From: Spirulina sp.
Lineage (GTDB): Bacteria; Cyanobacteriota; Cyanobacteriia; Phormidesmidales; Phormidesmidaceae
NCBI GenBank assembly: GCA_044070495.1
Contig: JBIPSI010000028.1
Location: 9,802 to 73,801 of the forward strand
Direction of reading: 5' to 3'
DNA: 64,000 nucleotides
A program made the translations under genes and the position numbers. The notes below the pieces were generated by a model. It ran no database searches. It was not told the origin of the DNA and saw only the letters and a list, made by a program, of their open reading frames with translations. This document shows positions 1 through 64,000 of the stretch, one piece after another. The stretch's first letter is position 1. Each line of letters starts with the position of its first letter.

Positions 1-580
1 AGGCTTCTTGCATCGCCCCGGCTTCGACCGCAAAGTAAATAGCCATGGGAATCGTTTGAGTCTGGCCCGGAATGTTTCCTGCCAGCATCAGGGTGGCACC
101 GAACTCCCCCAGGGCGCGGGCAAAGGCCAGGATGGTTCCCGCCAAAATTCCTGGGATGGAAAGCGGCAAGAGCACCCGCCAGAAGATGCGCCACTTGGGT
201 GCGCCAAGGGTTTGAGCCACTTGCAGCAGATTGCTATCCACCTGCTCAAAGGCCCCTAATGCCGTTTTATACATCAAGGGAAAGGACACGACGGTCGCTG
301 CAATGACGGCGGCATACCAAGTGAAGATAACAGTGAAATCAAAATGGGCCATGAACTGCCCCAGTGGCCCATGTTTGCCAAACACCATGAGCAACAAAAA
401 GCCCACTACCGTTGGCGGTAAAATCAACGGCGAAACAAACAGGCCCTCAATGGCAGATTTCCAACGCCCCCGATAACCCAACATCCAATAGGCCGCTGCA
501 ATGCCTGTAAAGAATGTCACAAGGGTGGCCAGTCCTGCTGTTTTGAGTGAAATCCACAGCGGGGAAAAATCGGCGGTCAT
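1..580 (-). CDS. modB: Molybdate ABC transporter permease (runs off window start; possibly ModB-ModC fusion)
   Basis: ATG at 580 reads MTADFSPLWISLKTAGLAT...; hydrophobic permease directly downstream of modA; not in ORF track because truncated. Confidence 0.85.
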   Translation of the reverse strand, partial: MTADFSPLWISLKTAGLATLVTFFTGIAAAYWMLGYRGRWKSAIEGLFVSPLILPPTVVGFLLLMVFGKHGPLGQFMAHFDFTVIFTWYAAVIAATVVSFPLMYKTALGAFEQVDSNLLQVAQTLGAPKWRIFWRVLLPLSIPGILAGTILAFARALGEFGATLMLAGNIPGQTQTIPMAIYFAVEAGAMQEA

Positions 581-642
581 GGGGGTGAGGTCAGAAAAAC
601 GTGTGAGCAGAGAACACGGTTGGTTGCCATCCGCATCAACGG

Positions 643-1440
643 CTATGGGGCGATGCCAAAGCCGTACTTTCTAAAGATGGTCTGGGCTTGGGAACTCCTG
701 AGAAATTGGGCATAGGTACGGGTAGCGGGTTGATTGCGACTGGCTGAGATCACGGCCATGGGATAAACAATGGGTGAATGCATATGCTCAGGGGCTGTGG
801 CAACCTGGGTTACCTGGTCTGAGATTTTGGCATCGGTTCTGTAGACAATTCCAGCATCGGCATTGCCACTCTCAACCGTGCCTAAAACATTGCGCACCGA
901 GTTGCCAAACACAAACTTGGGCTGCAATTGGTCCCAGAGGCCAAGGTATCTAAATAACTCCTCGGCATACTGTCCAGCGGGTACACTGCGGGGCTCCCCC
1001 ATGGAAATTTTTTGAACTCTGGGATCGGTCAACTGCCGGAAGCCCGTTAGGCCCAGGGTGGAGTTACGGGGTACTACCAGCACCAGACGATTGGTCAATA
1101 GGTTGCGTCGAGTATTGGCGACGATCAAGTTTTTCTCCTGTAGAGCATCCATCTGGCGGGCGGCGGCAGAAATGAACAGGTCTACGGGTGCCCCTTGTTC
1201 AATTTGCTGTTGTAGGGGGCCAGAGGCGGCAAAGTTGTAATTGACGGTGATGCCCCGGTTGGCCGCTTCAAACAATGGGTCAATTTCTTCCAAAGCATTT
1301 TGTAAACTGGCGGCGGCGGCGACCAGCAGGGTGGCCGATTGAGCGTTGGCTGGAGCTGGCATAACCACCCTGAAACCCACGGTCAAGAGCAGCGTGGCCA
1401 TTAATCCACCGAGAAAAGCAAGCAGGCGTCTTCGTTTCAT
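643..1440 (-). CDS. modA: Molybdate ABC transporter substrate-binding protein
   Basis: AAASL, FAASGPLQQQIEQGAPVDLFISA, SVPAGQYA, DAGIVYRTDA motifs; signal peptide. Confidence 0.95.
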   Translation of the reverse strand: MKRRRLLAFLGGLMATLLLTVGFRVVMPAPANAQSATLLVAAAASLQNALEEIDPLFEAANRGITVNYNFAASGPLQQQIEQGAPVDLFISAAARQMDALQEKNLIVANTRRNLLTNRLVLVVPRNSTLGLTGFRQLTDPRVQKISMGEPRSVPAGQYAEELFRYLGLWDQLQPKFVFGNSVRNVLGTVESGNADAGIVYRTDAKISDQVTQVATAPEHMHSPIVYPMAVISASRNQPATRTYAQFLRSSQAQTIFRKYGFGIAP

Positions 1441-1609
1441 AGGGTTCAAGTTTTAAAGACAAGTGAGTTGGGCATGGTGAAGTGCAATGGAATTTAGTTC
1501 AGTGATTTACCCCTGAACGATATAACCATGGCGGCATTTTACCAACCTTTAGCCAACTTTTTTGGTATAAGCCTCTACACTGACTGCAATAGGTTGTTCG
1601 GGTAACGCT

Positions 1610-2782
1610 GTGAAAGATGAGCTACGCAATGGCTTAAGAGAAACCCGCCTGCACCTGGGGTTGAGTCAGCAGGAGCTAGCAACCCTGGTGGGGGTTAGTC
1701 GCCAAACCATCGGTGGAGTTGAGTCGGGGCAAACGGCCCTATCGATTACCCTTGCCCTGCGGCTGGCGAAGGCACTGGGCTGCCGGGTTGAAGACCTATT
1801 CTGGCTCGATCACAAGATCACCGTTGTGGAGGCAACGCCGATTGCTTCGATGACCGTGGGAGAGCCTCAACGGGTTAGCCTGTCCAGTGTTGGAGGACGG
1901 TGGATCGCCCATCCGCTGGTGGGTGCCGATGCCTTTCGCCTGGAGATGATACCCGCCGATGGCGAAGCTACCCGACAGCCACACCAAGACACCCTCACCG
2001 TGACGCTGTTCAATGACTTGGGCAATCTCCTGAAAACGGTCGTGGTGGCTGGAGGTGCTCCAGCCCTTTCGCTCTGGGCCCGCGCCGCCGAACGTTGGTA
2101 TCCAGACCTAAGGATGCATCTCACCTTCGCCAACAGCACGACTGCCCTGGAGCAATTGCTACGCGGAGAAGTACACCTTGCCGGGATGCATTTGTTCTGC
2201 CCCCAAACCCAGACATTCAACGTGCCCTTTGTGCGACAGGCGCTACAGGACGAAACGGCAGTGCTGATTAATTTGGGGGTCTGGGAAGAAGGACTGCTGG
2301 TAGCCCCCGGTAATCCTAAGGGCATTCATACTGTTGCGGATTTGGCTCGCCTGGATGTTACCCTGATCAACCGCGAACCAGGGGCAGGTAGCCGCAAACT
2401 GCTGGAGCAGGCTTTGATCGAGGCCGATATTTCCCTGCCATCAGTCATGGGAGACCATGACCCTGATGAATCTGTTTTTTCCCATCGACTCGCTTTCTCC
2501 CACCAGGCCGTGGCCGCAGCCATTGTTACTGGAGAGGCCGATGTTGGGGTCAGTGTGGCCTCCATGGCGACCCTCTTTAACTTGGGGTTTGTGCCCCTGC
2601 GGCAAACTCACTATGACCTAGTTACCCTTAAGCCCTATTTAGATGAAGTGCCAGTGCAGCAGGCGCTAAACGCGCTAAGCCATCGCTGGGTACTTTCTCA
2701 GCTTGAGGTTTTAGGAGGCTACGACACCCGCTTGACCGGGGAAGTAGTGGCAACGGTTCAAGCCCCGCCCAGAGGCGGTTAA
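1610..2782 (+). CDS. XRE HTH + PBP molybdate-binding domain transcriptional regulator
   Basis: N-terminal LSQQELATLVGVSRQTIGGVE HTH; C-terminal PBP_like (NREPGAGSR, GGYD); divergent from modA. Confidence 0.85.
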   Translation: MKDELRNGLRETRLHLGLSQQELATLVGVSRQTIGGVESGQTALSITLALRLAKALGCRVEDLFWLDHKITVVEATPIASMTVGEPQRVSLSSVGGRWIAHPLVGADAFRLEMIPADGEATRQPHQDTLTVTLFNDLGNLLKTVVVAGGAPALSLWARAAERWYPDLRMHLTFANSTTALEQLLRGEVHLAGMHLFCPQTQTFNVPFVRQALQDETAVLINLGVWEEGLLVAPGNPKGIHTVADLARLDVTLINREPGAGSRKLLEQALIEADISLPSVMGDHDPDESVFSHRLAFSHQAVAAAIVTGEADVGVSVASMATLFNLGFVPLRQTHYDLVTLKPYLDEVPVQQALNALSHRWVLSQLEVLGGYDTRLTGEVVATVQAPPRGG

Positions 2783-2878
2783 CTGGGCTAGGGCGACCAG
2801 GGAAGACAATAAACATGGGCCTTAGGATAATCTCAAAGGCCTTGGGCTTCCGTCAGTACTCGTTGTTGATGACCCGCC

Positions 2879-3571
2879 CTAGGGCTCTGTAGGCTTCATG
2901 AGGCCGAACATTGGCCCCAGCACCAGCCCAAACACAAAGCCGCCGGAATGGGCCCAGTAGGCGATGTGGGAGGAGTCTAATCCCGCCTGGTCGCCCAGGG
3001 AAGCTAGGCTGAAAAAGGCCTGCTGGGCAAACCAAAGGCCCAGAAAGAAAAGAGCCGAAATGCGAACGACGGGAAACACCACAATTAGCGGCAGCAGGGT
3101 AAGAATTTCGGCCTTGGGGAACCGCCGCACATAGGCTCCCATCACCCCGGCAATGGCCCCACTCGCGCCGATGGTGGGCACCATGGAGGCGGGGTCGAAG
3201 GCCCACTGGGTGAGCCCTGCTAGCAGCCCACAGAGTAAATAAAAGACGAGAAACCTAAGGTGGCCAAGCTGATCTTCGATGTTGTTGCCGAAGATCCAAA
3301 GGTAGAGCAGATTGCCGCCGATGTGGAAAAAACCACCATGGAGAAACTGCGAGGATAGCAGGGTAATCCACTCGTAGAGGGGATTTTCGATCTGTCCACG
3401 CAGGCTGGCGCTGAGTTGGTCGGGCACCATGGCCCACTGGTCGAAGAACAGATTGAGCGCCTGGGGAGAAAGGCTGAGTTGCTGCAAAAATACGACCAGG
3501 TTTAGGGCAATGATTCCATAGACAACAATGGGGGCGCGGCGGGTGGGAATGTTGTCGCGGAGGGGAACCAC
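2879..3571 (-). CDS. Rhomboid family intramembrane serine protease
   Basis: FLHGGFFHIGGNLLYL, IGASGAIAGV, AYWAHSGGF; probable GTG start at 3571 (ORF extends to 3670). Confidence 0.9.
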   Translation of the reverse strand: MVPLRDNIPTRRAPIVVYGIIALNLVVFLQQLSLSPQALNLFFDQWAMVPDQLSASLRGQIENPLYEWITLLSSQFLHGGFFHIGGNLLYLWIFGNNIEDQLGHLRFLVFYLLCGLLAGLTQWAFDPASMVPTIGASGAIAGVMGAYVRRFPKAEILTLLPLIVVFPVVRISALFFLGLWFAQQAFFSLASLGDQAGLDSSHIAYWAHSGGFVFGLVLGPMFGLMKPTEP

Positions 3572-3794
3572 GGGGACAGCAGAATAAACAGCCTCTCCAT
3601 TGTAGTCATCCCCACCGTCATCCCCGCCCCACCGAGATCGTGGGAGGTTCCTCAGCCTGTCATGGGTCAACCAGCCAGGGCTAGAACATCGGCGTTATGG
3701 TGGCGTTCTGTCTCGATTTGATGCGAAACGCGGCCTGAGGTTGGGGCGGGGGCGTTATCATCGGCATGTGATCGCCTAGATGGAAGGTTGTGTG

Positions 3795-4265
3795 ATGACT
3801 GCCAATACCGTAGAACTCGATCTGTCGGCCCCTAACCTGGAAGACGCCATGGAAAGTACCTCCTACGTTGAGACTATTGAGGCGGTGCTGTCGAGCCTCG
3901 ATCAGGGGGATGGGCCACGGGTGCAAAAAAATTCCGAGGGGCACCTCTGGACGTTTAAGTACGGCAGTGTCAATGTCTATGTGCAGCTAACGGGGGAAAC
4001 GGTCTCCGATACGCTGACCGTGTGGTCGCCGGTGCTGACCCTGCCCGCCAAGGACGAACCCCGGCTGATGAAGCACCTGCTAGAGAAGAATTGCTACGAA
4101 ACCCTGGAGGCCCGCTTTGGCCTATCCGGCAATCAGGTACTCGTGATTTCTAGCCGCATTTTGCAGGATATTTCCGCCACCGAAATCTCTCGTTTGATGA
4201 CCATCGTGGCCACCATTGCCGATGATGCCGACGACGCACTACAGGCCGAATTTGGTCAAAACTAG
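3795..4265 (+). CDS. YbjN domain-containing protein
   Basis: WTFKYGSVNVYVQLTG..., LLEKN..TLEARF pattern of cyanobacterial YbjN proteins. Confidence 0.75.
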   Translation: MTANTVELDLSAPNLEDAMESTSYVETIEAVLSSLDQGDGPRVQKNSEGHLWTFKYGSVNVYVQLTGETVSDTLTVWSPVLTLPAKDEPRLMKHLLEKNCYETLEARFGLSGNQVLVISSRILQDISATEISRLMTIVATIADDADDALQAEFGQN

Positions 4266-4419
4266 CCCCTCGCATGGTGCCTAGCCCGAAATTCTCGGCG
4301 AGTGTAGGAGTTCGCATTACAGCCCCGATAAAAGGGGCGGAATGGGGCGATGTCGCAGGAAATTTGGGCGAATTTCGGTGACTATAGGGCGGATTTTACT
4401 TGAATGGGGTGCACCATGA

Positions 4420-4507
4420 AGATCCCCCATCTCCCTGATTAAGGGGGGTAAGGCAAATATTAGGGGAGTGTAAGGTAACTCTACTACCGATAGAGTCTGG
4501 GGGATCT
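4420..4507. repeat. Degenerate GATCCCCC...GGGGGATC repeat core related to the 165-bp MITE
   Basis: Terminal GATCCCCC / GGGGGATC with internal AAGGGGGG, as in copies at 14.86, 21.33 and 57.91 kb. Confidence 0.45.
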
Positions 4508-4721
4508 GAAGCCTCGAAGTTCATCCCTCACTAAAGCGAAAAACGCTATGAATCCCTAGTGTTTTGGGCTACTTCATAGATAGATCCTATGAAAAATATG
4601 GAGAAATCCGCAATGATCTGAAAAGATCTGTAGGAAATTACACCTTAGCGAGCCGTAGCCCATATTCTGAAAGAAGGATTCCTAAATCGTCGCCCCTTTG
4701 CCTGGGTTTATCGTGTTGTCT

Positions 4722-7700
4722 ATGGTTGGTTCTAGCGTCCCGGTTACGGCGGATCGTTTTCCTGAAGCCCCTAGCATCTTTCCCTTAACTGATACCCTAG
4801 GGCTAGCGTCCACCGATCTGCGTGCCGCCATTATTCGGGATCTCCTCACCGTTCATCCCCAAGCTGTGGTCCTAGAGGCGGTGGCGCAAATGGGAGGATC
4901 GGAGCTGTCTTGCCATCTTGCTGCCGAAGGAAACCGAGGATTACGCCCTCCCTATCAACCGCCGTCGAGTTGTGTGGTGGTGGATGGGGATCGGCAGGTG
5001 GTGGGAATTTTGACGGATCGGGATTTAGTGCGGCTGGGGGCACAGCAGCAGCCGTTAGACCAATTGCGGGTGGATCAGGCGATGGCCAGCCCTGTCGTGA
5101 CGCTACGGGAAGCTGAGCTGACGGATTTATTTACCGTGGTAGGGCTGTTGCAGCAGCACCATATTCGCCATTTGCCCATTGTGGATGACCACAAACGCCT
5201 GGTGGGCCTGCTGACCCACGACAGCCTGCGTCGGGTGACTCGGCCTGTGGATCTGCTGCGGCTGCGGTCGGTATCGGAGGTGATGAGCCGTAATGTGGTG
5301 TGTGCCACCCCCACCGATACCCTGCTGCACATTGCCCAGCGCATGGCCCATCACCGCATTAGCTCGGTGATCATTACCCTGCCCCAAACGCCAGAGTCGT
5401 CTGCTCCGGCCATCCCCGTGGGCATTGTTACCGAGCGGGATATTGTGCAATTTCAGGCCCTAGGGCTGACCCTATCCGCCCATCCAGCCGAGGCGGTGAT
5501 GAGCACCCCGGTGTTTACCGTCAGCCCCGATGACTCCCTCTGGGCAGTGCAGCAGATGATGGGCCAGCACTGGATTCGGCGGGTGGCGGTGACGGGGGAA
5601 CGGGGGGAACTGCTGGGCATTGTTACCCAAACCAGCTTGCTCCAGGCCCTCAACCCCCTAGAGCTTTATAACCTAGCCGCTGTGTTAGAGGAAAAGGTGG
5701 CTCAGTTGGAGGTCGAGAAAAGCCAACTGGCCGCCATTGTTGAATCCTCCCAGGAGGCCATTATCAGCTTTGACTTAGATGGCCTGATTACCAGTTGGAA
5801 CCCGGCGGCAACGCAAGTCTACGGCTACCCCGCCGAGGCCATCCTAGGCCAGCCCATTACCCGCCTAATTCCGCCCGATCTACGCGCCAATGAGGACGAG
5901 AAACTTGCCCGCTTAAATGCTGGGGAAACCATCGCCCCCTACGAAACCCAACGGCTACACCGCGACGGACACCGCATTGAGGTGGCCCTGACGATCTCGG
6001 CCCTCCGCAACCGCGACGGCGTGGTGGTGGGAGCCTCTAAAATTGTGCGGGACATCAGCGAACGCAAGCGCCACGAGACCGAACGACAGCAGGCGGAACA
6101 GGCGCTTCAAGAAAAAACTGCCGAAATTGACCAATTCTTTTCCGTTGCCCTCGACCTGCTCTGCATTGCCGATACCCAATGCTACTTTCGTCGAATGAAC
6201 CAGCAGTGGACTAAGGTGCTGGGCTACACCCTCGCGGAATTGGAGGGATCGTGCTTTTTAGACTATGTTCATCCCGACGACCAGGCCAACACCAAGGCCC
6301 AAGTCATCCGCCTGATCAACCAAGAAGCAGTGACGGGCTTCATTAACCGCATGCGCTGCGCCGATGGCAACTATCGCTGGTTTGAGTGGCAGTCTACGCC
6401 CGTCGGCCATTTAATCTATGCCGCTGCCCGCGATATTACCGACCGTCAGGCCGCCGACCTCATTCTCCGCGCCAGCGAAGCCCGCTATCGCAATGTGATT
6501 GAAACTACCCTAGAGGGGGTCTGGATCTTAGACCTCCAGGGTAAAACCACCTTTGTGAACCAGCGCATGGCGGATATGCTGGGCTACTCCCCTGCCGAAA
6601 TGGAAGGTCGCGCTTTCACCGACTTCATGGCGGCGGTTAGTCAGTCCCAGTCCCAGACTTACCTCGTCCAACAGCAGAGCATTGAGGAACAGCATCCCTT
6701 CCAATTCAAATGCCGCGATGGTCGCTCCCTATGGGCAATTGTGTCGGCCTCGGTGCTGCGGGATGAGGCGGGGCGGTGTAGTGGATGCATTAGCCTGGTG
6801 ACCGACATTACCCAACTGGTGCAAACCCAGAACGCCCTGCGGGAGTCGGAACTGCGGCTCAGCAGCGTTTTAGATAGCTCCCTCGATGGCATCATGGCCT
6901 TTCGCTCGGTGCGGGATGACCAGGGACAGATTGTGGATTTTGAGTATACAATCTGCAACCCGGTTGCCTGCCAGGTGGTGGGGCGTTCCCAGGCAGAACT
7001 CATCGGCCAGCGCTTGCTAGAACGCATGCCGGGGCACCGAGAGGAGGGCTTGTTTGACAGCTATGTGCAGGTGGTGGAAACCGGGGAACCCAGCCACCGC
7101 GAGTTTTACTACAACCGCGATGGCCTAGAGTCTTGGTTTGAGCATGTGGCGGTGAAGCTAGAGGACGGGTTTGCCGTCACCTTCCGCGACATCAGCAGCC
7201 TAAAACGCTCGGAACAAGCGCTACAACGGGCCAACCAAGAGCTAGAAGCCCGCATTTCAGACCTCAACCAGCGCCACGCCGAGCAAATTTTGCTAAGCCA
7301 ACTCAGCGATTTTTTGCAGGTTTGCCTCACCGTAGGCGAGGTCTGCGCGGCCTTGGGTGGGTTGGTAGCGCCGCTGTTTCCCCACTGTTTTGGGCGTCTA
7401 TTTTTGACCCAGGCCCGCCCAGATCAGATGATCGGTGTGGCCCAATGGGGCGAGATGGCCTCACCGCCAGAACCTCTGACGGAACCCCTACACACCCAAG
7501 ACTGCTGGGCCTTGCGCTGGGGCCACCCCCACCTATGGACTCAGGCCCAACCGGGTCTCATCTGCGCCCATACTCAGCACGCCTATGATGGGGAAACCCT
7601 CCCCAAATTAGGGCTTTGTGTTCCCCTCATTGCCCAGGGCGAAACCCTAGGGGTACTCAGCCTTGCCTCCCACAAAGGCGATGTTCTGCCTGAGGCCAAA

Positions 7701-8276
7701 CAACACCTGGCCCGCACCGTGGCCGAACAAATTGCCCTCGCCATTGCCAACCTCAACCTGCGGGCCACCCTTCACCTGCAAAGCATCCGCGATCCCCTCA
7801 CGGGCCTGTTCAACCGCCGCTATTTAGAAGAAGCCCTCGCCCAGGAAATGGCCCGCGCCCTGCGCCATCGCCGCCCGCTCAGCGTCATCATGCTGGATAT
7901 CGACCATTTCAAACGCTTCAACGATACCTACGGCCATGAAGCCGGAGATTACGTCCTCAAAACCGTCAGCACCGCCCTCCAAGAAAGCGTGCGCGGCTCC
8001 GATATCGTCTGTCGCTACGGCGGCGAAGAACTCACCATTTTGCTGCCCGACCTAGCCCTCAGCCTCGCCAAGGACAAAGCCGAACGGCTGCGAGCCATCG
8101 TTGAAAACCTCTGTCTAGCCTTCCATGGGCAAAACCTTGGCCCCATCACCGCCTCCCTGGGTGTCGCCAGTTTCCCAGAGCACGGCACCAACGGCACCAC
8201 CCTCGTGCAAACCGCCGATGCCGCCCTCTACCGCGCCAAAGCCGCCGGACGCAATCGGGTGATTGTCGCTCCCTAG
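4722..8276 (+). CDS. Diguanylate cyclase with CBS x4, PAS x4, GAF and GGDEF domains
   Basis: CBS (IRHLPIVD, GIVTERD), PAS/PAC (RDISERK, RDITDR), GAF, DPLTGLFNRR, DIDHFKRFND, RGSD I-site, YGGEEL. Confidence 0.92.
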   Translation: MVGSSVPVTADRFPEAPSIFPLTDTLGLASTDLRAAIIRDLLTVHPQAVVLEAVAQMGGSELSCHLAAEGNRGLRPPYQPPSSCVVVDGDRQVVGILTDRDLVRLGAQQQPLDQLRVDQAMASPVVTLREAELTDLFTVVGLLQQHHIRHLPIVDDHKRLVGLLTHDSLRRVTRPVDLLRLRSVSEVMSRNVVCATPTDTLLHIAQRMAHHRISSVIITLPQTPESSAPAIPVGIVTERDIVQFQALGLTLSAHPAEAVMSTPVFTVSPDDSLWAVQQMMGQHWIRRVAVTGERGELLGIVTQTSLLQALNPLELYNLAAVLEEKVAQLEVEKSQLAAIVESSQEAIISFDLDGLITSWNPAATQVYGYPAEAILGQPITRLIPPDLRANEDEKLARLNAGETIAPYETQRLHRDGHRIEVALTISALRNRDGVVVGASKIVRDISERKRHETERQQAEQALQEKTAEIDQFFSVALDLLCIADTQCYFRRMNQQWTKVLGYTLAELEGSCFLDYVHPDDQANTKAQVIRLINQEAVTGFINRMRCADGNYRWFEWQSTPVGHLIYAAARDITDRQAADLILRASEARYRNVIETTLEGVWILDLQGKTTFVNQRMADMLGYSPAEMEGRAFTDFMAAVSQSQSQTYLVQQQSIEEQHPFQFKCRDGRSLWAIVSASVLRDEAGRCSGCISLVTDITQLVQTQNALRESELRLSSVLDSSLDGIMAFRSVRDDQGQIVDFEYTICNPVACQVVGRSQAELIGQRLLERMPGHREEGLFDSYVQVVETGEPSHREFYYNRDGLESWFEHVAVKLEDGFAVTFRDISSLKRSEQALQRANQELEARISDLNQRHAEQILLSQLSDFLQVCLTVGEVCAALGGLVAPLFPHCFGRLFLTQARPDQMIGVAQWGEMASPPEPLTEPLHTQDCWALRWGHPHLWTQAQPGLICAHTQHAYDGETLPKLGLCVPLIAQGETLGVLSLASHKGDVLPEAKQHLARTVAEQIALAIANLNLRATLHLQSIRDPLTGLFNRRYLEEALAQEMARALRHRRPLSVIMLDIDHFKRFNDTYGHEAGDYVLKTVSTALQESVRGSDIVCRYGGEELTILLPDLALSLAKDKAERLRAIVENLCLAFHGQNLGPITASLGVASFPEHGTNGTTLVQTADAALYRAKAAGRNRVIVAP

Positions 8277-8304
8277 GGCCAGGGGTTAGCCACAGTTTTC
8301 AGCG

Positions 8305-8733
8305 TTAGCCGCGCTTTTCAAGGACATCCGCCAGTCGGGCTAGGGTTTCGTTGAGCTTTTCTTCGGTGGTGGGTTCGGCGTTGGCGGCGGCTTCCACTTC
8401 TTCCTTGCGCTTCATCCGCTCAACGGCCCGCACCACCAGGAATAGAACGAAGGCAATAATCGCAAAATCGATCACCGTTCCCAAAAAGCTGCCCAGCCGA
8501 ATGCCGGGGCCAACCACCGCCTCGCGCCAATCCGTCCCCGCCTGGGCCAGCAGCGGATTGAGCACCGCAGGCATGATGACGTCCTCCACAAAGGAGGTGA
8601 TGATGGATCCAAACGCTCCACCAATGATCACCGCCACCGCCAGATCTACCACATTGCCCTTGAGCGCAAAGGCCCGAAAGTCGCTCCAGAAGCTACGTGC
8701 CCTCGCCTGGGCGCGTTGAGTGCTGTTTGCCAT
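8305..8733 (-). CDS. mscL: Large-conductance mechanosensitive channel
   Basis: FRAFALKGNVVDLAVAVIIGGAF signature. Confidence 0.95.
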   Translation of the reverse strand: MANSTQRAQARARSFWSDFRAFALKGNVVDLAVAVIIGGAFGSIITSFVEDVIMPAVLNPLLAQAGTDWREAVVGPGIRLGSFLGTVIDFAIIAFVLFLVVRAVERMKRKEEVEAAANAEPTTEEKLNETLARLADVLEKRG

Positions 8734-8877
8734 GGCTATTCTGTCTTTTACTACGAACAATACATTAAGGCACTTTTTCCCAACGGCAACACCCAATTCG
8801 AAGCGCTGCCCTCGCACCCCAAGCACCGTCTGTCATACTAGATAGGCAAAAATAGGCAACCCTTTATCCCCGGCTCC

Positions 8878-11256
8878 ATGACCAACTTCCTCGCTCCCCT
8901 CAACCCCGCCCAACGCCAAGCCGTCGAGCACTTCTGCGGCCCGCTGCTGGTGGTGGCCGGAGCCGGATCGGGCAAAACCCGCGCCCTGACGTACCGTATC
9001 GCCAACCTGGTGCTCACCCACCGCATCGACCCAGAAAGCATCTTGGCCGTTACCTTCACCAACAAAGCCGCCAAGGAAATGAAGGAGCGGATTGAGGTTC
9101 TTTTCGCCGAACAGGATGCCCAGGCCAAACACGGTAAGTCCCTGTCCGCTCTGTCAGACTACGAACAAACCAAACTCAAATCCCAGGTCTACAAAAACAT
9201 CACCAAACACCTGTGGATTGGCACCTTCCATGCCCTATGCGCCCGCATTTTGCGGTTTGATATCGAAAAATATCAGCACCCCGCAGGCTATCGCTGGACA
9301 AAAAGCTTTTCCATTTTTGACGAATCCGACGCCCAAAGCTTAGTCAAAACCATCGTTACCCAAACCCTAAATTTGGACGACAAAAAATTCAACCCGCGCT
9401 CCGTGCGCTTCGCCATCAGCAACGCCAAAAATCAAAAGCTCTCCCCCGATGAATTGGAACAGGAACAACCTAACTATCGCGGACGGGTGATTGCCGATGT
9501 CTATCGCCACTACCAAAAAGCTCTGGCTGAAAATAATGCTCTGGATTTTGATGATCTCATTTTAATGCCCGTTTACCTGTTTCAGCAAAACGAGCAGGTA
9601 CTCGCCTACTGGCACAAACGGTTCCGCCATGTCTTAGTAGACGAATATCAAGACACCAACCGCACCCAGTACGAACTCATTCGTCTTTTAGCCACCAACG
9701 GCGCAGAGATTTCTGATTATAAAAACTGGGATTATCGGTCTGTTTTTGTAGTTGGAGATGCCGATCAATCAATTTATTCCTTTAGAGCGGCTGACTTTAC
9801 TATTCTGATGAATTTTCAGGATGATTTTGGCGATGGTTTGCCCGATGACGATACCCGCACGATGGTCAAGCTAGAGGAAAACTATCGCTCTACCTCTAAT
9901 ATTTTAGAAGTTGCAAACTATCTGATTGAAAATAATACTGAGCGCATTGATAAAGTGCTGCGTCCTACCCGTGGCGAGGGGGAAAGTATTTTTATCTACC
10001 ATGCCGACGATGAAATTGCCGAAGCGAATTTTGTGATTAGCCAAATTCGCCATCTAGAAACCCAGCACCCCGAACTTAACTGGGGTGATTTTGCCATTCT
10101 CTACCGCACCAATGCCCAGTCCCGCGCCTTTGAGGAAATGTTGACCCGCTACGGCATTCCCTACCAAGTGGTGGGCGGAATGCGGTTCTATGATCGCCGC
10201 GAAATTAAGGATGTGTTGGCCTATTTGCGATTGATTGCTAATCCCTCGGATACGGTGAGCCTAAAGCGGGTTATTAACGTCCCAAAACGAGGAGTCGGCA
10301 AAGGCACTTTGGATAAATTAGAACAAGCCGCCCAAACCCTGGGCGTTCCCCTGTGGGAAATTTTGTCTGACGAAACTTCGGTCAAAACCTTGGCCGGACG
10401 CTCGGCTAGGGGGGTATTGGAATTTGCGGCCTTGGTCAAAAACTATCAGGAAGATATTGCCAACCAAAAGGCATCCACCATCATTCAGGGTGTACTCGAT
10501 GATAGCGGATACTTAGCGGCCCTAAAAGCTGAAGGCACCGACGAAGCCGAGGATCGTTTTGGCAACGTGCAGGAACTTTACAATGCCGTGCTGCAATTTG
10601 AAGAAGAAAACGTCGATGATCCGTCCCTAGAAGCTTTCTTAGCCAATGCCTCCTTGGCTTCAGATTTAGACGATACCAAGGACGGCAAAAATGCCGTTTC
10701 ACTGATGACGCTCCATTCTTCTAAGGGTCTAGAGTTTCCAGTCGTCTTCTTAGTGGGACTGGAAGAGGGTCTATTCCCTAACTATCGGTCAATGGAAGAC
10801 CCCGCAGCCCTAGAGGAAGAACGCCGCCTTTGCTACGTGGGCATCACCCGCGCCCAGGAAAGACTATTTATTTCCCACGCCAGGGAACGTCGCCTCTATG
10901 GTCAGCGAGAAATGGCAAGTCCATCGATTTTCCTATCCGAATTACCCGCCGATTTGGTCAGCGGCAACAGTCCCCATCGTCGCCCAGGACAGGCTAAGGC
11001 AGGGCACGCTACGCCGAGGATTAGTACTCCCATGCGTGAGGCCCGCAAACAGCGAGAATCTGCCGCCAAACCGGGCAGTGGTGCCCACGAACGCGACTGG
11101 AACGTGGGCGATGTGGTGGTTCACAAAGCCTACGGGGCAGGGCAAGTTACCCACATTTTTGGAGCGGGCAATAAAATTTGTTTGGCCATTCAATTCCAGG
11201 GTCAAGGGCGCAAGATTATTGACCCTAAACTCTCGCCTTTACAACGGGCGGAGTAG
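8878..11256 (+). CDS. pcrA: ATP-dependent DNA helicase PcrA/UvrD
   Basis: AGAGSGKT, VDEYQDTN, VGDADQSIY, LEENYRS, TLHSSKGLEF, EEERRLCYVGITRA. Confidence 0.95.
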   Translation: MTNFLAPLNPAQRQAVEHFCGPLLVVAGAGSGKTRALTYRIANLVLTHRIDPESILAVTFTNKAAKEMKERIEVLFAEQDAQAKHGKSLSALSDYEQTKLKSQVYKNITKHLWIGTFHALCARILRFDIEKYQHPAGYRWTKSFSIFDESDAQSLVKTIVTQTLNLDDKKFNPRSVRFAISNAKNQKLSPDELEQEQPNYRGRVIADVYRHYQKALAENNALDFDDLILMPVYLFQQNEQVLAYWHKRFRHVLVDEYQDTNRTQYELIRLLATNGAEISDYKNWDYRSVFVVGDADQSIYSFRAADFTILMNFQDDFGDGLPDDDTRTMVKLEENYRSTSNILEVANYLIENNTERIDKVLRPTRGEGESIFIYHADDEIAEANFVISQIRHLETQHPELNWGDFAILYRTNAQSRAFEEMLTRYGIPYQVVGGMRFYDRREIKDVLAYLRLIANPSDTVSLKRVINVPKRGVGKGTLDKLEQAAQTLGVPLWEILSDETSVKTLAGRSARGVLEFAALVKNYQEDIANQKASTIIQGVLDDSGYLAALKAEGTDEAEDRFGNVQELYNAVLQFEEENVDDPSLEAFLANASLASDLDDTKDGKNAVSLMTLHSSKGLEFPVVFLVGLEEGLFPNYRSMEDPAALEEERRLCYVGITRAQERLFISHARERRLYGQREMASPSIFLSELPADLVSGNSPHRRPGQAKAGHATPRISTPMREARKQRESAAKPGSGAHERDWNVGDVVVHKAYGAGQVTHIFGAGNKICLAIQFQGQGRKIIDPKLSPLQRAE

Positions 11257-11274
11257 AATCTATCGAGTCGGGAT

Positions 11275-11341
11275 AAAAACCCGGTTTCTTCTTTGCGGTC
11301 CCAGGGGCGGCTTGTTTTCCAGGCCAGAAACCGGGTTTTCG
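11275..11341. repeat. Inverted pair of AAACCCGGTTTCT / AGAAACCGGGTTT palindromic units
   Basis: Two self-complementary units in inverted orientation after pcrA; related single unit AGAAACCTGGTTTCT at ~26510. Confidence 0.6.
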
Positions 11342-11424
11342 ATTAGGTTATCCCGATGCTCTAGACCGTCGGAGTTTGAGGTTAAGATGGCTAACGTTGC
11401 TCCACCGATGTCCTTTGTGTTGCT

Positions 11425-12936
11425 ATGGGTTTTACCGAGGATTTAGGGCTGCTGCTCCGCGCCCGCTACCCGATTATCTACGTGGCCACCGCCGAAGAGG
11501 AACGGGCCGAAGCGGAAATTACCGCCAGCGCCAAGGCCCAGGGAGATCGGGCGGTATATCTGTGGGACTTTGTAGACGGCTACCAGGGCAACCTCAACGA
11601 TGCGGGCTTTGGGCGGCGTAATCCATTGCAGGCACTAGAACTGGTGGAAAAGCTGCCCGCTGGTGCTCCGGCGGTGTTTATTTTGCGGGATTTTCAGCGC
11701 TTTTTGGATGACATCGCCATTTCCCGCAAGCTGCGAAACCTGGCGCGGTTACTCAAATCTCAGCCCAAAAACATCGTCATTCTGTCGCCCCAGTTGGCCA
11801 TCCCGGAGGAACTGGGGGAGAGTATCACGGTGATTGAGTTCACCCTGCCCTCGGCGGCGGCGATTCGTCAGGAGGTGCAGCAGCTCTTGGGGGACACGGG
11901 CACCAACCTGTCGCCGACCATGCTGGATGAGGTGGTGCGGTCTTGTCAGGGGCTTTCCCTAGAGCGAATTCGGCGGGTATTGGGCCGAGCCATCGCCAGC
12001 CATGGGGCCTTTGACGACCGCGATTTGGATTTGATCCTAGAGGAAAAGCGCCAAACCATTCGCCAAACCCAAATTTTGGACTACTACCCCGCCACCGAGC
12101 AAATTTCCGACATCGGCGGCCTGGATAACCTGAAGGACTGGCTGCTGAAACGGGGAACCGCCTTCTCCGAAAAAGCCCGTCAGTACGGCCTGCCCTACCC
12201 CCGTGGGCTGCTGCTGATCGGCATCCAGGGCACCGGGAAATCCCTCACCGCCAAGGCCATTGCCCACCACTGGCACCTGCCCCTGCTGCGGCTGGATGTG
12301 GGGCGGCTGTTTGGCGGACTCGTCGGCGAATCGGAATCCCGCACTCGGCAGATGATCCAACTGGCCGAAGCCCTGGCCCCCTGTGTGCTGTGGATCGACG
12401 AAATTGACAAAGCCTTTGCCGGGGTAGAAGGCCGCAGCGATGGCGGCACCACCAGCCGGGTGTTTGGTACCTTCATCACCTGGATGGCGGAAAAAAGCTC
12501 CCCGGTGTTTGTGGTGGCCACCGCCAACAACATTCAAGCCCTGCCGCCGGAAATGCTGCGTCGGGGACGGTTCGATGAAATTTTCTTTGTGGGTTTGCCC
12601 AGCCAAAGTGAACGGCAAGCCATCTTTGAAGTCCACCTCGCCCGTCTGCGACCCCACAGTTTGGCGAATTACGACATTCCCCGACTGGCCGAAGAAACCC
12701 CCGATTTTTCTGGGGCCGAAATTGAGCAGATGATCGTGGAAGCGATGCACCTCGGCTTTAGCCAAAACCGCGACTTCACCACCAACGACATCCTCGAAGC
12801 CGCCAGCCAAATTGTGCCCCTGGCCCGCACCGCCCAGGAACAAATCGAAGCCCTACAGGCCTGGGCCAACTCTGGCAAAGCCCGCCTCGCCTCCCGCAGC
12901 GACCTAGGCCAACGACTGAAATCCACCAACAATTAA
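11425..12936 (+). CDS. ycf46: Ycf46-like AAA family ATPase
   Basis: [45 protein letters not shown]. Confidence 0.85.
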
Positions 12937-12991
12937 TGTCAAATCCTGGTTGATGACCTCCGGTTTAGGGGGACGAGGAGACCTCGCCCCA

Positions 12992-13222
12992 TCAGGGCGC
13001 ACCACCCCGATTGCCTCGGTCGGGTTCTGCTCCCATGGAATAGTGAATGAAAACCCGGCCTGCGTGGAGGGCTTCGCCGCTAGTGCTGTAGATTTCGCCA
13101 TCATTGAGCACCACTAAATCGGGGTTAATCACCCAGCAGCGATACCCCTGCCCCGAATCGTAGGTGATGGCGGCAATCCAGCCAGGAAAGGTTAGGACAT
13201 GGGTGAGCTTACTGGTCGCCAT
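12992..13222 (-). CDS. Small hypothetical protein
   Basis: 76-aa ATG ORF with globular-looking sequence, divergent from recA. Confidence 0.55.
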   Translation of the reverse strand: MATSKLTHVLTFPGWIAAITYDSGQGYRCWVINPDLVVLNDGEIYSTSGEALHAGRVFIHYSMGAEPDRGNRGGAP

Positions 13223-13447
13223 GGGGATTCACCTGCGGTTGGCGGGGGGAGAGGGTAGGATAGGGGAGCCAATCAAGGCCATCGAACAGGTTGGGGTAGA
13301 TTTGGCCCCAGGGATTTTGCCAGCCAGAACAGCGATCTGGGGCGGCAAGCTGGGCAGACTGACCTTAGGGGGCCGAACGATCAACCCTTGTCGGGCTGGG
13401 CCTTCTAGGATCTGGATCTGGCTCAACCTTCTAAATATTTGTAATTT

Positions 13448-13466
13448 GGTTCAAGTGTACTATGAT
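13448..13466 (+). promoter_or_regulatory. Putative cyanobacterial LexA box abutting a -10 element of recA
   Basis: GGTTC-AAG-TGTACT (one mismatch to RGTAC-N3-DGTWCB) overlapping TATGAT at 13461-13466. Confidence 0.55.
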
Positions 13467-13644
13467 AGCATTGTTGGGCGCAATGCCTTCTCGGTTGGCC
13501 CTTGGGCTAGGCCCGATGTTTGGCCCAAAGGTAGAGCTTTTGGCCCAGAGAAATTACACTTCATTGAGTTCATTGGGGTTGGCCTTGTTCCTAGGCTTGA
13601 CCGCAACCCCACCCCCTGCGACCCGTTACCCCCCTTAGGCAGCT

Positions 13645-14718
13645 ATGGCACCTAAAAACAGCGACGTTTCCGAAAAGCAAAAAGCCCTAACCATGGTGCT
13701 CAACCAGATTGAGCGCAACTTTGGCAAAGGGTCTATCATGCGTCTGGGCGAAGCCAGCCGGATGCAGATCGAAACCATCCCCACCGGGGCACTCACCCTG
13801 GATTTGGCCCTGGGGGGTGGCCTGCCCAAGGGGCGAATCATCGAAATCTACGGCCCTGAGAGTTCCGGTAAAACCACCGTCGCCCTCCATGCCCTCGCCG
13901 AGGTTCAGAAATCTGGCGGCGTGGCGGCCTTTGTGGATGCGGAGCACGCCCTGGATCCGGTCTATGCCAAGGCCGTAGGGGTCAATATTGACGAATTACT
14001 GGTTTCCCAGCCGGATACCGGGGAAATGGGCCTGGAAGTGGTCGATCAACTGGTGCGTTCCTCCGCCATTGACGTGGTGGTGGTAGACTCGGTGGCGGCC
14101 CTGGTACCCCGCGCCGAAATTGAAGGGGAAATGGGCGATGCCCACGTTGGCTTGCAGGCCCGCCTGATGAGCCAAGCCCTGCGCAAGATCACCGGCAGCA
14201 TTGGCAAATCCCAATGTACGGTGATTTTTCTGAACCAACTGCGCCAAAAGATCGGCATCTCCTACGGCAACCCCGAAACCACCACCGGGGGCAACGCCCT
14301 CAAGTTCTATGCCTCAGTACGGCTAGATATTCGCCGCATCCAAACCCTGAAAAAGGGCACTGAAGAATACGGGATCCGCGCCAAGGTGAAGGTGGCCAAA
14401 AACAAAGTGGCTCCCCCCTTCCGCATCGCTGAGTTTGACATTCTCTTTGGCCAGGGCATTTCCACCATGGGCTGCCTGGTAGACTTGGCGGAACAAACCG
14501 GGGTGATCACCCGCAAAGGAGCCTGGTACAGCTACGAGGGCGACAACATCGGCCAAGGGCGCGACAACACCGTCACCCGCCTGCTGGAGGACAGCGCCTT
14601 TGCCGCCAAGGTAGAAGCCCAGGTGCGCGAAAAACTCGCCATCAACGGCAACCCCACCGCCATCGAAGAACCCGACGAGGAGACGGAAGACGACCTCCTT
14701 GAAGAAGAGGACGTCTAG
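13645..14718 (+). CDS. recA: Recombinase A
   Basis: [42 protein letters not shown]. Confidence 0.99.
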
Positions 14719-14816
14719 CATCCAGCCCTGATCCCCAACCCAACCATCCGTAGGGGCGAGGTCTCCTTGCCCTCACCCAGGTATCGTCGTCACCCCCAGC
14801 CCCCCTTCGATGGAGG

Positions 14817-14981
14817 CTACCGCCTATACACAAGGCTCTATTCCGTTGGGTTCCTAGGGTTGATCCCCCCCGGCCCCCCTTAAAAAGGGGAGAACCGGAT
14901 TCAAAGTCCCCCTTGACAAGGGGGATTTAGGGGGATCTCCCAGGCATGACGGCATGAGCAAAAGATATGTATAAGCAGTAG
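14817..14981. mobile_element. 165-bp MITE-like element, diverged copy
   Basis: Imperfect TIRs CTACCGCCTATACACA / TATGTATAAGCAGTAG; same length and core as 21289-21453; no TSD seen. Confidence 0.7.
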
Positions 14982-15063
14982 CCCAGAAAAGAGCGAGGGC
15001 CAGAAGCCTCTGTCAAATTGGGGACGGGTTAGGCTCACCCTAGATGGCTAGCCCAGCGATGAG

Positions 15064-15702
15064 TTACGCTTGCCCAGCCAAGGAGAGGGCGGTGGAGATC
15101 GTCCACCCATCAATCAACAGCAGCAGCAGGGTAAACACCAGCAGAACGCCATACATCCAGGGCTGGGCCAGGGGCTTCACATCCTGGGTGTCGATATTGG
15201 TGTAGCGCTCTACTAAACCGACAAGGCGAGAAAACCCCGCCACCCGCATGGGCAACAGATAGGCTTTTGTGTCGTTTCCTGCGGTATTAGAACCAACGAA
15301 GTAATAGACAATCCCCCCCTGCCCCGTAGATCGCGGTTTGAGCGCCTGGGCCTGATCCCAAGGCAGCCGCCAGCCGCCCCGGAATAGCCAGCGAATCCAG
15401 CCCGGATAGGTGACTTCGATAGCTTGGTCATCCACCACCACCCGCTGCCCCAAGGCACCATACAGCCCCAGCCAGCCTAGACCGATCCCCACCGTTAAAA
15501 TGAGCGGCGACACCGGGGCATCGGTGGCCTGGGCCAAAAAGGGCAATGGCCCCATCAGCGCCAGGTACAACAGCAGCAACGTTAGGCGGATGAAGGGCGC
15601 GATGGGAAAGACTTGGCGGCTTTCTCCAGAGGCTACCTCAGACTGGGCGGAGGGGGATGCGACACCGGTGGAGTCGGTCGGATGGGAGGATCGGAAATCC
15701 AT
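15064..15702 (-). CDS. Hypothetical membrane protein
   Basis: Three hydrophobic segments plus PRSTGQGGIVYYF, LLPMRVAGF. Confidence 0.75.
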   Translation of the reverse strand: MDFRSSHPTDSTGVASPSAQSEVASGESRQVFPIAPFIRLTLLLLYLALMGPLPFLAQATDAPVSPLILTVGIGLGWLGLYGALGQRVVVDDQAIEVTYPGWIRWLFRGGWRLPWDQAQALKPRSTGQGGIVYYFVGSNTAGNDTKAYLLPMRVAGFSRLVGLVERYTNIDTQDVKPLAQPWMYGVLLVFTLLLLLIDGWTISTALSLAGQA

Positions 15703-15731
15703 GGTGGACGTAGGAATGGGGTGGGCTTCCC

Positions 15732-16166
15732 CTAAGGTAAATACTTTTGCACCACCTGCCAACCCGACAACCCCACCCCCGCCAAAGCCAGGGCCAAGCC
15801 GCCGTTCAGCGCTAGGTGAAGTTTTCTAGCCCAAGGCCGATCCACACTAATGCGGCTGGCACTCCAGGCGGAGGCCAACACCAAACCCACCACCAGCAAC
15901 CCCAGGGGCAGGTGCACAGAATGCCCTAGGCGACCATACTCGCCCAGGGTGCCGACAATGCCGATGGACAGCAGCAGTAACACCAGAACCACGAGGGTGA
16001 TGCCCAGGGTGAGGTGGAGAATCCGCAACCAAGCAGGGGGATCTGGCTGACGACGACGATAGGCCCAGTAGCCCCCTGTCGCGGCCAACAGCCCGTAACC
16101 CGTGAGAGTTAGCCCCATGGACCAGGCCGCAATCCGCCATAGCCATAAAAAAGAAGGTAAGTCCAA
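15732..16166 (-). CDS. DUF4079-like membrane protein
   Basis: LPSFLWLWRIAAWSMG..., four TM segments with His residues, VVQKYLP; TTG start. Confidence 0.7.
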   Translation of the reverse strand: MDLPSFLWLWRIAAWSMGLTLTGYGLLAATGGYWAYRRRQPDPPAWLRILHLTLGITLVVLVLLLLSIGIVGTLGEYGRLGHSVHLPLGLLVVGLVLASAWSASRISVDRPWARKLHLALNGGLALALAGVGLSGWQVVQKYLP

Positions 16167-16294
16167 AGTTTGAATCCAAACGCAGGAAGACTTACCTTTT
16201 CAATAGCATGACCTCGACCCTAGGGCGCGATCAATGGCACGGGATGTTACAACGGGATGCGTCCCACCTAGGGCGACGGGAAGGGTGCGTGTCC

Positions 16295-16627
16295 CTAACT
16301 CACCACAACCGCAGGCTGTTCAGCGCTGGACTCGGTGGAAGGATCCGAGATGGCCTCCCCTTCCTCCTCATCCTGATCGATGGCAAGCCGTTCGCAGGGA
16401 ATGGTATCGGACAGAATGGCGCTGGCCATCATGCCTGTGTGAATTTCCAGCATGGCCTTGGGTACCGTTTCAAACATCAACCGTTGGCCTGGAAAGACGA
16501 CCCGTTCAAAATACCAATCGGGGACGTTTGTAATCCGAGCAATCTGAATCTTACTGGTGGCGTTGACATAGCAACAGAGCACCTGCCTGGAGCTATCGGA
16601 GGGGATGGGATCAAGAATTTGTGCCAT
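16295..16627 (-). CDS. DUF1830 domain protein
   Basis: MAQILDP..CCYVNATSKIQIARITN..WYFERVVFPGQRLMFE. Confidence 0.85.
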   Translation of the reverse strand: MAQILDPIPSDSSRQVLCCYVNATSKIQIARITNVPDWYFERVVFPGQRLMFETVPKAMLEIHTGMMASAILSDTIPCERLAIDQDEEEGEAISDPSTESSAEQPAVVVS

Positions 16628-17313
16628 TGATGCTGCGGACATAACTGCATGAATCACTAGGGAGACCCTAACACTTGGCGATCCCCAATGGCTGTAAAGG
16701 CGACTACCAACCCCCGTGAAACTGTAACGAAATGGTACAGAGGGCAAGATTTCTTAGGGAGACTTCATTAATCCCTAGGGGTTTGGCCGCTAAAGTTTAC
16801 CCGCGATAAATACCTGCTTCTATCAATCTTTCAATCTTTTTGGAGACCTATTCTATTGCTCAAATCCAATCCTCAGATCCCAGGATTAGAGATCATTTAG
16901 TTTTCACAGGGGGGCGCACTTTAGCAAAAACCTTAATGCTTTCTTTAGATTTGGGTTACGGGGCACCAGGGTCGAAATCCTACGCAGACGGTGCGCCAGC
17001 CCTAGGCAACCCCTCCCTGGTAGGTTCTCAGAAGGGCGGCCTAGACCATGTCCCTGGGCCAGATTGGCCCAAGATCGTGGATGAATGGTCAGGGATGAAT
17101 GATCAGGGATAGATGGCCAATGATCTACCAGCAAGCCATTGATGGATCTATTGATCCCGGTCTATTGCGATGGGGTTAGAAGCGAATCCCCTAGGGCCAC
17201 CGCTGCCGGGGGACAATGTTATTGTAAAGATAGGTGAACCGTTCTCAGGGTTAGCGTTCCCCGGTCAGGGGGTTGTTCTACCCAGATCACCTTGCCCGTC
17301 TCTCCGCGTGCGA

Positions 17314-18912
17314 ATGATGACCCCTCAATCCGCCGATCTGCCCCGTGTGCTCTACGTTCGGTTGCCCTGCAACCCGATTTTTCCCATCGGGGTGGTGTAC
17401 CTGGCCGATCATCTTCACAAGCTGTTCCCCCATGTAGAGCAGCGTATTTTTGACTTGGGAGCCGTGCCTCCGCTGGACTACGGTGCCGCCCTAGATCGCT
17501 GTATCGACGAATTTCGGCCCACGCTGCTGGTCTTCTCCTGGCGAGACATCCAAATTTTTGCGCCCGTGGGTGGACGGGGCGGCAACCCGCTGCAAAACGC
17601 CTTTGAATTCTTCTACGCCCGCAATCCCTTCCTCAAACTGCGGGGGGCGATGGGTGGTCTGCGGATGGCGACCACCTACCTAGCGGAACTGTGGCGCAAT
17701 CAGGGTCTGATTAAACGCGGTCTGAAACGGGCCAAGCGCCATCGCGATCAGGTGACCGTGGTCGTGGGCGGCGGGGCCGTCAGTGTGTTCTACGAACAAC
17801 TCAATCAGCGTCTGCCCAAGGGCACCATTATTTCCGTAGGCGAAGGGGAAACCCTGCTAGAGCGGCTGCTGCGGGGGCAAGATTTTTCAGACCAGCGCTG
17901 CTACATTGCCGGGGAAACCACCCCTCGCCAGCGACTGATCCACGAAGAACCCGACCCCATCGAAAAAACCGCCTGTAACTACGGCTATATCGAGCAAATT
18001 TGGCCGGAATTTGATTATTATCTGCAAGATCAAGACTTTTACATTGGCGTACAAACCAAGCGTGGCTGTCCCCACAATTGCTGCTACTGTGTCTACACCG
18101 TGGTCGAAGGCAAGCAGGTTCGCATCAATCCCGCCGATGAAGTGGTGGCGGAAATGCGCCAGCTTTACGATCGGGGGGTGCGCAACTTCTGGTTCACCGA
18201 TGCCCAGTTCATCCCGGCTCGCCGCTTTATGCAGGATGCCGAGGAACTGCTGCAAAAAATCCTCGATGCGGGCATGGAGGACATCCACTGGGCCGCCTAC
18301 ATCCGGGCCGACAACATCACGCCCAAGCTGGCCGACCTGATGGTGGCCACGGGCATGAACTACTTTGAAATCGGCATCACCAGCGGTTCCCAAGAACTGG
18401 TTCGCAAAATGCGGATGGGCTACAACCTGCGGACGGTACTGCAAAACTGCAAAGACCTGAAGGCCGCTGGGTTCAACGACCTGGTGTCCGTCAACTATTC
18501 CTTTAATGTGATTGACGAACGTCCCGAAACCATCCGCCAAACCCTGGCCTACCACCGCGCCCTAGAGGAAGTCTTTGGCCGCGACAAGGTGGAACCCGCC
18601 ATCTTCTTCATCGGCCTGCAACCCCACACCCACCTAGAGGAATACGCCTTCGAGAAGGACATCCTCAAGCGCGACTACAACCCCCTGGATATTCACCTGC
18701 CCTGGGTATCTAAGAAATTGCTGTGGAACCCCGAACCCCTAGGTTCCTTCTTTGGGGAAATTTGCCTAGAGGCTTGGCAGCGCAACCCCGACGACTTTGG
18801 CCGCGAGGTGATGGACATCCTAGAAGAGCGCCTAGGCCGCGCCCCCCTAGAGGAAGCCCTCAGCGCCCCGATCCCCGAAGAAAAGCGATCCCTGGCCTCC
18901 CTGTCAGCCTAG
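17314..18912 (+). CDS. B12-binding radical SAM protein (PSII high-light acclimation type, Slr0320-like)
   Basis: KRGCPHNCCYC cluster motif; LYVRLPCNPIFPIGVVYLAD N-terminus. Confidence 0.85.
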   Translation: MMTPQSADLPRVLYVRLPCNPIFPIGVVYLADHLHKLFPHVEQRIFDLGAVPPLDYGAALDRCIDEFRPTLLVFSWRDIQIFAPVGGRGGNPLQNAFEFFYARNPFLKLRGAMGGLRMATTYLAELWRNQGLIKRGLKRAKRHRDQVTVVVGGGAVSVFYEQLNQRLPKGTIISVGEGETLLERLLRGQDFSDQRCYIAGETTPRQRLIHEEPDPIEKTACNYGYIEQIWPEFDYYLQDQDFYIGVQTKRGCPHNCCYCVYTVVEGKQVRINPADEVVAEMRQLYDRGVRNFWFTDAQFIPARRFMQDAEELLQKILDAGMEDIHWAAYIRADNITPKLADLMVATGMNYFEIGITSGSQELVRKMRMGYNLRTVLQNCKDLKAAGFNDLVSVNYSFNVIDERPETIRQTLAYHRALEEVFGRDKVEPAIFFIGLQPHTHLEEYAFEKDILKRDYNPLDIHLPWVSKKLLWNPEPLGSFFGEICLEAWQRNPDDFGREVMDILEERLGRAPLEEALSAPIPEEKRSLASLSA

Positions 18913-19032
18913 GGGTTGGGATAGATGAAGCGGATTGATTGACAAAACTTGCCAGAATTCAAATCGGTCAAAGGGTCAGGAGACCTGACCCCTACAATGT
19001 CCTGGATCCTGGGGTTTACTGACCCCTAAGAT

Positions 19033-20181
19033 TTACAGGGGCGCTTTGGCTTCGTCGCAGGTGCCCCCCAAGGCGTTGACGATGGTGCAAGTGTTGACCA
19101 CAAGCATCGCCTGGGTGTTGGGGGCAACACTGTCCGGCCCCCCTGGGCCTTCGACCATGAGGGGTTGCTCGGCTACGGCTACACCGGCATTGTTAGCCAC
19201 GGTCTGGATGAGGGCCGGATTGGTGGTGGATTCGGCAAAAATGGCGGGCACGGTGGCCGTTTTGATCTGATCCACCAGGGCTGTCAACGCCCTGGGTGAG
19301 GGTTGGGCCTCGGTGCTTAGGCCGCTGAGTGCGCCTTTGATTTCAAAGCCATAGGCCTCGGCAAAATAGCGAAAGGCATCGTGGGTGGTCACCAAACGCC
19401 GATTGGGCTGTGGTACCGTGCTGACCTGGTCTTGAATCCACTGATCGAGGGTGGTGAACTGGGTGGTGAGTTGTTCAGCCTGGGCTTGGTATTGGCTGGC
19501 TAGATCAGGGTTCACCTCGGACAACGCCGTGGCAATGACCTCAACCATGGCCGCACTGTGGCGAGCATTGTGCCAAACATGCGGATCGGGTACGAGACTT
19601 GCCGCCTCGCCCTGGGCCGAGTCGCCGGAGGTCTCTTCGTGGTTGTGGTCGTGGTTGCGGTCGTGGCTGTGGTCGTGGCTGTGGTCGTGGCTGTGGCTGC
19701 CTTGATCGGCCTCACCGTGGCCATGGTCATCGCCATGATCGTGGTCGTCGCTGTGACCGTCGCCATGGTCGTGATCGTGGTCGTGCCCTTGCCCCATCAG
19801 GGGATTCGGCACCGCCATCTCTAGAACCGCAACCTTGGGGGCTGGATTTGGACTGGCCGTCACGATGCTGAGCACCGAGGGGGCAAAGTTGTAGCCGTCA
19901 TAGATCACAAGATCCGCCCCATCCACCATCTGCCGATCCGAGGGGCGGGCCTGGAAGGTGTGGGGATCTTGCCCCGGTGCCATCAGACAGGCTAGGTCGA
20001 TGCTATCTGCGGCAATCTGCTGCGCTAGGTCGCAGATCACGCTGCTGGTAGCCACTACTTGGGGCCGTAGAGCCGGATCCGCCGTTGCCCCGGCGTCGGT
20101 TGTTTCACGACTGGCGCACCCCCCCAGAGCCACTGCCGCCATGGCCAACCCTAGGCTGGCTACATTGTATGGTTTAGCCAT
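19033..20181 (-). CDS. znuA: Zn/Mn ABC transporter substrate-binding lipoprotein with His-rich loop
   Basis: Lipobox LGGC, GQDPHTF, DPHVW, LVTTHDAFRYF; long DH-rich loop; Zur box upstream. Confidence 0.85.
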   Translation of the reverse strand: MAKPYNVASLGLAMAAVALGGCASRETTDAGATADPALRPQVVATSSVICDLAQQIAADSIDLACLMAPGQDPHTFQARPSDRQMVDGADLVIYDGYNFAPSVLSIVTASPNPAPKVAVLEMAVPNPLMGQGHDHDHDHGDGHSDDHDHGDDHGHGEADQGSHSHDHSHDHSHDRNHDHNHEETSGDSAQGEAASLVPDPHVWHNARHSAAMVEVIATALSEVNPDLASQYQAQAEQLTTQFTTLDQWIQDQVSTVPQPNRRLVTTHDAFRYFAEAYGFEIKGALSGLSTEAQPSPRALTALVDQIKTATVPAIFAESTTNPALIQTVANNAGVAVAEQPLMVEGPGGPDSVAPNTQAMLVVNTCTIVNALGGTCDEAKAPL

Positions 20182-20192
20182 TATTTTCAGTG

Positions 20193-20211
20193 AATGATAA
20201 TCGTTATCATT
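20193..20211. promoter_or_regulatory. Zur box
   Basis: AATGATAATCGTTATCATT, near-perfect match to TGATAATNATTATCA, immediately upstream of znuA. Confidence 0.85.
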
Positions 20212-20335
20212 TTAGCTCAAAGTATCGGCTCTAATTGACCTCAACAGACAAGGCTTTTTCCTCAGATTTCCCAGCGTTCTTTCGCTACATTAAGTAAGGT
20301 GAACGGATAGTTGGACGGGGTAAGCGGTGGCGGCA

Positions 20336-21163
20336 ATGGCGGGCGGAGTGGCCAACTGGCAAGAGGTGGCGGGCAACTGGATTTTGATCCCCCCCCAACC
20401 GAGGGCCATGATTCATTTTCTGGGGGGAGCCTTCGTGTCGGCGGCCCCCAGCGTTACCTATCGCTGGCTGCTGGAAAACCTCGCGGCCCAGGGCTACCTA
20501 ATTGTGGCCACGCCCTTTATCAATACCTTTGACCACGAGGTGATCGCCGAGGAGGTGCTGATTACCTTTAGCCAAGCCCTGCGCTACCTAGATCAGCGGG
20601 TGGGCATTAACGACCCCTACTTGCCCGTCTATGGTCTAGGACACAGCATGGGCTGTAAGGTACATCTGCTGATTAACAGCCTGTGGGAGGTGGAACGGGC
20701 GGGTAACATTTACCTGAGCTTTAACAACTATCCGGCTAAGCGATCCATTCCCTTTTTGGAACAGGTGGTGCAGTTTAGCCCCGCCCTGGATGTAGAGTTT
20801 ACCCCCGGCCCGGAGGCCACCCTAGCCCTAGTGCGGGATCAGTATCCCGTGGCGCGGAATTTGCTGATTAAGTTCCGCAACGACACCCTCGACCAAACCC
20901 GCCCCCTGTCCGAGGTGCTGGTGCCGCGCTTTCCTCAGCAGACCATGGTGCAGATTCTCCAGGGCAGCCACACAACACCCATCGCCCAAGACATTGGCTG
21001 GCAGCCGGGGGAATCCTTCTCGCCCTTAGACGCCCTAGGCCAGTTTGTAAAGCAAGAGTTTTACCGGGATTTGAACCAACTGAAGCAAAGCCTGCTCACC
21101 TGGCTGGCCCAACCTACGACCGATCCCAACGCCATTCCCATCGCCCTACAGAAGAAGTCCTAG
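20336..21163 (+). CDS. DUF1350 family alpha/beta-hydrolase-like protein
   Basis: IHFLGGAF, GLGHSMGCK, HTTP motifs. Confidence 0.85.
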   Translation: MAGGVANWQEVAGNWILIPPQPRAMIHFLGGAFVSAAPSVTYRWLLENLAAQGYLIVATPFINTFDHEVIAEEVLITFSQALRYLDQRVGINDPYLPVYGLGHSMGCKVHLLINSLWEVERAGNIYLSFNNYPAKRSIPFLEQVVQFSPALDVEFTPGPEATLALVRDQYPVARNLLIKFRNDTLDQTRPLSEVLVPRFPQQTMVQILQGSHTTPIAQDIGWQPGESFSPLDALGQFVKQEFYRDLNQLKQSLLTWLAQPTTDPNAIPIALQKKS

Positions 21164-21219
21164 ACACAAGAAGTCCTAGAGTACTCCATGGAAATAACTA
21201 TCCACTTGTCATAACCATC

Positions 21220-21281
21220 CGCCCTCACCCCTGCCCCTCTCCCTCAGGGAGAGGGGTTCTGAATCCGGCTCCCCTTCTCCC
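21220..21281. repeat. CCCTCACCCC..CCCCTCTCCC/GGGAGAGGGG dispersed repeat, interrupted by the MITE
   Basis: Same family at 32725-32764, 54696-54736 and 56977-57014. Confidence 0.7.
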
Positions 21282-21288
21282 TATCAAC

Positions 21289-21453
21289 CTACTAAGTACA
21301 CATAAGTCCTTAACGTAGACGATACAGGGAATCGATCCCCCCTAGCCCCCCTTAAAAAGGGGGGAACCGGAGTCAAAGTCCCCCTTTTTAAGGGGGACTT
21401 AGGGGGATCTCCAAGGACTTGCGACATGAAAGCAAGATGTGTGTACTTAGTAG
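21289..21453. mobile_element. 165-bp MITE with 14-bp perfect TIRs and 10-bp target-site duplication
   Basis: CTACTAAGTACACA ... TGTGTACTTAGTAG flanked by CCCTATCAAC at 21279-21288 and 21454-21463. Confidence 0.9.
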
Positions 21454-21895
21454 CCCTATCAACCCAACGGCCCCTAGATAGCCCTAGGCCCTTGACTGGG
21501 CTACGGCATGGAAGATTAAGGCTAAATAAGTTTTCTTTAGGGATCCAAATACGGTGGTTGAGGCTGTGGCATAGTCAGCATTAGTCTTACCGTTTTGCTT
21601 TGCTATGGTAAGCATTTAGGAGAAAAACAGGTTATAGCCAGCTAAAACCTCGCCTTTGGGGCCTTAAGGATGGTTTTCGTCCTTAAGCTCTGTTTTTTGC
21701 TGGGAACTTGTCAGTTACCCTTGTCCTGATTGATGTTCGCCCGGTGAAGGTGGGAGGAAGGTGCGTTCCTGGATCTGTCCATCGGTACCCATAGATGGAC
21801 GGTAGTGGTTCTTTAACCGGTGTAATCCGTTTTGGGTGAGATCTGTTCTTTGAGATCTGTTCTTTGAAATCTGTTTTTAAGGAGGGATATTGACG

Positions 21896-23413
21896 ATGCA
21901 ATGGCTACGTTCTCACTGGGCTATGGTTCCTGCGATCCTGGGGCTGTCTGTGTTGGGGGCTGGGTTAATTCCTGAGGCTGCCGTTGCGGCACAGCCTAGG
22001 ATCGCTGAGACAGACCTCCCAGCCCCGACAGAACTGGCCCAGATAACCAGCGTTTCTGAGCTCACGGATGTATCCCCCTCAGACTGGGCCTTTCAGGCGC
22101 TACAAAGCCTGGTGGAAAACTATGGCTGCATCCAGGGCTATCCCGACCGCACCTTTCGAGGGTCGCGTGCCCTCACCCGTTACGAATTTGCCGCCGGACT
22201 GAATGCCTGTTTGGACGTGATGGCCGCCTTGATCGCCCAGGGAGGGGTTAGTCCCGACGATTTGGAGGCCATTCGGCGTTTGCAGGGAGAGTTTCAGACT
22301 GAACTCCTGAACCTGGGAAGACAGGTAGCGTTTCTGGAAGCGGAGGCGGCAACCCTGCGATCCCAGCAGTTTTCGACCACCACCAAGCTGCGGGGAGAGG
22401 CGAATATCCACGTAGGGGTTCCCTTCGATACCCTGCAAGCGGCTAATGCCACTGGGACGACGGTGGTTTTGGAGGACAGCACCAGTGTGGCGGGCAGAAT
22501 ACGGCTGACCTTCGACTCTAGCTTCAGCGGGGAGGATCGGCTGCGGATTCGATTCCAGTCGCGTAGTGGCACTTTTTTAACCCCCGTCAATGGTCTAAAC
22601 CGAGGGGGAGATAGCTATCCCGTCAGCGAAAACTTCAACGTTGAAATCGACAACCTCTACTACCGTTTTCCCCTAGGGCAGCGGGTGAATGTTACCGCCT
22701 CGGCGCGAGGCATGTCGGGGAGTGACTGGGTAACCAGCACCATTCTGCCCTACCACGGCCCATCGGTGGCAGAGGCCGGTCGGCCCCAGTTCTACCTGGC
22801 GGGCGGCAGTCCCAACAATGGGGCGGGGCTAGGGATGAACATCGCCTTTACCGACCACCTCATCCTTGACCTGGGCTATACCGCTGCTTACCCCGGAGCC
22901 GCTGACCCCGCCGTAGGGATCTTTGCCGCCGCCGGACAAAGCTACATGGCCCAGCTCAATTTCCTCACCGATGGGGTGTTTGATGGGGCCTTGGTCTACC
23001 TGCACAACGACCGTTCCAGCATCTTTACCGGCGGCGCGGCGGGGGCCGTCGATACCTACGCCGGATTGATGAGCCTCACCTTAGGCCAATTTTTCATCGC
23101 TGGCCATGGGGCTTTTCAGTCCTTCAACGGCGGCGACGACTTTAGCTGGACGGCGGGCCTAGGGGTCAACGATTGGCTAGTACAAGGCTCAAAACTGGGG
23201 CTATACGGCGGCCAACTGCCCCAAACCAACTTCCGAGGACTAGGCCGCACTAGCAATCCTGTGTTGATCGAGGGCTACTACGAAGTTCCCGTCAACCGGA
23301 ACCTCACCCTCACCCCCGCCCTGATCTATGGCGATGCCAACCTGGTGAACCCCACGGGCACCAACGACGACACCACCTTCTACGGAGCCTTACGGGCCAC
23401 CTTCCGCTTCTAG
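21896..23413 (+). CDS. SLH-domain cyanobacterial porin (iron-uptake/OprB-like)
   Basis: SVSELTDVSPSDWAFQALQSLVENYGCIQGYPD, QQFSTTTKLRGE, terminal LRATFRF; AAGGAGG RBS. Confidence 0.92.
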   Translation: MQWLRSHWAMVPAILGLSVLGAGLIPEAAVAAQPRIAETDLPAPTELAQITSVSELTDVSPSDWAFQALQSLVENYGCIQGYPDRTFRGSRALTRYEFAAGLNACLDVMAALIAQGGVSPDDLEAIRRLQGEFQTELLNLGRQVAFLEAEAATLRSQQFSTTTKLRGEANIHVGVPFDTLQAANATGTTVVLEDSTSVAGRIRLTFDSSFSGEDRLRIRFQSRSGTFLTPVNGLNRGGDSYPVSENFNVEIDNLYYRFPLGQRVNVTASARGMSGSDWVTSTILPYHGPSVAEAGRPQFYLAGGSPNNGAGLGMNIAFTDHLILDLGYTAAYPGAADPAVGIFAAAGQSYMAQLNFLTDGVFDGALVYLHNDRSSIFTGGAAGAVDTYAGLMSLTLGQFFIAGHGAFQSFNGGDDFSWTAGLGVNDWLVQGSKLGLYGGQLPQTNFRGLGRTSNPVLIEGYYEVPVNRNLTLTPALIYGDANLVNPTGTNDDTTFYGALRATFRF

Positions 23414-23627
23414 GCGATCCGCAGTCCGGCTGGGTTGCCCTGCTCCCAGGGCGAGGAGACCTCGCCCCTACGGTGTGCCAGGTGAAAATTCGGTGTTTTC
23501 TAAGTTGGATGGGGGATTCGCCAAAGGGTTAGACTGCCACTCACCCAAGACAATGGGCTGTCTCCTGTTGGCCCCCTGGCCTCCGTAGATGCCGTTTTGA
23601 CCGCCATAAACGTCTAAGCTAAAGGGA

Positions 23628-25319
23628 ATGAATAGCATTAACCGGCCTATGGATCGCCCTCTCCTCGCTTCCAAATTCCCCCTACGCTGGCCCGATGGCT
23701 GGACGGTGGCGGTGTCGTTGATTGCTCTGGTGATGGTGTCTCCGGTGCTAATCATTCTCGCCAGCGTGCTCACGGGCACCAGCGACGCCTGGGGGCACTT
23801 GGCCTCCACGGTGCTGCCGGAGTATATCCGCAATTCCCTGGTGCTGATGGTGGGGGTGGGGCTGGGGGTGTTGGTGATCGGCGTGGGCACGGCCTGGTTA
23901 GTAAGTGCCTGCCAGTTTCCGGGGCGGCGCGGGTTTGAGTGGCTGCTGCTGCTGCCCCTGGCGGCTCCGGCCTACATCCTGGCCTACGTCTATACCGACA
24001 CCCTGGAATACTTTGGCCCCGTGCAAACCTTTTGGCGCGGACTGTTTGGCTGGCAGGAGGCTAGTCAGTACTGGTTTCCCAACATTCGTTCCCTGCCGGG
24101 GGCGATTCTGCTGTTTAGCCTCACCCTCTATCCCTACGTCTATTTATTAGCGAAGGTGGCCTTTGCCGAGCAGTCCACCGCCACGTTGGAAGCCAGTCGT
24201 TCCCTGGGCTGTGGCCCCTGGCGTAGTTTTTGGCGGGTAGCCCTGCCCCTGGCCCGTCCGGCCATTGCGGCGGGGGTGGCCCTAGCCCTGATGGAAACCC
24301 TCAACGACTTTGGTACCGTCGCCTACTTCAGTGTGCCCACCTTTACCACGGGCATCTATCGCACCTGGTTTGGCATGGGAGATCGACCCGCCGCCGTGCA
24401 GCTTTCGGCGGTGCTGCTGCTGTTTATCTTCGCCCTGGTGTGGGTTGAACAACGTTCCCGCCGTCGATCTCGCTACTACCAAAGCCTGGCCGCTGCCGCT
24501 CCCTCTCGCTATGGCCTAACCGGAATCCGCACCCTGGGGGCTTGGCTGGCCTGCGGTATTCCGGTACTGCTGGGGTTGGTGGTGCCCGTGGGCCTGCTGC
24601 TGGCCATGACCCTCCGCCATGCCGATGCCACCCTCAACCAAAGCTTTCTCACCCTCAGCATCAACAGCCTGATTTTGGCGACCCTCACCGCTGTCATTGC
24701 CATGGCCCTGGCCCTAGTGATGGCCTACGGACTGCGGCTGAATGGCACCCCCTGGCTACGGCTAGGCGTACAAGGGGCCAACCTGGGCTATGCCGTCCCC
24801 GGTGCGGTGATTGCCGTCGGCACCCTGATTCCCCTAGCCCGGTTTGACAACGCCATCGATAGCTGGATGCGCCAGAACCTAGGTTTTTCCACGGGGCTGC
24901 TGCTCAGCGGTACCATCGTGGCGCTGATTTTGGCCTACCTGGTGCGCTTTCTGGCCGTATCCTTTGGGGCTGTAGAAGCCGGACTGACCAAAATCAAGCC
25001 CTCCCTAGACGATGCCGCCCGCAGCCTGGGCCAAAGCCCCCGCCAAACCCTCACCCAAATCCATCTGCCCCTGCTCAGCAGCAGTCTGCTAACGGCGATC
25101 ATGCTGGTGTTTGTGGATGTGATGAAGGAACTGCCCGCCACCCTGATTATCCGCCCCTTCAACTTCGATACCCTGGCGGTGCGGGTCTACCAATACGCCG
25201 CCGATGAACGCCTGGTGGAAGCCTCCGCCCCAGCTTTGGCGATCATTCTCGTGGGACTGCTGCCCGTCTTTTGGCTCAGCCGCCGCATCGCCCAGGAGAA
25301 TAGCCGCCCTAGCCCATAA
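23628..25319 (+). CDS. futB: Fe3+ ABC transporter permease
   Basis: Two EAA-type loops, METLNDFGTV, VDVMKELPATLIIRPFNFDTLA. Confidence 0.88.
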   Translation: MNSINRPMDRPLLASKFPLRWPDGWTVAVSLIALVMVSPVLIILASVLTGTSDAWGHLASTVLPEYIRNSLVLMVGVGLGVLVIGVGTAWLVSACQFPGRRGFEWLLLLPLAAPAYILAYVYTDTLEYFGPVQTFWRGLFGWQEASQYWFPNIRSLPGAILLFSLTLYPYVYLLAKVAFAEQSTATLEASRSLGCGPWRSFWRVALPLARPAIAAGVALALMETLNDFGTVAYFSVPTFTTGIYRTWFGMGDRPAAVQLSAVLLLFIFALVWVEQRSRRRSRYYQSLAAAAPSRYGLTGIRTLGAWLACGIPVLLGLVVPVGLLLAMTLRHADATLNQSFLTLSINSLILATLTAVIAMALALVMAYGLRLNGTPWLRLGVQGANLGYAVPGAVIAVGTLIPLARFDNAIDSWMRQNLGFSTGLLLSGTIVALILAYLVRFLAVSFGAVEAGLTKIKPSLDDAARSLGQSPRQTLTQIHLPLLSSSLLTAIMLVFVDVMKELPATLIIRPFNFDTLAVRVYQYAADERLVEASAPALAIILVGLLPVFWLSRRIAQENSRPSP

Positions 25320-25323
25320 CGCT

Positions 25324-25710
25324 TTACCGAATCCCTTCCAGCCGAGATCGCACGGTCAGAATTTCGTCTGGGCGCAACGGGGCCATCCATGAAATGTAGT
25401 CCGTGAGTCCCCAGTCCTTGTCAGGGCGGGATTGATAGAGATCTAGAGCCGTCATCAGTAAAGCCGTATCAACACTGACGACCTGGATGTTGCTGGTACG
25501 GTAGCACCGCTGAATGAACTCGGTGGCACCCCGACGATTAACGGCACTGAGGGCATTACCAACCTCTACCAAAACAGCCTCCGTGAGCCAGACTTCCGAC
25601 GCAGAACGGACACGGGGAAACAGTTGTTTGGCCTGCTGATGGTAGTGGTCGCGAGGGTTGAGGAGAGCTTGAATAAAGGCCGTATCCAGGAATAGACGTT
25701 CACGGCTCAT
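25324..25710 (-). pseudogene. VapC-type PIN toxin, C-terminally replaced and probably inactive
   Basis: LFLDTAF, VLVEVGNAL, DKDWGLTD present; expected ALT.D.HF..AGF tail missing. Confidence 0.6.
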
Positions 25711-25943
25711 GGTTCAGGCTGATGCTTGGGAGTGCCATAGAGATAATGATCATGCTCGGCTGACCAATCGGGGGGCGCTTCGATAGTTCCAGTCAGGGAG
25801 TCCAGCACATCCCAGGCATCACCAGAGGGTTCTGCTTGGTATTTTTGGCGCAGGGCTTCAACGAATTGCAAGACTTTTTGCTGTAGGTCTGCGGGCAACT
25901 CGGCCATCTCTTCGAGAACTTTAGCCGTAATTGAGTTACTCAT
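25707..25943 (-). CDS. Putative antitoxin
   Basis: 78 aa, LPADLQQKVLQFVEAL...DWSAEHDHYLYG; ATGA overlap with the PIN gene. Confidence 0.75.
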   Translation of the reverse strand: MSNSITAKVLEEMAELPADLQQKVLQFVEALRQKYQAEPSGDAWDVLDSLTGTIEAPPDWSAEHDHYLYGTPKHQPEP

Positions 25944-26127
25944 ACTGTCACCAATCGAGGGTTAGGTTACGCATGACCTGCCTAATCTCAGTCTATTGTG
26001 GCAGATGTGCCCTAGATCTGAACCTCCCGCTATCGTCCTAGGGTTGACTCGGTCAATGTCAAAATTGGTATAAATCAATCAATGGCCTAGCCTTGCTCCT
26101 CATTGTTATCCCAAAACCTACCCTGGC

Positions 26128-26430
26128 ATGGACAGTAGCGAAATCAGCCTAGTCGAAGTTTTACAGCGGCTACAGCATCACCAAGCCGATCTACAAACGC
26201 GCTATGCCATAACCCGCATGGGCATTTTTGGCTCGGTTGCCCGTGGCGAGGCGACCCCTAATAGCGACATCGACATCGTAGTTCACATGAAACCCGACCT
26301 GCTCCAGCGCGTGCGCCTCAAGGCTGAACTAGAAACCCTATTAGGTCGATCCGTGGATGTGATCCGCTACCGCCCCACCATGAATCCCTACCTCAAAGCC
26401 CGGATTGATCAAGAGGCTCGGTATGTATAA
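26128..26430 (+). CDS. Minimal nucleotidyltransferase (MNT/MntA-like antitoxin)
   Basis: GIFGSVARGEATPNSDIDIVV motif, 100 aa. Confidence 0.9.
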   Translation: MDSSEISLVEVLQRLQHHQADLQTRYAITRMGIFGSVARGEATPNSDIDIVVHMKPDLLQRVRLKAELETLLGRSVDVIRYRPTMNPYLKARIDQEARYV

Positions 26431-26455
26431 CCGTTCGCTTGTAGCCGTGATCTAG
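26423..26455 (+). pseudogene. Probable remnant of HEPN (DUF86) toxin start
   Basis: ATG overlapping the MNT 3' end reads MYNRSLVAVI* then stops. Confidence 0.4.
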
Positions 26456-26565
26456 GCCATCTAAAGCAGGCGATCTCTCAACTTAGAAAAAATATTTTCA
26501 GCTAGCCTGAGAAACCTGGTTTCTGGCCACCGCTAGGGATCTGGGCTGGGCTACCCCAAGAGCCC

Positions 26566-26605
26566 AATTTTGAACTTTGAATTCTGAATTTTGAATTTTG
26601 AATTC
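26566..26605. repeat. Heptamer tandem repeat (TTTTGAA-like, about 5 copies)
   Basis: aattttgaactttgaattctgaattttgaattttgaattc. Confidence 0.8.
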
Positions 26606-26614
26606 TCTCCCGCC

Positions 26615-29600
26615 CTACCGCCAAGCCGACCGCTCACAGGTGCGCCGCGCCGCCCGCGCCGTTTCATCGGTCTTGCTGTTGACGACAAGATAGCTCCGAA
26701 TTCGGTTACAGGTATAGGTCACCCAGCCCTGCTCTGCCAGCCACAATGGCCACAGCCGCACTGTGCCATCGTAGCTCCCACTGACGATGGTCTGCCCATC
26801 GCTGCTAACCCCTACCGAGCTGACCCCATCCTGATGGCCGACAAAAGGTTCTCCGATAGGCTGACCTGAGCGATCCCAAAGGCGCACTGTGTTATCGATC
26901 CCCCCACTGACGATGGTCTGCCCATCGCTGCTAACCCCTACCGAACTAACCTCATCCTGGTGGCCGACAAAAGGTTCTCCAATGGGCTGACCTGAGCGAT
27001 CCCACAGTCGCACTGTGTTATCGATGCCCCCACTGACGATGGTCTGCCCATCGCTGCTAACCCCTACCGAACTGACCTCATCCTGATGGCCGACAAAAGG
27101 TTCTCCGATGGGCTGACCTGAGCGATCCCACAGTCGCACTGTGCCATCGTAGCTACCACTGACGATGGTCTGTCCATCGCTGCTAACCCCTACCGAACTG
27201 ACCTCGTTCTGATGGCCGACAAAAGGTTCTCCGATGGGCTGACCTGCCCGATCCCACAGTCGCACTGTGTTATCGATGCCCCCACTGACGATGGTCTGTC
27301 CATCAGCGCTAAGTCCTACCGACAAGACCATATCTTGATGACCGAAGGGTTTCCTGAGGGGCTGGCCCGTCCGGTTCCACAGTCGCACCGTACCATCGTT
27401 ACTCCCACTGACAATGGTCCGTCCATCCGGGCTAAACCCCACCGACAAGACCATACCTTGATGGCCGAGCAAGGGCTCCCCAACAGGCTGGCCGGATCGA
27501 TCCCAAAGGCGCACCGTGCCATCCCCTCCCCCACTGACGATGATCTGCCCATCGGAGCTAAATCCCACCGATAAGACCCCATTCTGATTGGTAGAAAAAG
27601 GTTCTCCGATGGGCTGGCCCGCCCGGTTCCAAAGCCGCACTGTGCCATTGATGTCCCCACTAACAATGGTCTGCCCATCCGGGCTAAACCCTACCGAGAC
27701 CTCATTCTGATGACCAACGAAGGGTTCTCCGATGGGCTGGCCGGATCGATCCCACAGTCGCACGGTGCCATTGATGTCCCCACTAACAATGGTCTGTCCA
27801 TCTGGGCTAAACTCCACCGAATTGACCCCATCCTGATGGCCGACAAAGGGTTCTCCGATGGGCTGGCCTGCCCGGTTCCAAAGTCGCACTGTGTTATCGA
27901 TGCCCCCACTGACGATGGTCTGTCCATCCGGGCTAAACCCTACCGAAAAGACCGCACTCTGATGACCGAAGGGTTCTCCGATGGGCTGACCGGATCGATC
28001 CCACAGTCGGACTGTGCCATCCCTGCCCCCACTGACGATGGTCTGGCCATCGACACTAAACTTTACCGAATCGACCCTATCCTGATGGCCAACGAAGGGT
28101 TCTCCGATGGGCTGACCGAACCGATCCCACAGTCGGACTGTGCCATCCCTGCCCCCACTGACGATGGTCTGGCCATCGACGCTAAATTCCACCGACAAAA
28201 CTCCACTTTGATGGCTTCCAGCTACCTGGGCGAATTGAGCATAGCGATTGCCCAAATCTAGAATGTCGGCAGATACTAGTCCCTCTCCTCCGAGGCGAGG
28301 CAGCTTGACCAGGGGGTTCTGTCCCAGGCTGATCGCCGCTAGCCCATTCACCATACTGCGCAGGGGGTCACTCTCGGCTCGGTTTCGAGCCTCGGCGGCG
28401 TAGATTTCGACTTGCCGCCGCTCGGCCCGCCACACCTGGTATCCGGCAAATCCTGTGAGAGTGGTAGTCACTACCAGGCCGGCTGCTAAAGATGTCCTTA
28501 TCCGTTTCTCCCTTTGGCGCTCTCGCTGTGCAGTTTCTCGCTCTCGCAGTGCAGTTTCTCGCTCTCGCTCTCGCTCTTGCTGTTCCGCTTGGTCAGCGGC
28601 ACGGAAAAAGTCTATATCCAGGGCCGTCATATCGGCCTGGTGTTGTTCAGCAAAGGTGCGGAGGAGATCCAGGTTTGGCGATCGCCATAGAGAACCAGTG
28701 GGTCGGCCTTGGTGATCCCAATCTCGGGCGGCGGCCTCTATGCGGCGGTGGAAGCGGATATCATCCTGACTGTTTTCTAGCCAATCGCTGAGTTGTCGCC
28801 AATGGCCGAATAGAGCTTCGTGGGTAATCTCCGCCACATCGTAATCCCCCTGGTTAGCGAGGGTGATTAGCCTAGCACCGGAGGCAGAAAACTTGGACAG
28901 AACTTTCTTCACCGTTTCTGGACTATCTTGGCTAGCGATCAGGCTTTTCACCGGGGCGCGGCGGCGGGTGTCGCGGGTGCCGTCTCCTTCTCTTGGTTGC
29001 ACTAGGCCCAGAAAAATGCGGCGGGCCGTCTCCTGCTCTGCGGGGCTGAGGTAGTCGTAGATCTCCTGGGCCTTTCCGGCTAGGGCACCGCCCACACCCC
29101 CCATCTGGCGATAGGTCTCCGCCGGGGTCACCCCCTGGGCCAGCCCCTCCCAAATGCGGCTGAGGGCAAACTGAAGCAGCGGCAACGCCCCCTCTCGGCC
29201 CTCGGTATCCGTCACCAACAAATCCACCGTGGCCTCATCCAGGGGATGTCCGGCCCATTTGGCGGGTTCGGCAATGGCGCGGCGCAGTTCCTCCGTGGTC
29301 ATGGCGGGCACAATCACGCTTTGGTCAGACCCGATGATTTGGTTCAGCCCTGGGTGGCGCTGGGTTTCGCCCAAAAAGTCGCTGCGTAGAGTAATCACTA
29401 CCGAAACCTGGGCACTGGGGTCTTGGGCAGCGATGAGCAGGTTGTTGATGAAGGCTTGGCGTTCCCCCGCCTCTTTACAGAGGGAATAGACCTCCTCGAA
29501 CTGGTCTACCAGCACCACCAGCGGGGCATCCTGGATTTGAGGAATCAGGCTGGCGATGCGGCGCAGGCCGTCGTAGGTGCCCTCTGGGGTGGCGATGCCT

Positions 29601-30130
29601 AGCTCCGTGGCAAATTCCCGCGTTTTGGTGACGGGCATGGGGTCTTGGGTCGCCGTTTTGGCCAACACCCCCGCCAGCGCCTCTAGGGGATGGCTACCGG
29701 GCACCAGCACCGCCACCCGCATCTGGGCCTTCCCCAACAGGGGCCGCTGGGCCAAGGCCGGAATCAACCCCGCCCTCGCCAAGGAAGACTTGCCAGAACC
29801 CGACGGCCCCAAAATCGGCAACAACCGGGGCACCGCCGACGGCTCCACCAGCCGTTGAAACCGTTCCCAGAGCCGTTCCACCTGGGCTTCGCGGCCAAAG
29901 TAGCGGTCGCCATCCTGCTCGGTAAAGGCGGCTAGCCCCTTGTAGGGGTTGGGGCCAAGCTGGGCGGGGGTATCGGTGAGGGCTTCCGGATGCGGCTGGG
30001 TGGTTTGGTGAATCACATAGATCGTGTTGCCATCGCCGGAAACAATGGCACTGCCCACCGCACTCTCTTGAATATGAATGCCGCGATTATCGCCCCCAAG
30101 GCTCTGATGGTTGCCCGATGCCATGTGCAT
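26615..30130 (-). CDS. STAND (nSTAND1-like) NTPase with 12 near-identical WD40 repeats (bacterial NLR-like)
   Basis: NPYKGL..F, YFGRE, GPSGSGKSSL, LVDQFEE, LRSDF, LPLLQFAL, EITHEAL; GHQ..V.SV..S.DGQTIVSG..D.TVRLWD repeats. Confidence 0.92.
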   Translation of the reverse strand: MHMASGNHQSLGGDNRGIHIQESAVGSAIVSGDGNTIYVIHQTTQPHPEALTDTPAQLGPNPYKGLAAFTEQDGDRYFGREAQVERLWERFQRLVEPSAVPRLLPILGPSGSGKSSLARAGLIPALAQRPLLGKAQMRVAVLVPGSHPLEALAGVLAKTATQDPMPVTKTREFATELGIATPEGTYDGLRRIASLIPQIQDAPLVVLVDQFEEVYSLCKEAGERQAFINNLLIAAQDPSAQVSVVITLRSDFLGETQRHPGLNQIIGSDQSVIVPAMTTEELRRAIAEPAKWAGHPLDEATVDLLVTDTEGREGALPLLQFALSRIWEGLAQGVTPAETYRQMGGVGGALAGKAQEIYDYLSPAEQETARRIFLGLVQPREGDGTRDTRRRAPVKSLIASQDSPETVKKVLSKFSASGARLITLANQGDYDVAEITHEALFGHWRQLSDWLENSQDDIRFHRRIEAAARDWDHQGRPTGSLWRSPNLDLLRTFAEQHQADMTALDIDFFRAADQAEQQERERERETALRERETAQRERQREKRIRTSLAAGLVVTTTLTGFAGYQVWRAERRQVEIYAAEARNRAESDPLRSMVNGLAAISLGQNPLVKLPRLGGEGLVSADILDLGNRYAQFAQVAGSHQSGVLSVEFSVDGQTIVSGGRDGTVRLWDRFGQPIGEPFVGHQDRVDSVKFSVDGQTIVSGGRDGTVRLWDRSGQPIGEPFGHQSAVFSVGFSPDGQTIVSGGIDNTVRLWNRAGQPIGEPFVGHQDGVNSVEFSPDGQTIVSGDINGTVRLWDRSGQPIGEPFVGHQNEVSVGFSPDGQTIVSGDINGTVRLWNRAGQPIGEPFSTNQNGVLSVGFSSDGQIIVSGGGDGTVRLWDRSGQPVGEPLLGHQGMVLSVGFSPDGRTIVSGSNDGTVRLWNRTGQPLRKPFGHQDMVLSVGLSADGQTIVSGGIDNTVRLWDRAGQPIGEPFVGHQNEVSSVGVSSDGQTIVSGSYDGTVRLWDRSGQPIGEPFVGHQDEVSSVGVSSDGQTIVSGGIDNTVRLWDRSGQPIGEPFVGHQDEVSSVGVSSDGQTIVSGGIDNTVRLWDRSGQPIGEPFVGHQDGVSSVGVSSDGQTIVSGSYDGTVRLWPLWLAEQGWVTYTCNRIRSYLVVNSKTDETARAARRTCERSAWR

Positions 30131-30155
30131 ACTCCCGAGTGCCTAAAAATAATGG

Positions 30156-30629
30156 CTATCTATATTTTTGAAGTAACTTTTCTAGCAGTGTTGAGGAGGT
30201 CCGAAAATTAGTTTGCCGCAGTTGGTCGATGGCCTTGTGGATATCGATCCAGCCTTGCGCTGCCGCTCGATCTAAGACTCCTAAAACCCCCGTTAAAGCT
30301 AGCCCACGACTAGCCGCAACTCTGCGAGCGGCTAAGTCATCCAGCAGAATGAGGTCGGCGTTGATCGCTTCAGCCAAAGCAATGGCTGCCCGTTCTCCAG
30401 CGTCGAGTTTATGTAGCTCTGGTGCCAAGGTAGTCGGTGCCGACTGTAGGACGAGCCAAGCTGGGGGTGCGTTAATCCACCGCTGGACAACCAAGGGCGC
30501 ATTGGGGGAAGTTAGCTCATTTTGGACAGCCTCAGGGATAGTAATGGTACCAAAGAGGCGCGGTAACAGGTCGATGTATCCGATGGTGGTTAGGTAAGCG
30601 ATTGGCGAAGTGTTAGAAACAGCGCGCAT
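30156..30629 (-). CDS. DUF3368 PIN-domain protein (putative toxin)
   Basis: VSNTSPI, IPEAVQNEL, LDAGERAAIALA, LLDDLAAR, GVLGVL. Confidence 0.88.
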   Translation of the reverse strand: MRAVSNTSPIAYLTTIGYIDLLPRLFGTITIPEAVQNELTSPNAPLVVQRWINAPPAWLVLQSAPTTLAPELHKLDAGERAAIALAEAINADLILLDDLAARRVAASRGLALTGVLGVLDRAAAQGWIDIHKAIDQLRQTNFRTSSTLLEKLLQKYR

Positions 30630-30630
30630 A

Positions 30631-30894
30631 TTAGGCCAAGAGTGTATCTAGCGTGGCTTGATCCTGTTCTAGATCGGCCTCTCCGTAGGGCGGTTCAGCC
30701 TGTTCTTTCGCCAGAAAATTGTAGGTTTCCCAGCGAGAGGTAAAGCCTAGTAATTGCCCCACCTCTCCAGCCCCAATACGGCCTTTACAGTAGGCTTCGA
30801 TAGCTAGTAGCTCTAAGAAATGACGAGTGAGCGCTTCGCAACTGTCCGCAATTTGGATTGCGATGTTGTCAGGGATATCAAGGGTAATTTTCAT
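30631..30894 (-). CDS. UPF0175 family protein (putative antitoxin)
   Basis: MKITLDIPD..., LELLAIEAY..GRIG.GEV..LLG..SRWE, DLEQD. Confidence 0.85.
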   Translation of the reverse strand: MKITLDIPDNIAIQIADSCEALTRHFLELLAIEAYCKGRIGAGEVGQLLGFTSRWETYNFLAKEQAEPPYGEADLEQDQATLDTLLA

Positions 30895-31010
30895 GGGCTC
30901 AACCGGGGGATAAATCACCTCAACCTTGCTCCTATGGTAGGCCATGACTACAAGATGAGTCCCACCAGGGGCAGTCACTTGTGGCCATGCTGACCCTGGT
31001 CGGAAGTGAG

Positions 31011-32570
31011 CTAGCGTCCGGTTTTGAGGCTGTCGATCTTGCGGGTAAACAGGTCGGCGAAGATCATAATCACCCGCTGGGGCCGGGTTTTGATGTTGGC
31101 ATTGAGGGACATCCCCGACTGCAACTGGATGGGCTGGCCATTGATGGGAATGAACTGTTGATCGAGGGTGATATCTGCCGGAAAGCGGTATTGGGGGTTG
31201 ATTTGGTCGGGGGGTAGGGCATCGGAACCGATGTGGGTGAGGGTGCCCTTCACGTCGCCAAATTCGCTGTAGGGGAAGGAGTCAATCCGCACATCCACCC
31301 GCATTCCTTCCTCCACAAAGCCGATATCCCGGTTGGTGATGAACACTCGCGCCACCAGGGCATCGTTGGGCACAATTTCCATGATGGGCTCCGTGGAGTT
31401 GGTGACAAAGCCCGGTTGGTTGGCCTTGAGGTTAAACACGGTGCCGTTGATGGGAGCACGTAGTTCTTGGTAGACCAGGGTTTGTTGCAGTTCGGTGATT
31501 TGGCTGCCCACCTCTTGCAGACGCTTCTCGTTTTCTAGGATGGTTTTGGTGATCTGGCTGTCGATGGTGGCGATTTGGTTGTCGTTGGCGGCAATCCGCT
31601 GCTGAAGCTCGTCCTGGGAGGTGGTTTGGGTATTGCGGAATTGCTCCTCGGCCTGGGCAATGGCGATGACTAACCGCTGCTCCTCTTCCACTAGGCGGTT
31701 GACCTCGGTTTGCTTATTTTTGACCTCTTGGCCCTGCTGTAAGAGGGGGATTTCGCCAATGCCGCCCTGGGATTGAAGGGTTTGTACCCGCACTAAGATG
31801 TCCTGATTGAGGGCCAGATCCTGGCGGGCGTTGGCGAGTTGGGCTTGGGTTTGGGTAAGCTGGCGGCTGAGTTGCTCCACCTCTAGGCGGGCAATGCCCA
31901 ACCGAGAAGCCAGATCGGCGTTGGCCGCTTGTAGTCGTTCTCGCTGGGCGGGGGTGAGGCTGTCTCCGGTGGTGTCCCCGACTAGCAGGGCACGGTAGAG
32001 AGCGTTTTCAGCAACCAGGGCCGATCGATTACTGGTGAGTTGCAGCAAACCGGGGGAAATTTCTGCCGGAGCCGCCACCCCCGACCGATCCGCCAGTTGC
32101 GACCGATAGAAGGCATTTTCCTCCAGCAACTTAGACTGAATGGCTTGCAGAGAAGCCAACTGGGCCTGACTGGTTTTTGGATCGAGGCTAACCAGCAAAT
32201 CGCCCTGCTGCACCGCCTGCCCTTCCTCCACATGTACCTGCTGCACCACCCCGCCGACGGGAGCTTGGACGGGCTGCACCGTGGCCTGGGGTTCTAGCTT
32301 GCCCTGGGCAGGAACGGCTTGCTCAAATTTAGCGAGGGATGCCCAGACAATGCTGGCCGTAGTCACGCCAATGATGCTCCACACCACCGCCCGCGACCAC
32401 CGGGGCGACTGACGCAAAATCACAGGCTTATCAAAGGTCTCTAGCTGCCGCGAGGGCGTGGTGGAGAGAACCGCATCCCCCGGCTGGCTGTGGCCGTTAC
32501 CATTGTGTCCGTTGGGGCTGCTGCCGTTGGGGGGCTGTTGTCCGGGGGGGAAGGGTTGGATGCGTACCAT
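31011..32570 (-). CDS. hlyD: HlyD family type I secretion membrane fusion protein
   Basis: AQGKLEP, VQAPVGGVV, long coiled coil, ELRAPINGTV, VRIDSFPYSEFG, LQSGM. Confidence 0.92.
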   Translation of the reverse strand: MVRIQPFPPGQQPPNGSSPNGHNGNGHSQPGDAVLSTTPSRQLETFDKPVILRQSPRWSRAVVWSIIGVTTASIVWASLAKFEQAVPAQGKLEPQATVQPVQAPVGGVVQQVHVEEGQAVQQGDLLVSLDPKTSQAQLASLQAIQSKLLEENAFYRSQLADRSGVAAPAEISPGLLQLTSNRSALVAENALYRALLVGDTTGDSLTPAQRERLQAANADLASRLGIARLEVEQLSRQLTQTQAQLANARQDLALNQDILVRVQTLQSQGGIGEIPLLQQGQEVKNKQTEVNRLVEEEQRLVIAIAQAEEQFRNTQTTSQDELQQRIAANDNQIATIDSQITKTILENEKRLQEVGSQITELQQTLVYQELRAPINGTVFNLKANQPGFVTNSTEPIMEIVPNDALVARVFITNRDIGFVEEGMRVDVRIDSFPYSEFGDVKGTLTHIGSDALPPDQINPQYRFPADITLDQQFIPINGQPIQLQSGMSLNANIKTRPQRVIMIFADLFTRKIDSLKTGR

Positions 32571-32572
32571 AG

Positions 32573-32604
32573 TTGGTTATTGGTTATTGGTTATTGGTTA
32601 TTGG
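32573..32604. repeat. Heptamer tandem repeat TTGGTTA x4-5
   Basis: Directly upstream of the hlyD start. Confidence 0.8.
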
Positions 32605-32616
32605 CGGCTGGTTGGG

Positions 32617-32646
32617 CGTAGGGTGCATTCGTGAAGCAATGCACCA
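32617..32646. repeat. GTAG-led REP-like palindrome, GGTGCATT family
   Basis: 29/30 identical to reverse complement of 56852-56881. Confidence 0.8.
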
Positions 32647-32764
32647 TCTTCGGGATTCGGGATTCGTTGGGGTTGTTGGAATGTCGTGATTGATCGGTAC
32701 TGAAGATTGAGCCTTGAACGTTCGGCCCCCCTCTCCCACTGGGAGAGGGGCTGGGGGTGAGGGC

Positions 32765-35758
32765 TTACATCATGCTGGACTGCTGTTGGTAGAGGGTGTA
32801 GTAGCGGCCCTGAAGTTCCATGAGTTCTTCGTGGGTGCCCTGTTCCACGGCGGAGCCTTGATCCATCACCAGAATTTGGTCGGCCTGTTTGATGGTGTTC
32901 AAGCGGTGGGTGATAAAGAATACGGTGCGGCCCTGAGCCCAGGCGTGCAGGTTGATAGACACCTGGTGTTCGGTGTCGTAGTCGAGGGCGCTGGTGGCCT
33001 CGTCCATAATCAGCAGGCGGGGGTTTTGCAGGATGGTGCGGGCGATGGCGATGCGCTGGCGTTGGCCCCCGGAGAGGCTGGCTCCCCGTTCGCCGATGCG
33101 GGTGTTGTAGCCCAGGGGCAGTTCCATGATGAAGTCGTGGCAGCAGGCAATGCGGGCCGCTTCGAGGATGGCGTTGGCGTCGGCGTTGGGGTTGGTGAGG
33201 GAGATATTTTCCTGGATGGTGCCCTCAAATAGCAGACTATCCTGGGGCACAATGCCAATCTGCCGCCGCAGGGAGTGCAGTTCCACCTTGCTGATGTCGT
33301 ACTGATCGATCAGGATGCGGCCCGATTCCACCTCATAGAGGCGGGGCAGCAGTTTCATCAGGGTGCTTTTACCGGAACCGCTTTGGCCGACAATACCGAT
33401 GAAAATCCCCGCCGAAAACTCCAGGTTGATGTTGATCAACTGCATGGGGCCAGAGGGGCCAAATCGAAAGGCCACGTTCTCGAAGGTGACTTGGCCCACC
33501 AGTTCCGGCATGGGAATTTGCTGGGCGTCGTGGGCGTCGGTTTCCTGGGGATGGTCGATGATGTCGGAGAGCCGCTCTAGGGAGAGGGCGGTTTCCTGGA
33601 AGTTTTGCCACAGCTGGGCGAGGCGCAAAATCGGCGCGGTCACGTAGCCGGAAATAATCCGAAAGGCGATCAGCTGACCGAGGGTGAGTTCGCCCTTTAG
33701 CACCAGGTAGGCCCCTACCCACAGCACCAGCAGTCCTGAGAGTTTGTTCAAAAAGTTGCTGGCACTGTTGGCGGTGGTGGAGGTCAGCACGGTTTTGAAC
33801 CCAGCACTGACGTATTCGGCGTAGCGCTCCTGCCATTTCCAGCGGGTGCGTAGCTCAATATTTTGGGCCTTCACCGTTTGAATACCGGAGAGGGATTCCA
33901 CCAGCAGCGACTGGGTGGCGGCGTTGCGCTCGGCCTTCACCCGCAGTTGCCGCCGCACAATGGGGGCCGCCAACATGGTCACCGCCACAAACAGCGGAAT
34001 CGTGGCCAGGGCTACCAGGGTCAGCAGCCAGCTATAGATGAACATCACCACGATGTAGACCACGGAAAACACCGAGTCCAGCACCACGGTGAGGGCCGTC
34101 CCAGTTAGGAAGGAACGGATATTTTCGAGTTCGTTAATTCGGCTGGAGAGTTCCCCCACGGGCCGTTTGTCGAAGTAGCGCAGGGGCAGACGAAACAGAT
34201 GATCGATAATTTCCGACCCCAGGGTCATGTCGATGCGGTTGGTGGTATCGACAAACAAATAGGTGCGTAAACTGCTGAGCAGGGCCTCGAAAACCGCCAC
34301 AATCACCAGGAAAATACCCAGCACTTGCAGGGTATCAATACTGTTTTGCACGATCACCTTATCGATGATGATCTGCACCATCAGCGGGTTGGCCAAGCCA
34401 AACAACTGCACGAAGAAGGAGGCTACAAACACCTCCACTAGCACCCATTTATATTTGACGATGGAGGGCCAGAACCATTGCAGACCAAACTTTTGCTGGG
34501 GGGTTTCGCGGGTGGGTTCTAATAGCAAGACTTCGCCACTTTGGCCCCAGGCTTCGGCAAAACTTTCCGGGGTGCGGCGGATTAACCCCACCTCAGGATC
34601 ACCCAAAATATAGGCTTTTTCCGAGGTTTCGTAGAGCACCGCAAAGCTCTCGTGCCACTGAATTAGGCAGGGCGTATTCAGCCGACTGAAGGCCGCCGCA
34701 GGCACCCGCACCAACTGGGTTTTCAGCCCCATCATTTCGCTGAGGCCACCCAAAACGGGCATGGATAACCCCACCCGCTCCTGCTGGTTCACCAAAATTT
34801 TGCGGATCACATCCTTGCGGAAGGGCATTTTGAAATGCTGGCTGAGCATATCAAAACAGGCCAAGGCCCCATCCACCTGCCCCCGCCCCCTGGCGTAGGG
34901 ATAGCCCCTAGCGCGGCCATCTCCCTTGGCGGTGGCTTCCCTGTCTTGATCGTTAGCCGTTAGTTGGGCCTCGGTGGCGTAGGGAATGCCGTTCACATCC
35001 AGCACTTCCACCGGACGATACTCGGCCTCCGGTTCCGCCTCGGCTTCCATCTGGAAGGTTTCCGCCAGCACCGTGGGCGTGAGGCCAATCAGCCGCGCCC
35101 CCTGGGGGCTGAGAACCTCCACCGTGACCTGGGGATCCACCGCCAACACCGACCCCACGGGCTGGTTCAGAATCGTGCCGCCGCTGAGAATCCAGGTAAA
35201 GTTTGGATCCAAATTCCGCAGGCTGCACACCCCGCTGGGGAAGTTGACAATGGCCGATTCGTCACACACCAGTCGCGCCTTGGCCTTGAGGTCGCCCAAA
35301 TCCAAAGCCCTTTGCTGGGCGTGCTGGCTGAGCAGGTCAAAGGCTTCGATGGGGTAAATGTGGTCGCGAAGGGCGGCCCCAAAGCTGGGATAGTCCTTCA
35401 GGCATTGCAAAAAAGTGTAGGAGGGCAGGTTGAGGGCCACCACCTCCGTCGAGGCAATCACCGTCTCGCAGGGCTGGCCCCGAATCAGGCTGATCGCCCC
35501 CACCAGTTCCCCAGGCCCCAGGCGTTGTAGGGTCACAGGCTGCTGACTGCGCGGATCGTAGCCCAGCAATCGCGCCTGCCCCTCCAGGATGACAATCACC
35601 TGTTGGCTCAGCACCTCCCGCCGCAGCAGGGGTTGTCCCACCCGATACCGCAGGGGTGTGGCCGTCTGGGTCAGCGACGTCAGCATCGCTTCCGGTAGCC
35701 CATCAAAGGGGGGGAAGGCGCGCAGGGTTTGATGGAGGGACAGGGGCGTTTGGGTCAT
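32765..35758 (-). CDS. hlyB: Type I secretion ABC transporter (cNMP + C39-like + TM + ABC)
   Basis: GQSGSGKST, LSGGQRQR, MDEATSALD; C39-like domain reads DGALAC instead of catalytic DCG. Confidence 0.92.
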   Translation of the reverse strand: MTQTPLSLHQTLRAFPPFDGLPEAMLTSLTQTATPLRYRVGQPLLRREVLSQQVIVILEGQARLLGYDPRSQQPVTLQRLGPGELVGAISLIRGQPCETVIASTEVVALNLPSYTFLQCLKDYPSFGAALRDHIYPIEAFDLLSQHAQQRALDLGDLKAKARLVCDESAIVNFPSGVCSLRNLDPNFTWILSGGTILNQPVGSVLAVDPQVTVEVLSPQGARLIGLTPTVLAETFQMEAEAEPEAEYRPVEVLDVNGIPYATEAQLTANDQDREATAKGDGRARGYPYARGRGQVDGALACFDMLSQHFKMPFRKDVIRKILVNQQERVGLSMPVLGGLSEMMGLKTQLVRVPAAAFSRLNTPCLIQWHESFAVLYETSEKAYILGDPEVGLIRRTPESFAEAWGQSGEVLLLEPTRETPQQKFGLQWFWPSIVKYKWVLVEVFVASFFVQLFGLANPLMVQIIIDKVIVQNSIDTLQVLGIFLVIVAVFEALLSSLRTYLFVDTTNRIDMTLGSEIIDHLFRLPLRYFDKRPVGELSSRINELENIRSFLTGTALTVVLDSVFSVVYIVVMFIYSWLLTLVALATIPLFVAVTMLAAPIVRRQLRVKAERNAATQSLLVESLSGIQTVKAQNIELRTRWKWQERYAEYVSAGFKTVLTSTTANSASNFLNKLSGLLVLWVGAYLVLKGELTLGQLIAFRIISGYVTAPILRLAQLWQNFQETALSLERLSDIIDHPQETDAHDAQQIPMPELVGQVTFENVAFRFGPSGPMQLININLEFSAGIFIGIVGQSGSGKSTLMKLLPRLYEVESGRILIDQYDISKVELHSLRRQIGIVPQDSLLFEGTIQENISLTNPNADANAILEAARIACCHDFIMELPLGYNTRIGERGASLSGGQRQRIAIARTILQNPRLLIMDEATSALDYDTEHQVSINLHAWAQGRTVFFITHRLNTIKQADQILVMDQGSAVEQGTHEELMELQGRYYTLYQQQSSMM

Positions 35759-36039
35759 CGTCAGAGGCAGGTTAGAAACTGCGGTGAGCGTCGTTTGAAG
35801 GGGTTGGGGTGAGGAGCCTAGTCCGTGGCAAAGACGGCATCTAGATCACACACAACCTGATTTCGCACCGAGTCCATCCACCATAGATGGCCCAGGCTCG
35901 AATTTCCTTAACTTCTCCTATTGTTTTCAGATTGGCGGGAATTTTAGTCTGGCGAAAAAGAAGTTAATACTTGGCCGCAAAGGATGTTAACACTCTGGGG
36001 GCGGCGGCATTAGGTGTTGGGGGCGACATTGACGGGAGG

Positions 36040-36155
36040 AGCCTAGGACTAAAAGTCCCAGGCTCAAAGCCAAAATCCTCTGAAGAGGATTGGGAGCCGA
36101 GTTCCCAGTCTGCTTTAGCAGACTTCTGCAATCAGCCAGGGAGTTTACTCCCTGG
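36040..36155. repeat. Four-hairpin palindromic element
   Basis: AGCCTAGGACT-AA-AGTCCCAGGCT type stem, AATCCTC-TGAA-GAGGATT, AGTCTGC-TTTA-GCAGACT, CCAGGGAG-TTTA-CTCCCTGG. Confidence 0.75.
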
Positions 36156-36289
36156 TGGTCGTGGCGAGGGGGCAAGCCCTTAGGATTGTGACAGTCGTGA
36201 AAGCCGACCGATGGTTGAGTCTTAGGCGGTAAAACGGTGTTATTGCTGGGGTATTCCTTGAGTCCCGTTTCCCTACCCACGGCCTAACC

Positions 36290-36847
36290 ATGCTCACCGT
36301 TCCCTCTGCCTGGTTTCCTCGCCTCAGTGCCTTGGCCCTTGCCCTAGGGTTGGCAACGGGGTGCGAAACCTACCCTGCCACGGGCAACACCGTTACCACG
36401 GGCACCTACGAAGCCATGGCCACCGTCACCTATACCTGGCAGGTGGAGTATGCCCGCAGCTTTGACCAGCAGCGCACCATTCGGCGGGAAACCTTTGAAT
36501 CGACCAGCCTGGTGAACCGCAACGGGGTTCAGCCCGAAGGCGCGGTGACTGGCCCCGATGATGATGGCCTGTGGTGGCCTGCCCTACCGCCCCGACCCAC
36601 CGCCGACGAGCTAGAGGATCGTAAGCAGGAATCCATCGAACAGCGCACCGATCCCCTGCTGCAAAAGGATGTAGACTACGCCATTACCTTTGACTACGAT
36701 GGCCAACGCCGCACCCTGCCCACCAGCCGCAGTGTCTACCGCGAGGCCAGTCGCGCCTTTGCCGACCAGCAGGCCCTCGAACTCACCTTTGGCCCAGCGG
36801 AACAAAGCATTGGAGCCGCCCGCCGCATCGCTAGCTTTGATCGTTGA
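36290..36847 (+). CDS. Hypothetical lipoprotein
   Basis: Lipobox LATGC; TYTWQVEY, GLWWPALPPRP. Confidence 0.75.
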   Translation: MLTVPSAWFPRLSALALALGLATGCETYPATGNTVTTGTYEAMATVTYTWQVEYARSFDQQRTIRRETFESTSLVNRNGVQPEGAVTGPDDDGLWWPALPPRPTADELEDRKQESIEQRTDPLLQKDVDYAITFDYDGQRRTLPTSRSVYREASRAFADQQALELTFGPAEQSIGAARRIASFDR

Positions 36848-36952
36848 GGGCAGGATTCAAGCCATTAGCCCCCATTAATCTCTGCTTAGACCACAGGCTA
36901 ATCCGGGTAGTCTAGATAACATAAGGAGCCTAGTGTTAGGGGTTGGGGCCGG

Positions 36953-39283
36953 ATGATTCGAGACGAGTTTGTGTGTCGATTTCGACCAGAAGGGCAGGTG
37001 GTGTATGTCAACAGCGCCTACTGCCAGTACTTTGGCTGCGACGCGGCGAATCTATCTCTTCTAACGGAGCCACCCCACCTCACCCAAAGCCTAGACGGTT
37101 GGCCCGAACTGAACGTGATGACCATCACCACCGACCATGCGCGGCTGAACCACGAAACTCGCATCCAGATCCCCAGCGGCGATGTGCTGTGGCAGCAGTG
37201 GTATAACCAGGGGCATTTTGACGACCAGGGCCAACTGATCGAAATCCAGGCTGTGGGGCGAGACATCACCCGCTATAAACGGGCGGAGGTGCGGTTGCAG
37301 CACCAGATCGAGCGGGAGAAATCCCTGGGGCGGTTGGTGGATCGGCTGCGCCAGAGCTTTGATCTGCAAGACATTTTTGCCATTGCCACCGAGGAACTGC
37401 GGCACCTGCTGGGCTGCGACCGGGCCTCGGTCTACCAGTTTGCGGAGGACTGGAGCGGCCATTTTGTGGCGGAATCGGTGACGGCGGGTTGGCTGCCGCT
37501 GGTGGGGGAGGGGCGCCGCACGGTGTGGGCCGATACCTATCTGCAAGAGCACCAGGGGGGCCGCTACCGAAACCGAGAAACCTTCGCCATTGACGACATT
37601 TACATGAGTGGCCACACCCCTTGCCACATCGACATTTTGGAGCAGTTTCAGGTGCGGGCCTATGCCATTGTGCCGATTTTTCAGCAGGAGGAACTGTGGG
37701 GATTGCTGAGCGCCTACCAAAACGCTGGCCCCCGTCGCTGGCAACCGCAGGACATCACCCTGATGACCCAGGTGTCGCACCACTTGGGCCTTGCCCTGTA
37801 CCAAATTGGGTTGCTCAACCAGGCCCAGCAGGCCAAGGAATCCGCCGAACGGGCCAACCGCGCCAAGAGCGACTTTTTGGCCCACATGAGCCACGAACTC
37901 CGCACCCCCCTGAATGCCATCCTCGGCTATTCCCAGCTTTTGCGCCGCGATATGCGCCTGCCCGCCGACACCCAGGAACACCTCGCCACCATTGCCCACA
38001 GCGGCGAATACCTGCTGAATTTGATTAACGACATCCTCAGCCTGTCTAAAATTGAGGCGGGCCAGATGACCCTAGTGCCCAGCGCCTTTAGCCTGCCGGA
38101 CTTGGTGCAGCAGTTGGTGGATATGCTGTTGCCGAGGGCCAATGCCCAGGGACTCAGCCTCACCTTTCACCTCGATCCTGCCCTGCCGCCCTACCTCCGC
38201 AGCGACCAGGGCAAACTTCAGCAAATTCTGCTAAATCTGCTGGATAACGCCCTCAAATTCACCCCCGCTGGAACCATCAGCCTCGCCGTAGATTGGGCCG
38301 ATGCGGAGGCCAGTCCTCCCCTATTGCGCTTTTGCGTGGCCGACACTGGCCCCGGCATTGCCCCCCACCAGGTGCAGGATTTATTTCAGCCCTTCTCCCA
38401 AACCGACACAGGCCGCACCCGCCAGGATGGCACCGGGCTGGGGTTGGCCCTCAGTCGGCGGTTTGCCCACCTGCTTGGCGGCGATCTCACCCTGGCGGCC
38501 TCTGGCCCCCAGGGCAGCACCTTTCACCTGCATCTGCCCGTGGTGGTGGTGAATCAGGTGGATCTCAAGCCCCGTCCAGCCACCGATCAGGTTGTGAGCT
38601 TGGCCCCCGATCAGCCCGTGCCGCGTATTTTGGTGGCCGACGACAACGAACCCAACCGACGGCTGTTGATCACCCTGCTGGGAAGCCTCGGCTTTGAGGT
38701 GAGGGGAGCCTGTGATGGCCAGGAGGCGGTGACCCTGACTCAGCAGTGGTCTCCCGATCTGGTGTTGATGGATTTGCGAATGCCAATTTTAGACGGCTAC
38801 CAAGCCACCCGACAAATTCGATCTGACCATGGAGAGAGGCCCGTGATCATCGCCCTCAGTGCCAGCGCCTTTGATGAAGACGAAACCGTGGCCCTAGCGA
38901 GCGGCTGTGATGGTTTTCTTCGCAAGCCCATCCGAGAGAACGACCTGCTGGAGGCCATCCAACAACATCTTGGGGTACGCTATCTCTATGCCGAATCTGC
39001 ACCTCAGGATGCCCCCCACGGCCCAGATTCCTACGCTCCAGACTTGCCTCTGGAGCTGGCGGGTCTCCCCGCCGAATGGGTGGATCGGTTATACCAAGGG
39101 GCCTTGGTCGCCAATAGCCAAGCCATCTATACCCTGTTGGACGAGTTGCCCCCCGACCGCCAGCCGCTAGCCCTGGCCCTGCGCCGTTGGGTACAAGATT
39201 TTCGCTGTGACAAAATTATTGAACTGGTAGAGCAAGGGCGTGACGCAACCGGAAGGGAACCCGATCATTCTGATTGTGGATGA
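36953..39283 (+). CDS. Hybrid histidine kinase PAS-GAF(cyanobacteriochrome)-HisKA-HATPase-REC
   Basis: [59 protein letters not shown]. Confidence 0.92.
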
Positions 39284-41453
39284 CACCACCGAAAATTTGC
39301 GGGTGTTGTCGGCGGCGTTGGCCAACCACGGGTATGACGTGCGCGGGGTAATCAACGGCGAGATGGCGCTGCGGACGGCCCAGGCGGCTCCCCCGGCATT
39401 GATTTTGTTGGATATTCGGATGCCGGGGATGGATGGCTATGAGGTTTGTCGGCGGCTGAAAGCCATCCCCAAGACCCAGGATATTCCTGTAATTTTCCTC
39501 AGCGCCCTGGGGGATTCCATCGATAAGGTGCAAGCCTTTGGCGTAGGCGGGGTAGACTACATCACCAAGCCCTTTCAGCTCGATGAGGTGCTAGTGCGGA
39601 TTAAAAACCAGCTCGCCCTCCAGGCGGCCCAGCGCACCGTTCAACACATGAACCAAACCCTGGAACAGCAGGTGCAAGATCGCACCGCCGAACTGGCCCA
39701 GGCCAACCACATTCTCAGCCAAGAAATTGAAGAACGAAAGCGCATCGAAAAAGACCTGCGCGATTCGGAGCTACGCTATCGCCTGGTGGCCGACAACATT
39801 AGCGACCTGGTGGGGCTGCACGACCTAAAGGGGAATTTTATCTACGTCAGCCCCTCCTGCCTGGGGCTGCTGGGCCACACCGCAGACAACCTGCTGGGCC
39901 AAAATTTCTATGACTTCATCCACCCCGACGACCGCGAACGGGTGCGGCTGCAAATCCAAGCCCTGCGTCCGCCCCAAACCCTGGCCCAGTTGCTCTATCG
40001 GGCGGTGCGTTCCTCCGGCGATGACCTTTGGCTAGAAACCTTAGCGAAGCCCATTCTGAATGAACGGGGCCGGGTGGTGCAGGTACAAACGGTGTCGCGG
40101 GACGTGACCGAACGGGTGCAGGTGGAGGCCCAACTGCGTCACCAAGCCTTGTACGACGACCTCACCCAACTGCCCAACCGCACCCTGTTTATGGAGCGGG
40201 TAGACTACGCTCTGCACCAGGGCCAAAGCCCCCGTTCCTTTGCGGTGCTGTTCATCGATATTGACCGCTTTAAGCTGATTAACGACAGCCTCGGCCATGG
40301 GGCGGGGGATCACCTGCTGCGGTCGGTGGTCAACACCCTCAGCCAATATCTGCGCCCCTGCGATACCCTGGCCCGCTGGGGCGGCGATGAATTTGCCCTG
40401 CTGCTGCCCGACCTGGATGACATCACCAGCGCCATTGAGGTGGCCACGGCCATGCAAACCGGACTCGCCCGCCCCATCGACCTAGGGGAACAGTCGGTGG
40501 TGATTAGCGCCAGCATTGGCATTGTGTGGTCGGCGGGCTATTACCAAAGCGGCACCGAAATTTTGCGCGATGCCGACACCGCCATGTATCGGGCCAAAAG
40601 CCGGGGCCGCGCCTGCTACGAAGTGTTTGACCCGGAAATGCACCGGGAAATGCTGCATCGCCTCACCCTAGAACACGACCTGCGGCGGGCCATCGAAACC
40701 GACCAGTTCCAGGTTTACTACCAGCCCCAGGTTGATCTCGCCACGGGGCAATGGCTGGGGGTCGAGGCGCTGGCCCGCTGGCCCCATCCCGAACGAGGCA
40801 TGATTAGCCCCCAGGTATTTATCCCCATTGCCGAGGAGACTGGACTGATTCAGGCGGTGGGAGAATGGGTGCTGTGGGCCACCTGCTACCAGTTGCAGCA
40901 GTGGCACCGCCAGTTTCCCCAGCAGCCCCTCTATGCCAGCGTGAATGTGGCCAGCCAGCAGCTTCAGCAGTCAGACTTTTTGGAAACCATCGATCAGGTT
41001 CTAGAGGGCACCGCCCTAGATCCCGCCTTTCTGCACCTGGAAATTACCGAACGGGCCTTAATTGAAGACACCCCCCACACCGCCGAAGTGCTGGCCGGAC
41101 TGCGACAGCGGGGCATTCAAGTCAACCTAGACGACTTTGGCACGGGCTATTCTTCCCTCAGCTACCTGCATCGCTTCCCGGTGGATGTGTTGAAAATTGA
41201 CCAGTCCTTTGTCGGCCAAATTCAGCCAGATAATCCCCAGCCCGAAGCCCTCGGCATCATTCGCGCCATCCTCAACCTGGCCCAGGGCATGGGAATGCAG
41301 GTGGTGGCCGAAGGGGTAGAAACCGACTACCAACGGCAACAACTGGCTCAGATGGGTTGCCCCATGGGTCAGGGCTATTATTTCGCCCGTCCCCTCCCCG
41401 CCGAAACCATCACCCAACGCCTGAGTGCCCAATCCACCGCCGAACCGTCCTAG
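39240..41453 (+). CDS. REC-PAS-GGDEF-EAL response regulator
   Basis: [43 protein letters not shown]. Confidence 0.93.
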
Positions 41454-41647
41454 AGATCAACACTAAAGAAAACCGTAGGGATTTCGCTAAACCGCCACCG
41501 CTCCCTTTAACCTCGTAGATATCACGTCCTCCCCCGTCAAAACGTGGCCGGTCGTTGCTGCTCCTAGGCACTGTATTGGTTGCCATGACTCTTTCCTACG
41601 GCCCAGATCAACGTCTCTCCCGTGTCTCAACAGCGGGTCATTTTGCC

Positions 41648-44206
41648 ATGGGAATGCCATCCAACCTTCCCGCGCTCCCCCCGTTCCAGCGTGATGCTAC
41701 CCAGCGTGACGCTGCCCATCCGGTGGCCGAGGCCCTGCGGGTGACGGGCACGGTGCAGGGAGTTGGCTTTCGGCCCACGGTCTATCGGCTGGCGGTGGAG
41801 TTGGGGCTGCGTGGCCATGTGCTCAACGATGGCGAGGGTGTCCTGATTCACCTAGCGGGAACCTCGGCCCAGATTAACCAGTTTGTGGCTAATTTGCTGA
41901 AGGAAAAACCTCCCCTGGCCAAAATCGCCTGCATTCAGCGGCAATCCTTACCTTTAGACGCAATTCCTGAATCAGACTTCAGCATTATTGCCAGTACCCA
42001 CACCCCCGCCCGCACCGAAATTCCCCCCGATGCCGCCACCTGCCCCCAGTGTTTGGCGGATATCCTCAACCCCCGCAGCCGCTACTTCCGCTACCCCTTC
42101 ACCAACTGTACCCACTGCGGCCCCCGCCTCAGCATCATTCGAGATCTCCCCTACGACCGCCAAAGCACCAGCATGGCCTGGTTTGAGATGTGCCCCTCCT
42201 GCCGCCAGGACTACCAAGACGTGGGCAACCGCCGCTTCCATGCCCAGCCCGTCGCCTGCCCCGTCTGTGGCCCCAAGGTGTGGCTAGAAAAGGCCGACGG
42301 CAAACCCCTAGCCACAAAATCCCTCTCCTTGGTGGATGAAGCCGAAGCCGTTGCCACCCTGATTTTGCGCGGCGAAATCGTGGCCATCAAAGGGCTGGGC
42401 GGCGTTCACCTCGCCTGCGATGCCACCAACGATGCCGCTGTCCAGAAACTCCGCCAACGCAAACACCGCTACCACAAACCCTTCGCCCTGATGGTGAAGG
42501 ATCTCGCGGCAATTACGCCCTACTGCCAAGTCGGCCCCCAGGAAGCCGAACTCCTGCAAAGCCCCACCGCCCCCATTGTTTTACTTTCCCTGATCCAAAA
42601 TTCCCCCCCCCCTTCCCCCCTTCCCCCCTCTCCCCCTTCACACCTTCACACCTTCACACATCCCCCCCTCTCCCCCGCCCTTTCTCCTGGACTAGGCACC
42701 CTCGGCGTGATGTTGCCCTACACGCCTCTGCACCACCTGATCTTGCAGCGGCTAGATCGCCCGATTGTGATGACCAGCGGCAACCGTTCCGACGAACCGC
42801 AATGCATCACCAACGAAGCGGTGCGGGAACAACTGGGCGACATTGCCCCCTACTTTTTGCTGCACAACCGCGACATTGTGAACCGGGTGGATGATTCTGT
42901 GGTGCGGGTCGTGGATGGCCAGCCCCAGATTCTCCGACGGGCGAGGGGCTATGCCCCGGCTCCGATTACCTTGCCTGCTGGGTTTGACGGTGTGCCCCCA
43001 ATCCTAGCCCTGGGTGGCGAACTCAAAAGCACCTTCTGCTTGCTGCGACCCGGACAGGCGATTCTCTCTCAGCATTTGGGCGACTTGGAAAATGCAGCGG
43101 CCCACCAGGGCTATCGGCAGGCGTTGGATCTATACCTCAACCTGTTTGAGTACGAACCCACTCACCTGGTGGTGGATGCCCACCCGGAATACCTCTCCAC
43201 CAAACTGGGGCAAGACTGGGTCGAGCGTCAGGATATTGCCCTCACCGCCGTGCAGCACCACCATGCCCACATCGCCGCCTGCATGGCCGACAACGGCTTG
43301 CCCCTGGACACCGCCCCCGTCCTTGGCATTGCGTTGGATGGCCTCGGCTATGGCGACGACGGCACCCTCTGGGGCGGGGAATTTCTGCTGGCCGACTATC
43401 GCCAATACCGCCGAGTAGCCCACCTCAAACCCGTAGCCATGCTGGGCGGCACCCAAGCCATCCGCCAACCCTGGCGCAACACCTACGCCCACCTCGTCGC
43501 CGCCTTTGGGGATTGGCAAACCGTCCAAAAAGCCTTCCCAAAACTGGCCTTGGTGCGCTTTTTCAAAAACAAACCCCTGGCCCTGCTAGATTCCATGCTG
43601 GCCCAAAACCTCAATGCGCCCCTGGCCTCCTCCGCCGGACGCTTGTTTGATGCCGTCGCCGCCGCCGTGGGCCTCTGCCGCGAAACCGCCACCTACGAAG
43701 GCCAAGGAGCCATCGAACTCGAAGCCCTGATCCAACCCCACCACCTCGAAGAATCCCAGAATTCCGCCTATTCCTTCGCCCTTCATGGGGCATCCGATAA
43801 CGTAGGGGCGCGGTTTCCTCGCCCGCTGATCCTGGAGGCCAACCAGCCAGATTCCGCCTTCAACTCTCAACCCCTAGTGCTCGACCCCACCCCCCTCTGG
43901 CCCAACCTGCTCACGGATTTACAGCAAAGTACGGATCCTTCCCTGATTTCTGCCCGTTTCCATCTGGGATTCGCCAACGCCCTAGCTACCCTCACCCACC
44001 ACCTAGCCCAACGCCATCAAGCGACGACCGTTGCCCTCTCCGGCGGCGTGTTTCAAAATCAAATCCTGACGAGTCACGTTAAACAAAACCTGCAAACCCT
44101 CGGCCTCACGGTGCTCACCCACCACCAAGTACCCCCCAACGATGGCGGCCTTTCCCTTGGCCAAGCGGTGATCGCCGCCGCCCAATCGTCCCAACCACCG
44201 CCCTAA
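41648..44206 (+). CDS. hypF: Carbamoyltransferase HypF
   Basis: GTVQGVGFRP, CxxC zinc fingers, FHAQP, QHHHAH, LSGGVFQN, PPNDGGLSLGQ; start uncertain (41555-41654). Confidence 0.95.
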   Translation: MGMPSNLPALPPFQRDATQRDAAHPVAEALRVTGTVQGVGFRPTVYRLAVELGLRGHVLNDGEGVLIHLAGTSAQINQFVANLLKEKPPLAKIACIQRQSLPLDAIPESDFSIIASTHTPARTEIPPDAATCPQCLADILNPRSRYFRYPFTNCTHCGPRLSIIRDLPYDRQSTSMAWFEMCPSCRQDYQDVGNRRFHAQPVACPVCGPKVWLEKADGKPLATKSLSLVDEAEAVATLILRGEIVAIKGLGGVHLACDATNDAAVQKLRQRKHRYHKPFALMVKDLAAITPYCQVGPQEAELLQSPTAPIVLLSLIQNSPPPSPLPPSPPSHLHTFTHPPLSPALSPGLGTLGVMLPYTPLHHLILQRLDRPIVMTSGNRSDEPQCITNEAVREQLGDIAPYFLLHNRDIVNRVDDSVVRVVDGQPQILRRARGYAPAPITLPAGFDGVPPILALGGELKSTFCLLRPGQAILSQHLGDLENAAAHQGYRQALDLYLNLFEYEPTHLVVDAHPEYLSTKLGQDWVERQDIALTAVQHHHAHIAACMADNGLPLDTAPVLGIALDGLGYGDDGTLWGGEFLLADYRQYRRVAHLKPVAMLGGTQAIRQPWRNTYAHLVAAFGDWQTVQKAFPKLALVRFFKNKPLALLDSMLAQNLNAPLASSAGRLFDAVAAAVGLCRETATYEGQGAIELEALIQPHHLEESQNSAYSFALHGASDNVGARFPRPLILEANQPDSAFNSQPLVLDPTPLWPNLLTDLQQSTDPSLISARFHLGFANALATLTHHLAQRHQATTVALSGGVFQNQILTSHVKQNLQTLGLTVLTHHQVPPNDGGLSLGQAVIAAAQSSQPPP

Positions 44207-44218
44207 TCCCCAATTCCC

Positions 44219-44247
44219 TGTAGGGGCGCACTGCTGTGCGCCCCTAC
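44219..44247. repeat. GTAGGGGCG...CGCCCCTAC REP-like palindrome
   Basis: GTAGGGGCGCA-CTGCTG-TGCGCCCCTAC; relatives at ~12970, 14749, 18973, 23449, 43801 and 46547. Confidence 0.75.
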
Positions 44248-44282
44248 CCACCATCCCACCATCCCACTACCCCACCACCCCT

Positions 44283-44558
44283 ATGTGCCTCGGAATTCCT
44301 GGACAAATTCAATCCATCAGCGACCCCGTTAATCAACTCGCCATTGTCGATATCAGCGGTGTGCGGCGTCCTGTCAACATTGCCTGCATTGTGGACGAAG
44401 ACCATCCCCTGGAAAGCTGTGTGGGGGAATGGGTTTTGGTTCATGTTGGTTTTGCCCTCAATCGAATTGATCCTGACGAAGCGGCTGCTACCCTTGATTT
44501 GCTGGATCAACTCGCAGAATTTGATGCCAAGGAGTTAGAAATGGCGAACTATCGATGA
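44283..44558 (+). CDS. hypC: Hydrogenase maturation chaperone HypC
   Basis: MCLGIPGQI, VLVHVGFAL. Confidence 0.95.
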   Translation: MCLGIPGQIQSISDPVNQLAIVDISGVRRPVNIACIVDEDHPLESCVGEWVLVHVGFALNRIDPDEAAATLDLLDQLAEFDAKELEMANYR

Positions 44559-45028
44559 GTGAAACTGTTTATATTGAAACCAGCATTTTAGGCTATCTCA
44601 CGGCTCGTCCAAGCCGAGATTTAGTTGTGGCTGCCAATATTGAGATAACAAAAGAGTGGTGGGAAACTCGTCGTAGCAAGTTTCAGCTATATGCATCACA
44701 AGCTGTTGTCAAGGAAACTTCACAGGGGGATTCTAAAATCGCAGCACAACGCCTCGAAATCATAAGTCAAATTAAAATGCTTGAGCTAGATTCATCTGTG
44801 CTTAGTCTGGCAGAAAATTTTCTGGCACGTAGTAATCTTCCTGCAAAAGCTGATATTGATGCTGTCCATATCGCTGCTTCGACAATTCATGGAATAGACT
44901 ATCTACTCACGTGGAATTGCAAACATATAGCGAATGCTCAAATCCAGAGGAGGTTAGCACAAATAAGTGCTGATTTCGGATATGAACTGCCAATTCTTTG
45001 CACACCCTATGAATTGCTTGGAGGCTAA
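44555..45028 (+). CDS. PIN-domain (VapC-like) toxin
   Basis: VYIETSI, DAVHIA, LLTWNCKHIANA, ICTP-like end; AT-rich. Confidence 0.88.
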   Translation: MSETVYIETSILGYLTARPSRDLVVAANIEITKEWWETRRSKFQLYASQAVVKETSQGDSKIAAQRLEIISQIKMLELDSSVLSLAENFLARSNLPAKADIDAVHIAASTIHGIDYLLTWNCKHIANAQIQRRLAQISADFGYELPILCTPYELLGG

Positions 45029-45030
45029 TT

Positions 45031-45237
45031 ATGTATCAAGATGAGATTGTGGAAGAGATTCATCGAATTCGAGAAGAATACCTGCGATCATTTAACTATG
45101 ACTTGAAAGCCCTATTTGCTGATTTACAAAAGCAGCAAGCTGAAAGCGGAAGAGAAATGGTCAACTTGTCATCAAAGCGCAGTCAATCAACTCGCTGGAT
45201 CAATCGCGAGAAAGACTCTAAACAAGATGAAAAGTAG
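45031..45237 (+). CDS. Small putative antitoxin
   Basis: DEIVEEIHRIREE...FNYDL; 2 bp after the PIN stop. Confidence 0.7.
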   Translation: MYQDEIVEEIHRIREEYLRSFNYDLKALFADLQKQQAESGREMVNLSSKRSQSTRWINREKDSKQDEK

Positions 45238-45246
45238 GTTTAGGTT

Positions 45247-45323
45247 TAGGTTGGGTGGAACGAAGTGGAACCCAGAGCTAGAGCCAGCTTTGTTGGGTTC
45301 TGCTGTCGCGCCACCCAACCTAC
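45247..45323. repeat. Inverted REP-like doublet TAGGTTGGGTGG...CCACCCAACCTAC
   Basis: Right arm is nearly the exact reverse complement of 56789-56823. Confidence 0.8.
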
Positions 45324-45360
45324 GTTTTTTCAAATATAACTCTTTCCTTAGATTCTACCT

Positions 45361-46500
45361 ATGAAATACGTTGATGAATTTCGCGATCCAGCTAAGGCCC
45401 AGGGTGTTTTGGCGGATATTAGCCAACTGGCAGAAACGTTGACCCAAAATCGACCTGGGCCAATCAAAATTATGGAAGTTTGTGGGGGCCATACCCACGC
45501 CATTTTTAAGTTTGGGTTAGAGCATTTGTTGCCGCCCACCATTGAATTGGTGCATGGGCCAGGGTGTCCAGTTTGCATTATGCCCAAGGGACGTTTGGAC
45601 GATGCCATGGCCATTGCCCAGCAGCCCAACGTGATTTTTACCACCTTTGGCGATGCCATGCGGGTGCCCGGTGCCAAGCTGAATTTGCTGCAAACCAAGG
45701 CGGAGGGGGCGGATATTCGCATGGTCTATTCGCCGCTGGATGCCTTGGCCATGGCCAAGGCGAATCCTGATAAGGAAGTCGTCTTCTTTGCCATTGGGTT
45801 TGAAACGACGGCCCCCAGTACGGCCCTCACGGTGCTGCAAGCACGGGATCAGGGAGTGACGAACTTTAGTTTGTTTAGCAACCACGTCCTAGTAGTTCCG
45901 GCTCTGGAGGCGCTGCTGGATAACCCCGATTTGCAACTGGATGGCTTTGTGGGGCCGGGGCACGTCAGCGCCGTGATTGGCACCGATCCCTACCGGGTGG
46001 TTCCCGATCACTATGGCAAACCCGTGGTGGTGTCGGGGTTTGAGCCGCTGGATATTCTGCAAGCGGTGTGGATGGTGCTGCGGCAGTTGGCGGAGGGCCG
46101 CTGTGAGGTGGAAAACCAGTACACCCGCCTGGTGAACGACCATGGCAATGCCGTGGCCATGGCGGCGATGGCTGAGGTGTTTGAGGTGCGTCCCACCTTT
46201 GAATGGCGCGGGTTGGGGGATATCCCCGCCTCTGGGTTGCGGATGCGCTCGGCTCTGGCGGCGTGGGATGCGGAGGCCAAGTTCACCCTTCCCGGTCGGC
46301 AGGTGGCGGATCATCGGGCCTGTGCCTGTGGCGACATCCTCAAGGGGGTGAAAAAGCCCTGGGATTGCAAGGTGTTTGGCACGGCCTGTACGCCGGAAAG
46401 CCCGCTGGGGGCCTGCATGGTGTCCTCGGAAGGGGCCTGCGCCGCCTATTACAAATATGGGCGACTGGCGACGGAACGGCGACAGGTGAGTCGGGTTTAG
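45361..46500 (+). CDS. hypD: Hydrogenase maturation protein HypD
   Basis: MEVCGGHTH, GPGCPVC, GFETTAP, GPGHVS, CMVSSEGACAAYY. Confidence 0.97.
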   Translation: MKYVDEFRDPAKAQGVLADISQLAETLTQNRPGPIKIMEVCGGHTHAIFKFGLEHLLPPTIELVHGPGCPVCIMPKGRLDDAMAIAQQPNVIFTTFGDAMRVPGAKLNLLQTKAEGADIRMVYSPLDALAMAKANPDKEVVFFAIGFETTAPSTALTVLQARDQGVTNFSLFSNHVLVVPALEALLDNPDLQLDGFVGPGHVSAVIGTDPYRVVPDHYGKPVVVSGFEPLDILQAVWMVLRQLAEGRCEVENQYTRLVNDHGNAVAMAAMAEVFEVRPTFEWRGLGDIPASGLRMRSALAAWDAEAKFTLPGRQVADHRACACGDILKGVKKPWDCKVFGTACTPESPLGACMVSSEGACAAYYKYGRLATERRQVSRV

Positions 46501-46756
46501 GGCGAAGGAATTAGGTCAGAGAACCCCGATTCCCAACCTGACAATCCGTAGGGGAGAGGTCTCCTCGCCCGCTGATACCGGGGGTAGGCAAACCGGGGGT
46601 CAGCCCTTAGAGAACCGTTATAGAGTAGTGGTTCATACACCCTGGCGTACTGGTGATCTAGGGGAAGGTGCTAGACTTTTGGCAATGGTTTTTGCCGTCC
46701 GTCGCTGCTTCCCTGCGGACACAGGTTGGACGGCACCCTTGGAGTAGGACATCCCG

Positions 46757-48445
46757 ATGGCACCCAAACCCAAACCCCCAGAGCTTCCGGTGATTGGCAC
46801 GGTGAAAGGGCCGGGGGACACGGGCAACCAATACCTGTTCATCACCGCCGACCATCGCCAGGTAAAGATTGGCGAGTTTGTCTACTACCGGGTGGATGTG
46901 GTGGACTTACCCCAGGCGGAGATTTTAGGCAAAATTTCGGCGCTGACGTTGATTGACCACCTGCCCGACCGTCTGTTTGCCGACCCGGACATTAACCCGG
47001 AGGCCATCGCCGCCCTGGTGGGGTTTGCCCATCCCAACCCGGAAGTGTACGAGGTGACGGTGGACGTGGTGGGTTATTTCCATCCGGCCCTGGGCTTCAT
47101 TAACCCCCGCATGGCCCCCGATCCGGGCGCGAAGGTCTACTTGGCGGACGATGCCAGTTTGCAGCACATCATCAACAAAAAGCAGCCCCAGGCGGCGGGT
47201 TCGGCCCACATTGGTTCGCTGCTGCTGCGGCCCGGTGGACGGGTGCCCGTGGCGTTGGATGTGAAGGAATTGGTAAGCACCCACATGGCCATATTGGCGG
47301 GGACGGGTTCCGGCAAATCCTACACGGCGGGGGTGTTGATTGAGGAACTGATGAGTCCCTACAACCGGGCAGCGGTGCTCATTTTTGACCCCCACGGCGA
47401 GTACGGCACCCTGACGGATATGCGCGGCCACCCGGCCTTTGCGGCGGACGATGGCTATAGCCCAGCGGTGAAAATCCTCACCCCCGACGACATCCGCATT
47501 CGCATGTCCTCCCTGGATTACTACGATATTCTCACCCTGCTGCCCGACATGAGCGACCGCCAGCAGGCCATCCTCAACAAAGCCTTTAGCCTGCTGGGCA
47601 AACACAAACTAGGCGACCACCGCTGGGACGTGCAGGATTTAATCGCCGCCTGCTACGAATCTGACCGCAGCACTGACGACGAAGGCAACGAAAAAACGGG
47701 TTCCTCTGCCCCCGCTCTGGAATGGAAATTGGGCAAGCTGGAACGGTCGGATTATTTTCATCGAATGCAGCACCTTGCGCCGAAGGATTTGTTTGCCCCC
47801 GGCCAAGTAACGGTGCTGCAAATGAACGAAATTAGTCAGGAAGAACAGCAGGTGATCTGTGCCGCAGTGCTGCGCCAAAGCTACCAGGCCCGCATGAACA
47901 CCGCTAAGGAAAAAATCAACCCCGACGACGAAAACTATCTACCCTATCCCGTCTTTATTTTGATTGAAGAAGCCCACCGTTTTGCCCCTGGTCACGAACC
48001 CTCCCGCTGCAAGCAAATTCTGCGGACGATCCTCAGCGAAGGGCGCAAATTTGGCATGGGTGTGGGCCTAATTACCCAGCGTCCCGGCAAGCTCGATTCT
48101 GACGTGCTCTCCCAGTGTATGAGCCAGTTTCTGATGCGGATTGTCAACCCCGTAGACCAGGAAAGCCTGAAGTATGGCGTGGAAGCGGCGGGGCGTGACC
48201 TGCTGCAAGAACTTCCCGCCCTCACCAAGGGTCAGGTGATTGTCTCCGGCGCGTGCGTCAACACCCCCGTCCTTTGCCAAGTGCGCCAGCGCAAAACCAA
48301 ACACGGCGGCGAAACCATGGATGCCCCCGCCGCCTGGTTGGGCTATTTTCAATCTCACCGAAAACAGGCCCGCCAGATGGAAAAAGCTCCCCTCGCCCAA
48401 CCGGGCAAAGCGGCGGAAACCTTTGGCGGCGTGAGTATTGAATAG
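46757..48445 (+). CDS. HerA-like (DUF87) ATPase
   Basis: N-terminal barrel, HMAILAGTGSGKS, IFDPHGEY, ILIEEAHRF, SEGRKFG, ITQRPGKLD. Confidence 0.9.
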   Translation: MAPKPKPPELPVIGTVKGPGDTGNQYLFITADHRQVKIGEFVYYRVDVVDLPQAEILGKISALTLIDHLPDRLFADPDINPEAIAALVGFAHPNPEVYEVTVDVVGYFHPALGFINPRMAPDPGAKVYLADDASLQHIINKKQPQAAGSAHIGSLLLRPGGRVPVALDVKELVSTHMAILAGTGSGKSYTAGVLIEELMSPYNRAAVLIFDPHGEYGTLTDMRGHPAFAADDGYSPAVKILTPDDIRIRMSSLDYYDILTLLPDMSDRQQAILNKAFSLLGKHKLGDHRWDVQDLIAACYESDRSTDDEGNEKTGSSAPALEWKLGKLERSDYFHRMQHLAPKDLFAPGQVTVLQMNEISQEEQQVICAAVLRQSYQARMNTAKEKINPDDENYLPYPVFILIEEAHRFAPGHEPSRCKQILRTILSEGRKFGMGVGLITQRPGKLDSDVLSQCMSQFLMRIVNPVDQESLKYGVEAAGRDLLQELPALTKGQVIVSGACVNTPVLCQVRQRKTKHGGETMDAPAAWLGYFQSHRKQARQMEKAPLAQPGKAAETFGGVSIE

Positions 48446-48507
48446 GCCATCAATTTAGGCTGATTTTTGATGTTTTAGGGCCGTCATTTTTCCGTATTCC
48501 ATCGCCC

Positions 48508-49467
48508 CTAGGGATTGGCCGTGGCGCTGTTAATGGCCTGCTGTCCCTGGGGAGAGAGGGCAAAGCCTAAAAAGGCTTGTACCGCTGGGTTATTGCTGTC
48601 TTTGTAGACGTAGTACAGCGAGCGCTGGAAGGGGTAATTGGCGGCTTCCGGGGTTAGGCCCTCAATGGGTACCACCCGCACCGTTTGCTGGTCGGCCACT
48701 TGGCTGTAGGTGGCATAGCCGATGCCATCGGTGCCCAGTTGTTGCAGCATGGGCGTGGTGGCGTCCCGCGTCATGGTGGTGATGTTGGGGGTGGTGCCAA
48801 AGTCGCCGCCACCGAGGACGATCTCTCGAAAGGCCACATGGGTGCCGCTAACGGCGGGGCGGTTAATCACCCGAATGGGGGTATCGGGGCCGCCGAGGGT
48901 GGCCCAGTTATTCAGGCTACCCTGGAAAATCTGCACCGTTTGCGTGGAGGAAAGCCCCCGCTGGAAAGGATTATCGCGGCCCACCACTAGGGCAATGCGG
49001 TCGGTGGCCACGGGCACGGCGGTTAGCCCCTGGGCTTGCTCTTGGGGGGTGAGGGCACGGGAGGAGGCCGCGATGTCAATGCTGCCCCCTAGCACCGCCT
49101 GAATACCGTTGTCTGACCCCACCGCCGCCGTGTTGACGGTGGTGCCGGGGTATTGCTGTGTAAACCCCGCCTTCAGCGCTTCGTTAATCAGCACCATGCT
49201 AGTGGAGCCATCAATATTCACGGTGGTGCCCGCTGCCACGCTGGGCAGCAAGGTGAAGTTCGCCGTTCCTGCCGGGGGTGTTTGGGGGGCCTGGGGCGGT
49301 GGGGCGCTACCAGACTGGGGGGCTTCTACCCCTGGCGGCGTTGCGACGGGGGCGGCTTTGGGGCGCAGGAAGAAAAACCAGTAGGCTCCGCCCAACAGGC
49401 CCAACAGCATCAGAATAAACACAATGGGAGGGGGGCCACTGCGTTTCGGGGTATTACCGTTACTCAT
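48508..49467 (-). CDS. Membrane-anchored PstS-like phosphate-binding protein
   Basis: N-terminal TM + Pro-rich linker; IDGSTSM, GSDNG, AASSR, INRPAVSGTH. Confidence 0.8.
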   Translation of the reverse strand: MSNGNTPKRSGPPPIVFILMLLGLLGGAYWFFFLRPKAAPVATPPGVEAPQSGSAPPPQAPQTPPAGTANFTLLPSVAAGTTVNIDGSTSMVLINEALKAGFTQQYPGTTVNTAAVGSDNGIQAVLGGSIDIAASSRALTPQEQAQGLTAVPVATDRIALVVGRDNPFQRGLSSTQTVQIFQGSLNNWATLGGPDTPIRVINRPAVSGTHVAFREIVLGGGDFGTTPNITTMTRDATTPMLQQLGTDGIGYATYSQVADQQTVRVVPIEGLTPEAANYPFQRSLYYVYKDSNNPAVQAFLGFALSPQGQQAINSATANP

Positions 49468-49476
49468 GGGGTGGGG

Positions 49477-50190
49477 TTACTCCGTGGGGGCTTGGGACGA
49501 GGCACCATCGAGCAGTTGTAGGCGACGGGAAACCTCATCGTCGATGGTGAGTTGATCGAGGTCGGCGGCCAGCTTTTCGTTGGGGTTTTCCGACAGTTCC
49601 GCTAGGGCATTGCTACGCAGGTGGCGACCTTCCACCGCACTCTTGGCCGATTCAAAGGACGACCGGGCCGAGCCAATGTCAAACTCGTTGTTCACCTTGG
49701 CAATGGATTCTAGGGCGCTGTTGATCTCGGCCAAGTCCTTCATGTTGTCCATGTCGGTCTTGTACTGCTCTAGCTTCAGCCGCTCGCGGTTGAGCTTGTC
49801 CTTGGAGGCGGCGACAAACTTTTCGGCCTGCTGTACCTGGGTTTCGAGCTGGGGCAAAAGCTGCTCAATTTGGATGGCCTTCATCATCGCTAGGCGGGCC
49901 GCATCGGCGTTGCCCGATTGTTGCGCCAGGGCAGCCTGTTGCTCGAATTTCCGCAGTTCTCTGGCCTTTTCCTCGTACTTTTTCTTCGCCCGTTCGTAGG
50001 CTCCCACCTGCATGGCCACGGCTTCAGCCAGCTTTTGCACCGAGGTTTGCATCTCTTGCAGCGACTCTTCGGCCACCGCCACCGCCACCTTGCCCCCCGA
50101 CTCTACGGGGATGCCCCAAAGCCAGTTCCAGGTGCCAACAATCGTGCGTCCTGCCTTTTCGCCCATCAACCAATAAATGGCATCTTTCAT
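49477..50190 (-). CDS. PspA/IM30 (bacterial ESCRT-III) family protein
   Basis: All-helical coiled coil, A...GNADAARLA hairpin turn, SA..SFE, DDEVSRRL tail; Trp-rich N-terminus. Confidence 0.75.
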   Translation of the reverse strand: MKDAIYWLMGEKAGRTIVGTWNWLWGIPVESGGKVAVAVAEESLQEMQTSVQKLAEAVAMQVGAYERAKKKYEEKARELRKFEQQAALAQQSGNADAARLAMMKAIQIEQLLPQLETQVQQAEKFVAASKDKLNRERLKLEQYKTDMDNMKDLAEINSALESIAKVNNEFDIGSARSSFESAKSAVEGRHLRSNALAELSENPNEKLAADLDQLTIDDEVSRRLQLLDGASSQAPTE

Positions 50191-50378
50191 AGCAATTCGT
50201 CCCACCCAATTAAGAGGCCGTATCCTAGCTGCAATTACAGACCCAATCCCAACGATTCCGGATTTTCCCCATGCCGTCAGTGATGATTCAGTAACCTAAG
50301 TTGCCACCCAAAACAGTGCTACCCCCATGGTGCCCGCCCAAGATTAACATCTGGTCAACCCCTTAACCGACCGTTACA

Positions 50379-50426
50379 CAACCGGCCAAAGCCGCCGAAA
50401 CCTTTGGCGGAATCAGCATTGAATGG
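50379..50426 (+). repeat. Diverged duplicate of the herA 3' end
   Basis: 40/48 nt identical to 48398-48445; QPAKAAETFGGISIEW vs QPGKAAETFGGVSIE*. Confidence 0.9.
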
Positions 50427-50617
50427 TGTTTGTGTTCGCAGGGTAGGCTGTATGACGGCTCAGGGCTTTTGCGCTGGCTCAGGGGCCGATGGGAAGTAAG
50501 CCATTGACGACAAGGCTGGCGCGCTTTATCCCAAATCGCCTTGGCGTCGGCGATAAAGCTGCACAGGGTCGCACTATCCCCTGATAATGGGCCTGTTCGT
50601 GTCCCTCCGATCATCCA

Positions 50618-52939
50618 TTGACCAAGCCCATGCCCCCCTCCGAACCCGCGATCACCACCACATCCCCCAAAGCCTCCGGCCTAGGCACCTTTGGCGGGGT
50701 TTACACTCCCTCCATCCTGACTATTTTGGGGGTGATTATGTACCTCCGGTTTGGCTGGGTGGTGGGTAATGTGGGCCTATGGGGGGCGCTGGCGATTGTG
50801 ACGCTGGCCGTTAGCATTACCTTTCTAACGTCGTTGTCCATCAGCGCCATTGCTACGGATCGGATCGTGCGGGTGGGCGGGGCCTACTACATGATCAGCC
50901 GATCCCTCGGCATTGAAACGGGCGGCGCGGTGGGTATTCCCCTTTACTTTGCCCAGGCGCTTTCGGTGGCGCTCTACACCATTGGCTTTGCTGAAAGTGT
51001 GGTTGCCGCCTTTGGCCAGTTCAACCAAACCTATGTGGCGCTGATTGTGACCATTTTGGTGGCGGCCCTGGCCCTCACTTCGGCCCAGGTGGCGATTCGA
51101 GCCCAGTATGGGATCATGGCACTGATTGTGTTGTCGCTGCTGTCCTTGGCGTTGGGGTCGCCCCTGGAGGGGACGGAGGCCGTGCTCTGGCGGGTGACGG
51201 AGGGGGAGTCGTTTTGGCAGGTGTTTGCGGTGTTTTTCCCGGCGGTCACGGGGATTATGGCCGGGGTAAATATGTCGGGGGATTTGAAGGAGCCGACGCG
51301 ATCCATTCCCCTGGGTACCCTGGCGGCGGTGGGCACCAGCTATGTCATCTATATGGTGCTGCCAATTGTGTTGGCCATGCGGGCCGATGCCGCCACCCTG
51401 ATCGACGACCCCCTGGTGATGCAGCAAATAGCGCTGTGGGGGCCAGCGATTTTGCTGGGCATTTGGGGGGCCACCCTCTCCAGTGCCATTGGCAGTATTC
51501 TCGGTGCGCCCCGGATTTTACAGGCCCTAGCGCGGGACGGGGTGTTGCCAAGCTGGCTGAACTTTTTGGGCCAGGGCAGCGGGCCGAATGACGAACCCCG
51601 TCTGGGTACGACGGTCACGTTGGGGGTGGCGGTGGCGGCGGTAACGGTGGGCGATCTCAACCTGATTGCCCCGGTGCTGACCATGTTTTTTTTGACCACC
51701 TATCTCGTCCTCAACGTGGCGGCGGGGGTGGAAGGCTTTCTGAACAGTCCCTCCTTTCGGCCCATATTTGCGGTGCATTGGTCATTGTCGGCCCTGGGGG
51801 CCTTAGGCTGTCTGGCGGTGATGTTTTTGATTAACCCCGTGGCCACCCTGGTGGCGGGGATAATTGTGGTTGCCACCTTTTTATGGATTCAGCGTCGCGA
51901 ACTCCAAAGCACCTGGGGCGATGCCCGTCGCGGCCTTTGGATGATGTTGTTGAGAACCAGCCTGTTTCAGTTAGATCATGCCCCCGATCCCAAAAACTGG
52001 CGACCCAATATGTTGGTGTTGTCGGGGTCACCGATGCGTCGCTGGGGGCTGATTAAGCTGGCCAATGCCCTGAACCACAACCGGGGGCTGTTTACCGTCA
52101 CCAGCATTTTGCCCAGCGGATCGCGTAGCATTCGGCAGCAGCAGGAAATGGAAGTGAGTATCAGCCGCTTTCTGCAAGAACGGGGAGTGCAAGCCTTGGT
52201 GCGGGTGCTCACCGCCCCGGATCCCTTTGAGGGGGTGGAGCGCATGGTGGAAATTTACGGGCTAGGGCCGCTGGTGCCCGATACCGTGCTGCTGGGCGAT
52301 AACGAAACCCTGGCCAACCGAGATCGCTATTGCCACCTGATTACCCAACTCTATCGGTCGGAGCGCAACGTGATCATTTACTGTGATCGCAACGCCAAAA
52401 ATCGTGACCCCGAAAACCGCGATGCCGACAATCGTGAATCGGGAGACCCTGCCGCTGAAAGTCGTCCCCCCGAAGCCAGTCTCTTTGGCCAACGGCCCTA
52501 TCGCCAACGGCCCTATCGGCAAATTGACGTGTGGTGGGGCGGCTTGCGGGGCAATGGAGCGCTAATGCTGATTATTGCTGAGCTACTGCGGGACGGCATT
52601 GAATGGCGCTACGCCGAGATCCATCTCAAACTGGTGGTGCCCAACGAACAGGCCGCCACCACCGTCAGGGCGAACCTGAAGACCCTCGCCCAAGCCCTCC
52701 GCGTCAACGCCGTAGTAACGGTTCTGGTGGCCGAGGGGCGATCCTTTAACGACATCCTGCACCAGTCCTCCCGCCGCGCCGACATGGTGATTATGGGGCT
52801 AGCCGAACCCCAGGACGACTTCTGTGCCTACTACACCGCCGTTCAACAGCGTGTTGCCGATTTGCCCACCACCCTGCTGGTGTTGGCTGCCCCCAACTTT
52901 GCCTTTAACGCCATCCTCGATAAAGAGGTCGCCGCCTAG
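50618..52939 (+). CDS. Cation-chloride cotransporter (SLC12-like, APC superfamily)
   Basis: LGTFGGV, GVIMYLRFGW, GGAYYMISRSLG, FFPAVTGIMAG.NMSGDL, KNWRP, IDVWW. Confidence 0.9.
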   Translation: MTKPMPPSEPAITTTSPKASGLGTFGGVYTPSILTILGVIMYLRFGWVVGNVGLWGALAIVTLAVSITFLTSLSISAIATDRIVRVGGAYYMISRSLGIETGGAVGIPLYFAQALSVALYTIGFAESVVAAFGQFNQTYVALIVTILVAALALTSAQVAIRAQYGIMALIVLSLLSLALGSPLEGTEAVLWRVTEGESFWQVFAVFFPAVTGIMAGVNMSGDLKEPTRSIPLGTLAAVGTSYVIYMVLPIVLAMRADAATLIDDPLVMQQIALWGPAILLGIWGATLSSAIGSILGAPRILQALARDGVLPSWLNFLGQGSGPNDEPRLGTTVTLGVAVAAVTVGDLNLIAPVLTMFFLTTYLVLNVAAGVEGFLNSPSFRPIFAVHWSLSALGALGCLAVMFLINPVATLVAGIIVVATFLWIQRRELQSTWGDARRGLWMMLLRTSLFQLDHAPDPKNWRPNMLVLSGSPMRRWGLIKLANALNHNRGLFTVTSILPSGSRSIRQQQEMEVSISRFLQERGVQALVRVLTAPDPFEGVERMVEIYGLGPLVPDTVLLGDNETLANRDRYCHLITQLYRSERNVIIYCDRNAKNRDPENRDADNRESGDPAAESRPPEASLFGQRPYRQRPYRQIDVWWGGLRGNGALMLIIAELLRDGIEWRYAEIHLKLVVPNEQAATTVRANLKTLAQALRVNAVVTVLVAEGRSFNDILHQSSRRADMVIMGLAEPQDDFCAYYTAVQQRVADLPTTLLVLAAPNFAFNAILDKEVAA

Positions 52940-53149
52940 CCCATGGCATCGTTCCCAGGAGACACGGCTTTTGCCCCAAAACGCTACCGTTTTGCCCCCG
53001 GACTTGGTATAACAGGGGTCTTGCCCGTACCGTACGACGCGGAGCTACCCTAGGTCAAAGACATCCCCTGGCGTTCTACCCTAGGTTAGGGTTGACCTGT
53101 GCCTTCCGGCCTGCACCCTGTACCCCTATCTATACTTTTGAACCAACCC

Positions 53150-53674
53150 ATGACAGACTCCACCAATCCCAAAGTCTTTTTTGATATCACCATTGGCGGC
53201 ACCCCCGCTGGCCGCATTGTGATGGAGCTACGGGCCGATGTCGCCCCCAAAACCGCCGAGAACTTCCGAGCCTTGTGCACCGGAGAAAAGGGCATGGGCA
53301 CCTCCGGCAAGCCCCTGCATTTCAAGGGGTCTAGCTTCCACCGCATCATCCCCGAATTTATGTGCCAAGGGGGCGACTTTACCCGTGGCAACGGCACGGG
53401 TGGCGAGTCCATCTATGGCACAAAATTTGCCGATGAAAACTTTACCCTCAAGCACACAAGCCCTGGTCTGCTGAGCATGGCTAACGCTGGCCCCAACACC
53501 AACGGTTCCCAGTTTTTCCTCACCACCGTGGCCACCCCCTGGCTAGACGGCAAGCACGTGGTCTTCGGCAGCGTGGTGGAAGGCATGGATGTGGTGGAAA
53601 CCATGGAACAGGTGGGCAGCCGCAGCGGCCAAACCTCCCAACCCGTGGTAATTGCCGACTGTGGCGAACTGTAG
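53150..53674 (+). CDS. Cyclophilin-type peptidyl-prolyl cis-trans isomerase
   Basis: [56 protein letters not shown]. Confidence 0.96.
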
Positions 53675-53734
53675 CGATAGACTCGCTGCCAGGACATTCC
53701 TCCGATAATTTCAGTTAATTTCAGTTGCCAAAGT

Positions 53735-53770
53735 AGAGTCCCTAGGGTGCGATGACACTCCAGGGACTCT
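53735..53770. terminator. Hairpin between convergent cyclophilin and nrtD
   Basis: AGAGTCCCT...AGGGACTCT inverted repeat. Confidence 0.5.
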
Positions 53771-53814
53771 GTCGTACAGGGCGTTTATTTGGGGCTAGAT
53801 GACCGACACGGGGC

Positions 53815-54654
53815 TTACTCCGTATCGTCGTGGGCATAGCGGTGGTAGAGGAAGTCGAGGGCTTCGTTACGGAGTTCGTAGAAGCGGGGGTCTTCCATAA
53901 TGCGGCTGCGGTCGCGGGGGCGGGCGAAGGGCACGGTCATCACTTCGCCAATTTGGGCGGCGGGGCCGTTGGTCATCATTACCACCCGGTCGGCCAAAAA
54001 TAGGGCTTCATCGATGTCGTGGGTGATCATCAACACGGTAATTTTGTGGTCTTGCCAAATTTTGAGTAGCTCCTCCTGAAGCTCCTCGCGGGTGATGGGG
54101 TCGAGGGCACCGAAGGGCTCATCCAAAATCAGCACCTTGGGCCGCAGGGCCAGGGCACGGGCAATGCAGACCCGCTGCTTCATACCGCCGGAGAGGGCAC
54201 CGGGCTTTTTGTGGGCGGATTCTTCAAGACCCACTAGGGCCAAGTGCTCCATCACAATCCGCTTTTTTACCTTTTCTGGCTTGTTGGGGAAGACGGAATC
54301 CACGCCCAGATAAATGTTTTCGTAGGCCGTCAGCCAGGGCAGCAGGGAATAGTTTTGGAACACCACCATGCGGTCGGGGCCGGGTTCTTGGATGGGCTGA
54401 GTTTCTAGGCGTACCTGGCCTTCGGTGGGTTGCCGAAAGCCCGCCACCATATCCAGCAGGGTGGATTTGCCGCAGCCGGAGTGGCCGATGACGCAGACAA
54501 ATTCCCCCTCCTGCACCGTTAGGTTGATGCCATCCAGCACCACATACTCCCCGGTGGGGGTGGGGTAGACCTTCGAGAGGTTGTCAATGACGAGAAACGG
54601 TTCCTGGGTGAGGGAATCGGTGGGGGATTGGGTGAGGGAGTTTAGCACTTGCAT
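53815..54654 (-). CDS. nrtD: Nitrate/nitrite ABC transporter ATP-binding protein
   Basis: [35 protein letters not shown]. Confidence 0.92.
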   Translation of the reverse strand: MQVLNSLTQSPTDSLTQEPFLVIDNLSKVYPTPTGEYVVLDGINLTVQEGEFVCVIGHSGCGKSTLLDMVAGFRQPTEGQVRLETQPIQEPGPDRMVVFQNYSLLPWLTAYENIYLGVDSVFPNKPEKVKKRIVMEHLALVGLEESAHKKPGALSGGMKQRVCIARALALRPKVLILDEPFGALDPITREELQEELLKIWQDHKITVLMITHDIDEALFLADRVVMMTNGPAAQIGEVMTVPFARPRDRSRIMEDPRFYELRNEALDFLYHRYAHDDTE

Positions 54655-54745
54655 GGTCAGAGTTAGGGGTGAAGATTGGACGAATCAGCGATTCCGGCTC
54701 CCCTCTCCTTCCTGGGAGAGGGGCTGGGGGTGAGGGCCAAGGGGA

Positions 54746-56743
54746 CTATCGCCTCACCGCATTCATCGGCATTTCTTCAACGCGGAGGTCGCGTTTAATG
54801 GCGAATTGGTTGAGATAGTCGAGGGGATGGTCGGGGTCGAAGGAGATGCCGTCGAAGAGGGTGATGGCGTGGCGGTCGCGGCCAATATCTAGCAGACCCA
54901 GTTCGCGGGCGGCTTGGCCAAAGATGTCGGATCGCTTCACCCGTTCCGCCACCTCTAGCCAGTTTCGCGGGAAGGGGGTGATACCCCAGCGGGCCATTTG
55001 GGTCATCATCCACACCGCCTCGGTAACATCCGGGAAGTTGGTTTTACCCGTAAAGAACTGGATGTAGTTGTGGATGGGCTGCGGCTCGCTGCCGTCGCCC
55101 CGGTCGTAGGGGTCGATAAAGCCTTGGCGAATCAGGGCCTCATCGGCTCCGACATATTCGGGACGGGCCAGCATTTCGGCGATTTCTTCCCGGTTGCGGC
55201 GGTCGTCGCAGTATTCGCAGGCTTCTAGCAGCGCCTTCACGAGGGCGATGTGGGTTTTGGGATACTGGTTGGCCCAGGCTTCGGTGACGCCCAGCACCTT
55301 TTCGATGTGTCCCGGCCAGATGTCGTTATCCGTGGCCAGCACCACGCCCTGCCCCTCGGCTACGGCACGGGCATTCCAAGGTTCGCCCACACAGTAGCCG
55401 TCGATGGTGCCCGCCTTCAGGTTCGAGACCATCTGGGCCGGAGGAATCACCGTCACGCTCACGTCCCGGTCAGGGTCGATGCCGCCCGCTGCCAGCCAGT
55501 AGCGCAGCAGCAGATTGTGCATAGAGGTGGGATGCACCGCCGCCAGGGTGTGCACTTGGTCGGGCCGACGGTCGAGGGCCGCTTTGAAATCCGCCAGGGA
55601 ACGCACGCCCTGATCAAACAGGCGCTTGCTAAAGGTGATGGCGTTGCCATTGCGGCTGAGGGTGAGGGCGCTCACCATCGGAGTGGGGCGCTGGTTGCCA
55701 TAGCCCAGGGTTAGGCCCAAGGGCATCCCCGCCACCATCATCGAAGCATCCAGTCGACCACTGGTGACACCATCGGCAATGGCATTCCAACTGGGCTCCC
55801 GGTTTAGGGTCACTTGGCTGAGGCCGTGGGCTTCAAACAGCCCCTTTTCCTTGGCCACAATCAACGGCGCACAGTCCACCAGGGGAATGAAGCCCAGTTC
55901 CAGGTTCACCTTCTCCAAACCGTTGGCCGCCATCGCCACCGCTGGCTTGGAACGCTGGAGTTTGGCCCGCTTCTGTTGATTCAGGAAGTAGACAATCTCA
56001 TTCCGCAGGCTGTAGTAGTTGGGGTGCTTCACCACTTCCATGCGCTCACGGGGGCGGGGGAAGGGCACATCTACAATCTGGCCGACGTGGGCCTCCGGGC
56101 CGTTGGTCATCAGCACAATGCGGTCGCTCAGCAGCAGCGCCTCGTCCACGTCGTGGGTCACCATCACACAGGTGACTTCGTGCTCTTGGCAAATCTGCAT
56201 CAGTTGTTCCTGCAAACCGCCACGGGTGAGGGCATCTAGCGCCCCAAAGGGTTCATCCAGCAGCAGCAACTTGGGCCGAATCGCCAGGGCACGGGCAATG
56301 GCCACCCGCTGTTTCATGCCGCCGGAGATCTGCCCCGGTCGCTTCTCCGCCGCCTTTTGCAGCCCCACCATCTCAATGTGGTGATCCACCATTCGCTTCC
56401 GCACCGCCTTGGGGTGGTGCCCCATCACCTGGTTCACCGCCAGCTCGATGTTTTGGCGCACCGTCAGCCAGGGCAGCAGGGAATAGTTCTGGAACACCAC
56501 CATGCGGTCGGGGCCAGGTTCCGTTACCTGTCGCCCCTCTAGCACAATGCCCCCAGCGGTGGGTTGGTCGAGGCCCGACAGAATATTCAACAGGGTCGAT
56601 TTACCGCAGCCAGAATGCCCCACCAGGGAAACAAATTCCCCTTTGTGAATATGGAGATCAATATTTTTTAGGGCAATATATTCCCCACCATCGGGCAGGT
56701 TAAAGACGCGATCTACGTGGTCAACTTCAACAAAAACAGCCAT
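54746..56743 (-). CDS. nrtC: Nitrate/nitrite ABC transporter ATP-binding protein with C-terminal NrtA-like domain
   Basis: ABC domain plus [14 protein letters not shown]...GYCVGEPWN. Confidence 0.93.
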
Positions 56744-56788
56744 GGTTCTTTAGGGTGTTGGGGATTTGGGATGCAAGATTGAGTAAAT

Positions 56789-56881
56789 GTAGGTTGGGTG
56801 GCGCGATAGCAGAACCCAACAAAAGTCTGTGGTGTGGTGTGTTTAGCCTGGTGGTGCATTGCTTCGCGAATGCACCCTACG
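56789..56881. repeat. Hybrid inverted doublet of two different GTAG REP-like families
   Basis: GTAGGTTGGGTGG...AACCCAAC and TGGTGCATT...AATGCACCCTAC facing each other. Confidence 0.75.
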
Positions 56882-57026
56882 AGATGCTCTACTTAAACCA
56901 GACTTTAGGGTTCTTGTTTGGATGCTTTGTTACCGTCTTGGCTTAAGTCAAAGAGTCCTAGGATTTCCCCTCTTACTCCCCTCTCCCCGTGGGAGAGGGG
57001 CTGGGGGTGAGGGCTAGGTGAGGACT

Positions 57027-57872
57027 CTATTTCTTCTGCTCTTCAGGCAAAACAAGGCCACCGATGAACACAATCAACCGATCCAGCAACAGACCCACCA
57101 CACCGACGTAGACAATGGCGATGATGATGTCGCTGATGCGGGAACTGTTCCAGGAATCCCAGATAAAGAAGCCGATGCCGACGCCGCCAATCAACATTTC
57201 CGCCGCCACAATCGCCAGCCAAGACAGGCCGATGCCGATGCGAAGTCCGGTAAAAATGTAGGGCACGGTGGCGGGAAACAGAATCTTGAAAAAATAGGTG
57301 GGCTTGGAGAGCTTCAGAACCTTAGCAACGTTGTTATAGTCCTGGGGAATTTGGCGAACACCTTCGGTAGTGTTAATGATAATTGGCCAAATCGCGGTAA
57401 TAAAAATCACGAAAATCGAGGCTGGCCCCGCCTGCTGAATGGCCGCCAGGGAAATCGGCAACCAGGCCAAGGGAGGCACCGTTCTCAAAATTTGAAACAG
57501 CGGATCAAGGGCACTATACATCAGCGGGCTAGTGCCCACCAAAATGCCGAGGGCCACGCCAGCCACCGCCGCCAAGGAAAAGCCAATGGCTACCCGCTGT
57601 AGACTGCTCCACACCTGCCAAAACAGGCCTTTATCCGTGCCACCATAGTCGAAAAAGGGATTGATAATCAGTTCCCAAGTGTCCTGAATTGTGCGGATGG
57701 GCGTGGGCAAACTGGCATTTGGCCCCATCGTTAGCACTTGCCAAATGGCCAGGAAAATCAAAATAGCCACGGCGGGGGGAATCAGACCCTTGAGCCAGTT
57801 GAGGGCCTGCTGGCCTAGACGGGCCACATTAAAGCGTGATCGGGTCGGACGAATATCGAGGGGTGCGGTCAT
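57027..57872 (-). CDS. nrtB: Nitrate/nitrite ABC transporter permease
   Basis: PFFDYGGTDKGLFWQ, LRTVPPLAWLP, GLSWLAIVAAEM. Confidence 0.93.
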   Translation of the reverse strand: MTAPLDIRPTRSRFNVARLGQQALNWLKGLIPPAVAILIFLAIWQVLTMGPNASLPTPIRTIQDTWELIINPFFDYGGTDKGLFWQVWSSLQRVAIGFSLAAVAGVALGILVGTSPLMYSALDPLFQILRTVPPLAWLPISLAAIQQAGPASIFVIFITAIWPIIINTTEGVRQIPQDYNNVAKVLKLSKPTYFFKILFPATVPYIFTGLRIGIGLSWLAIVAAEMLIGGVGIGFFIWDSWNSSRISDIIIAIVYVGVVGLLLDRLIVFIGGLVLPEEQKK

Positions 57873-57912
57873 CGGTGATCTCCAGTGGCGAGGGTGCGGG
57901 GTGATGTGGGTT

Positions 57913-57996
57913 GGATCCCCCCCAGCCCCCCTTGAAAAGGGGGGAGTAAAGAGTATTTAAAGACCCCCTTCTCAAGGGGGATTTTGGGGGATCTCC
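57913..57996. repeat. MITE core without TIRs
   Basis: GATCCCCCCCAGCCCCCCTTGAAAAGGGGGG...CCCCCTTCTCAAGGGGGATTTTGGGGGATCTCC. Confidence 0.75.
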
Positions 57997-58025
57997 GGGG
58001 TGCGGTGGCTAGGTTCAGACCAGAG

Positions 58026-59354
58026 TTAGACCTTTTTGATCGTCAGGCTGTCCAGATAAGCCTGGGGATTTTCGGGGTCGAAGGTGATGCCATCGAAGAA
58101 GGTTTCCACGCCGCGAGAGGGGCTGGCGGGAATCGCGGCCTCTTGGCCAATGGCGGTGGCGGCTTCGCGCCAGAGGTCTTCCCGGTTGACACCATCCACC
58201 CAAGCATTGACATCGGTATCCGCAGGTAGCAGACCCCAGCGAATGTTTTCTACCAGGAACCAGAGATCGTGGCTCTTGTAGGGGTAGGAGGCGTTGTCGG
58301 CCCAGTATTTCTGCATCAGGTCGGGCAGTTCTTCTACGCGGCCATTGCCAAAGTCAAACTTGCCCATGGAACGGTCGATAATGTCTTCAAAGGGCACGTT
58401 GAACCAGGCCCGTTCGGAGAGGATGCGGCACATTTCCTCTTTGTTTTCGGGCTGGTCGCACCACATTTGCGCTTCCAATACCGCCATCAGCATGGCCTTG
58501 GTGGCGTTGGGGTGAGCATCCACCCAGTCGGCCCGCATGCCAAAGGCTTTTTCGGGGTGGTCTTTCCACATTTCTCCGGTGGTGAGGGCGTTGAAGCCAA
58601 TTTGCTGGTTCACGGTTTGCAGGGGCCAGGGTTCGCCCACGCAGAAGGCGTCCATATTGCCCACCTTGGCGTTGGCCACCATCTGGGCCGGAGGCACCAC
58701 AATGGTGGAGATTTCGGTATCGGGGTCAATGCCGCCCGCCGCCAGCCAGTAGCGAATCCACATGTCGTGGGTGCCGCCAGGGAAGGTCATGGCCGCCTTC
58801 AGGTCTTTGCCGCCAGATTTGAGCCGTGCAAACTCGGCCTTCAGGGGGCTGCTATCCACCCCAACATTGAGGCTGGCATACTCATTCGGCAGGGAAATCC
58901 CTTGGCCGTTGACGTTCAAGCGGGCCAGGATGTACATGGGCACCTTATTGCCATCGGTGACAATGCCCTGGGAAATGAGGTAGGGCATGGGGGTGAGAAT
59001 GTGCGCCCCATCAATGCCGCCGCCGCCGGAACCGAGCACGATGTTGTCGCGGGTGGTGCCCCAGGAGGCTTGCTTTTCGACGGACACATCGGTCATGCCG
59101 TACTTGTCGAAAAAGCCCTTCACCTTACCAATAATCAACGGGGCCGAGTCGGTGAGGGCAATGAAACCCAGCCGAGCCGTGGTGGTTTCTAGCCCTTCCA
59201 CCGGCCCAGCGGCGGGGGTGGTCGAAGAACCCGCATCAGCGCCCGCATCGGCGGCAGTGTTGGAACCCCCTTGGCTACAGGCGTGGAGGAAAACCGTGCC
59301 AGCGGCGGCGGTGCTAGCGGTGAACAAAAACTTACGACGATTGAGACGAGTCAT
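58026..59354 (-). CDS. nrtA: Nitrate/nitrite ABC transporter substrate-binding lipoprotein
   Basis: NRRKFL signal, LHAC lipobox, LGFIALTD, TFPGGTHD, HPEKAF (NrtA-type Lys rather than CmpA HPEE); NtcA promoter upstream. Confidence 0.92.
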   Translation of the reverse strand: MTRLNRRKFLFTASTAAAGTVFLHACSQGGSNTAADAGADAGSSTTPAAGPVEGLETTTARLGFIALTDSAPLIIGKVKGFFDKYGMTDVSVEKQASWGTTRDNIVLGSGGGGIDGAHILTPMPYLISQGIVTDGNKVPMYILARLNVNGQGISLPNEYASLNVGVDSSPLKAEFARLKSGGKDLKAAMTFPGGTHDMWIRYWLAAGGIDPDTEISTIVVPPAQMVANAKVGNMDAFCVGEPWPLQTVNQQIGFNALTTGEMWKDHPEKAFGMRADWVDAHPNATKAMLMAVLEAQMWCDQPENKEEMCRILSERAWFNVPFEDIIDRSMGKFDFGNGRVEELPDLMQKYWADNASYPYKSHDLWFLVENIRWGLLPADTDVNAWVDGVNREDLWREAATAIGQEAAIPASPSRGVETFFDGITFDPENPQAYLDSLTIKKV

Positions 59355-59730
59355 GGTTGATCCTTAGAATCCTAATAACCTAGGGCAACGCCACCCTTCA
59401 ACAGGGGACAAATGGACGAGATTGAAATGAGTAAATTGGTGATCGACGGCGCGTTTGATAGTCTCAAACACCGTCGTAGAAGCACATCAAAAACCAGAAT
59501 TAGGATCAACAGATCCGCCTTTAGGCTTTATCTGCAACTCTGGCTTATGGGCGGCTCAGCCTCAAGGAAAGGCCGTGGGAAGACCTCAAAAATTGACTCC
59601 CACAAAAGTCAGATAAGCCGACCTAAGCCCAATAAAGCGTGACCTTTTTAAACATGAATTGGCTTCCATCGGCTGAATGAAATCTCGGCAAAATTAGACT
59701 TTGAAAAATAGCTTGGTTATGTTTGTTAAC

Positions 59731-59772
59731 AAATTATTCAAACTTCAAGGGTGCTTTTGTATGTTTCGTTAC
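59731..59772 (-). promoter_or_regulatory. NtcA-activated promoter of nrtABCD
   Basis: GTA-ACGAAACA-TAC (59772-59759), 22-nt spacer, TAATTT (TAN3T). Confidence 0.88.
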
Positions 59773-59809
59773 GTTTTACCCTAGGCGATACTTTTCGTGC
59801 ATGGTTTAC

Positions 59810-59824
59810 ATGTAGATTTTGCAT
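59810..59824. promoter_or_regulatory. Candidate NtcB (LysR) site AT-N11-AT
   Basis: ATGTAGATTTTGCAT centred ~51 bp upstream of the NtcA site centre. Confidence 0.45.
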
Positions 59825-59851
59825 AATGCCCTCATTTTTCATCTCCAATGC

Positions 59852-59881
59852 AAAACAGGGGCCTCCGAGGAGACCCCTGTT
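59852..59881 (-). terminator. Intrinsic terminator of usp
   Basis: ACAGGGG..CTCC-GA-GGAG..CCCCTGT stem followed by TTTT on the minus strand. Confidence 0.7.
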
Positions 59882-59971
59882 ATCGGGCTATTTGCGGTTT
59901 TTGCTCCAGATCCCAGGGCTCTGACCGGTCATAGCGCCGTTGATGGGTTACGAGCTGAAGAACCCTGGGAT

Positions 59972-60826
59972 CTAACCCTGCATTCGGGTAATCAGCACGG
60001 GGCAGGGGGCATAGACCCGCACATAGTCGGTCAGCGATTCGCCCAGCACCTTATCTAAGTCGGGCAGTCCCTTGGCAATGCTGGGGCGGCGGTCGGGGGA
60101 ACCGAGGATCAGCAGGTCGATGTTGCGATCTTCCGCCAGTTGGCAAATGCGCTGTCCGGCCTTGCCTTCGGGGGCAGCCAGTTTGTAGGGCACACCATAC
60201 TTGCGGGCTTCTTCGGCAGCGGCCAACAGGACGGGGTCTTCGTTGGCGTCGATGGTGGTGATATCAAAGGGTTTGGCCTTCAGGCTAGAGACCGAGTGCA
60301 CCAGGGTAAGTTCGCCGCCCTTGATGTCGCGCAGCAGGGTGAGAGCGATGTTCAGCCCCTCCTTGGCCGAGTCGGATTTATCCATAGCCACCAGCACCCG
60401 CTTGATGGGGCGAATGGTGTAGAGGTCGTCCTTCACCAACAGCATGGGACGGGAGGCGAGTTGAAACACATACTGGCTGACGGAATTTTCCAGAATGGCC
60501 TTCAGCCCTTGCAGCCCCCGTGAGCCCATGATGATCAGGCTGGCGTCCGTTTCGTCGGCCACCTGCACCACCACATCCTTGGGGTCGCCTTCCCGCAGCA
60601 CCGCCGTCACCTTGCCCGGATCGAGGTTGAGGTTCTGAATGGCCGTGGCCAGGGTGCGTCCGCCCGCTTCCCACTTGCTGGCCATGGTTTCGGCAGACAC
60701 TTGGGATGGCACCACATGGAGCACCGTCACCGCCGCCCGCTGGATGAGGGGAATATCCATCAACACCTTCATCATGGCTTCGGTATTCCCAGTGCCAGAG
60801 TCGGCCAAAAGAATTTTTTCTATCAT
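59972..60826 (-). CDS. Tandem-domain universal stress protein
   Basis: KILLADSG, LIIMGSRGL, NSVSQYV; second domain RVLVAMDKS...PCPVL. Confidence 0.92.
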   Translation of the reverse strand: MIEKILLADSGTGNTEAMMKVLMDIPLIQRAAVTVLHVVPSQVSAETMASKWEAGGRTLATAIQNLNLDPGKVTAVLREGDPKDVVVQVADETDASLIIMGSRGLQGLKAILENSVSQYVFQLASRPMLLVKDDLYTIRPIKRVLVAMDKSDSAKEGLNIALTLLRDIKGGELTLVHSVSSLKAKPFDITTIDANEDPVLLAAAEEARKYGVPYKLAAPEGKAGQRICQLAEDRNIDLLILGSPDRRPSIAKGLPDLDKVLGESLTDYVRVYAPCPVLITRMQG

Positions 60827-61085
60827 GGGATCCTCGTCTCAAACTGCCGAATAAAAATTGTGATTCGCGAAAACGCGGGTAAATCGCCTCCATGGCAGGC
60901 CAAATAACGCTTTGCCCGTCGTCTACCTCAACCATCATAGGCATGGGCTTTGAACCTACTCGGCGACCATTCATAATTTGTATTGACGGGTGTCTTGGCG
61001 GGTCGATCAACGGGGGCAGAGACAGGCTAATTAGGCTAAGCTTGGCCTCGTTTGTCAATCGCTCGCTTGTCAATCTATTGTTCTG

Positions 61086-61158
61086 ATCCCTTGATGACTC
61101 TCATCCCTTGATGGCTCTCATCCCTCGATGGCTCTCATCCCTTGATGGCTTTGATCCC
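61086..61158. repeat. 17-bp tandem repeat ATCCCTTGATGGCTCTC, about 4.3 copies
   Basis: Units start at 61086, 61103, 61120 and 61137. Confidence 0.9.
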
Positions 61159-61196
61159 GACGCTATCCTGTCTCTGTTGAACTTTCCCGATCACTT

Positions 61197-61610
61197 ATGC
61201 CTGATTCGCCCCCCTGGTTTGAGTACCGCGTGGTGGTTCACCCCCACCACACCGACTACGCTGGCATCGTCTGGCACGGCACCTACATCGCTTGGCTAGA
61301 GGAGGCGCGGGTTGATTACCTCAAACAGCACAACCTCACCTTTGCCGATTGGCTCAAGGCCGGGGTAGACCTGCCCGTGGTGGATATTTCCCTGCGCTAT
61401 CGTCAATCTCTGCGGCTGGGGGATGAGGCCCTGGTGCTGGCCCGGACGGCTCCGTTTAAGGGGGTGCGCCTGGTGTGGGAATACCAGATTATTAATGCGG
61501 CCTCCAAGGATATCTGTGTGGAGGGCACCGTTACCCTGGCCACGGTGGATCTCACCAGTCGGCGAGTGCTGCGTCGGTTGCCGCCCCATCTGCAAGCGGC
61601 CCTAGATTAG
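61197..61610 (+). CDS. 4HBT/YbgC-family acyl-CoA thioesterase
   Basis: HHTDYAGIVWHGTYIAWLEEAR. Confidence 0.9.
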   Translation: MPDSPPWFEYRVVVHPHHTDYAGIVWHGTYIAWLEEARVDYLKQHNLTFADWLKAGVDLPVVDISLRYRQSLRLGDEALVLARTAPFKGVRLVWEYQIINAASKDICVEGTVTLATVDLTSRRVLRRLPPHLQAALD

Positions 61611-61863
61611 CTCTGGCGGTACATGGCGGCTTTGGCGGTGCATTGCGGCCCGAGGGGGTGATTCCACCTTTTCCTGGTGGTTGGGGCCGCGAATGCACCC
61701 TTCGGCAAACACAGTATCTACGCATCACGGGGTTGGGCCATCAAGGTGATGGATGACGGGGGAATTGATGATGGGTGAGTGCTCTGAATCGTCCCAAGTT
61801 CTTTTGCGATTGAGATAACCCTCGGTTGATAATAGACTCATCTGCGCGTGAGGGAATGATCCG

Positions 61864-62367
61864 ATGGTGTCTGTGGTGTCAAAACTGTTATCGATGGTGG
61901 TGGTCGGACTGGTGCTGCTGGGCGGATTTGGAACCATGCCAGCGGCCCTAGCCCAGGACAACACGGTGGATTACACCCTGACGGATCTAAGTTTTCGGGA
62001 TTTTTCGGGGCAAAACCTCTCAGGCACCTCCTTCGCGGCGGCGGAAATGCGGGAGGCCAACTTTGCCGAGGCCGACCTCAGCCGCACGATTTTGACCAAG
62101 GCCTCCTTTGTGCGGGCTAACCTAGTGGCGGCTAACCTGTCTGAAACCTTCGCGGATCGAGTCATTTTTGACGAAGCCGATCTTTCCAACGCCCGCTTTG
62201 TCGATGCCCTGCTCACCAGCAGCAGCTTTCGGGATGTGAAGATTACCGGAGCCGACTTTTCCGGGGCGATCATCGACCGCTTCCAAATTGCCCAACTCTG
62301 CAAAATTGCCGATGGCGTGAATCCTACGACCCAAGTGCCCACCCGCGATAGCCTCGGCTGCCGTTAG
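61864..62367 (+). CDS. Secreted/lumenal pentapeptide repeat protein
   Basis: Signal peptide ALA, A(D/N)L-type repeats, LC..ADGVNP..TRDSLGC. Confidence 0.9.
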   Translation: MVSVVSKLLSMVVVGLVLLGGFGTMPAALAQDNTVDYTLTDLSFRDFSGQNLSGTSFAAAEMREANFAEADLSRTILTKASFVRANLVAANLSETFADRVIFDEADLSNARFVDALLTSSSFRDVKITGADFSGAIIDRFQIAQLCKIADGVNPTTQVPTRDSLGCR

Positions 62368-62450
62368 CCCATTGCTGACCTAGGATACGAAAGTATGCGG
62401 GAGAAGATGGCACAATATCTGCCAAATCTTTCGTTTAAGGCGGTGTTACT

Positions 62451-63806
62451 GTGCCCACCCTCCTCGTCAAAAACTGCCACACCCTGATCACCATGGACGA
62501 CCAGCGGCGGGAAATTCGCGGCGGCGGGCTGTTCATTCGCGATCACGTGATCGAGCAGGTGGGGCCAACCGAAACCCTGCCCCAAACGGCGGATCGGGTG
62601 ATGGATCTGGAGAATCACCTAGTACTGCCGGGATTGGTGAACACCCACCACCACTTCTTCCAGACCCTCACGCGGGTGGTGCCCGGTGCCCAAAATTCCG
62701 CCCTGTTCAACTGGCTCAGTTCCCTCTATCCCCTCTGGCAACGCCTGACGCCGGAGGCCATTCGCCTCAGCGCCCAGGTGGCGGCGGCGGAGCTGATCTA
62801 TTCCGGCTGCACCACCGCCAGCGATCACCTTTATCTCTTTCCCAACGGCTGCCAGCTAGACGACGAAATCGAAGCCGTGCAGGAAATCGGCCTGCGGTTC
62901 CACGCCAGCCGGGGCAGCATGAGCGTGGGCGAAAGCAAGGGCGGACTGCCGCCGGATTCCATTGTGGAAGAGGAATCCGTCATCCTCAAAGACTCCCAGC
63001 GGTTGATTGAGCAGTACCACGACAACCAGCCCTACGCCATGGTGCGCATCACCCTGGCCCCCTGTTCCCCCTTCAGCGTCTCCACAGACCTGATGAAGGA
63101 ATCCGCCGCCCTAGCCCGCTCCTATCCTGGGGTGCGGCTGCACACCCACCTGGCGGAGAACAACAGCGATGTGGACTACAGCCTGCAAACCTTCGGCCTC
63201 ACACCGGGAGACTACGCGGCCTCCGTGGGCTGGCTGGGGGAAGATGTGTGGCACGCCCACTGCGTGAAGCTCGACGACCGGGCCATCCACAGCTTTGGCC
63301 AAACCGGGACAGGCGTGGCCCACTGCCCCTGTAGCAACATGCGACTGGCCAGCGGCATGGCCCCTATCCGCAAAATGCTGAACCACAACGTACCCGTGGG
63401 CCTGGGGGTGGATGGATCGGCTTCTAACGACGGTAGCCACCTGCTAGGAGAAGCCCGTTTAGCGTTCCTGATGGCGCGGGTGCGGGAGGAAGACGCCAGT
63501 GCCCTCACCGCCCGCGAAGCCCTAGAACTGGCCACCCTCGGCGGCGCACGGGTGCTAGGCCGAGACGACATTGGTGCCTTGGCCCCCGGCATGGCCGCTG
63601 ATTTTGTCGCCATTAGCCTAGATCGCCTCACCCTCTCCGGCAGCGCCTACGACCCCGTTGCCGCCCTCATTTTCTGCCCCATCGACCGGGTAGACTACAG
63701 CGTCATCCACGGCAAAACCGTCCTCAGCCCCGATGGTCTGCTAACCCTGGATGGCACCGATCTTCTACACCGTCACCAAGCCCTGGCCCAACAGTTGGCC
63801 GACTAG
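62451..63806 (+). CDS. 8-oxoguanine deaminase (amidohydrolase family)
   Basis: PGLVNTHHHFFQTLTR, LAPCSPFSVS, LHTHLAE, AHCPCSNMRLASG, GVDGSASND. Confidence 0.88.
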   Translation: MPTLLVKNCHTLITMDDQRREIRGGGLFIRDHVIEQVGPTETLPQTADRVMDLENHLVLPGLVNTHHHFFQTLTRVVPGAQNSALFNWLSSLYPLWQRLTPEAIRLSAQVAAAELIYSGCTTASDHLYLFPNGCQLDDEIEAVQEIGLRFHASRGSMSVGESKGGLPPDSIVEEESVILKDSQRLIEQYHDNQPYAMVRITLAPCSPFSVSTDLMKESAALARSYPGVRLHTHLAENNSDVDYSLQTFGLTPGDYAASVGWLGEDVWHAHCVKLDDRAIHSFGQTGTGVAHCPCSNMRLASGMAPIRKMLNHNVPVGLGVDGSASNDGSHLLGEARLAFLMARVREEDASALTAREALELATLGGARVLGRDDIGALAPGMAADFVAISLDRLTLSGSAYDPVAALIFCPIDRVDYSVIHGKTVLSPDGLLTLDGTDLLHRHQALAQQLAD

Positions 63807-64000
63807 CTCTGAAGTGTAGAGGCCGCTACGTGCTCCTGCACCGCCAGACGGGTTTAAAAACGCCTCTATCTCCGGCACCCCCATTTGATTCGGGTGGCGC
63901 TTGTTGCGGAACAGGATGTACCGACGGATCCATTGCACGTAGGTTTGCTCTGTGCAGGAAGAATAGTGCTTTAGCCGAATGGCATCCCGCACTTGGTCAA
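63803..64000 (-). pseudogene. Integron-integrase-like N-terminal fragment, frameshifted and truncated
   Basis: DQVRDAIRLKHYSSCTEQTYVQWIRRYILF..KRHP..MG..EIEAFL, then after a 1-nt shift TRLAVQEHVAAST and a stop. Confidence 0.85.

Follow-up and report, generated by a model that had tools for sequence, protein, structure and literature searches.

Why does a gene of the PspA/IM30 family stand directly before a gene for a membrane-anchored, PstS-like binding protein, with no phosphate transporter beside them? We address this question for a gene pair in a 64,000-nt stretch of Spirulina sp. DNA (the window; Table 1). PspA and Vipp1 are now viewed as bacterial ESCRT-III, and the cues known to aim them at membrane sites are lipid under stress and a handful of small partners, among them the membrane proteins PspBC and LiaI, which recruit members of the family. 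A sequence-only reading of the locus had described a PspA-like gene, a 9-nt gap and a partner with an anchor, no lipobox and a Pro-rich stretch, all of which were found where it had placed them, and had proposed an envelope-remodelling or defence module in which a phosphate binder recruits or triggers a PspA polymer. In our analysis, a divergent third PspA/Vipp1-family member of cyanobacteria travels with anchored periplasmic proteins sharing a short N-terminal tag, which suggests a membrane-shaping polymer directed to certain proteins as well as to stressed lipid.

Table 1. Features of the gene pair, with positions in the window.
Feature	Position	Strand	Evidence
PspA/IM30 paralog gene	49477..50190	-	ORF, 237 aa + stop; PF04012, 58.5 bits
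Conserved Trp-rich segment at the place of helix alpha0	codons 1-30, 50101..50190	-	alignment, n=29 sequences
Predicted ESCRT-III-type core (long hairpin + two further helices)	codons 32-231, 49498..50097	-	AF2 model, Foldseek
Intergenic spacer, 9 nt	49468..49476	-	sequence read: paralog TAA 49477-49479, partner ATG 49467
Tagged signal-anchored PstS-type (Sll0540-type) binding protein gene	48508..49467	-	ORF, 319 aa; PF12849, TIGR02136 and 9l8j matches
Tag K-R-S-G-P-P-P-I-V-F at the cytoplasm/membrane boundary	codons 8-17, 49417..49446	-	alignment of 21 partners
Hydrophobic signal anchor (IVFILMLLGLLGGAYWFFFL)	codons 15-34, 49366..49425	-	Kyte-Doolittle
Pro-rich linker from anchor to binding domain	codons 35-76, 49240..49365	-	translation; outside Pfam/PDB matches
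Periplasmic S-type phosphate-binding fold	codons 77-315, 48523..49239	-	alignment to 9l8j
Terminator-like hairpin, ~100 nt past the PstS-like stop codon	48391..48410	-	consensus scan only

The upstream gene probably starts at the ATG at 50190 (MKDAIYWLMGEKAGRTIVGTWNWLWGIPVE), since its homologues are mostly 237 aa long; a longer form of the ORF (49477..50205, minus strand, 242 aa) begins at an in-frame GTG at 50205 and adds five residues. Its product exceeds the Pfam cut-off for PspA_IM30 (58.5 versus 33.9 bits), with a match restricted to positions 29-214 of the 220 in the profile. An AF2 model predicts helices at residues 32-91, 95-170, 175-198 and 203-231, with pLDDT values of 89-98 over residues 41-140 and low values of 45-50 over the N-terminal 31 residues, and its top Foldseek matches are Vipp1 (6zvr, E 7.7e-5) and the PspA hairpin (4whe, TM 0.71). 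Moreover, a profile of the paralog clade retrieves Vipp1 from the PDB at E 7e-13. Pfam, PDB profile, AF2 and Foldseek thus agree on the proposed PspA/ESCRT-III fold, modelled here as a long alpha1-alpha2/3 hairpin followed by alpha4 and alpha5, and the likeness to PspA and Vipp1 (IM30) lies in the PF04012 match and in this predicted hairpin with its two helices.

The paralog differs from PspA and Vipp1 in its unmatched alpha0, in the absence of the Vipp1-type C-terminal extension (alpha6; the protein ends after alpha5, at 237 aa), in its long-branch clade and in its tie to tagged membrane proteins. Scores against the NCBIfam equivalogs for PspA (TIGR02977, 16 bits versus 242.95) and LiaH (NF045984, 23.5 bits versus 380) stay far below their cut-offs. 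In the tree, the paralogs form a clade of their own with a very long branch (2.29 + 1.99 changes per column; SH-aLRT 100) that excludes the Vipp1-like and PspA-like proteins encoded by these genomes, so that the suspected distinctness from Vipp1 and canonical PspA is borne out; in the window's genome, the paralog is a third family member, far from that genome's own Vipp1 and PspA.

Among the new features of the clade, the N-terminus of the paralog is the most conserved. Its consensus, YWLMGxxAGRxxVGxWNWLWGxPVE, includes four residues (G10, W21, W23 and G26) that are invariant in 29/29 sequences, and all four Trp of the window's paralog fall within its first 30 residues, ahead of residues 37-46, where the Pfam and PDB profile alignments begin. 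The membrane-binding amphipathic helix alpha0 of the PspA family was not recovered here: the helical moment over residues 1-30 is 0.05-0.55, versus 0.57-0.88 for the first 19 residues of the genome's Vipp1-like protein. Residues 17-27 are instead strongly interfacial (Wimley-White sum -6.1 kcal/mol) with a low helical moment. In the ESM Atlas, residues 1-40 gave only sub-0.9 matches, to unnamed short clusters.

The downstream protein matches PBP_like_2 (PF12849, 127 bits) and scores below the cut-offs of the two PstS models (TIGR02136, 137.5 bits versus 206.6; TIGR00975, 36.7 bits versus 205). Its strongest hydrophobic 19-mer spans residues 15-33 (Kyte-Doolittle mean 2.3); it contains no Cys and therefore no lipobox, and from its sequence the signal anchor looks uncleaved. 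Residues 77-315 identify it as an orthologue of Synechocystis Sll0540 (PDB 9l8j_A, E 1.7e-83). T89, S136, R137, D156, S207, G208, T209 and R282 are invariant in 21/21 partners and, in a reading of the alignment as distinct from a structural superposition, appear to supply the S-type phosphate-ligand features named in the accessible text of PMC13614923: an N-terminal Thr/Ser, a central Asp, a C-terminal Arg and an SGT loop. The sequence-only reading had known of no functional characterisation, which stands insofar as the function of Sll0540 is given as unknown in that text, but the same text reports a crystal structure (PDB 9L8J) and a measured low phosphate affinity.

The claimed lack of pstCAB nearby was also confirmed: the window's region of its contig (C28) holds no pstC, pstA or pstB, and the only pstC above cut-off lies on another contig (C42), in a pstS-pstC-pstA-pstB row. 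The Sll0540 gene is likewise not co-located with pst genes (accessible text of PMC13614923); the window's protein, orthologous in its periplasmic domain, differs in being tagged and in an operon with the paralog.

Membrane-tethered binding proteins that serve ABC importers are known, and by this precedent the PstS-like protein might be a low-affinity phosphate subunit for PstCAB encoded elsewhere, with the paralog a general membrane-stress protein on the same transcript. The invariant S-type residues fit this arrangement, as do the genome's one pstSCAB cluster and further pstB and the phosphate binding of Sll0540; according to the available part of PMC13614923, however, Sll0540 barely responds to phosphate limitation. 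We consider such plain co-expression improbable, since it also leaves three findings below and above unexplained: that the tag, not the domain, tracks the paralog, that both genes are gained and lost jointly within one genus, and that a conserved Trp segment replaces alpha0.

The pairing itself is widespread. Of 50 paralog loci from a 401-genome sample, 37 have a PstS-like gene immediately downstream on the same strand, as do 75 of the 77 named loci with room downstream. Across 80 loci, only the two genes of the pair are widely common (in 78 and 74 loci), and the next real neighbour occurs in at most 9. The pair is more than chance, because it recurs in dozens of genera, and the neighbourhood survey upholds the earlier view that the paralog and a membrane-anchored PstS-type protein without pst genes beside it form a conserved module of two genes; some of the pairing could nevertheless reflect a single operon passed on whole.

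The same survey bears on the proposed defence role, in which the paralog would be an abortive or protective effector triggered by the periplasmic binder. PspA was discovered through its induction by phage, and in the window a HerA-type ATPase with PADLOC HerA matches adjoins the pair. This neighbour is convergent and not conserved beside the pair, no gene outside the pair is common to more than 9/80 loci, and PADLOC-DB 2.0 returned 0 families for either protein. A defence function is accordingly highly improbable, and we rejected it on the 0 PADLOC matches.

Loci in which the partner has been swapped show what the paralog keeps beside it. Thirteen loci lack PstS, and in 10 of them the gene next to the paralog encodes a protein of ~450-510 aa with the same N-terminal tag; all 8 of these replacement proteins that were scanned carry Peripla_BP_6, most of them also TPR. 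Further tagged clients are a PQQ_2 beta-propeller protein (L236) and an OmpA-domain protein (L238), and the swapped partners have the N-terminal tag alone in common. Additionally, tagged clients may be unlinked. Two genomes (G401 and G402) have a paralog without an adjacent partner, and a back-translated tag pattern found three sites in them, two of which lie at the N-terminus of Peripla_BP_6-type proteins (473 and 478 aa; the domain scan covered the 478-aa protein); unlinked tagged clients also occur in G272 (L093) and G394 (L238). A phosphate binder as the basis of the link, as first proposed, does not survive this pairing with proteins of other domains, and to judge from the sequences, what couples the two proteins is apparently the partner's N-terminal tail and not its phosphate-binding domain.

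The tag has the general form [KR]-x-G-P-P-P-I-V-[FY], placed where the anchor starts. Across 21 partners, P13, P14 and I15 never vary, and conservation is at least 90% for S10, G11, P12 and V16. Of all ORFs of 100 aa or more in the window's genome, a single one has such a motif at its N-terminus. The strict pattern GPPPIV[FY] matches in 39/401 genomes, versus 2/401 for a reversed control, and its matches fall in 37/51 genomes with the paralog and 2/350 without, statistics that are overstated because the counts come from related, non-independent genomes. One of the two exceptions is an internal match in a glycosyltransferase-like protein, and the other genome keeps a 19-residue paralog remnant. 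The limits of the motif are loose, because the remaining 14/51 paralog genomes escape the strict pattern and carry variant tags (APPPIVF, LPPIFY, IPPIVW, GPSPIVF); one genome with a broken paralog (G288) gave no tag by the one pattern tried. Within one family of 89 genomes, a tail-aligned Peripla_BP_6 client is present in 20, all among the 21 with a paralog, and within one genus paralog and client are both present in 13/17 genomes and both absent from 4/17.

The converse holds for Sll0540-type proteins that lack the tag: their genomes either yielded no paralog or pair it with a different tagged protein. All 36 readable unpaired orthologues start MSQKNET... with no tag, and 6 of these 36 belong to genomes in which a tagged Peripla_BP_6 protein is the paralog's partner. 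In genomes that yielded no paralog, orthologues start MSQKNE... or MGQKNE... and lack the PPP tag, for example at L076, in a 3.57-Mb single-contig genome. Furthermore, a basic residue at paralog position 22 accompanies LPP/IPP tags in 13/17 pairs versus PPP tags in 11/102, a co-variation that is a hint only, because the pairs are kin.

Sorting-tag systems are known by just such co-occurrence, PEP-CTERM with exosortase and LPXTG with sortase. The likeness lies in a short motif at one end of exported proteins that are unrelated in other respects, nearly confined to genomes with a dedicated partner. Here, in contrast, the tag is N-terminal and inside an uncleaved-looking anchor, and the partner is of an ESCRT-III polymer-forming type, not a protease or transpeptidase, with no processing implied.

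From this evidence we infer, with a probability of roughly 0.58, that the pair is a tag-and-reader membrane module: the paralog would dock on tagged anchors and polymerise at those sites. The PstS-like protein would be a type II (N-in) single-pass protein whose basic cytoplasmic tail ends in G-P-P-P-I-V-F at the membrane entry. The paralog would have lost the lipid-sensing amphipathic alpha0 and gained the Trp-rich interfacial segment in its stead, which would sit in the cytoplasmic leaflet and bind the clients' proline tag; aromatic grooves commonly bind proline-rich peptides. The ESCRT-III-type core might then polymerise on the membrane at client sites, and the polymer in turn collect clients into patches. 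The outside domain of the client would here be a low-affinity S-type phosphate binder, possibly with ligand control of the assembly. Docking, not ligand, would be the common feature, because elsewhere the clients carry TPR with an amino-acid-type binding domain, a beta-propeller or an OmpA domain.

By analogy, the tagged protein would be the polymer's membrane receptor, in the role that LiaI and PspBC have for LiaH and PspA: there too, a small membrane-embedded element encoded beside a PspA homologue is the likely receptor. The partners here are not homologous to these, as Pfam found no LiaI/LiaF or PspB/C domains in the pair; they also differ in having a single-pass anchor with a large periplasmic ligand-binding or other domain, and in that several different clients share one tag. 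Against the docking reading, a cytoplasmic tail of ~12 residues leaves little room for signalling, and the invariant S-type phosphate residues would fit ordinary transport equally well. A complex prediction of the paralog with partner residues 1-48 yielded no answer (score 0.00), and we counted it neither for nor against binding.

Co-occurrence of tag and paralog would also fit if the paralog were a chaperone or membrane protector for the insertion of PPP-bearing anchors, active only during client synthesis and building no lasting scaffold or sensor. A common need in targeting or insertion is plausible because the clients are diverse, and PspA systems are known to react to stress in secretion and insertion (review PMC7619361, accessible portion). 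Such a biogenesis role seems unlikely, although the data fit transient and lasting contact alike: to keep a paralog gene for only one to three clients would be costly, and the anchor itself needs no help, because tagless Sll0540 orthologues exist where the paralog was not found.

The docking reading could be carried further, to a cargo-specific ESCRT-III-type system in cyanobacteria in which the paralog reads the proline tag, polymerises and sorts or concentrates clients in a special membrane domain, where they may even be placed in inward- or outward-budding membrane carriers. We offer this extension tentatively, with the odds against it; if true, it would be the first case in which an address label on a protein, as opposed to lipid stress, directs a bacterial member of the PspA family. 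If the tag-and-reader reading itself is true, a whole clade in which a tag-matched segment has replaced the lipid-sensing helix would represent a directly testable protein-addressed bacterial ESCRT-III assembly. It would also be the first clue to the function of the Sll0540-type 'fourth' phosphate-binding proteins, as well as to that of a set of anchored Peripla_BP_6/TPR proteins of cyanobacteria, and the tag offers a simple sequence rule to find more clients.

The literature searched does not mention any PspA paralog in a pair with PstS or another binding protein; this covers the accessible portions of PMC8281802, PMC13051332, PMC11237479 and PMC7619361 and the part of the PMC11237479 supplement that was checked for PstS/PBP terms. 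At the locus itself, the terminator-like hairpin behind the pair is weak, because the region holds 4 such sites versus 3.1 expected, and a promoter and terminator scan of the region gave counts near expectation. Metatranscriptomes contained only small shares of the stretch. RNA-library contigs do not prove a single transcript, so that we gave this evidence no weight; those from ~90-95% relatives cover both genes, and one of them (X6, 1106 nt, 48491-49614) spans the 9-nt spacer.

The PspA/IM30-like paralog of the window and the PstS-like, signal-anchored partner directly 3' of it form a two-gene module. In this 5.3 Mb genome of 74 contigs, in which the window lies on contig C28, 9 nt separate the paralog's stop codon TAA (49477-49479) from the partner's ATG (49467). 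Because homologues of the paralog are almost all 237 aa long, the ATG at 50190, which coincides with the end coordinate in the sequence-only reading, is its likely start. That reading had described a PspA-like gene, this close spacing, an anchored PstS-like protein with a Pro-rich stalk and no lipobox, and no pstCAB nearby, all of which was borne out in every detail by ORF calls, Pfam, composition and a genome search: the partner lacks Cys, its strongest hydrophobic stretch spans residues 15-33, the Pro-rich stretch runs from the anchor to about residue 76, and the genome's sole above-cut-off pstC lies on contig C42 in a pstS-pstC-pstA-pstB row, with an additional pstB on contig C43.

Features of the gene pair and its surroundings in the window
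Feature	Position	Strand	Description
PspA-like ORF	49477..50205	minus	242 aa from GTG; upstream gene of the pair
PstS-like ORF	48508..49467	minus	319 aa; downstream gene of the pair
HerA-type ATPase	46757-48445	plus	DUF87; PADLOC HerA models up to 163 bits; convergent with the pair
SLC12-type cation-chloride cotransporter homologue	50618-52939	plus	773 aa; divergent, adjoins the pair; AA_permease and SLC12 domains; TIGR00930 465 bits, below cut-off
hypF, hypC, hypD	41555-46500	plus	Pfam; two small ORFs split hypC from hypD, and GC falls to 0.50 in this stretch
Small ORF between hypC and hypD	44555-45028	plus	ORF call; no Pfam match at E<=1e-4
Small ORF between hypC and hypD	45031-45237	plus	ORF call

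The proposed pairing proved to be conserved in gene neighbourhoods well beyond this genome. At a threshold of E<=1e-20, the paralog is present in 51 of 401 sampled genomes (26 of 156 genera), all with a kinship of 'own' or 'same class' to the window's genome, and at 37 of 50 paralog loci (50 of the 51 genomes were fetched) a PstS-like gene lies directly 3' on the same strand. A scan of named species gave 263 relatives, of which the best 80 were taken, including Nodosilinea, Phormidium, Petrachloros, Leptolyngbya, freshwater Synechococcus/Cyanobium, Calothrix, Nostoc, Mastigocoleus, Microcoleus and Hormoscilla; three of these loci end right after the paralog gene, and 75 of the 77 with room 3' carry a PstS-like gene there, at a distance of up to about 150 nt in 73 and of 1.3-1.5 kb in two. 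When every ORF of 120 aa or more in the 80 loci was clustered, only the two pair genes proved widely common (78 and 74 loci); three more clusters (36, 25 and 24 loci) are antisense ORFs overlapping them, judged by example coordinates, and true neighbours are common to at most 9 loci, the SLC12-type cotransporter gene not being a conserved one. A defence module had also been suggested, for which we found no support: PADLOC gave 0 matches for the pair proteins, and the neighbouring HerA-type ATPase gene is not a recurrent neighbour of the pair across the 80 loci, making a defence role very improbable. One record labelled as a Chitinophaga pinensis MAG (CALRTY020000012.1) holds a Cyanobium-like pair whose paralog is 74% identical to the window's; it probably reflects a binning or labelling error.

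The paralog matches Pfam PspA_IM30 at 58.5 bits (cut-off 33.9), with only profile positions 29-214 aligned, and falls far under the NCBIfam PspA and LiaH equivalog cut-offs. Two stronger PF04012 matches in the same genome (207 and 163 bits), both starting MGLFDR, read as Vipp1-like and PspA-like, and the window's protein is, by sequence comparison, a third, divergent paralog. In the PDB, a profile of 29 relatives matches Vipp1 structures (E 7e-13), aligning only from profile position 37-39 onward. The AlphaFold2 model from the 29-relative alignment (mean pLDDT 73; 89-98 across residues 41-140) predicts helices at 32-91, 95-170, 175-198 and 203-231, and its top Foldseek PDB matches are Vipp1 and PspA (6zvr, E 7.7e-5; the chains 4whe and 6zvs_A, which hold only the hairpin, at a target-normalised TM of 0.71-0.76), so that the anticipated PspA fold is also the predicted one. 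In a maximum-likelihood tree built quickly from 38 rows (29 from the new clade and nine Vipp1-like/PspA-like from five genomes, with one row bearing a run of X left out), a branch of SH-aLRT 100 separates the new clade from the Vipp1-like and PspA-like rows, the path to which measures 2.29 + 1.99 changes per column.

The hallmark of this clade, YWLMGxxAGRxxVGxWNWLWGxPVE, falls within residues 1-30, which contain all four Trp of the paralog; G10, W21, W23 and G26 are invariant among the 29 relatives. Over residues 17-27 the Wimley-White interfacial values add up to -6.1 kcal/mol and the helical moment is low, in contrast to moments of 0.57-0.88 over the first 19 residues of the same genome's Vipp1-like protein. 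The paralog thus retains the PspA-family fold but lacks the membrane-binding helix alpha0.

The partner scores 127 bits against Pfam PBP_like_2 and 137.5 bits against the NCBIfam PstS model TIGR02136, under its curated cut-off of 206.6; residues 77-315 match PDB 9l8j, 'Sll0540 protein' (E 1.7e-83), and it is the orthologue of that protein. According to PMC13614923, Synechocystis 6803 has Sll0540 as its fourth phosphate-binding protein, which is treated among S-type proteins and whose function is given as unknown; its gene lies apart from pst1 and pst2, it responds little to phosphate limitation and its phosphate affinity is relatively low. Across 21 partners of the paralog, residues T89, S136, R137, D156, S207, G208, T209 and R282 do not vary; they agree with the S-type features named in that paper, and because of this fit, phosphate or a close analogue is the likely ligand.

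Among the 13 loci without PstS, ten have an adjacent protein of about 450-510 aa, nine of them 3' of the paralog and one at a locus with two such genes divergent and upstream. All eight scanned contain Peripla_BP_6, most also TPR; they are unrelated to PstS, yet begin in the same manner as the PstS-like partners, with one or two basic residues and (G)PPPI(V/F)(F/Y/W) leading into the anchor. This tag, whose bearers we call clients, occurs at 46 of 50 paralog loci, with GPSPIVF at one further locus, and is matched by 72 of 75 named partners, the remaining three reading PPIA[YF]. The window's genome has exactly one ORF (at least 100 aa) with a tag-type N-terminus. Additionally, two genomes already holding a PstS-type client carry a second, unlinked Peripla_BP_6 client (L216, L221), and tagged clients elsewhere include a PQQ_2 beta-propeller (L236) and an OmpA-domain protein longer than 512 aa (L238).

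At E<=1e-40, Sll0540-type proteins occur in 119 of 401 genomes, which makes them commoner than the paralog; 40 of their loci, chosen as not already known partners, were fetched. All 36 unpaired, readable orthologues start MSQKNET or MGQKNE, without the PPP tag, six of them in genomes that pair the paralog with a tagged Peripla_BP_6 protein; at a seventh locus from such a genome (L089), the N-terminus is missing from the sequence. Another (L099) has a different, zinc-ribbon N-terminus, and two of the 40 are tagged, one from a genome whose paralog has no adjacent partner (L093, G272) and one adjoining a broken paralog (L098). Two named genomes have a methylase gene, not the partner, after the paralog, and no full-length Sll0540-type protein was found in them, the one match being a PstS-like domain in an 840-aa frame; a back-translated tag pattern found three sites in them, two of which are the N-terminal ends of proteins with 473 and 478 aa, the latter with Peripla_BP_6. 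The genomes behind the following co-occurrence counts are related, and the events counted are not independent. The strict GPPPIV[FY] pattern occurs in 39 of 401 genomes (reversed control, 2 of 401), 37 among the 51 with the paralog and two among the 350 without, one lying inside a glycosyltransferase-like frame and the other being a true tagged Peripla_BP_6 protein in a genome keeping only a 19-residue paralog remnant; in a family of 89 genomes, 21 with the paralog, Peripla_BP_6 matches aligned into the first 11 residues in 20, all among those 21 and all beside the paralog, the 21st having a paralog fragment only; and one genus has both genes in 13 of 17 genomes and neither in 4. The pattern repeats over two unrelated client families, in linked and unlinked clients alike, and the tag tracks the paralog, not the domain family. 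Broken, shortened or remnant paralogs were seen in G062:C24 (L098), G300:C405, G469:C1:3560010-3560321, G288 (L059) and G056:C34 (L242), the tagged client being still intact in G062 and G056; the module appears to have been lost repeatedly.

The evidence points to the cytoplasmic tail and anchor start as carriers of the functional link, and direct docking of the paralog on tagged anchors would be the most economical mechanism (probability about 0.58). The Trp-rich segment would lie at the cytoplasmic interface and bind the proline tag of clients, the ESCRT-III-type core would polymerise at tagged sites with the tagged protein as its membrane receptor, and the polymer would in return gather clients. 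LiaI and PspBC are membrane receptors of their PspA-family partners, to which the tagged protein's role may be likened by analogy, not homology. Gating of docking by the client's ligand state merits much less weight than docking itself. The same tag-paralog co-occurrence would fit a transient helper in the biogenesis of PPP-bearing anchors, which we regard as unlikely. If the pair were simply co-expressed and the partner a usual phosphate-binding subunit, the conserved ligand residues would fit, but both the behaviour of the tag and the loss of alpha0 would be left unexplained; this seems distinctly improbable. The pair also raises the bolder possibility of a protein-addressed bacterial ESCRT-III.

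Both domain families are already known, the structure of the Sll0540 domain is solved, and known PspA-family systems with membrane partners are of the same general type as this pair. In the portions of the literature searched, including reviews and surveys, we found no description of a third PspA clade with a Trp-rich N-terminus, of a fixed pairing of the paralog with anchored periplasmic proteins, or of the shared N-terminal tag; further supplements and a web app of PMC11237479 may contain gene neighbourhoods of this kind.

Some Peripla_BP_6-type loci have further genes nearby. In one genus, an 870-890-aa CHAT + Peripla_BP_6 protein precedes the paralog and its Peripla_BP_6 client (L046, 6792-9470, and L048, 5469-8078, both minus strand, and relatives), and a 236-aa ORF that is response-regulator-like by eye follows the paralog and client; L045 has a Ser/Thr kinase 3' (Pfam). 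These genes are a hint of signalling in those lineages, no comparable signalling gene being conserved alongside the PstS-type pair in the 80 loci. Contig C1 of the window's own genome (L008, 373-2334, minus strand) encodes another anchored PstS-type protein, of reverse build: its 653 aa run from an N-terminal signal through a PstS-like PBP_like_2 domain and a hydrophobic stretch to DUF4912 on the far side of that stretch. Furthermore, in dozens of cyanobacterial genomes an Sll0540-like domain (38-47% identity over query residues ~57-316) is embedded in an open frame of 800-1700 aa (for example, G035:C64:27785-28537 and G050:C19:89816-90568), which suggests its fusion to large other parts.
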